Shown: in pieces, positions 1 through 64,000 of the stretch
Numbering within the stretch: position 1 is the first letter of the stretch
Layout of the letters: the number at the start of each line of letters is the position of its first letter
Assembly: GCA_964016885.1 (NCBI GenBank)
Contig: OZ024743.1
Coordinates: 337,094,001 to 337,158,000, forward strand
Direction: 5' to 3'
Length of the DNA: 64,000 nucleotides
DNA from: Eledone cirrhosa
Lineage: Eukaryota
Notes under the pieces: generated by a model
What the model was told of the DNA's origin: nothing
The model's input: only the letters and a program-made list of their open reading frames with translations
Databases searched by the model: none
Made by a program: the position numbers and the translations under genes

Positions 1-2280
1 ACATTACATAGAGACCATGAGGGAAGCTAGGCGACAAGTATACTTAGCTAGGAGGGAAGCAGAGGATAGAAAATTCAAGCATGTTTTGCAACGTGAGGAC
101 CAGAAACAGGAGGTGTTCAAGGTTGCGAGGCAGTGTGTCAGAGAGAATTGTGATGTCATTGGAGAGAAGTGTATCCAGAATGATAAAGTTGAGCTTGCCC
201 TCACAAGTGCTGAGAAGAAAGATGCATGGAAGAGCCATTATGATAGATTACTAAATGAGGAGAATGCATGGGAAGAAGAGACCCTACCCCAAGTAGACCC
301 TATAGAGGGGCCAGCAGTACAAGTCAGCAGCAGTGTAGTAAGTAAGGCAATCAAAGATATGAAGATGGGGAAGGCAACCGGTTCATCGTGTAAAGCTGCC
401 GAGATGCTGAAGGCATCTGAGTCTGTAGGTCACACTATAACCACACATAGTTAACCAGGTAATACTAGGTGTCATACCAAAAGATTGGTGCAGTAGCATC
501 ATTGTCAACTGCTACAAAGGTAAAGGTGATGCACTAGATAGAGGAAACTATAGAGGTATAAAGCTGATGGACGAGGTCATGAAAGTAACAGAAAGAGTTA
601 TAGCACAGCTGATTAGGGACCGGGTGAAACTAGATGAGATGCAATTTAGGTTTGTACCAGGAAGTTTCACCACTGATGCCCTCTTCCTTGTGAGGCAGTT
701 ACAGGAAAAGTACCTAGTTAAAAGTAAGCCACTCTACCTGGCATTCGTCGATCTTGAGAAAGCCTTTGACAGAGTTCCACGTGCTATAATCTGGTGGGCT
801 CTTAGAAAACTAGGAGTAGATGAATGGCTTGTGAAAGCTGTACAAGCCATGTATAGGGGAGCAGTCAGCAAAGTTAGGATTAGCAATGAGTATAGCGAGG
901 AATTTAGCGTACAGGTTGGTGTCCACCAGGGCTCTGTTCTTAGCCCTCTCCTGTTCATCAGTCCTGCAGGCAATAACGGAGGAGTTTAAGACCGGATGCC
1001 CATGGGAACTCCTGTATGCAAATGACCTCGCACTTATAGCTGAATCTATGGTAGAACTAGAGAAGAAATTCCAAACTTGGAAGCAGGGACTAGAAAGAAA
1101 GGGTCTCAAAGTCAACCTGACAAAGACTAAGGTCCTTATAAGTATACTAGAAAACAGATCCCAGATCCCCTCAGGGAAATGGCCTTGCTCAGTATGTAGG
1201 AAAGGTGTAGGTAGGAACTCCATTCTCTGCCCCAAACGCAAACAATGGGTACACAAGAGATGTAGCAGGATCTCAGGAAGCTTAATTAAGAATGTAGGCT
1301 TCACATGTAGCAGCTGTGCTGGGACAGCAAGCAGCAAACAACCACTGGAAACAAGTACCACCAATCTCTGGGAGGGCTCTGTAGAAACAGTAGACAGCTT
1401 CTGCTACCTAAGTGACCGAATTAGCAGCGGAGGTGGGTGTTCAGAAAGTACAATAACTAGGGTAAGAACGGGATGGAAGAAGTTCAGGGAACTACTGCCA
1501 CTGCGAGCTGCAAAAAGGCTTCTCCCTAAAATGAAAGGCAGACTGTATGATGCGTGTATACGAACAGCAATGTTACATGGTAGTGAGACCTGGGCGCTGA
1601 AGGTGGAAGACTTACGTAGATTAGAAAGAAACGAAGCCTGCATGCTCCGATGGATGTGTAATAGTAATATACGCGAACGGCAAAGTATAAATGAATTGAG
1701 AGAGAGACTGAGCATAAGAGGAATCAAATGGTGTGTGCAGGAGAGGCGGTTGCGTTGGTATGGACATGTGATGCATATGAAGGATGACAGCTGCATAAAA
1801 AGGAGCAGAGCACTAGAAGTCAATGGAAACTGCGGAGTGGGGAGACCCAAGAAGACCTGGGATGAGGTGATAAAAGCTGACCTTACCAAATTACACCTCT
1901 CAAAGGCGATGACACACGACCGTGACCTCTGGCATCACGCAGTAATACAGAGTACCCGACCTCCCATGGGTACAAGCTGAAGCATATAGACAATATGCCT
2001 CCACACCCTCCCACTGCAAAGTGGTCGTGGAGGTGCCACGGCAAAAAAGCACCCAGCCCACACTGTAAAGTGGACGTATAGGCGCCACGGAAAAAGGCAC
2101 CCAGCACACTGTAAATGAGGTTGGTGTTAGGAAGGGCATCCAGCTGTAGAAATCAAGCCAAAATCAGTTCCTGCATGAGCAAGGCATGGTCAGCTGACCA
2201 GACACTGCCCACAACAGGACAACCCGTCTAACCCATGCTAGCATGGAAGAACGGACGTAAAACGGTGATGATGATGATGA
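1..2280 (+). mobile_element. RTE-clade non-LTR retrotransposon (frameshifted ORF, 3' UTR, (GAT)n tail)
   Basis: ORF pieces 17-454, 567-989 and 886-1980 carry RT motifs (AFVDLEKAFDRVP, GVHQGSVLSPLLF, LLYANDL = degenerate YADD) and the RTE C-terminus (RRLRWYGHV, GRPKKTW). The element ends in a gatgatgat tail at about 2266-2280. Confidence 0.95.
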
Positions 2281-3557
2281 TTATGTTAAGAGGTACTTTG
2301 TATATATATCAAATAAAAAACTAATATAGCCAATTATAGTGTACATTGTGTATATACCAAACTATAGTATACATTGTGTTTGTATGTGTATATATATATC
2401 ATGATGCTCTTCAACGACACTGGTAACATGTAAGCCAGTACAACCTGTCCATGGTTGGGTCATGTTGAGGAGGGTGATTCCGGACACCCTGCGGGATGAA
2501 AAACAAGACTCATCAAATGGCAGAGAAACTTTCATTTTGTGGAGCAAGAGACTCCTTTGTTTTAAAACATCTCTCCAGGAAAAGGTCACTCTGATATAAA
2601 ACCTGCAACTTTGTTTGCATCCGATGAAGCAAACCAGTTCTACTTTTTTGGTAAATGCATTCTATGTTCAGAATGGGACTGGCCCCATGCAAAGGCTTTC
2701 CTCACTTAAAAAGGCTTAGGCACTGCTTGATATGTGATATTTTTGGCGATGCATGGCATGGTTGGGTATAGGCAAGTTCCTAGCAGGACTAAAACGCTAT
2801 GTCTGTGAAGCTCATGCTTAAGTATCAAGTATGTAGTGGGTGTTTTTATCATGTAGATCACTAACACTAGGGAAGATGTCCTTCACACAACTGAAGAGTC
2901 CTATATATATCTGTATGGATAAAACATGGTCATCTGATCTGACTTGTCTCACAACAGGAAACTCGTCTAACCCATGCTAGCATGGACAAATGGATGTTAA
3001 ATGGTGATGATGATGATGATGATGTCAAATGAAATATCAATATATCCAACTGTAAGAAAGTGATCACAAAGTAACAATTGATTTTTAAAAATGGTGCTTC
3101 AGACATAATCACAATTGGAGTTGACTATACAATTATTGAGTTTTGAAAAGCTTTCTCATGTTGATATGATACATTGAAAATGGGAGAAGACTTGAAGAAT
3201 CCTGAGATTGCAAGGAGAGGGACAAAACCTTTTCCTCTGAGAACCACAGAAATAAAGTAATAACAATAAATCCACAGTATTTGAATGACTAAATAATCTA
3301 TTAAAAGTTCATAGGAATACTTTATTTTGTGAATAGTAAAAAAAAAACTACCAAAAATAATTTTTCTTTTAAATCACACACCTCTACTTGATGTGCCATA
3401 ATACAGAATACATTTTTTTTACTGCAAAAAGAAAAAAAGAAAAACACACAAAGAGTTTTGTTTGTATTATGTTATGTGTGTGTGAAGAGAAATATATTAA
3501 AACATTATATGTCTATATATCATTATATTTCTATATAACATATTTCTATATAAGGTA

Positions 3558-3827
3558 TTATTGTGATGCAGCCCTTTGTAAGATTTGCTGGAAGCGACTG
3601 GCCACTAGTAATGATGTGTCTATGAATCGATCAACACAGTTTGAAATGCAAGTCTCTGTACGACTGTCCATCTTATCGCGTGGTTTATCTAAGCATGTGT
3701 CCCAACAGATATCTGTCAGTTTGTGAATCTGGCTCTGGAATTGTGCCTTCGCCTGTTCCTGTTGCAACGCTGCTTGCAGTTCTTTGTCATTGTCAAGTTT
3801 TTTGCTATCAAAGTCAAATGATGACAT
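3558..3827 (-). CDS. TIMM8: Mitochondrial intermembrane-space small Tim chaperone Tim8 (89 aa)
   Basis: MSSFDFDS...QIHKLTDICWDTCLDKPRDKMDSRTETCISNCVDRFIDTS contains the twin CX3C motif and Tim8 signature residues. There is an AG acceptor at about 3954 and a minus-strand AATAAA at 3321-3326. Confidence 0.95.
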   Translation of the reverse strand: MSSFDFDSKKLDNDKELQAALQQEQAKAQFQSQIHKLTDICWDTCLDKPRDKMDSRTETCISNCVDRFIDTSLLVASRFQQILQRAASQ

Positions 3828-5897
3828 CTTTCTTGTTCTTTGGTCAGAATTAGATGATAAAGTGAGAGAAAAAAAAATCGAAGAAATTTGATGATGTCCT
3901 TTGATATATTTCTCAGTAATCAAATTATTCACAATGATGTTAATCTATGCAATCTGGAAATAAAAAAATTATAATTTTAATCCTTTTATTTTATTAAAAC
4001 AATAAAAATAAAACTGACAATATGAATTTCTCTCATAAATGACATAAGGTGTATACAGTGTTGAAACCAATAGAAATATTATATCATCACAGTTTAATGT
4101 CTATTTCCCAAGCTTGTATTGGTCAGACGGGTCGTCATGTTCTGAGACCAGACTGATCAGGTTACCATGTCTTGCTCATACATTTGATTTTAATTGCTTT
4201 CTATGGTTGGATGCCATTCCTAACACCAACCACTTTACAGTATCTATTGAGAGGAAGGTTACTATGGCAGATGCTTTTCCTAACACCAACCACTTTACAG
4301 TGTGTACCGGAAGTATGGTTTCTATGTCTGTATGCCTTTCCTAACACCAATCACTTTACAGTGTGTACTGGGAACATATCATGTCTCGGACACTACCACC
4401 TTCCTTCTAGTATATATAGAACTAAAGCTGTACAAATTTAACATTGCACAAGGACTATATGATAACTACAACCACTTCTCAGTGAATGATCAGTTCCCGT
4501 CTCACTGACTGCAAAGGATTAGCAAAGACTAAAAAGATATGAAATAAGTATGATATCAGCGTGCATGAACAACATAGCATAAAAGAGCTGAGAGAAAAAC
4601 TCAGTAAAAGAGATAGTACAAGAGAGAAGATTGCGCTTGTATGAACGTGGGACTAATATGGATGAAGACAATTGTATAAAGTGTAGGGCACTTAAGTGAT
4701 GAATAGGATCCATGGAAAAGGAAGACATGGGATAAAGTAATAAAGGCTTACAACATAGATAACTGTAACAATTGATGACTAGTGGTGTTAGTTATGACAT
4801 ACCTAACATGAGTTAAACACACCATATGTCCCCTTTAACTCTATTCTCCTTTCATTTCTACAGTACTATCTGCTATTCTTTATTCCTGTCCCCACCTCGC
4901 TACCACACCCTACATTCTGGAAAACATGTAATGAGGTGTGACATCTGCCTCACTACACCATACTATTATAACACACCAAACTACACCATACCACACTACA
5001 CTTTACTACACTACACCGTATCACATCATACCACACTACACTACACCTTATCACATTACACTACACCACACTCAGTTTTACTGTCATCATATCTGTACCT
5101 TTCCACATTACCATACATTAGTTCTCTAATTTATTCCACACTACCCTATTTTACCTCACTATTCCCCTCTGCATTACAAAAAGGCCACACACACACACAC
5201 ACCAAGTATTAGTGCCAATATAAAATACACTTGGTACTCTTCATGTCGTAGTTGACATCCAGCCTATAAAAGAAACATAGACCTGACAATCTCCCTAGTG
5301 CTGGTGCGATGATAAAATGTACCTAGTGCTTCTGTAAAGTGGTTGGTGTTCGGAAGGACATTTGGTCGTAGAAACAATACTTCCAGTATCTGCTGTAAAG
5401 TGGTTGGTGTTAATAAGGGAATCCAGCCGTAGAAACCATACCAAACGGTTGGGAGGACACTTCAATTGTGTCAAGGTCACAACAAACTCCCTTGTATTGG
5501 TGCCACAATAAAATGCAACCTGTAAAAACCATGCTCCACAAAGGGTTCGGAGGACACTTTAGTTGTATCACACAACCCCCCTAATGATTTTGTTTCGATA
5601 AAATGCACCCAGCACACTCTGTAAAGTGGTTGATATTAGGGCGCCCAGCTGTAGAAAACATGTAAACGAGGCGTTGTTCCAGGTCCTTCTGTGAGGACAG
5701 TAGCTCCAATTAAACATTCTCTTGGGTTAAGACTTCAATTAGATACTCCAATTAAATGCTGATTAGACCGAACTTGATAATGATGACAATGAGTAGGGCA
5801 AGTGCGCGTGTATGCGGTCATGGCAATTACATCGTGGAAGGTTAAGTTACTTGCTAATCAAGTACAACCCAATATATATATATATATACGCACACAA

Positions 5898-5945
<48 letters not shown>

Positions 5946-6071
5946 AAAGTAACGAAGATCGTTGGTATAAATTCAGCGTCCTCCGGCCATATATATATGG
6001 GGGTTTTACTTGATTGGTAAGCGACTTGATCTTCCACGACGTTAATTGTTATTTACACACGAATAAGTTTA

Positions 6072-6143
<72 letters not shown>

Positions 6144-6279
6144 CAGAGCGGGAGAAACAATTTCGTACTGTGGTAAAATAGAGGTCATAGAAATATGACG
6201 GTATAAGCCGGTATGAAAATATAGAATATGAAGAAAACAGCAAAATATGACAGAAGGCTAATATTTCGCCTGTGCTCAC

Positions 6280-6400
6280 CTGTAATTATATATTTAAAAA
6301 GACTATATCAAAAGCCGGCTTCTATGTAGTCAAAGTCGTTAAGAGTTGCTTAGTTCGAATCTCGACGAGGGTGGGGGCGAATAAACATGTGCCAACAGTA
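6280..6400 (-). promoter_or_regulatory. Probable non-coding first exon / promoter region of TIMM8
   Basis: Strong minus-strand donor CAG|GTGAGC at 6280/6279 in a locally CpG-richer stretch. The upstream boundary is a guess. Confidence 0.4.
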
Positions 6401-7329
6401 ACGGAAATACCAACAAGTTATCCCCCTTAGATTCATCCCCATGTTAACGTTATTCCGGGCCAGGCTTGATCAAGCCGACACTTATGATCATTCCAGCCAT
6501 GACCATTATATCATCTGTATTTTTGACTATACATGTCATTTGACTACGAATTTACTACGTTAGACTTAGCATTCGTTGAGTGGCCTGCTAGAAATAACAA
6601 CCAAATCCCACGAGTGTCCTAGAAATAGCAACAAAATCCCACGCAATCGTCTTGTCATGACTGGAATGCCTTTGATCATGAGTTTGTCTGCTGGATCACA
6701 GTTGACCTGGGGATAAACAACAATATTTTGCTTAAGTCAACAAAGAGACCTCTACATGGTCGATTGACCTGCTAGAAATAGCAATAGAATTTCCATCAAA
6801 TCACATACCACCGCATTAAAAATTTAAAAAAATAAAACATTTCATTTGATATTGTAGTTCTAAATATATAATTTTTTCTAGAAATAGATGGATGGTCATA
6901 TATATGGTGGAGACAATGTCAGAATAATACAAATGGAGACAGTCGCTTCTGATAGGACCTGTTGAAAGGCATGTTTTAAGACTGCTCCCATGACTAGAAG
7001 ACGGAGGAGGGTCAAAATGAGCCATATCTAGTTAAATATAAGACATTTTTTCTTTCTGTATGTGCATAGTGTAGCTTAATATAGTTCTCCATGACGACGA
7101 GGAGGAAACAAATTGGTGGAGTCGTTTGCAGTATCTCTATAATCTAAGTTCAAATCCCATCAAGTTCCACTTTGCTTTGAACCTTTGGAAGTTGATAAAA
7201 TAAAGAACCAGTCAAATAATGGACTCGATCCTTTCTCACTTCCTCTGGAAGAAGTCAGTTGTGTTCAGACCTGATGAGGAGATGGGCTCTGTTAGGTTTA
7301 AAAGGCCCAAGGCACTCTGTTATGTCACA

Positions 7330-7600
7330 CTCTTCTTCACCCTCTTATTCCTGAGAGGATCGTAGGAGCAGTCCTCAAACACCCCTTCCAGAAGGTCCTG
7401 TCAAAAACAACCTCCTCCAGCTGAATCCCCAAGCGAGACCAGCCAAGCTTGTGGATGTTATACAACCATCTTGCTCGGGGTCTACCCCTGGGTCTCCTGC
7501 TAGTTGGTTTTGTTCATAAAATCTGTCCAATGATTCTTTCCTGAGACATTCTAACCACATGCCCTTCTCAGTAACCACTTGCATTCTACTAGCTTTATTG
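7330..7600 (-). mobile_element. Degenerate RTE-type LINE 3' fragment
   Basis: The minus strand reads ...KPTSRRPRGRPRARW..., an RTE C-terminal motif. Confidence 0.55.
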
Positions 7601-10600
7601 CCTTGCTTGGGATGAGCAGAATATAAAAAAATACCTTTCTGTGATAAATACTTGGGTGGATCATATCATCTTGATACATACATAGACCATACCATCCGGC
7701 CATACTTATGTAGGTAGACCACACCATTGTGGTACATACTGAATTAGGCCATACCATTTTGTAGTACATACTAAGTTAAACCACACCACCCTGCAGTACA
7801 TAGTTACTTTGGGGTCCAAAATAATAGGTGTGGGAGAATAAGTGTAGGTGTTGGAAAATCTGTAATTTTTCTAGGTTGTCTCCATTGATAATTTTAAAAC
7901 CAGAATTAGTTGTTTAGAACCCCAACCCATCCTATTTTATAATGTATGGGATTTCTAGTAATGTACTTTTTTTGTTATATATGTTTTTATATACAAAGAA
8001 AATTGTTCCAGGAATGTTACCACTTAAAACAAAATTTTGCCAGAGATAGATTAGCAAAATTTAATAAGCAGTAGGATTGGAATATGAGTGGGGGCTTTGG
8101 AGAAAATCTGAAAAATTAATAAGCATTGATCGGGGGGCATTATTCGAGATCAGAGAGTAAGTGGACCACACCATCATGAGGGAATGTGCTCCGCTAGGTA
8201 TAAAATGCCCATGACATGCTGTTATTTCACTACATTGCCTTTACACACACACTCTTCCAGCTTCTTACTTTCCTGTCAACTACAATTCGTAAAAATTCAA
8301 AAGCAACATCAATTGTCATCATCTCTCTCTATGAATTATGTTCTCCCAGTCTTGTTCATAAGTCAGAGAAAATACAGGAATAGAGTTTTCCCTTTTGAGG
8401 TTTTGTTACATTGGTCATGATGATGATGATGATGATGATGGTCAACGTAACTGTAGGTTTGTTAATTAGCCTTGCGCCTAAATTAGAAATCATTAACCCT
8501 TTAGCATTTATATTACTCTATATATACTCTTGTATTTTCATGGTAAAGGCTTTACCTCACATAGCATTTACATTACTCTATATATACTATTGTATTTTCA
8601 GTAAAGGCTTTGCCTCACATATCGAATTTTAACAAACGTTATACAATCATGTATAGCGTTTGTTAAAATTCCTATGACCAACTGCATAGCTGTAGATGGT
8701 CCACTAGTGTGACCTCAGTGTTTAAGAGTAGACAATGTCCCAGCATACAAACAACACAAGATAGCCTGCTCTGACTTACTTTTCCCCAACTAATTTTTTG
8801 AAGAAGGGAATTTATCACAAAATATAAAGACTTCCAAGGTAACATTCCAACTTTGATATCATTATTTTTAACATTTACTGTCTATTTTCATTGCAGTAGC
8901 CTTAAAAAAATAGTACTTTCGTTCCAAAAATGTTCCTAAAGAGGCCTATGTCAACTAACATGTTCCGAGAATATGCTCTGTTTGTTGGTGTAGCCATAGA
9001 GATTTCATAAATTAACGTATGTTCACTAGCATGAATTTAGAATATCCATTAAATAATTTCCTGTTGTATAACCAGAGTGTAGAGAGCGGCAACACTAGAT
9101 ACTTTATGAAGTGACCCACATGCTCCAGTGTGGTGGCAAAAGGTTCAACCCTTTTTAAAGCAATCCACCCCTTGGTTCTACAATACAAAACTGTTTATTT
9201 TAAAGTGTTTATATTTTTTTTAAAAACCCTTCCTTCTTAATTTTATGTAAGAAACTATGTTAATTTGTTCCAAACACTAGCTTAATAATCAGAAATTCCT
9301 CCAAATTAAAATCAAATAGTGCTTTTCATGAGAAATATGGTAATAGAAGGGTTAAAGTGTTTATATTTATCTAAAAACTTTCCATCATAAGTTTATTTAA
9401 GAACCTTTGTTAAATTGTTACAAACATCAGCTTAATAATGAGAAAGTTATTTATATTACTAAATTTCTCCAAATGAAAATTATAGGCAGTATTTTTAATG
9501 AGAAATATGTTAATAAATGAGTTTAAAGTGTTTATATATGTAAGAATTTTTGTTAAGTGATGTTCCAAACACCAGCTTCATCATCATCATCATCATCGTT
9601 TAACGTCCATCTTCCACGCTTGCATGGGTTAATGAGAATGCTTCCAGATAATCCTTCCAAATCCTTGATTATTTTCAATATGATTTGAAAATCATAGACA
9701 ATGTCTTTTGTTAGAAATATAACAAATCAGTTAAACCTTTAGCTTTTAAACTGGCCATATCCAGCCAGAATTCTCTCAGCTCTTTCTGTTCAAACCGGCT
9801 GTAACTGGCCACTCATACTAAAGTTAAGGTATTGTTCTCAAAATAAATAATATCAAAATCTCATAGATTCGATATTATGTGAGGTAAAGCCTTTACTGTG
9901 AAAATATAATAGCATACATGAAGTAATGTAAATTCTAAAGGGTTAAATCATTTCTATTTTTCTGTCCTCGATCAGGGATGACATGCAGGGCCAGATTTAG
10001 AGAGGGGTGCACTTCAGGCTTTGGGGGCCTATCAAACACAAAAATTTAGAATACACAACAAACTCATAATTTTACATATCAATGTTGGCTTGGCACAATT
10101 AATTGGAATCAAAGTTATACATACAGGTATTAAATTTAAAAAATCTAAACATCCTTATTTTACATCCACTTTCCACACTGGCATGTGTTGGACAGATTGT
10201 TGCAGTTTGAGACCAGACATATCAGTGTGACCTCATCTTGCTCATGCATTACATATTTGGTATGGTTTCTCTGGCTAGATGTCCTTCCTAACATAACCAC
10301 TTTAGAGTGTTTCTTGGGTAAATTATTTTTGTGATACCAGCACAACCATTTTACACAGTGACATCAAATACTTTTTATCAGAATATTGTTCTGATAACAA
10401 CCTGATGTCTCTATAGTTGAGAAAATGTTGCCATGGTGTAAGGACATTAAATATTTTTGTTAAAAATATAGTTTTTGTTGTCAAAAGGATAAAACTAAAA
10501 AGCCCGGTAGAGAGCACAAATAAATTGCTACGACCATCGCTGATGTCCACCCTCTCCCCACTGCAGTGGGACCCAGAGCAATTCCGCCTTTGCTCCCCAT

Positions 10601-11110
10601 TAAATCAAGTCCTGTTGACATGAGGATAGAAACAAAAACAGTAACAAGAGTAACACCAATGACAGTAACAACAACAACAGCAACAATAACAATGATATAC
10701 AACAATAATGATTTACAACACACCAATAGTTCTCTGAGAGAAAGATATAACAATAAAACATTTGCTGTTCTTTTACAAACAAAATCCTCAACTTTATACA
10801 TTTATTGACATTTTAACAAAACAGCAATTGCCCAATATCTATATGTGTGTCTGAGCCTGTATCATTAACATAATCACCATTTAACATGTTTTTAATGCTT
10901 CTGTCGGTTAGACAGGTTATGTTCTGAGGCTAGAAAGACCATGTGACAATATCTTGCTCATAAGTTCTGTTTTGGGATTGGTTTGTATAGCTGGATGTCC
11001 ATCCTAATTCAACCACTTTACAGTGTATGTGTGTGTGTTTATATGTGTATGTATGTATAAGCATGCCTGTGTATGTGTCCATGTGTGTACATATGTATAT
11101 GTATGTGCTA

Positions 11111-40543
<29,433 letters not shown>

Positions 40544-40741
40544 TGTTTTCTAATTCTCGGACAATGGCTACCTTTTTCTTTATTTCTGGAGAGATTTTGC
40601 AATAAATTAACAAGAAAACTTAATCAGTTATAATAGCAAACATAAATACAAGTAGATATATACATGTAATGACTAAATACAGGAAAAAAAATGTGTTCCT
40701 ACTATTGCTTCTAGTTTTCTATTTTTTATTTTCTCTCATTT

Positions 40742-40777
40742 TCTTCTGATGAAGGACTAAAGTACGAAATGTTAAGA
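40742..40777 (+). ncRNA. Degenerate Penelope-type minimal hammerhead motif
   Basis: tctt-CTGATGA-a-ggac-taaa-gtac-GAAA-tgtt-aaga: stem I (UCUU/AAGA) pairs, and stem II has one mismatch. Confidence 0.5.
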
Positions 40778-42599
40778 CCCTTTGCCTACTTTGCTTTTCG
40801 TTCTTACAGGCTCGATAAAATAAAGTACCAGCAACGCACTGGAGTCAATTTAATCGACTTTCCCATGCCCCAACATTGTTGGCCTTGTGTCTTAATCAGA
40901 CACCATTATATTTTCAAATCCTGCCGAGGTTAACTTTGCCTTTCATCCTTACGGGGTCGATAAAATAAAGTACCAGTAATACACTGGTTTAACTGCTGGC
41001 CTTGTGCCAAAAGTAGAAACAATTATTATATTGTATTGTTCTCTGGTGTTGATTTCCTTGTTCACTTTTCTCTTCGACTCTCTAAAAATCCTGTCAATCT
41101 GCCACCCTTAGTTTAGTAATAATTCTTTCTAACATTGGCACAGGACCAGAAATTTGGAGGAAGATTAAAAATCGATTATATCGCCCCAGTACTAAACAGG
41201 TACTTTATTTTATCGACTCCGAATTGATGAAAGGCAAAGTTGTCCTCAGTGGGATCTAAATTTAAAGAACTGTAACTAAATGCTGCAAAGCATTCTGCCA
41301 ACCCGTCGCCCTTTAGTCTTAATAACACCGAAGTGAAACTTGTGCGCGTGTTTTTGTCGGCAGCATCATCGTTCTAATGTATAACAATGTTTCATATTCG
41401 CTTCGAAAATATTGTCTGCCGTTATCTAGTTTCAAAATAAATTTCCATTTTTTTTTTTTTTTTTTTCTTAAATATATTTTCAAATCCTGCCGAGGTTAAC
41501 TTTGCCTTTCATCCTTACGGGGTCGATAAAATAAAGTACCAGTAATACACTGGTTTAACTGCTGGCCTTGTGCCAAAAGTAGAAACAATGCCATCATCAA
41601 AGACTATTCCAGTAAAAACAATACCATATTTTCTTGGGGGATTTACGATTTTATAAATGTAGTTAGAAATGTGTCTTAAAATTGTATTCAGCTGTATTAT
41701 TTATACATTACAAATTGTTTATAATTCTTACAGAATGAAAATATAAACATATATAATACAATTAATTATTGCTGGGAACCTCACAAGTATAGTCCACAAA
41801 AATATATGATCAAAGCGAGAGAAAAATTTAAAGAAAAACAACCATCAATTCACCATTTAATTAATCTAGTATTTGTAAATTAAAAATCAATACCCTATAG
41901 TCCGTTTTATTACACACGTATTCGACAAGATTATCAAGATTATTTCCTATCCTTAACTGAAATATTGATTTCTAATTTAGGCATAAGGATAGAGAAGGCG
42001 AAGTTGATTAAATCAACCCCAATATTTGACAGGTACTTTATTGATCCCTGGACGGATGAAAGTTTAAGTTGACATCGGTGGGATTTGATCTTGATGCCGC
42101 AATTGTATTTTATCCAACACTATCGAAAGCTTCAGGTGCAGCACCAACCAAGTCATAGGAAGCACTTCTTTTCTGCACGTGCGATCAACCACTGGAACAA
42201 CCTCAAACAGGAAAGTCAAGACTCGAGGAGTGGACCAACCACCCGCTTTGGTTCAACTATCGCTTCTCGTATTGATGCCAATCTGGGAGGCATCGATACT
42301 AAGACGTGGATCATCTCTACTTTGGTATGAGTCTAATTACCCTTACCAGGTACCAAATTACCAAACTTAATGTATAGTCTACCAATTCTGTCAATTCATC
42401 ACCTTAACATTAATTGAAATATTAAGAAGCTATTTCTTTTTTACAGATTTTTTTTTTTTTTTTGCTTTGAAATGGAGGAAACAAAAACAAATTATAAAAA
42501 CCAACAAATTACCGGGGTGGGTCCGAAACAAGGCCTTATTTTCTAACTATAATTGAATTAAAAATGTCAAACATACCAAATTATGGTTTTATAAATAAG

Positions 42600-42700
42600 T
42601 AAATCATTTCCAAACACGTGGGTAGCGCCATTTTGTTTACATTCTCTGAGATCTCGTTCTTATTCTCGCGAGGATACGACATTCTCCTGTTTAGGAACAT
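42600..42700. promoter_or_regulatory. Probable SPATA5 core promoter (possibly bidirectional)
   Basis: YY1-type CGCCATTTTG (about 42627) and a TCTCGCGAG motif (about 42664), both housekeeping-promoter motifs, lie about 2 kb upstream of the SPATA5 ATG. Confidence 0.5.
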
Positions 42701-43648
42701 CCTTAGGGATGAACGGTTAATCTCGTTCTCACCTGACTTTTAGTTCCAACACATTTTTTCAACCACACCCGGATAACTGCTTCAGTCGGCAGGTTAAACA
42801 TTTAGTAAGGGACTGGAGCTTAGAGAGGGGATAGACAAGCATTTCTAAGGTTCACTGAAATGCCATCATCAAAGACTATTCCAGTAAAAACAATACCATA
42901 TTTTCTTGGGGGATAAGCGAACAGCTGGTAAACACTGGTCCCAAGAATTGACGTTCATGAATTGTAGGTACAGATATATAGTCAACGTAGTAAATACTTT
43001 TATTACAGAAATATAAATTCGAAATTAAAAACAAAGAATATTTCTGTTTCACTACAAATGTGTATGTACAAGGTAATATATATCTTTGAAGTAATATGCT
43101 GCTAGCGCCCCAACTGTAATACGCCAAACAGAAAAAGAAATCGGTTGCAATTGAATAATGAAAGTATTTACACTCTTAATTATGTCTCTGATATCCTTCC
43201 ATATTTACGAATCATACATGTCAATTTTTGTACCGGTGTAAAAACTGCAAGTTATACTAAATTTTAAGTACTACCCGGTAATCTGAAATCGCTTTCATGT
43301 TAGATTGAATCTGATTTCAAATTACCCCTGCATTGTTCATATATTTCAGCCCTCTCTCTATTTGCTAAAATAAATACTAATGTTTACAACGCATTATACG
43401 TTTATGGTAGTATAAAACATGTGAAACATACGAGATTTTAAGTCGCTGTATGTGAAAAAGTAATTTTTTTAAATGTATGATTTTAACCACCAGCTCCTCT
43501 AAATTATCTACTATGTTCTTATTTAAAAAAAAATAAGCTAAATTTAAAGAAAGACATCCCACCGATTTTAGTAGGAAATGTTTTTGTTTTTTTCTTATTT
43601 TGATTTTTGCCTGCTATCAATTAAATTTCTCTCCTACTATGGTGCAAT

Positions 43649-44060
43649 GGACTTTTCCCCGTAAAAGGGGGGGGGGGTTTACTCTTCGACTTCCATAGTT
43701 TTCTTTACCATTTCTTTTCCCCGGAAAATGTATCGGGAAAGGGGGTCGGACCTCTCGGAGTTTCCTTTACCTTCTAACCTTAACCGAAACCCCAATCCTT
43801 AAGCCTAACAAAAATCAGAACTTTAACCTCAACGTTAACCCCAACCCTATACCGACTCCCACTACAACATGGGGGCGGAGGCTCCCTCTTTTGCCGCTGT
43901 TTTCCGGGAGAAAAAGTCCTTTGCAGTATGTCGGGAGGTAAAATTAGTTGGTAGCACACGAAAAAAGAAAGAGGGGGGAAAGAACTGTTAAGAAAAGACG
44001 TCGATGTGATTAAAAAGTCCAAGGATCCCAACCCCTCTCCCCTCCGGGGGAAAGTCCCTA
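43649..44060. mobile_element. Non-autonomous element with GGACTTTTCCC/GGGAAAGTCC inverted motifs and degenerate CCTAAC repeats
   Basis: ggacttttcccc at 43649; gaaaaagtcc at about 43910 and gggggaaagtcc at about 44046; the core ctaaccttaacc...cctaac...ccccaacccta is telomere-like. Confidence 0.5.
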
Positions 44061-44187
44061 GGACTGCATTAAGTAGTAAGTTTAATTGAAAGCGCACGAA
44101 AAGAACGAAAATATTATTTCCCACTGAAATCGGTGAGGTGTCTCTCAATAATATCAAAAATAGTAATACTTTCTCTCTCTATATATA

Positions 44188-44319
44188 TGTAGTGACCTAC
44201 ATTCCGCGGGCTCACATACATTCTCTGTGCGTGATTTGTCTCAGCTCAGCCAATCAGCGCCAGTAGAAGAGGATGTATCCCTACGCGTCCTGAGGGAGAA
44301 ATTACCCGCGAAGATTTGA
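44188..44319 (+). mobile_element. Truncated 5' LTR-like repeat
   Basis: Starts TGTAGTGAC after a TA run. It matches 45611-45723 apart from a 19-nt indel and a few substitutions, and contains a CCAAT box. Confidence 0.8.
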
Positions 44320-44338
44320 TCTTAAAGTCAGGAATTCC

Positions 44339-45508
44339 TCATGAGTTCCAGCAGTCCTGGGCTTCTGATATAGCCTCGTTGAAGGCTTGGCCTAGGGTTC
44401 CCGATCTAACCTTGGTCAACTGATTCTTTCTGAATGTCGATATGAAGCTGGACGGATTTGGGTACTGATCCAAAAGCTGGATCATCAGTCCAGCTATCAT
44501 GTATCCTGCATGTTTAGTATCTGCCAATGCTTCATCTGGAACAAAGTGGTGCTTGTATGATTTGGACCGGAAGGCGACTCTGAAAGCAAGCGCATCCATG
44601 AGTGCGCCTTCCACATGTCCCGGCTCTATGTTCTTAGAATTAATAAACCGTTTGTCTTTGTCTAGACATCCTATCATACCAAAAAAAGTGTGGAGGTACG
44701 GGTTCGATCCTGCGGAAAATACACATTTCTTGATTAGTCCCAGGGACTTTTGGTAAGGGAAAATCCCTGTATCTGATGCTCCTGCACTTAAGGATTTTAG
44801 CACTCTCATGGTCTCATTAACTCCTGCTTCATTGACCACCAAACAAACCAGATCTGTTATGGTTAGGTTGAGTGTATCTCTGAAATGATCAAGCACCTCT
44901 ATGATATGCATCCCTTCATATCTCGCCAATATGGTCCCCCTTCTCAGCAGCGACAGATCATGAGTGTTATAACTGTAAAGGAAATAATCTATCGCTGCCA
45001 TTACTTGAAAAACCTGATCGTTCCTGACTATATGGCTCAGGGCACCGTTGAGGAGCATGTCCTGGTCGTATCTGTATGGGTGCGTCATGCGATGATTATT
45101 GAAGGCCTTGATTATGTTTTGCTTATAATCCCCCACCTCCAGACCGGTGCCCGCATTCTCCACCTTGTAAAGGGTGACTATATAAAGCATTAGCCCGTGG
45201 TGGTGATTTTGGGTGGAGGTTGTTGCGGTTGGTGTGGGGAAGCTGGCATCTTCGGTGATGTTGAAGAAGTCAGCAAGGGTAACTGACTCTTTCTGTCTGA
45301 TAAAGTCATAGTTTTGGAGATCAGTATTTATATCAAATTTGAGGTAGGACTGGCAGTATTTGATCATGAAATGTAGGACATGTTTCGGGAGCATCTCCTG
45401 AGTGTTGGCTTTTGTCAGAATGAAATCATGTGCTGCCTTGACATCCCCTCCAGAGAAAATGGTTATCTGTTGGGGCTGGAACACCTCATTTTTTTTTCTT
45501 GCATGCAT
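44339..45508 (-). CDS. Endogenous viral element: rhabdovirus-like nucleoprotein N (389 aa from first ATG, intact, intronless)
   Basis: VMAAIDYFLYSYNTHDLSLLRRGTILARYEG...LDHF...IFPYQKSLGLIKKCVFSAGSNPYLH...KRFINSK is collinear with vesiculovirus N as recalled from memory (IVAAVDMFF..FKKH..ASFRYGTIVSRFKD...SYMPYLIDFGLSSKSPYSSVKNPAFH...TRARNAR). Confidence 0.85.
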   Translation of the reverse strand: MHARKKNEVFQPQQITIFSGGDVKAAHDFILTKANTQEMLPKHVLHFMIKYCQSYLKFDINTDLQNYDFIRQKESVTLADFFNITEDASFPTPTATTSTQNHHHGLMLYIVTLYKVENAGTGLEVGDYKQNIIKAFNNHRMTHPYRYDQDMLLNGALSHIVRNDQVFQVMAAIDYFLYSYNTHDLSLLRRGTILARYEGMHIIEVLDHFRDTLNLTITDLVCLVVNEAGVNETMRVLKSLSAGASDTGIFPYQKSLGLIKKCVFSAGSNPYLHTFFGMIGCLDKDKRFINSKNIEPGHVEGALMDALAFRVAFRSKSYKHHFVPDEALADTKHAGYMIAGLMIQLLDQYPNPSSFISTFRKNQLTKVRSGTLGQAFNEAISEAQDCWNS

Positions 45509-45592
45509 CCTTCTGTTCAATTATTTTTTAAACTGATGTGCTCTTTCAGCATTTGTTCTTGCTGATTCAATAATCTGTATCGACTACCGTCT

Positions 45593-45607
45593 AGGAGGGG
45601 AGGGGGG
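45593..45607 (+). other. Polypurine tract immediately 5' of an LTR-like repeat
   Basis: AGGAGGGGAGGGGGG, then TAT, then TGTAGTGAC. Confidence 0.75.
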
Positions 45608-45610
45608 TAT

Positions 45611-46573
45611 TGTAGTGACATACATTCTCTGTGCGTGCTTTGGCTCAGCTCAGCCAATCAGCGACAGTAGAAGAGGATGTATCCCTACGCGTCCTGAGGG
45701 AGAAATTACCCGCGAAGATTTGAAGAATCTCTCTCTCGCACCAGGAACCTCGAACCAGCAACCCGTACAACATGTGACGGTGAGATTTTGCACCTTAGCC
45801 TGCAGGCTTTCCGGCGCAATGGCACATTCCCTTTTGTAACCTCATTTTTATGTGTAACTTCAACCATACAAGTTAACCAACATTATTTGTGGGTGGATTT
45901 TATTGGCAGTATTGGTAGAGGGTCGGACGCCATGCTTTCTAGCATAGTTACGTCCCTTTACGATCTGAGTTCAAATCCCGCCGAGGTTGACTTTGCCTTT
46001 CATCCTTACGGGGTCGATAAAATAAAGTATCAGTAATGCACTGGGTAATTGCTGGCCTTGTGCCTAAAGTAGAAACAATTATTTGTGGGTGGATTGGCAG
46101 TATCGGTAGAGGGTCGGACGCCATGCTTTCCAGCCTAGTTACGTCCCTTTACGATCTGAGTTCAAATCCCGCCGAGGCTGACTTTGCCTTTTATCCTTAC
46201 GGGGTCGATAAAATAAAGTACCAGTAATGCACTGGGTAATTGCTGGCCTTGTGCCTAAAGTAGAAACAATTATTTGTGGGTGGATTGGCAGTATCGGTAG
46301 AGGGTCAGACGCCATGCTTTGAAGCATAGAGTTACGGCCCTTGCTATTCTGAGTTCAAATCCCGCCGAGGTTAACTTTGCCTTTCATCCTTACGGGGTCG
46401 ATAAAATAAAGTACCAGTAATACACTGGGTAATTGCTGGCCTTGTGCCTAACGTAGAAACAATTATTTGTGCTACAACAAAAATAAAAATTACGTTTCAT
46501 CTCTAATTTCTGCTGTTGACATCATTATTATGTTACTCGTGTCTCAATAACATTTATACACCATGCTGCTAAA
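45611..46573 (+). mobile_element. 3' LTR-like sequence interrupted by a SINE triplet (right end uncertain)
   Basis: TGTAG start after the PPT, a CCAAT box, and AATAAA at about 46482 after the SINEs. Candidate ends are CTACA (46476), ...AACA (46552) or CTAAA|TATA (46573), the last of which would match the TATA preceding 44188. Confidence 0.6.
45890..46470 (+). mobile_element. Three head-to-tail tRNA-derived SINEs
   Basis: Each ~190-bp unit has an A box (tggcagtatcggtaga) and B box (gagttcaaatcc). The units are separated and flanked by ATTATTTGTG. Confidence 0.9.
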
Positions 46574-46576
46574 TAT

Positions 46577-46714
46577 ATATTCATTTATTATGTCTATTGG
46601 TGAGCTTTATCGCTCTGGAGTTTCACCTGCGCACTCATAAGATCACCGGTCTTGTCTGGTGAGTGCGCGGGTGAGACTCCAGAGTAACGAGGCTTAGCCA
46701 TAATAAATGAATAT
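46577..46714. repeat. Nested inverted repeat / hairpin (MITE-like)
   Basis: Outer 16-bp arms (atattcatttattatg / cataataaatgaatat) and inner 25-bp arms (ctctggagtttcacctgcgcactca / tgagtgcgcgggtgagactccagag). Confidence 0.85.
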
Positions 46715-48059
46715 TTAAACTCTAAAATAAAAAAAAATAATACTCTTGGATGAGTGACATTTATCGTCCCAATCATTAGGTCTCATAAGTGTCATTTACT
46801 ATAGTTTTGAGTCGACCTATGCCTTGTGAGTAAAATTGGGTAGACGGAAACTCTTTGGAAGCCTGTCGGTCCAATCTGTCACATACCGTGTCACGCTGAA
46901 TCTTCACGAGGATTGCGCTATGGGTATACGTGTCTCCAAATGTTCAACCATTTACACGTTAATTTCATAAACAGGCTGTTCCGTTGATCAAACAACGGAA
47001 ATACTCATTGACGAAGCCGACGGAGGTCCATTCCATTGTTTTAAAAAAGAGTTATTCCCCTTATTTATGAGTTGCATAGCCGCGAATTCAAAATTTAGAA
47101 TGGCGAATAAAAAGTAACTCCACTTACGCGTGGTAGTAATACGGAAAAAAACGATGTTTTGCTTTCATCGGCTGCTTCGACTGACAGCTAAAAGTTTATT
47201 ATTGGTTCTATCAACAAAAGACACTTACTTAACTGTACTGAATGGCTGTATAACGGAGAATCTTGACCTTGTTTAATTACGAAGATGAAGATACAATTCC
47301 TATTTTGGTCATTAAAAAAAGAGCGAAGAAATTCGTGTATGATAAGGTATGAACACGTTACGGTTTTTTCAAATACATCTATGAGAGCTAAAAGAGTGGT
47401 GGATTGCTATTGCGGTATTTGTTCTGGCTTTTTAAAATCCGAGTCGATAGAATAAAATACCAGTCGTGTACTGCGGTTAATTTAATCAACTTTTCCCCCA
47501 TACCAAGAGAAAAAGTTGCCTGAATTAGAAATAGATATACGTTGGTCCATAAAAGTTCCACCGGACAAAAGCCCCAAATAGAATTTGAATATATAATTTG
47601 AGTTAATCTTTCATCAGATAAATTACTTTTCATAATAGAGTTTATCTTTTCTTGTTTTATTTTACACTATGTGGGTTTTGGGCCCGGTAGAAGTTGTGCT
47701 TTTCTGGTAGGAGTGAGTGGGTTTTTTCTTTTTTTCTTGGGAGGTCTTGTCCGATAGAAGTGAAAGTTTTTGTTCTATGTGGTGGGTCGATAGGAGTGCG
47801 AATTTTACTTTAGAGGTTTTTGTCCTGCAAGGATGAGGTGTTTTGTCGGAGGAGTTTTGACCGGTGGGGATTTGTCCGTATTCTAATATATGTGTACTTC
47901 GAATATCTAACTGTTGTGTAGTTTTAAGTAGTCGATAGTTTTTCGGTAGAAGCTAACTCACACACATAAATTGTAGTATTTTTCAAAATGCTCGCCTTTA
48001 ACATTTATGAGAGAGAGTGCCAGTTTAGAAACTTCTATATCGTCACTTGTTGAACGGAA

Positions 48060-51000
48060 ATACAGTCATACAGTCACAATTTTATTCACAGTTGTATAAA
48101 TAACATTACAAATCGTTTGCAACTCTTTCAGAATGAAAATATAAACAGAACATATGAATAAATTTACAGTAGAATAACATAAATATGTTTTAAATATATA
48201 TACATAAATAACAATACAAATGCTTCGACAACATTATAAATTGCTCGCGATTCTTTCAGAAAGATATATTCTTTTAATGTTACAATATTAAAGAAAATGT
48301 AAAGGAAGGGGTGAACAACCGAGCGAACACCAGAGCAAAAGACAGCAGCGAGGGGTACTGGGCAACCTCTCTAATGATTTTTGAGGCAAGCCAGCCCACT
48401 CGCAGCGTTGCCTCGGGTGCTGGCGAGGCTGATGCGCTGAAACAGCCAAGCGCCCTCGCGAGATTCGCCAGATTCGCCAGCTACCTCTATTAGGCGAGCC
48501 GCCAGTGAAGAGAAGAACCTCGCAGTCAGCGTCTCGAAAGCCACAGGCTGAATAAAGGAAGCTGTGGCTCTCGTCCTAACCGCAGCATCCAGGATGTGGG
48601 AAAGCGCAAAAGAGTCACTAACAGTGACGTCCCAGAGAAGGCACCTGCCTCTTGACCAGGAGCACAGGGTAAAGCTGTCAGGTCTTTTGCCGTCACTTCT
48701 GGGCAGCCCAGATGGTTCCAAGACTGAGGGGATATTCGCCCAGGCCAAAGCTCTCTTCAGAATGAGGTTTAGCTTCGTGTGACGCACGAAGCGGCCGGCA
48801 TTCAGGCGGCAAGAAAGACTGTGGAGTCGAGGAGTTTGTCGCATCGGCACCTCAAACCCATGCAGACGTCAGCTCCCACTCTGAGGGCGATGGAGACAGG
48901 AAGTTCGTCCAGGCTGAGTAGGCCACCGACGTTGGCCACGGGTAGGGCATCAACCCAGTCGCCTGAGTATTTGGCGCTGGCAGATAGTAAGCGGCACCTT
49001 CAAACTGATCTGACTGGACGAAGAGAGAGTCGAAGGTAGCCTTCGAACTTATGCTGTCCTAAGTTCTCTGACTTCGACTGTCCTCCACCTTTTCAGGAAG
49101 AGACAAGCCCAACTCACTCCATTGCTGGAGAGCTTCACCCGACTCCCTGATGGAACTAGTCCATGTTGGAGAGGAGAGGTTGCTGCTCACCAAGGTGGAG
49201 GAAAGGAAGCAGGGGAGAGAGAGGGACGAACACTTACGAAGACCAAGACCCCCAAATCGCATGGGCAACGCAGCCTGATTGCGGGACTCTGGAGAGAGTC
49301 TAACATTGACCAGGCACTCGAGTCTCTCGAAGGTTAGGTCGTCGAAGTGTTGGAGGCAGGACGGAAATCTGTGAGAGGGGCTGACCATGAGCAGATACAG
49401 AAGCTTAGGACTAGTCAGGTAGTTCCTGAATATGAAGAAACCTTGATGAAGTTCGATAATTTCGATATTCCTCAGCAGCTGCTCAAGGCCAATCATCTTT
49501 GATTGGAAGATTGACTCGAAGGCAAGGTCTGTGTTGGGGCTCCTAAGGAACACCAAGCGGACAGGGAAGGGACCGCGATGCAAGGGAAGGACTCTGCCAA
49601 CATGTCGATTAGCTGTTGGTGTTGAGAAGCCGGGTGGTTGAGGATCCAGAGCTGACATTTGGAGCTATTGACCTGGGGACCCCAGCGGCCAAGCTCCTCA
49701 ACCATTTTGTTGGCAGTGGCGAGAACCATATCTGGAGTTCCCCCCAAACAGGCGTCGTCGAGGTACCAGACATTGAGGTCCAACTCAACCCCCATCTTGG
49801 TGACGTCATCAATGCCCAGTGCAAACAGAGCGGGCCCGAGAGGGTTACCCTGTTGGACTCCTGAGGCAGAGGTAATGATTTGGTCACCGAAAGAGAGGTA
49901 GGAGGGCTCCTGATAAGCCTGCCAAGCAAAGTGGTAGAGTTGTGAGACCCTCTCTCTTACTGAGCCGAGGACGATGTCACAGCTGACGGAGTTGAATGCA
50001 TTCTTGAGGTCAAGTTTGAGGATGACCTTGAGCGATGAGGAGGGCAAGTTGGTAAATGCTCTGGTAGCGTGGACAGCAGCCTCACATCCCAACCTGGTAC
50101 CCACCCCCAGCTGGATAGAGGAAAATTCCTCTGCCAGTGAGTCGGAGGCCAACAGCAAACACGCCTTTGCAGTGAGGCGGCGAAGAGTCCAGCCAACCAC
50201 AATGAGGCGCAGGTCCCTGTTGGGCTTGGTGAGACCAAATAGCTTCGCACCGAAGAACTGGGCGGATGAACGGGAGAACGTTCACTGAAGAGGACTGATT
50301 CACAAACCAAGTCAGACTCTCCTAGACCTCGAGTACGGCGTCACCGGCCGATAAGGAGATACCATCCTTGAGGTGTTGAGGATGAAGGCCGTCAATTCCC
50401 GTGCCTGACACAGCGGGGAAGGATGAAATCGCCTTTCTGATGATATCGGGGGTGTAAACCAGTTTCAAGTATTCTGGTGGTTCGGGCCAGTGTAACTGAT
50501 CATCTGGGGGTGCCGATGGGTGCTTCTCTTTCAGTCACTCAAGAGAATCAGAGTTGCAAGGAGCAAGGGGGGACAGAGAAGAGAGGAGACGGACAGCCCC
50601 TTTAATGTCAAATTCGCTGAATTTGGCATTGACCGCTTGCTTGAGGTCTACCGGTTGTCTGTTGGTGGACACCGAGCTCGATGTCAAACTGAGATGAGAC
50701 GTGGTTGGGGTGGACTCAAACAGCTGGAACTTCCGCTTGAGAGAGGACGTGAGGGAACCCGAATTCTCATTGTGCACGTGAAGAGAGATGAGGGGAAACA
50801 AAAACAAATTCTGCCAGTCATACATATTGTTGGATGAGCAAACGTTTTCCAATAAATTAGAGAGGGCACGTGCAAAGCTATTCCGAGCTCCCTTAGGGAT
50901 CCGGTTAACGAGCTTTGATTTGGAGAAGCCCTGGAGGGCTGTGACAAAGTCCTCGATAGAGAGTTGGTCATCGAAGCGTGGGGCATCCCCACGGAATATG

Positions 51001-51750
51001 TCGGAGCTGAAATGGCACCGATTACAGGTCCAGTGTTGAAGCCTTTCGGCTTGAGCTTTGGTGATGCCGACACAGCTTCTGTGGTAGCTTGCGTGGCATA
51101 GGTGACATTTAATTGTCTTTAAGTACCGGCTAGTGCGGGCACAGAGAGCGCAATCAGGTGGTGGGCTGGCAGCAGCTGGGTGTAGAAGGCCAGCGTTGGA
51201 ATTCGGTGGAGGGAGTGAGTCAGTAAAGGAGGCAGCAGTGGTTCTAACGGTGGGACTAGAGAGGAGGTTGGGTGGTGAGCTAACAGTTGTAGGGGTGGTG
51301 TGGTTGGCTGGGTTCGATTCGTTCGGAATCTGCCGTGAAGAGGAGGTGGGGGAAAGTTAGCTCCTCTTGTGCGTGCCAAAGTTGGTGGAGAATGAGAGAT
51401 CTAAGGCTGAACGGTTGTCACATAGTCATTCCACCAAGCAGGTCTCTTGGTCGTTCGACACATGCCACCGCCACCTAGAGTGGACTAGGCTAAAGTGGTG
51501 GCAACTTTATAATCGGTGATCGCCAGTGATAGTTCGGTCGAAACATCGGGCCACCGACGGGTTGAACGAAGACATAGGTGGGCTGTGCGCGAGGACGAAG
51601 TAAGGGGTGAGCAAGGGGAGGGATAGAAAGTGGAGAAGGAGGGGAGAAGATTATGTGTGCGTGGAGAGGAGTGTGGTCATGTGAGAGGCAGGTAAATACA
51701 GTAGGCGAGAAAGAGCAATGAACATGCAAAGAAGTACAAAATCTAAGGCT
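48060..51750 (-). mobile_element. CRE-clade non-LTR retrotransposon (RT + restriction-like endonuclease), frameshifted
   Basis: RT motifs QLGVG...GCEAAVHA, LDLKNAFNSV, GVQQGNPLGPALF and WYLDD; LPMRFGGLG; RLE motif KRPD...LLWDVT; C-terminal WLFQRISLA..RGNA; N-terminal RIPKGAR. Ends are approximate. Confidence 0.88.
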
Positions 51751-53074
51751 GTGAGTTTGTGTAATATTTCACATGGGCAAGACTTCAGTAAAGTCAAAAC
51801 CTGAATGATAGTGGTACAAGATGTTTACAATTACGGAGTGATTACATTACTGGTCCTGAATTCTATCAAGTGGTCAAAGCTTCTAATTCTGTGAAATAGA
51901 ATGAAAGTATGGATTGACCTTTCAGTCACACCTGTCTATAAATAGATTCAGGTTATTTCAAAAGGGAGATGGGATGGCGCCATGTGTTATCTCTTCTTGT
52001 GACGCTAGTGGCGGTTCCTCGCCATTTATAATTTTTTTTTGGGGGGGGGGGGGGGAGAGGGGGTTGAAAAATTGTGAGTATATATTAAGGAGGAATGTAT
52101 AATTGTGTGATACAATTGCTCCCGGTTGGTTCCATGCGTTGTTGCCACAACCAATCCATTTAAATTTTAAATTTTTTCTTCTGAAGATCTGTTATTCCTC
52201 TCCATAGATTGTAAATGGTAAAAATCCGTTCAAATGTCCCTGGGAATTAGGTGATCCAATGGAATGGTAAAATCCAGTTCTTTGAAGAATATTTTCAAGT
52301 TGTCTTAGACAAAGCACACACTCATGCGAAAAAAGGGAAAAGTTGAAAATGTTTACCTCGTTTGGTGTTGAATTTGTAGGTCCAGAAATGTTTTCCAATC
52401 ACAAGAAAGTGCACACACATACATATATGTATATATACAGATGCATATATTAATGAACATGTATTTCACATTAAACACAGAGGGACATTAGTAAGTAATA
52501 ATAACAATATTTAGATATAAATGTACATATCTCTATTTGGGGTATATATATATATATATTAATATATTGTTTTATGTTGGGCAGGTCACAATTTAGGTTA
52601 GGCAATAAAATCAAAGGAAAAAATGATACCACAGCGATCTTTCGTTTTAAGCAGACGGTTTCCCTGCTGATAAGTAGAAAAGAGATAAAGTAGTGTCCAT
52701 GGATGTATGTGAGTGTGTGTGATCCTGTGAAAGCAGGCAAAACCCCAGAATGTAACGGGACTCTGACACGATTGTACACGTGTGTGTTTGTGTTATAATG
52801 GATGGAAATTCAAGATGAAGAAATTTAAGACATTTTTTTTCTTTTTATCTTACACTTGCCTCAAAATGGGTGACAGGGAAAATAGAAAGGGTGAAAAAAG
52901 CCTCGTTCAAGCTCCATTATTAATATATATAGTTTTCAACCAGCAATAACCACGTCTTGGCTAACCCTCATTGGCTATGGTACCGCCTCTAATATATATA
53001 GAAACGTATCTATAATAATGTGAAAATTGACTCAAGGAATTTGATATTAAACATCAATTTCACTCAATCCTATA

Positions 53075-53235
53075 TCATCAGAGACTTCCAGCTTGTGGCG
53101 TTCAAGACATTTGGGGAAGTCAGGCTGCTAACTGTGAGGTTCTTGTCTTCACTGACAACTTGCCTAAACGAGGTAACTGATGATGCTCGTGAGGGCGCTT
53201 GGCTGTTCCAGCGCATCAGCCTCACCATCACCCAA
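53075..53235 (+). mobile_element. CRE-family 3' fragment
   Basis: FQLVAFKTFG...RFLSSL...REGAWLFQRISL is homologous to the C-terminus at 48371-48560. Confidence 0.8.
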
Positions 53236-53357
53236 ATTTTATGGTCTTGTAATTAATTTAAGAAATTATCCTTACATTATCATATCTCACTTTGATCATG
53301 TAATATCTTAACATTCCATTGTGTAAAATCTAACACTGTGCACATTCTTTCCTATAG

Positions 53358-53572
53358 ATGTCATTCTACTTAAAGCCTCCCTCTGGAAATATTTCTTTGG
53401 AAAAGCTGGAGAAATTTGCTTTCAAACGTCTCAACTTTCTCATTCGAGTGCTGGCTGCTCATGATGACTTCATAGCTTTAACTGATCTTGTCAAAGACTT
53501 GAGCTTGGTAGTTGATTCTGACTGCTTCATTGAAGGAACTAAAAAGGACCAAATATCACATTTTATTCTCAG
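53358..53572 (+). CDS. PRIM2-like (DNA primase large subunit family) coding exon 1
   Basis: MSFYLKPPSGNISLEKLEKFAFKRL...KDQISHFILR resembles PRIM2 FYLQPPSENISL..FE..A..R...DHISHFILR. An AG acceptor directly precedes the ATG, and the donor is AG|GTAAG. Confidence 0.85.
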
Positions 53573-55487
53573 GTAAGAATCATTGAAACACTACTTTATA
53601 TAGCTATTTTGGAAATTCTATCTTAACCCTTTTTATACCAACTCTCCCAAAATCTCTGGTTTTAAGAAACAGAACTACCCATTTTAAAAGATTCCTCCTT
53701 AAATAATTGTTTCTACTTTTGGCACAAGGCCAGCAATTACCCAGTACATTACTGGTGCTTTATTTTATCGACCCTGTAAGGATGAAAGGCAAAGTTAACC
53801 TCAACAGGATTTGAACTCGGTCCGTAAAGGGACGTAACTATGCTAGAAAGCATGGCGTCCAACTCTCTACTGATACTGCCAGTTCACTGCAACCTTCCAA
53901 CATAATTTATATGAGAACATTTGTTTATGTTACAAATATCATCTTAATGAAATTATAATTTTACTAAATACTTCCCAAATCCTTCATTAATTACTTAACC
54001 CTTTTAGCAGTTTAAACTGGCCATATCCTGCCAGAATTCTCTCACCTCTTTCTGTTCAAATCGGTCATAACTGACCACTCATACCGATGTTAAGGTATTG
54101 TTCTCAAAATAAATATCGAAATCTTGTAGATTCGATATTATGTAAGTAATTTTGTAAGATAAAGTCTTTTCTGTGAAATACAATTGTAAATATAGAGTAA
54201 TGTGAATGCTAAAGGGTTAAAATACTAAATATTTCATGAAAAATATGTCAATCAAAGGGTTATTTAACCTTTTCATTGACATATTTTTCACTAATGTTGT
54301 CTATAACTACTAACTCAAATTACTGGAGACTGGACAGTAAGGGAGATTTGAAAATTATATGATACACTGTATAGCATATGAGTTAATCTTGCAGTAGCAA
54401 CATTTTGAAGTTAAAAATCACCTCGCTCTACATTCCTAGGTCAAATCCTAGCAAAATCAAATTTGCCATTCATCTTTTCTAGGCTGATAAAATAAAGTAT
54501 CTGTCCAGAATGGTAGACATAATTTGTCACTTCCATTTAATATTGCAACCTGGTCCTTGAATGGTTTTAGCAGTGTCCACTGACGCAAACATTTGGGCCA
54601 GATCTCCATTTTGAGAATCAATCTCTCTCCCTTCTACTAGTCTTGGAGAACTTGAAATCTGTTGTGATCACTGCTCCCCCCTCCTCCCCAACACACACAC
54701 AACTAAGCAGTAAAACTTTTTCTATTTAGATGTTTCAGTCCAAATTAATTTTACATTATACTCAGTAGGATCAGATGTAAATGAGTTACATTCTGCTGGC
54801 CCATCTGAGCACTTAGTAGATTGCAAGATGTTCACATACATAGACCACTCAATAGGGTCATTAGATTCACTTGAGTAGCAACCTGATTTGTTGATGACCC
54901 ATATTAATTGGTGATTTATACGATCAATGTACCCAATACACACTGTTAAGTGGTTGGTGATAGGAATGGCATCCAGCCATAGAAAGCTTGCCAAACAAAG
55001 GGTCGGGAGGACTCTTCAGTTGTGTTAAAGACATGTCTACCTCCCTAGTGTTGGTAATCTATGCGATAAATGCACCCAGTATATACTGCAAAGTGGTTGG
55101 TGTTAGGGCATCCAGCCATAAAAATCTTGCCAAACAAATGGTTAGGAGGACCCTCAGTTGTGTCAAAGGCATGACAACCTCTCCTGAACACTCGATGGAA
55201 CATGAAACCATACATAAGCACAGAGGTCCTTGGCTCTGCTTCAGTACTGACTTTGTCTATATGGACCCATCAAACCCTTGCTAGCAGGGAAAGTGGATTT
55301 TGATCTAATGATGATGATAACACTGATGTGTATTTTTCTTCTTTAGAGCTAATCTGATGCTGTCTGTATTAAATAACCAACACTACTACATTTCAACACT
55401 CACTTATTGTCTATTTTTTCTTTTTAATCCTTCTCTATCTTACTGCCACTCCATTTCCCATCTATTCCCATGTTATTCTTCAAATAG

Positions 55488-55974
55488 AATGGCTTTTTGT
55501 GAAGATGGCGAGCTGTGGAGATTGTTCAAGAAAGCTGAGACAAGCCTTTTCAACTTTAGATTCCAATGTATGAAACCCGAAGAGCTCTGTTGTTCCCTTA
55601 AACCAGTTTGGAAATCTGCAGCAGCACTCTCAATGAAAGAAAAGAATATAAAACAGTTATCTTTTGAAGGTGTGTTAAAAGTCTTTACAAACATCGCAAA
55701 TAGCTGTGGTGGTTCATGGTCCAGTGTCATCAACAAATATTATTCTGGGTGTAAAACAGACTACTTTCGTGTTCCTTTCATATATGTCTTAAAGATGGTA
55801 TCTGAAAGGCGAGTGTTGCTTGAGCGAGGTGATGCTCTGATTCAGTTCTGTAGACTGCATCATGTCATGACATCACTCTTTGAGCTTATGCTGGAGTCCA
55901 GTCGGCACCAATTTCAGAAGATCCTCGAGAACCTCATTGACGAAAGAATTGAGAGGCTGTTCCTTCATCTCCAG
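55488..55974 (+). CDS. PRIM2-like coding exon 2 (gene continues, probably beyond the window)
   Basis: The phase-2 splice gives HFILR-MAFCEDGELWRLFKKAETSLFNFRF (PRIM2: LAYC..EELRRWF...E..L.RFRF), followed by YFRVPF..VL.MVSERRVLLERGDA; donor CAG|GTAA. Confidence 0.85.
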
Positions 55975-56427
55975 GTAAAAATATGTACAGTTTCACCATC
56001 TACCGCATGATTCTTCTCTTTTTCTCTTTTGACAGCTCACACCTATGCAGGTTTAGCTGGCCTCCTCCAAGGTATATCTCGTTGGAGGTGTCTTGGGTAA
56101 TTTAATGATAGGGACTGCAGTCCCTATCAACTCATTTCTACAGCTGAGTAAACTGGAGCAACGTAAAATAAAGTGCCTTGCTCAAGGAAACAACACATCA
56201 CCCGGTCCGAGAATTGAACTCACAACCTTTCAATTGCAAGCCCAATGCTCTAACCACTAATCCATGCGCCTTCATAGCATGATTGGACTGGAGTGTCTGA
56301 TTTTCTTCATCCACTTATTGACACCAACACGAGGTGGGGTGTTGTCATGTCGTTGACACAACTAAGATGTTAGTTAGTTCCTATATTTTGTACATCAACC
56401 TAAATAAGCAGAGGAAATCTGTATTCA

Positions 56428-56795
56428 CATCATCATCATCATCATCATCATCATCTTACGTCCATTCTTCCACGCTAGCATGGGTTAGACAGGTTGTTCT
56501 GTTGTGAGCAATGTCCGGTCGGCTGACTTTGTCTTGCTCATACAGGAACTGATTTTGGCTTGATTTTTACAGCTGGATGCCCTTCCTAACACCAACCTCA
56601 TTTACAGTGTGTGCTGGGTGCTTTTTTTCCGTGGCGCCTACACGACCATTTTACAGTGTGGGCTGGGTGCTTTTTTGCCGTGGCACCTCCACGACCACTT
56701 TGCAGTGGGAGGGGGTGGGGTCACATTGTCTATATGCTTCAGCTTCGGCTTGTACCCGTGGGAAGTCGGGTCTTCTGTATTACTGCGTGACACCA
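56428..56795 (-). mobile_element. RTE 3' UTR fragment
   Basis: Reverse complement of about 1935-2280, with a (CAT)n tail. Confidence 0.85.
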
Positions 56796-57494
56796 TGTGG
56801 ATGTTAAATATATTTTTGGTAAAAAGAATGACCAGAAATTTAGCTTTTTAAGGATTACCAGTACTGGGAAAGCATTTCTTATAATGGTTTGCTAAGAAAG
56901 CTCGGTGTATGAAATTATAATGGTGTTGATGAAAAATAATGATTTCTGATTTAACCACAAGGATAGCAATTTGTGTGTGGGGGTGGAGGAAGTTGATTAA
57001 ATCGACCCAGTACATTACTGGTACTTTATTTAATCGACCCCGTAAGGAAAAAGGCAAAGCTAACCTCGGTTGGATTTGAACTCAGAATGTAAAGAGCTGT
57101 AACTATATGCTGCTAAGCATGTCCGACGCTCTACCAATATAACCAGTGAAAAATAATAATACACATACATACTCACGTGCTTACACATGTCATAACTGTC
57201 ATATTTGCTCACCATCAGACATGATGTGGCATGAAAGTATACACTTATGATTAAGATGCTTGTACAAGAGAACATGTAGAAAAGCTAAGTGACTGCCAAA
57301 GAAAGAAAGAAATAGAAAAATGATACGAGTATCATGTATACTTGCGTACAGCATTTAACATCCATTTTTCCACACTAGTATGGGTTAGACAAGTTGTTCT
57401 GTTGTGAGACAAGCCACATCAGATGACCACGTCATGCTCATACAGAACTGTTTCTGGCTTGGTTTCTATGGCTGGATACCCTTCCTAATACCAA

Positions 57495-57885
57495 CCAAAT
57501 TTACAGTGTGGACTGAGTGCTTTTTTTAGTGACACCTACATGACCACTTTACAGTGTGGACTGGGCGCTTTTTGTCGTGACACCTACACGACCACTTTAC
57601 AGTATGGGCTGGATGCTTTTTGTCGTGACACCTACACGACCACTTTACAGTATGGGCTGAATGCTTTTTGTCGTGACACCTACACGACCACTTTACAGTA
57701 TGGGCTGGATGTTTTTTGTTGTGACACCTACACAACCACTTTACAGTATGGGCTGGATGTTTTTTGTTGTGACACCTACACAACCACTTTACAGTGTGAG
57801 CTGGGCGCTTTTTGTCGGAACACCTACATGACCACTTTACAGTGTGGGCTGAATGCTTTTTATTGTGATACTTACACAACCACTA
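57495..57885. repeat. 48-bp tandem repeat (about 8 copies) amplified inside an RTE/SINE 3' tail
   Basis: Unit accactttacagtatgggctggatgctttttgtcgtgacacctacacg; a related motif occurs 2-3 times in each RTE 3' UTR. Confidence 0.9.
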
Positions 57886-58480
57886 TACTCTGAGTGCATG
57901 AAGGCATGTGACCCAGTAGCGAGGGTGTTGGATTCACAACCATAAGGTTGTTGGTTCAAATCCTGGACCAGTTGGAGCATTGTGTTCTTAAGAAGATACT
58001 TCTATTCATATTGTTTTTCATGATAAGGCACCCAAGAAACCTCCTATGAGATGCAACCTCACAGGAGGCCAACTAAACCTGCATATGAGTGAGCTGTAAA
58101 TTTCATTTCATTTTTCATTTTTGATAGTTTGAATGTCCAGTTAAGAACACCTTTGAACATAAGTCTGCTCAGTCAATATTAACTGAGTAAAGTGCAGTGC
58201 TCAACAATAACTAACAAAAATGTTTTATTTTTTTAAAGTGGAAAATGCAAAAATTGAATAGGAAAGTACTTTATACCAGTGAATGTGAAGTTAGAGTATT
58301 AGACTGCTGGCTATATAGGAATAAGTTCAATATGTGGCCTGCTGTGCTGTACCTTGGACTTGAACTATAGCCTTGGGTTGACCAATGCCTTGTGAGTGAA
58401 ATCTGGTTGATAAAAACTGTGTGAGAGCCCGTCATGTTTGTTTGTATGTGTGTGTGTGTTTATATATATATATACATGTA

Positions 58481-58513
<33 letters not shown>

Positions 58514-58515
58514 GT

Positions 58516-61040
58516 ACAATATAGAGGAACAGTGGGAATTCCTGAAAGCAAATCTGCTGAAGGCAGCAGATGATGTCTGTGGCTGGAGCAGGCCTATAGG
58601 CAGGAGGAGAGTAACGTGGTGGTGGAACAGTAAGGTGGAGTCAATTAAGGCCAAAAAGCAGGCTTGGAAAGTATGGCGGGATGGGGGAAGTAGAGAAGAC
58701 TATCAAGTGGCCAGGAGGGAAGCTAGGAGACAAGTGTACTTCGCAAGAAGGGAAGCAGAGGAAAGAAAGTTCAAGCATGTTCTACAACGCGAGGACCAAA
58801 AACGTGAGGTGTTCATATTGTTAGGCAATGTGTCAAGGAAAACTGATATTGTCGGGGAGAAGTGTGTCCTTAATGATGATGGTGTACTTGCCATCACTGA
58901 CGCTGATAAGAAGGTAGCTTGGAAGTGTCACTACAAAAGGCTAATAATTGGGAGAAAGACAGTCTCCCCCACATCGATCCAATAGAGGGACCAGCAGTGT
59001 TAGTTGAAGGTAGTATAATAAGTAAGGCAATCAAAGATATGAAGACGGGTAAGGCGGCTGGGCCTTCGGAAATAGTTGCTAAAATGCTGAAAGCATCTGG
59101 AACGGTGGGACACACTATGGTCACCCAGATAGTAAACCAAGTCATACAGAATGGGGTCGTTCCGAAGGACTGGCATAGCAGCATCACCATTAACTGCTAC
59201 AAGGGTAAAGGAGATGCCCTAGATAGGGGTAACTATAGAGGCATTAAATTCATTGACCAGGTCATGAAGGTCACAGGAAAAGTAATAGCGCAACTAATCA
59301 GAGAGCGAATTGATCTAGATGAAATGCAGTTCGGGTTTGTGTCAGGTAAAAGTACCACAGATGTTCTTTTCATTGTACGACAACTACAGGAAAAGTACCT
59401 AGCTAAAAGTAAACCCCTATACTTAGCTTTTGTTGACTTGGAGAAAGCCTTTAACAGAGTCCCCTGCTCCATTATCTGGTGGGCTCTTAGAAAACTAGGT
59501 GTTGATGAATGGCTTGTGAGAGCTACACCAGCCATGTATAAAGAAACAGTCAGCAAGGTTAGAATTAACAACGAATATAGTGAAGAGTTTAGCGTAAAAG
59601 TTGGTGTTCATCAGGGCTCCGTGTTTAGCCTCCTATTATTATTGCCCTTCAGGCTATAACAGAGGAGTTCAAGACCGGCTGCCCATGGGAACTGCTATAC
59701 GTAGATGATCTAACGCTCATAGCTGAATCAATGGCCGAACTAGAGAAGAAATTCCAAATATGGAAGCATGGCCTAGAATCAAAAGGCCTTAAAATTAACC
59801 TGTCTAAGACTAAAGTTCTAGTTTGTAGTAAGGAAAATAGGGCACCAGTCCCATCTGGGAAATGGCCATGCTCAGTGTGTAGGAAAGGAGTAGGCAGAAA
59901 CTCCATTTTATGTTCCAAATGCAAAGTCTGGGTGCATAAAAGATGTAGTGGGATCACAGGTAAGCTAACTAAGAATATAGATTTTATATGTGGCCGGTGC
60001 TCTGGTGCAATAAGTAGCAGCAAGTGCCCACAGAATACTCGCTCATTCCATTGCACAGATGGTTCTATAGAAATAGTGGACACCTTCCGTTACCTGGGTG
60101 ACAAAATCAGCAGTGGTGGAGGGTGCTCTGAAAGTACAGTAGCTAGAGTCAGAACGGGATGGAAAAAGTTCAGAGAGCTTATACCACTATTGGCCGCTAA
60201 AGGGTTCTCTCTAAAAATGAAAGGCAGGCTGTATGATGCCTGCATACAAACAGCAATATTGCATGGCAGTGAGACCTGGGCATTGTGTGCAGAGGATATA
60301 TGCAGACTAGAGAAGAACGAAGCTTGCATGCTCCGCTGGATGTGTAATAGTAATATACGTGAACGGCAAAGCATAAACGAACTAAGGAAGAAATTAGGAA
60401 TAAGAGGGATCAAATGCTATTTACTCGAGAGAAGACTACGTTGGTACGGTCACGTGATGCGCATGAAAGACGACAGCTGTATAAAAAAGTGCAGGGCAAT
60501 AAAAATAGACGGTAGCCACGGAGTAGGCAGACCCAGAAAAACCTGGGACGACTTGCTAAATTCCGACCTCACACACTTACACCTCTCCAAGACAATGTCA
60601 CTGGACCGAGATCTTTGGTGCTACACAGTAATACAGAATACCCGCCTTGCGTAAGTACAAAGCGAAAGCTACAGTCAGTAGGCACCTCTAAGAACCCCCC
60701 CCCCCCCCCACTACCCCCACCCCATCCACACCACCCCTTTCAATGTAAAGTTATGTTGGCACCACATCATCCAGTCCGAAACAAATGAGGTCGTGTAGGT
60801 GTCATGACAAAAAAACACACAGTCCACGCTGTAATGTGGCTGTGTAGGTAACATGGTAAAAACCTCCCAGTTCACACTGTAAACGTGGTTGGTGTTAGGA
60901 AGGGCATCCAGCCATAGAAAACCTGCCAGACAGTCCTATACGAGCGAGACGACCAATCTTGCCTCAAGTGGGAAAATTCCCGTCCAAACCCATGCAAGCG
61001 TGGAATATGGACGTTAAACGATGATGATGATGATGATGAT
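58516..61040 (+). mobile_element. RTE-clade LINE, second subfamily, 5'-truncated with frameshifts
   Basis: RT motifs (AFVDLEKAF, GVHQGS, LLYVDDL), RRLRWYGHV, GRPRKTW, a 3' UTR and a (GAT)n tail. Confidence 0.95.
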
Positions 61041-61227
61041 ATATCGAATGTAGAAAAGTAACACACGAGTTGATATATATAGAAACAAATAGTAGAAAGG
61101 AAAAAGATTTTTTCAGTAGAAAATGTTGAAGAGATTCTTTCAGTGAAATATCAAAACATTAATTTATTTACAATTCCTAGTTTCTGCATTGTCAATTGCG
61201 GATATGCAGAATATTGTTAAGTTGCAT

Positions 61228-64000
61228 ATTTTCGAGGGTTTCTCTTAGTAGCTTTTTCATGTCGTTAATATTATGATGTTCCCTGCTGTATTAGCGTTAA
61301 ATTTTCCCTGCTGTATTAGCGATAAATTTTCGAGGGTTTCTCTTAGTAGCTTTTTCATGTCGTTAATATTATGATGTTCCCTGCTGTATTAGCGTTAAAT
61401 TTTCCCTGCTGTATTAGCGATAAATTTTCGAGGGTTTCTCTTAGTAGCTTTTTCATGTCGTTAATATTATGATGTTCCCTGCTGTATTAGCGTTAAATTT
61501 TCCCTGCTGTATTAGCGATAAATTTTCGAGGGTTTCTCTTAGTAGCTTTTTTCATGACGTTATTATTGTTAATTTTACTGATGTAGTATTAACTTATTAA
61601 CTTGGATATTTACCATGCGGTATTCTAATCCTATTGTATCTCTCTCAGTTATTTACCATGCGACCCTCAGTTCCTACCCCCCCCCCCCCTCTATGCACTT
61701 CTTTAAGGCTTACTACCCTGTCTTTAACCTAATTCATTCAATATGAAAATATTGAAGAGATAAGACACTTTGCCATTCTTCTCTGCTAAAATGTACCACT
61801 AGAGCTGATTCAAATTTTCCCAGCCAGCCATCCACCTAATCTACGAAGGTATTTTAGCCTACATATTGTCGTTAATATTATGATGTTCCCTGCTGTATTA
61901 GCGTTAAATTTTCCCTGCTGTATTAGCGATAAATTTTCGAGGGTTTCTCTTAGTAGCTTTTTCATGTCGTTAATATTATGATGTTCCCTGCTGTATTAGC
62001 GTTAAATTTTCCCTGCTGTATTAGCGATAAATTTTCGAGGGTTTCTCTTAGTAGCTTTTTCATGTCGTTAATATTATGATGTTCCCTGCTGTATTAGCGT
62101 TAAATTTTCCCTGCTGTATTAGCGATAAATTTTCGAGGGTTTCTCTTAGTAGCTTTTTCATGTCGTTAATATTATGATGTTCCCTGCTGTATTAGCGTTA
62201 AATTTTCCCTGCTGTATTAGCGATAAATTTTCGAGGGTTTCTCTTAGTAGCTTTTTCATGTCGTTAATATTATGATGTTCCCTGCTGTATTAGCGTTAAA
62301 TTTTCCCTGCTGTATTAGCGATAAATTTTCGAGGGTTTCTCTTAGTAGCTTTTTCATGTCGTTAATATTATGATGTTCCCTGCTGTATTAGCGTTAAATT
62401 TTCCCTGCTGTATTAGCGATAAATTTTCGAGGGTTTCTCTTAGTAGCTTTTTCATGTCGTTAATATTATGATGTTCCCTGCTGTATTAGCGTTAAATTTT
62501 CCCTGCTGTATTAGCGATAAATTTTCGAGGGTTTCTCTTAGTAGCTTTTTCATGTCGTTAATATTATGATGTTCCCTGCTGTATTAGCGTTAAATTTTCC
62601 CTGCTGTATTAGCGATAAATTTTCGAGGGTTTCTCTTAGTAGCTTTTTCATGTCGTTAATATTATGATGTTCCCTGCTGTATTAGCGTTAAATTTTCCCT
62701 GCTGTATTAGCGATAAATTTTCGAGGGTTTCTCTTAGTAGCTTTTTCATGTCGTTAATATTATGATGTTCCCTGCTGTATTAGCGTTAAATTTTCCCTGC
62801 TGTATTAGCGATAAATTTTCGAGGGTTTCTCTTAGTAGCTTTTTCATGTCGTTAATATTATGATGTTCCCTGCTGTATTAGCGTTAAATTTTCCCTGCTG
62901 TATTAGCAATAAATTTTCGAGGGTTTCTCTTAGTAGCTTTTTCATGTCGTTAATATTATGATGTTCCCTGCTGTATTAGCGTTAAATTTTCCCTGCTGTA
63001 CTAGCGATAAATTTTCGAGGGTTTCTCTTAGTAGCTTTTTCATGTCGTTAATATTATGATGTTCCCTGCTGTATTAGCGTTAAATTTTCCCTGCTGTATT
63101 AGCGATAAATTTTCGAGGGTTTCTCTTAGTAGCTTTTTCATGTCGTTAATATTATGATGTTCCCTGCTGTATTAGCGTTAAATTTTCCCTGCTGTATTAG
63201 CGATAAATTTTCGAGGGTTTCTCTTAGTAGCTTTTTCATGTCGTTAATATTATGATGTTCCCTGCTGTATTAGCGTTAAATTTTCCCTGCTGTATTAGCG
63301 ATAAATTTTCGAGGGTTTCTCTTAGTAGCTTTTTTCATGACGTTATTATTGTTAATTTTACTGATGTAGTATTAACTTATTAACTTGGATATTTACCATG
63401 CGGTATTCTAATCCTATTGTATCTCTCTCAGTTATTTACCATGCGACCCTCAGTTCCTACCCCCCCCCCTCTATGCACTTCTTTAAGGCTTACTACCCTG
63501 TCTTTAACCTAATTCATTCAATCTGAAAATATTGAAGAGATAAGACACTTTGCCATTCTTCTCTGCTAAAATGTACCACTAGAGCTGATTCAAATTTTCC
63601 CAGCCAGCCATCCACCTAATCTACGAAGGTATTTTAGCCTACATATTGTCGTTAATATTATGATGTTCCCTGCTGTATTAGCGTTAAATTTTCCCTGCTG
63701 TATTAGCGATAAATTTTCGAGGGTTTCTCTTAGTAGCTTTTTCATGTCGTTAATATTATGATGTTCCCTGCTGTATTAGCGTTAAATTTTCCCTGCTGTA
63801 TTAGCGATAAATTTTCGAGGGTTTCTCTTAGTAGCTTTTTTCATGACGTTATTATTGTTAATTTTACTGATGTAGTATTAACTTATTAACTTGGATATTT
63901 ACCATGCGGTATTCTAATCCTATTGTATCTCTCTCAGTTATTTACCATGCGACCCTCAGTTCCTACCCCCCCCCCCCCTCTATGCACTTCTTTAAGGCTT
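61228..64000. repeat. 98-bp satellite with higher-order organisation (runs separated by a repeated ~310-bp spacer)
   Basis: cgagggtttc recurs with period 98. The spacer starting gacgttattattgttaattttactg occurs at about 61556, 63339 and 63846. Confidence 0.96.

Follow-up and report, generated by a model that had tools for sequence, protein, structure and literature searches.

LTR capture of viral RNA is already known from mosquitoes and from the mouse. In Aedes aegypti, rhabdovirus EVEs, mainly of the nucleoprotein (N) and G genes, lie beside Ty3/gypsy elements, and the available text of the reports describes recombination by copy choice in the course of reverse transcription, a flavivirus EVE with an LTR and gag on its flanks, a shared polarity of EVE and LTR for 543 of 614 LTRs, and piRNAs produced from clusters (10.1101/127498, PMC6797480). 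In the LCMV-IAP recombinants of mice (Geuking et al., as covered in the review PMC3205384), recombination between RNA-virus RNA and an LTR element, carried out by the RT of the element, yields a product that integrates; these events were somatic and experimental, and the accessible part of the review mentions no inherited copy. Anakin is a hybrid of a Pao element and a chuvirus glycoprotein gene in which the viral gene lies inside the LTR boundaries and has spread by retrotransposition; the accessible text describes an autonomous element with an env-like gene, one or few captures and high amplification (PMC7642597). Members of the CsRn1 clade of LTR elements (PwRn1, AgCR) have a tRNA-Trp-type PBS, a 4-bp target duplication and TGT...AAA termini, with a CHCC Gag in relatives (PMC2582038), and the clade occurs in 9 of 12 cephalopods (PMC6238403); viral cargo is not mentioned in the available portions of these two papers.

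An integrated unit in the octopus Eledone cirrhosa, lying in a 64-kb window (the whole stretch of DNA analysed, 64,000 nucleotides), resembles each of these systems in part. As in Aedes, N is joined to LTR-retrotransposon sequence, but the window unit and 6 of the 8 captures in its LTR group (7 of N and one of L) are antisense to the element, whereas same polarity predominates in the accessible Aedes data, and the octopus captures are dispersed units with target duplications, three of the chimeras existing in more than one copy. The likeness to LCMV-IAP lies in an integrated product of viral RNA and the RT of an LTR element, which in the octopus is germ-line, inherited and repeated. Like Anakin, the unit holds a viral gene between LTRs and has been recopied; in contrast, it has no gag-pol, carries an antisense truncated N, exists in two copies and is one of many independent captures, so that the Anakin-type combination of gag-pol plus viral gene, two full LTRs and many copies is not found. 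The mollusc host, the antisense polarity and the recopied chimeras look new. No cephalopod or mollusc LTR capture of an RNA-virus gene was found in titles and abstracts of a literature collection that lacks most subscription papers, and the accessible part of PMC12548735 does not mention octopus. Given these limits of the literature, and since UniRef labels an Octopus bimaculoides protein as containing a rhabdovirus N domain, octopod rhabdovirus N inserts may already be listed.

Positions 44188–46573 of the window form a single integrated LTR unit flanked by a 4-nt target duplication, with the following features:

44184–44187: left target-site duplication, TATA (4 nt), repeated at 46574–46577
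44188–44319, plus strand: truncated 5′ LTR, the first 132 of ~400 nt of the non-autonomous LTR family A, 96–99% identical to 16/16 virus-free copies
44313–44319: probable microhomology of 7 nt where LTR and virus meet, an exact match to the LTR and a match at 6/7 nt to the homologous N 3′ UTR in locus L043
44320–45483, minus strand: rhabdovirus N-derived segment (profile and fold matches), antisense to the element, running from ~codon 39 to ~10 nt beyond the viral stop
44339–45508, minus strand: chimeric ORF of 389 codons plus stop, with a transposon-derived start, a viral body and a frameshifted end
45484–45592, plus strand: family A 3′ internal region, present in 16/16 virus-free copies, giving the ATG of the ORF on the opposite strand
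45593–45607, plus strand: polypurine tract, with a small duplication in the window copy
45611–45891, plus strand: first part of the 3′ LTR, with a 19-nt deletion near its start
45892–46471, plus strand: three head-to-tail copies of a 191-nt SINE-like repeat, a later insertion into the 3′ LTR
46472–46573, plus strand: last part of the 3′ LTR, with its AAA end
46574–46577: right target-site duplication, TATA, pairing with 44184–44187

The sequence-only reading had placed a repeat at 44188–44319, a purine tract at 45593–45607 and a second repeat from 45611 onward, and all three lie there, the last ending at 46573; its stop-free minus-strand frame of 389 codons (44342–45508) also stands, and inspection of the unit (44188–46573) likewise finds no gag, pol or PBS. 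No tRNA genes are found in the 64-kb window. Because the site is TA-rich, the TATA duplication is weak by itself, and the 4-nt rule is backed by the GAAC/GAAC of a twin copy described below and by perfect duplications at 6/9 virus-free family A copies. Leftward of the 45484 boundary, 16/16 virus-free copies run on in non-viral sequence. The 3′ LTR measured ~400 nt before it was split by the SINE-like triplet, which is flanked by a 10-nt duplication (45882–45891 and 46462–46471); the 191-nt repeat is very abundant, and it is taken for a putative SINE from a box-B-like motif and its abundance rather than from a library match.

The viral part comprises 1,164 nt of N, and a stop-free frame of 393 codons has a chance of ~5e-11 at the stop frequency of the window. 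The ORF is confirmed as rhabdovirus nucleoprotein-derived (PF00945), as had been proposed from its motifs: it scores 81.2 bits against the profile (E 9.6e-23; curated cut-off 26 bits), the family signal is found in 0/14 control genomes, and 12/12 PDB sequence matches are rhabdovirus nucleoproteins (VSV N at E 4e-9). A two-lobed N fold is predicted for the product by an alignment-guided model with a pLDDT of 88.8 (39 for a single-sequence model), which is not independent of the homologue search because the alignment consisted of rhabdovirus-like matches. Foldseek pairs this model with VSV N at E 1e-13 and with rabies N at TM 0.74–0.76 (TM ~0.7 to VSV and rabies N overall, the structural comparison suggested by the earlier reading), and with other Mononegavirales at only E ~1e-3. 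The window N has its fold and core residues in common with VSV, rabies and almendravirus N and is ~26% identical to the best named virus among the matches listed.

The gene is not intact, contrary to its first description. DNA from 45484 rightward belongs to the element, so the ATG and the first 8–9 codons are accidental, supplied by the antisense strand of the transposon; by eye, other copies show ~38 further codons at the N-terminal end that the window copy lacks, and neither the native N-terminus nor the native C-terminus of a full-length N gene is found. Against the twin, the window copy has two small deletions, one of 18 nt in frame near 44521 and one of 19 nt near 44360 that shifts the frame and alters the C-terminus, and the twin has a 16-nt deletion that likewise shifts its frame. 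The argument that an intact frame must be recent or selected is therefore not supported, both copies having independent indels that include a frameshift each. In VSV N the N-terminal arm is required for oligomer contacts, so that any protein product would be abnormal.

Judged by its sequence features, the shell is an abundant non-autonomous Gypsy family of CsRn1 type for which a gag-pol partner exists. Virus-free family A copies, drawn from a first look at the 3.0-Gb genome in which 40 of 2,210 candidates were scored, are ~2.3-kb elements without a long ORF; their ~400-nt LTRs are 93–98% identical within a copy, start with TGT and end with AAA, and the 4-nt duplications are perfect in 6/9, have one mismatch in 2/9 and are absent in 1/9. 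After the 5′ LTR, the virus-free copies and relatives have a primer site of TGGTGACC type that agrees with the tRNA-Trp-type PBS consensus in the accessible text of PMC2582038; the window unit itself has none. The LTR architecture proposed in the sequence-only reading is borne out by the paired LTRs, PBS, purine tract and duplications of virus-free copies, the repeat acting as an LTR elsewhere in the genome, and a gag-pol element with the same LTR was also found: one of the 12 gag-pol elements fetched from 146 scored matches (L090) carries the family A LTR at 95%. In L090 and in L086, RT, RNase H and integrase stand in Gypsy order. The CHCC Gag motif is complete in 2 of the 4 elements tested (L086 and L089), has its last Cys changed in L091 and is partly deleted in L090. 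The TGT...AAA/ATA termini and 4-bp duplication of the CsRn1 clade are found in the window unit, the twin and the family A copies; family A shares the tRNA-Trp-type PBS as well and differs in being a non-coding 2.3-kb derivative that carries N. The label is kept to 'CsRn1-type' because CHCC is complete in only 2/4 Gags and the assignment is based on termini, PBS, duplications and domain order. A Penelope or LINE 3′ end was considered for the repeat and ruled out by the paired 400-nt repeats, PBS and duplications, and a LINE-made processed pseudogene of EBLN type was rejected for the insert, both viral ends joining LTR-element sequence with neither poly(A) nor a longer duplication there.

The exact left junction occurs at two places in the assembly. 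The twin, at 74.85 Mb of another contig (C5), has both window junctions, unrelated flanks, its own GAAC duplication and two LTR copies that are identical over 132 nt. The sequence-only reading had left a choice between a one-off recombinant and a mobile non-autonomous family and had proposed a genome-wide count; the twin bears out recopying, but the scale was underestimated, the same LTR group having captured N at least 7 times independently. N is found at 11 loci genome-wide, which reduce to 9 independent junction sets, and 7 of these together with one L-gene capture lie inside the LTR group: the window and twin (family A), L043 and L044 (B), L045/L050 (C), the C28 array and L049 (A), and L046 (D). 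A BLAST library of the group places 6/9 N captures within 100 nt of it, and L046 was added through family D. In controls the library covers 449 of 200,000 nt in 20 arbitrary 10-kb loci and lies within 100 nt of 16/1,720 mock inserts; it was seeded from elements beside viral inserts and lacks family D, yet the binomial figure counted L046, and the comparison therefore rests on 6/9 versus 16/1,720. A SINE inside one library element, which inflated the control to 25/100, was removed from it.

The two remaining N loci (L051 and L082) have no LTR-group neighbour, nor do three of the four L-gene loci, which are degraded; these 2/9 N captures and 3/4 L loci speak against the LTR-group route. The largest L locus lies antisense within a gag-pol element, and the count of L loci is at least four, the search having been stricter. 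A putative P ORF is assigned by position and junction signals and has no Pfam match. Only about the first half of N is present in the C28 array, which is better interpreted as two variants joined in a dimer, with tandem duplication afterwards; the suggestion that its N diverges faster than the adjacent transposon DNA was discarded, divergence being equal (16/696 in N, 26/1,084 in the transposon).

Within this one genome, the N copies are 53–96% identical to the window protein and mostly have saturated synonymous sites, which indicates that several viral lineages were captured. An exhaustive HMMER search found protein relatives of N, while none of 2,774 candidates from a word-index protein search and none of 4 from a viral-contig scan were related; among the matches listed, the closest non-octopod one has at most ~32% local identity and the best named virus 26%. 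In a FastTree phylogeny of 27 sequences, an analysis also suggested by the earlier reading, the N copies group with sequences from O. bimaculoides and Argonauta hians and one unnamed sequence in a clade with support of 1.0; the tree uses 18 of 150 listed matches, has weak inner branches and leaves out L051 and L082. The L piece has 45–52% identity to animal rhabdoviruses of many genera, none of the 120 matches listed (of 221) being close, and may come from the same viruses as the N copies. The sequences show that octopods host an undescribed rhabdovirus lineage of which fragments have been inherited.

What is seen directly comprises the anatomy of the unit, its target duplication, the parent family with its gag-pol partner, the twin and the repeated captures. 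The proposal of an RT-made virus-retrotransposon chimera is supported. We put at roughly 0.8 the probability that the endogenous N fragment was made in a CsRn1-type Gypsy particle and inserted by the integrase of the element; an RT template-switch origin of the chimera is very likely, and, given that origin, the switch probably took the plus-strand/mRNA route. In an infected germ cell, viral RNA would have been packaged together with RNA of family A. Plus-strand synthesis, starting from the purine tract, would have halted 132 nt into the LTR and, through the 7-nt match, jumped onto the 3′ end of N mRNA, which would then have been copied backwards to give antisense N behind a truncated 5′ LTR, before a second jump returned synthesis to the minus strand of the element, 127 nt short of the 3′ LTR. 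With its two outer ends intact, the chimera would have been inserted by integrase, and it would have been recopied at least once with helper proteins. One template class, positive-sense viral RNA, could account for sense and antisense captures alike, minus-strand jumps giving sense inserts with normal 5′ ends and plus-strand jumps giving antisense inserts in which the 5′ LTR is broken and the 3′ LTR intact.

The sister loci supply the junctions on which this scheme draws. The truncated 5′ LTR is joined directly to N in 4/6 antisense captures, with stubs of 132 nt in the window and twin, ~181 in L043, ~178 in L046 and 23 in the C28 repeat units, and this arrangement recurs in families A, B and D. 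The junctions of L043 and L050 fuse a gene-end A-run to a T-run of the element. The two sense captures (L044 and L049) start at a gene-start-like motif that is also present at the N–P junction, and L044 has kept its 5′ LTR whole, together with the primer site and gag. The N segment of L046 takes the place of the remainder of the 5′ LTR and rejoins the element at a second PBS-like motif; an exact rejoining at the PBS was considered and dropped, the point lying ~40 nt further 3′. An ACG-starting stretch at C28 was likewise rejected as viral leader, being high-copy transposon sequence, as is an apparent gene-start there. The L-gene junction has no clear gene-start motif. The junctions of the window are not at mRNA ends, one lying in the 3′ UTR and one inside the coding region, so that its template is deduced from the sister loci; L045/L050 span a gene junction and would need read-through, antigenome or genome RNA.

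An assembly artefact or contaminating viral RNA is exceedingly improbable. One of the three junctions is without read cover, the LTR/N junction at 44319 being spanned by no read or contig among those listed; but the unit stands in a 379-Mb contig (C4) beside host exons, its two copies have distinct target duplications, degraded relatives occur at 9 other loci, and related N sequences are annotated in two other octopod genomes. Moreover, in 4 examined runs of the 6 listed, RAD reads from DNA libraries of three other individuals extend from 45505 into N (12, 7 and 5 molecules), X1 possibly being the assembled sample, and one contig covers 44730–45513 without differences from the window; on the short side, the cover of the two junctions other than 44319 is 22–30 letters, below the 31-letter standard. 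Among the 15 joints listed, with 572 others beyond these, there is no empty-site joint. A more serious competitor, still rather unlikely, is that the template switch of RT took place in minus-strand synthesis, onto negative-sense genome RNA, and that a microhomology jump to plus-strand strong-stop DNA then completed the 5′ end. Such a template yields the same final anatomy and explains why multi-gene antisense inserts have their gene junction intact (L045, L050), but junctions at gene-end A-runs or gene-start motifs are not expected from it, and the apparent leader end at C28 is transposon sequence. Rhabdovirus genome RNA is, furthermore, encapsidated and hard to access. The mRNA route therefore remains the preferred one, and the remaining alternatives concern what befell the chimera after its formation.

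Window and twin N differ at 31 of 1,148 positions, 17 synonymous and 14 non-synonymous (dN/dS 0.24), and their transposon parts at 16/614, an equal overall divergence. A neutral synonymous fraction of 0.25–0.29 is expected from the family's own ts/tv of 1.5, against 17/31 seen (P 3e-4 to 3e-3, and 0.013 under the most extreme mutation bias tried). Scaled to the transposon rate, 17 synonymous changes compare with 7–8 expected (P ~0.01) and 14 non-synonymous changes with 18–22 (P 0.14–0.33). The C28 dimer has 10 synonymous and 4 non-synonymous changes with codons aligned to the window (excess P 0.007–0.03), or 10 and 7 once indel-adjacent N-terminal codons are counted, its non-synonymous changes falling below the transposon rate at P ~0.025; the L045/L050 pair has 7.5 synonymous and 9.5 non-synonymous changes and no excess over its transposon part (20/677). 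About 21 of the 31 window–twin changes lie on the twin (by eye), which, given its identical 132-nt LTR copies, has P ~0.008 if the changes followed insertion (a hand estimate). These tests are post hoc with small counts, and homogenised transposon parts and past host selection could mimic the excess. Synonymous change in excess of the host rate suggests that the source was viral, through recombination with related viral RNA during recopying, and such recapture of live virus is our tentative preference for the same-junction differences, at a little under an even chance.

Past selection in an intermediate copy is possible but considerably less probable, neutral copying with chance a little less so again, and independent captures at the same junctions improbable. 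A specific form of the selective account, in which the N frame was kept for a time by host purifying selection as a domesticated, perhaps dominant-negative N, would fit the low dN/dS, the still open window frame, the N/element junction in 3/3 other individuals and the low non-synonymous rate of the C28 pair; it is nevertheless improbable, since selection could raise dS above neutrality only with homogenised transposon parts, whereas the window/twin synonymous changes lie above the transposon rate and the non-synonymous ones are not significantly low, and the N-terminus is missing, the start codon accidental, both copies frameshifted and C28 limited to about half of N. The twin might instead have arisen at the DNA level, either because gene conversion carried the N cassette into a different element of family A or through duplication, with later change neutral and the bias due to chance or mutation. 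Equal divergence in N and transposon parts, the L045/L050 pair and the choice of tests after the data were seen favour this account, which is doubtful all the same: the unrelated flanks rule out segmental duplication, and the 17/31 synonymous changes, the synonymous-rich C28 pair (10/14) and the concentration of changes on a twin with identical LTR copies all count against it.

The unit is most likely a decaying by-product. The first exon of AFG2 that could be matched stands at 40543 (minus strand), and the unit lies ~3.6 kb upstream of it; since 26 residues of the AFG2 protein from O. sinensis find no match, a further upstream exon is possible, in which case N would be sense in host pre-mRNA. 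In the AAA-ATPase exon next to the unit, identity is 75% to O. sinensis and 69% to A. hians, which points to an octopod host, in keeping with the probable cephalopod of the sequence-only reading. The 5′ LTR fragment is without most of the LTR, so that no promoter is evident. If active, it would be a source of antisense RNA against N mRNA rather than of a protein. PIWI proteins and piRNAs are expressed in soma and germ line of molluscs, according to the accessible text of PMC6128900. Any element-sense transcripts would be antisense to N mRNA, and a small-RNA role is thus plausible. A putative antiviral role of this kind is nonetheless unlikely, and a putative protein role very unlikely. Equally conjectural, and less probable than the small-RNA role, is a self-updating viral memory, in which antisense-N shell RNA would pair with incoming N mRNA, be packaged with it and recombine, each insertion being refreshed and yielding antiviral antisense RNA.

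Whatever their function, the captures are junction-level fossils of an LTR retrotransposon turning RNA-virus transcripts into inherited DNA, and because several independent events have one anatomy, the strand and template of capture become testable. They also reveal an octopod-associated rhabdovirus lineage with repeated germ-line infections, of relevance to cephalopod health. If it is true that same-junction copies hold different viral variants, endogenous viral sequence would be renewable from live virus, and such renewal would bear on the debate over accident versus adaptive immune memory outside insects.

The nucleoprotein (N) insert of the window and that of its twin, the second copy of the chimera with identical junctions and unrelated flanks, carry 31 substitutions relative to one another over most of N, whereas window positions 44320-44567 contain none over 248 nt. 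This substitution-free stretch, which was spotted post hoc, may be a recombination tract. The LTR of the non-autonomous shell (family A) has itself served as an insertion site: the SINE-like repeat at window position 45892 recurs at or near LTR position ~285 in five of the 16 virus-free family A copies, and this recurrence suggests that the repeat has a target preference for the site near position 285.

Elsewhere in the genome, viral sequence extends beyond N at two loci, and both contain N, a gene junction and further ORFs:

L050:4265-6746
L045:4163-5690

In both loci the junction that follows N consists of an A-run, CT and AACTC, with more ORFs beyond it. Judged by its position, the ORF beyond N is a putative P, for which no Pfam match was found. 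The ends of L050 differ: one carries a piece of family A LTR, the opposite one an LTR of family C. L045 is bordered on both sides by a 102-nt duplication.

The polymerase gene has also been captured. At L077+L078 (G000:C3:130.160-130.165 Mb), ~4.9 kb of rhabdovirus L lies antisense in a CsRn1-type element, between the end of the element's pol and its 3' LTR, and two short L segments are present twice in the insert. In a further N locus, L047+L048:3400-13400 (G000:C28:117.475-117.485 Mb), five N-element units of 1,796 nt each stand in tandem, an array best read as a two-variant dimer plus tandem duplication.

Around the chimera, the window holds host genes and other repeats:

11114-40543, minus strand: multi-exon AFG2/SPATA5-type AAA ATPase gene
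3558-3944, minus strand: intronless ORF with twin CX3C motifs, presumably Tim8-like
55327-56010, plus strand: exon, likely coding, from a further host gene, which we take to resemble NEPRO
441-1980, 19831-20685, 23927-24682 and 58425-60654: fragments of a single LINE family, assumed to be RTE-like
48371-51356, minus strand: decayed non-LTR retrotransposon with RT and a PHD-like Cys/His motif, identified by eye
28802-30025: 90-nt minisatellite
34049-35830: 82-nt minisatellite
61228-63350: 98-nt minisatellite

Two of these LINE copies, one at 19.8 kb and one at 23.9 kb, lie on opposite strands and have near-identical translations.

Annotated N relatives are found in other octopods, namely the sequences P0002, P0003 and P0005 from Octopus bimaculoides and Argonauta hians.

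What the first reader, a model, noticed from the sequence alone, without database searches (positions are those of the whole stretch)
45508..45610. Possible fossil viral 3' leader and gene-start signal joined at the PPT: a template-switch footprint
Seen in the sequence: on the minus strand, a few nt past the PPT, the sequence reads ACGGTAGTCG... (from 45590), continues for 73 A-rich nt, then has AACAG (45517-45513) 4 nt before the ATG. From established knowledge, rhabdovirus antigenomes start with ACG, N is the first gene after a short leader, and AACAG is the vesiculovirus-type gene-start. The inference is that minus-strand cDNA synthesis passed U3 and the PPT, jumped onto the 3' end of negative-sense viral genomic RNA, copied leader + N, and jumped back into U3. 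That would explain the antisense orientation, the missing poly(A) and the truncated left LTR. These motifs are short and could be chance. An upstream AACAAATG CTG AAA... (ATG at 45552) could be the true start if an A-run has slipped.
Basis: inference. Interest (0 to 1): 0.7.

Follow-up and report, generated by a model that had tools for sequence, protein, structure and literature searches.

The report
Retrotransposon-captured rhabdovirus gene; no viral leader
The supposed viral leader is the retrotransposon's own DNA, but next to it lies a decayed rhabdovirus nucleoprotein gene set backwards between a shortened and a full LTR, a layout found at three places in this genome and likely made when the retrotransposon's reverse transcriptase jumped onto viral messenger RNA.

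Summary
45518-45590 matches 38 of 38 distinct parent LTR-element copies at 67-72 of 73 bases. ACG is parental, and AACAG is private to this copy (37 of 38 parents read AGCAG, none AACAG). Both ATGs are element-derived. The real virus/element break is 45483/45484, inside N codon 38; the viral start region is absent. The unit is LTR bases 1-132 / antisense N / 127 nt of 3' internal sequence with the PPT / full LTR, with a 4-bp target duplication and no primer-binding site. The same two junctions recur once, on another chromosome, with a different target duplication. A second LTR family shows the same layout, joined at the viral gene-end A-run. Best reading (about 0.6): plus-strand DNA primed at the PPT switched onto N mRNA through 6-7 nt of microhomology and later switched back. 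The two junction-identical copies differ mostly at synonymous sites (pN/pS 0.23), which is unexplained. LTR-mediated capture of RNA-virus sequence is known; this layout and the second integration appear to be a new variant.

The parts
44184..44187 (+). left target-site duplication TATA, in a TA microsatellite and so weak on its own
   Evidence: parent copies L032, L033 and L038 show 4-bp duplications
44188..44319 (+). 5' LTR piece: bases 1-132 of a ~400-nt LTR, starting exactly at the LTR's first base; no primer-binding site follows
44313..44319 (+). microhomology at the LTR/virus junction: 6 nt shared with the viral 3' UTR as seen in the independent copy L063, a 7th base possible; 45 nt before the gene-end A-run
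44320..45483 (-). rhabdovirus N-derived insert (1164 nt), antisense to the LTR element. It begins inside the codon equivalent to codon 38 of copy L066 and has gaps of 18 nt (near 44525) and 19 nt (near 44362, frameshifting) against sister copies
   Evidence: Pfam PF00945 E 9.6e-23
44339..45508 (-). 389-codon chimeric ORF: the first 8 codons come from the LTR element's antisense strand, the rest from the virus
45484..45590 (+). 3' internal region of the parent LTR element (the supposed leader, ACG, both ATGs and the A-runs)
45513..45517 (-). AACAG, private to this copy (parents read AGCAG); not a viral gene start
   Evidence: 0 of 38 parents; the sister chimera has AGCAG
45593..45607 (+). polypurine tract, 6 nt longer than in the sister copy
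45611..45891 (+). 3' LTR, first part (19-nt gap near its start)
45892..46461 (.). three tandem copies of an abundant short repeat (SINE-like; label recalled) interrupting the 3' LTR
   Evidence: family D20
46462..46573 (+). 3' LTR, last part, to the LTR end
46574..46577 (+). right target-site duplication TATA

Best explanation
45484-45590 is the LTR element's own 3' internal DNA, and the neighbouring antisense N fragment was likely captured when plus-strand DNA, primed at the PPT, switched from the LTR onto viral N mRNA and later switched back. Shown: the anatomy (LTR 1-132, antisense N, 127 nt of internal sequence with the PPT, full LTR, target duplication, no primer-binding site) and both breakpoints. 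Inferred: a helper Ty3/gypsy particle co-packaged N mRNA. The plus strand copied 132 nt of LTR, entered the mRNA's 3' UTR through 6-7 nt of microhomology, copied 1164 nt towards the 5' end, re-annealed to minus-strand DNA 127 nt upstream of the LTR and ran to the LTR end. That leaves two correct LTR termini for integrase. The second locus with identical junctions likely arose by reverse transcription in trans, with the 132-nt LTR overlap standing in for the missing primer-binding site. The locus would give antisense-N RNA if the LTR piece is transcribed (untested); the ORF is a decaying by-product.
For: (1) The left end is exactly the LTR's first base, where plus-strand DNA starts (mechanism from established retroelement biology, recalled). 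(2) There is microhomology at the entry point. (3) Independent locus L063 (G000:C2:55.88 Mb) has the same layout in a different LTR family: a 172-nt 5' LTR piece joined at the LTR's T-run to the viral gene-end A-run, antisense N, 481 nt of internal sequence, a full LTR and target duplication CGCT/CGCT. Entry at the mRNA's very 3' end is what priming on poly(A) predicts. (4) Two other copies begin right at a shared start motif 51 nt before the ATG with no leader, and at least one of them (L067) ends in an A-run, as mRNA copies would. (5) Each junction pattern occurs at exactly 2 loci in the genome. The second, L060, has its own duplication GAAC/GAAC and unrelated flanks and shares internal-piece characters (T6AAA in 0 of 38 parents; GACTACC in 1 of 38). 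(6) L066 sits in an element with the same type of primer-binding site and a pol that aligns to the RT, RNase H, integrase-ordered pol in L062.
Against: The final DNA is the same whichever strand switched, so the window alone cannot tell plus-strand-on-mRNA from minus-strand-on-genome. In L063 the A-run could also come from the genome's gene-end tract plus the LTR's own run. Copies L064 and L068 cross the N gene end into the next gene, so templates other than monocistronic mRNA were also used. Microhomology at 45483/45484 is inconclusive: 3 nt in register, then 2 mismatches, to a copy 93.6% identical. The LTR's transcription start is unknown, and no autonomous partner with this LTR was sought. 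A simple copy does not explain the synonymous excess between the two sister loci. In Aedes Aag2 cells most LTR elements share polarity with the nearest EVE (543 of 614) and virus-transposon recombination looked sequence-independent, unlike the antisense, microhomology-guided joint here.
Confidence: 0.6

Rival explanations
1. Minus-strand route with internal entry: minus-strand DNA copied the LTR, the PPT and 127 nt of internal sequence, jumped onto genome-sense viral RNA inside N, copied 1164 nt, then jumped onto plus-strand strong-stop DNA at LTR base 132.
For: It gives the same product with two switches. L064 and L068 read through the N gene end, which fits a genome-length template.
Against: Genomic RNA is coated with N protein (established knowledge, recalled). 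The L063 joint falls exactly at the gene-end A-run. Start-bearing copies begin at the mRNA start motif.
Confidence: 0.22
2. The virus was captured inside a complete element, and a later microhomology-mediated DNA deletion removed the rest of the 5' LTR, the primer-binding site and most of the internal region.
For: These copies do carry small deletions (18, 19, 19 nt here; 16 nt in L060). Microhomology at a joint also fits DNA repair.
Against: Two loci with different target duplications share the joint to the base, so the shortened form was itself integrated at least once, or the same deletion happened twice. A second LTR family shows the same layout.
Confidence: 0.12
3. On the second locus only: the two loci are independent captures from two variants of the virus at the same pair of preferred switch points.
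For: The 31 differences in N are 17 synonymous and 14 not: pS 7.1%, pN 1.6%, Fisher p 4.5e-5. pS exceeds the 2.5% (15 of 599) seen in the element-derived parts, p 0.0025.
Against: It needs both joints to recur to the base. There are no substitutions over 44320-44567, where L063 differs at 40% of synonymous sites. Hybrid joints were spread along viral genomes in mosquito cells.
Confidence: 0.2
4. One reading: the viral 3' leader and gene start are joined next to the PPT.
For: The short motifs are present.
Against: 38 of 38 parent copies carry the stretch, AACAG is in 0 of 38, and the copies that keep the viral start show another sequence.
Confidence: 0.01

Closest known systems
LTR-retrotransposon/RNA-virus hybrids (vDNA) and EVEs in Aedes aegypti (Whitfield et al., bioRxiv 10.1101/127498; Tassetto et al. 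2019, PMC6797480; passages read)
   Same: Copy-choice recombination between an LTR element and non-retroviral RNA; rhabdovirus EVEs come mainly from N and G, with mRNA suggested as template; association with Ty3/gypsy.
   Different: There most EVEs share polarity with the neighbouring LTR element and recombination appeared sequence-independent. Here the insert is antisense, starts from a shortened 5' LTR, has microhomology, is resolved to the base with target duplications, and lies in what is probably an octopod (inferred from the closest proteins).
IAP-LCMV recombinant cDNA in mouse (Geuking et al. 2009; seen only as a reference and as cited; details not read)
   Same: An LTR-element reverse transcriptase switches onto the RNA of a non-retroviral virus and the hybrid integrates.
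   Different: I could not compare junction details. The present case is germline and present at more than one locus.
Anakin, the BEL-Pao element with a captured chuvirus glycoprotein (Dezordi et al. 2020, PMC7642597; passages read)
   Same: A captured non-retroviral gene multiplied by retrotransposition.
   Different: Anakin carries the gene inside complete Pao structures as an env-like gene. Here the unit is non-coding apart from the antisense, truncated N, lacks a primer-binding site and has only two copies.
Rhabdovirus-N-like proteins in Octopus bimaculoides (UniRef100_A0A0L8FVJ3) and Argonauta hians (GAB1603531.1, GAB1610042.1)
   Same: Closest named relatives, at 43-60% identity; host-genome records.
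   Different: Named viruses are only 23-28% identical (Almendravirus arboretum, Yongjia tick virus 2, soybean thrips rhabdo-like virus 2), too far for a comparison of leaders.

Membership tests
rhabdovirus 3' leader / N gene start | sequence is virus-derived, absent from the parent element | tested here: not met
   38 of 38 parent copies match 67-72 of 73 nt
rhabdovirus 3' leader / N gene start | start motif shared with other copies of this virus lineage and followed by the viral ATG | tested here: not met
   L066 and L067 have AACTCGG and AACACGG 51 nt before their ATG; L064 has AACTCGA after its gene end; AACAG in 0 of 38 parents and not in the sister chimera
rhabdovirus 3' leader / N gene start | likeness to the leader of a close exogenous relative | not testable with these tools
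   no relative in viral contigs; named viruses at most 28% identical in N among those looked up; the cephalopod virome paper is not held
non-retroviral EVE of Rhabdoviridae N | homology to the rhabdovirus nucleocapsid protein | tested here: met
   PF00945 81 bits against a cut-off of 26
non-retroviral EVE of Rhabdoviridae N | integrated in host DNA with host flanks and decay | tested here: met
   lies in a 379-Mb contig, with target duplication and deletions
non-retroviral EVE of Rhabdoviridae N | placement in a subfamily or genus | tested here: inconclusive
   no tree built; an unlinked L-gene EVE is 45-52% identical to sigma-, vesiculo- and related viruses in the 120 hits listed; its link to this N is not shown
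integrase-inserted LTR-element unit | correct LTR termini at both ends and a 4-bp target duplication | tested here: met
   window TATA/TATA (weak, microsatellite), L060 GAAC/GAAC, L063 CGCT/CGCT
integrase-inserted LTR-element unit | polypurine tract before the 3' LTR | tested here: met
   45593-45607
canonical (self-priming) LTR retrotransposon | full 5' LTR and primer-binding site | tested here: not met
   5' LTR stops at base 132; the parent's PBS motif occurs 0 times in 44188-46573
canonical (self-priming) LTR retrotransposon | gag/pol coding capacity | tested here: not met
   8 parent copies are 1.9-2.2 kb from LTR start to LTR start; longest open frames 115-147 aa in the 3 translated; no Pfam match for the 3 frames of L034 scanned
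Ty3/gypsy-dependent non-autonomous family | autonomous partner with the same LTR | not tested
   only a shared PBS type and shared LTR start with the family around L063 and L066
piRNA-producing antiviral EVE | antisense small RNAs from the locus | not testable with these tools
   no small-RNA data could be examined

The most novel reading that the evidence does not exclude
The primer-site-less LTR/antisense-N unit is a mobile element that is re-copied in trans and is refreshed during re-infection. Its antisense RNA would pair with the circulating virus's N mRNA and bring it into the particle, and plus-strand synthesis would swap the middle of N for the current variant's sequence while keeping both old junctions. 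That would explain identical joints, an identical 248-nt joint-proximal block and virus-like synonymous divergence in between: a self-updating genomic record of a persistent octopod rhabdovirus.
Probability: 0.25. Interest if true: 0.8.

Novelty: new variant of a known kind. Interest (0 to 1): 0.45.

Why it matters
The proposed leader fossil does not exist, so the finding as written is a coincidence of short motifs. What remains is a base-resolved record of how a negative-strand RNA virus gene enters a germline. The same layout (LTR start / antisense viral sequence / 3' internal piece / full LTR) occurs in two LTR families and points to plus-strand capture of mRNA, a step that can be looked for directly in viral-DNA sequencing. 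It would put viral sequence antisense to the LTR promoter at once, the orientation that antiviral piRNAs need. The junction-identical pair with synonymous-biased differences makes testable the question whether such inserts are copied without a primer site and updated from circulating virus. The copies also document a rhabdovirus lineage of octopods whose closest relatives in my searches were host-genome or unnamed records.

Tried and rejected
Viral leader, AACAG gene start and upstream-ATG start: rejected. An ACGAA just upstream of the start motif in L066 looked like a second leader candidate; it is part of the neighbouring pol sequence, read from its translation matching the pol in L062, so rejected. 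Segmental duplication as the source of the second locus: rejected, because the flanks share only dispersed repeats and the target duplications differ. Assembly error as the source of the sister-copy differences: public contigs show both versions at 7 sites in 44611-44759. The word-index protein search found nothing; viral contigs found nothing. Expression: no RNA holder listed, which is no evidence either way. The 44319/44320 joint was not covered by any listed contig of this allele; a hole proves nothing. The 45483/45484 joint is covered by one contig with 30 letters on the element side, one short of the tool's bridging standard. Two intended neutral controls were not neutral: L064 vs L068 pN/pS 0.40 (p 0.07) and first vs tandem C28 copy 0.10 (p 4e-5), so I have no clean control for the synonymous excess. 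The script had an indexing error that left one query empty; it was redone. Earlier scan notes: nothing found. Of ten literature searches, none listed a paper whose title points to this layout or to octopod rhabdovirus EVEs; I read passages of only five papers and the library lacks most subscription journals. Rey-Campos et al. 2023 (cephalopod rhabdoviruses; title seen in a reference list) is not held and may describe these sequences. No supplements were read; the EVE tables in supplements of the Aedes papers could hold similar junctions.

Full report
1. Observation. The described letters are all present. On the minus strand ACGGTAG begins at 45590, 73 nt with 32 A follow, AACAG is at 45517-45513, and ATGs are at 45508 and 45552. 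The ORF 45508-44339 (389 aa) matches Pfam Rhabdo_ncap (E 9.6e-23, residues 21-326 on profile 37-344 of 410).

2. A search of the own genome with 45560-45900 returned LTR-element copies that align from the first query base, and BLAST extended the match to 45484. I examined 58 loci: 6 lacked the internal piece (5' or solo LTRs), 13 were duplicates, 1 was a sister chimera and 38 were distinct parents. All 38 match the supposed leader at 67-72 of 73 nt and 36 contain AGACG. At the supposed gene start, 37 read AGCAG, 1 AGAAG and none AACAG. Upstream of 45484 the parents mostly continue with their own internal sequence. These loci were chosen as best hits, but the first look gave 765 candidates for the 142-nt piece (40 scored). 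So 45484-45590, both ATGs and the first 8 codons belong to the element. The A9 and A6 runs are the same at the sister locus, and a contig matches across A9 without gaps, so a slipped run is unlikely.

3. Where the viral start really is. The protein search of the genome scored 22 of 22 candidates and gave 21 matches at about ten loci. L066 and L067 keep the viral start: AACTCGG and AACACGG lie 51 nt before their ATG and directly after element sequence, with no leader. L064 shows a gene end (A-run), CT, then AACTCGA and a further ORF. That ORF had no Pfam match in L068; its identity as P is inferred from its position. Against L066 the window's insert begins inside codon 38.

4. Anatomy. Parent elements have ~400-nt LTRs, a primer-binding site, a PPT and 4-bp target duplications (clear in L032, L033 and L038, not in L034 and L035), and no gag/pol-sized frame in the three translated. 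The window unit is TATA | LTR 1-132 (44188-44319) | antisense N (44320-45483) | 127 nt of internal sequence with the PPT | full LTR (45611-46573, interrupted by three short repeats) | TATA, with no primer-binding site. At 44319/44320 the LTR and the viral 3' UTR (read from L063) share 6 nt, possibly 7, 45 nt before the gene-end A-run. At 45483/45484 only 3 nt are shared in register with L066, which is inconclusive.

5. Recurrence. Exact patterns across each joint occur at 2 loci, the window and G000:C5:74.85 Mb. The second (L060) has target duplication GAAC/GAAC, unrelated flanks and 0 of 132 differences between its two LTR pieces, against 3 of 106 in the window. L063 repeats the layout in another LTR family: a 172-nt 5' piece joined at the LTR's T-run to the viral A-run, antisense N, 481 nt of internal sequence, a full LTR and CGCT/CGCT. 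A C28 array (five N pieces) is also antisense within related element sequence, and L064/L068 appear so from an 80-nt match. L066 and L067 are sense. L065, L069 and L081 showed no match to the two LTR families tested.

6. Mechanism. Two switches are needed on either strand. Plus-strand DNA begins at the LTR's first base (established retroelement biology, recalled) and is complementary to mRNA, so a switch at base 132 onto N mRNA and a return 127 nt upstream of the LTR give this product directly. The L063 joint at the A-run and the mRNA-like ends of other copies favour this route (0.6). Minus-strand synthesis on genome-sense RNA with internal entry gives the same DNA (0.22), and L064/L068 show that longer templates were used at times. 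Later deletion from a complete element (0.12) has to explain two integrants with one joint.

7. An unexplained result. The two junction-identical copies differ at 31 of 1148 aligned N positions, 17 synonymous and 14 not. Neutral change predicts 22-27% synonymous (binomial p 0.001 at 27%, 0.01 at 33%). pS is 7.1% and pN 1.6%, and the element-derived parts differ by 2.5% (15 of 599; p 0.0025 against pS). There is no substitution in 44320-44567 (permutation p 0.014, post hoc) and there are 8 within 34 nt near 45400 (p 0.00025, post hoc). Both versions are seen in public contigs at 7 sites. Candidate causes are homologous replacement from a later viral variant during reverse transcription, independent capture at preferred points, gene conversion from a copy absent in this assembly, or a period of selection with constrained LTRs. 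My intended controls were not neutral either (pN/pS 0.40 and 0.10), so the pattern may be general among these copies, and I cannot choose among the causes.

8. Relation to known systems. Copy-choice capture of RNA viruses by LTR elements is described in Aedes (passages of bioRxiv 10.1101/127498 and PMC6797480), and later retrotransposition of a captured gene in Anakin (passages of PMC7642597). Antiviral piRNAs from EVEs are shown in PMC7522710 (passages). Geuking 2009 and Rey-Campos 2023 I saw only as references. The closest proteins are Octopus bimaculoides and Argonauta hians records at 43-60% and unnamed assemblies; named viruses among the ten looked up are 23-28% identical. The host being an octopod is inferred from this. 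My ten searches listed no title on this layout, but coverage is partial.

9. Verdict. The leader and gene-start reading is refuted. The template-switch origin stands in altered form. The recurring shortened-LTR/antisense layout and the second integration without a primer site are a new variant of a known process. Interest 0.45.

Noticed in passing
G000:C28:117.477-117.485 Mb (L061, L062): Five antisense N fragments of a more distant virus (about 70% amino-acid identity) inside related LTR-element sequence, four as a 1796-nt tandem unit. The first copy shares one joint with the tandem copies but differs at 14 sites, 10 of them synonymous. About 260 nt of unassigned sequence lies upstream of its ATG.
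   Followed up: partly
G000:C2:47.05 Mb (L064) and C219:64 kb (L068): A 2.2-kb unit (96% identical) with N, a gene end, a CT spacer and the start of the next gene, ending at what looks like an LTR end with different flanks: a possible second copied chimera.
   Followed up: partly
G000:C2:336.02 Mb (L066) and C5:61.19 Mb (L067): Sense-orientation captures that begin exactly at the viral start motif; L066 lies between pol sequence and the 3' LTR of an element with a primer-binding site.
   Followed up: partly
G000:C3:130.16 Mb (L070); also C23:16.2 Mb, C3:37.5 Mb, C27:17.0 Mb: Mononegavirus polymerase fragments. The C3:130 Mb piece is long, has a stop and frame breaks, and its best hits are sigma- and vesiculoviruses at 50-52%; no match to the two LTR families tested.
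   Followed up: partly
G000:C2:46.93 Mb (L065), C25:7.91 Mb (L069), C1:314.57 Mb (L081): Further N fragments without a match to the two LTR families tested.
   Followed up: no
window 48371-51039: GC-rich stretch with several broken minus-strand frames that look like a decayed non-LTR retrotransposon (by eye, not tested).
   Followed up: no
window 28712-30091, 34049-35834, 57452-57931, 61064-63946: Tandem arrays with periods of 90, about 81-83, 48 and 98 nt.
   Followed up: no
window 19541-20580 and 23933-24976: Inverted repeat of about 1 kb, arms 100% complementary in two blocks, 3.35 kb apart.
   Followed up: no
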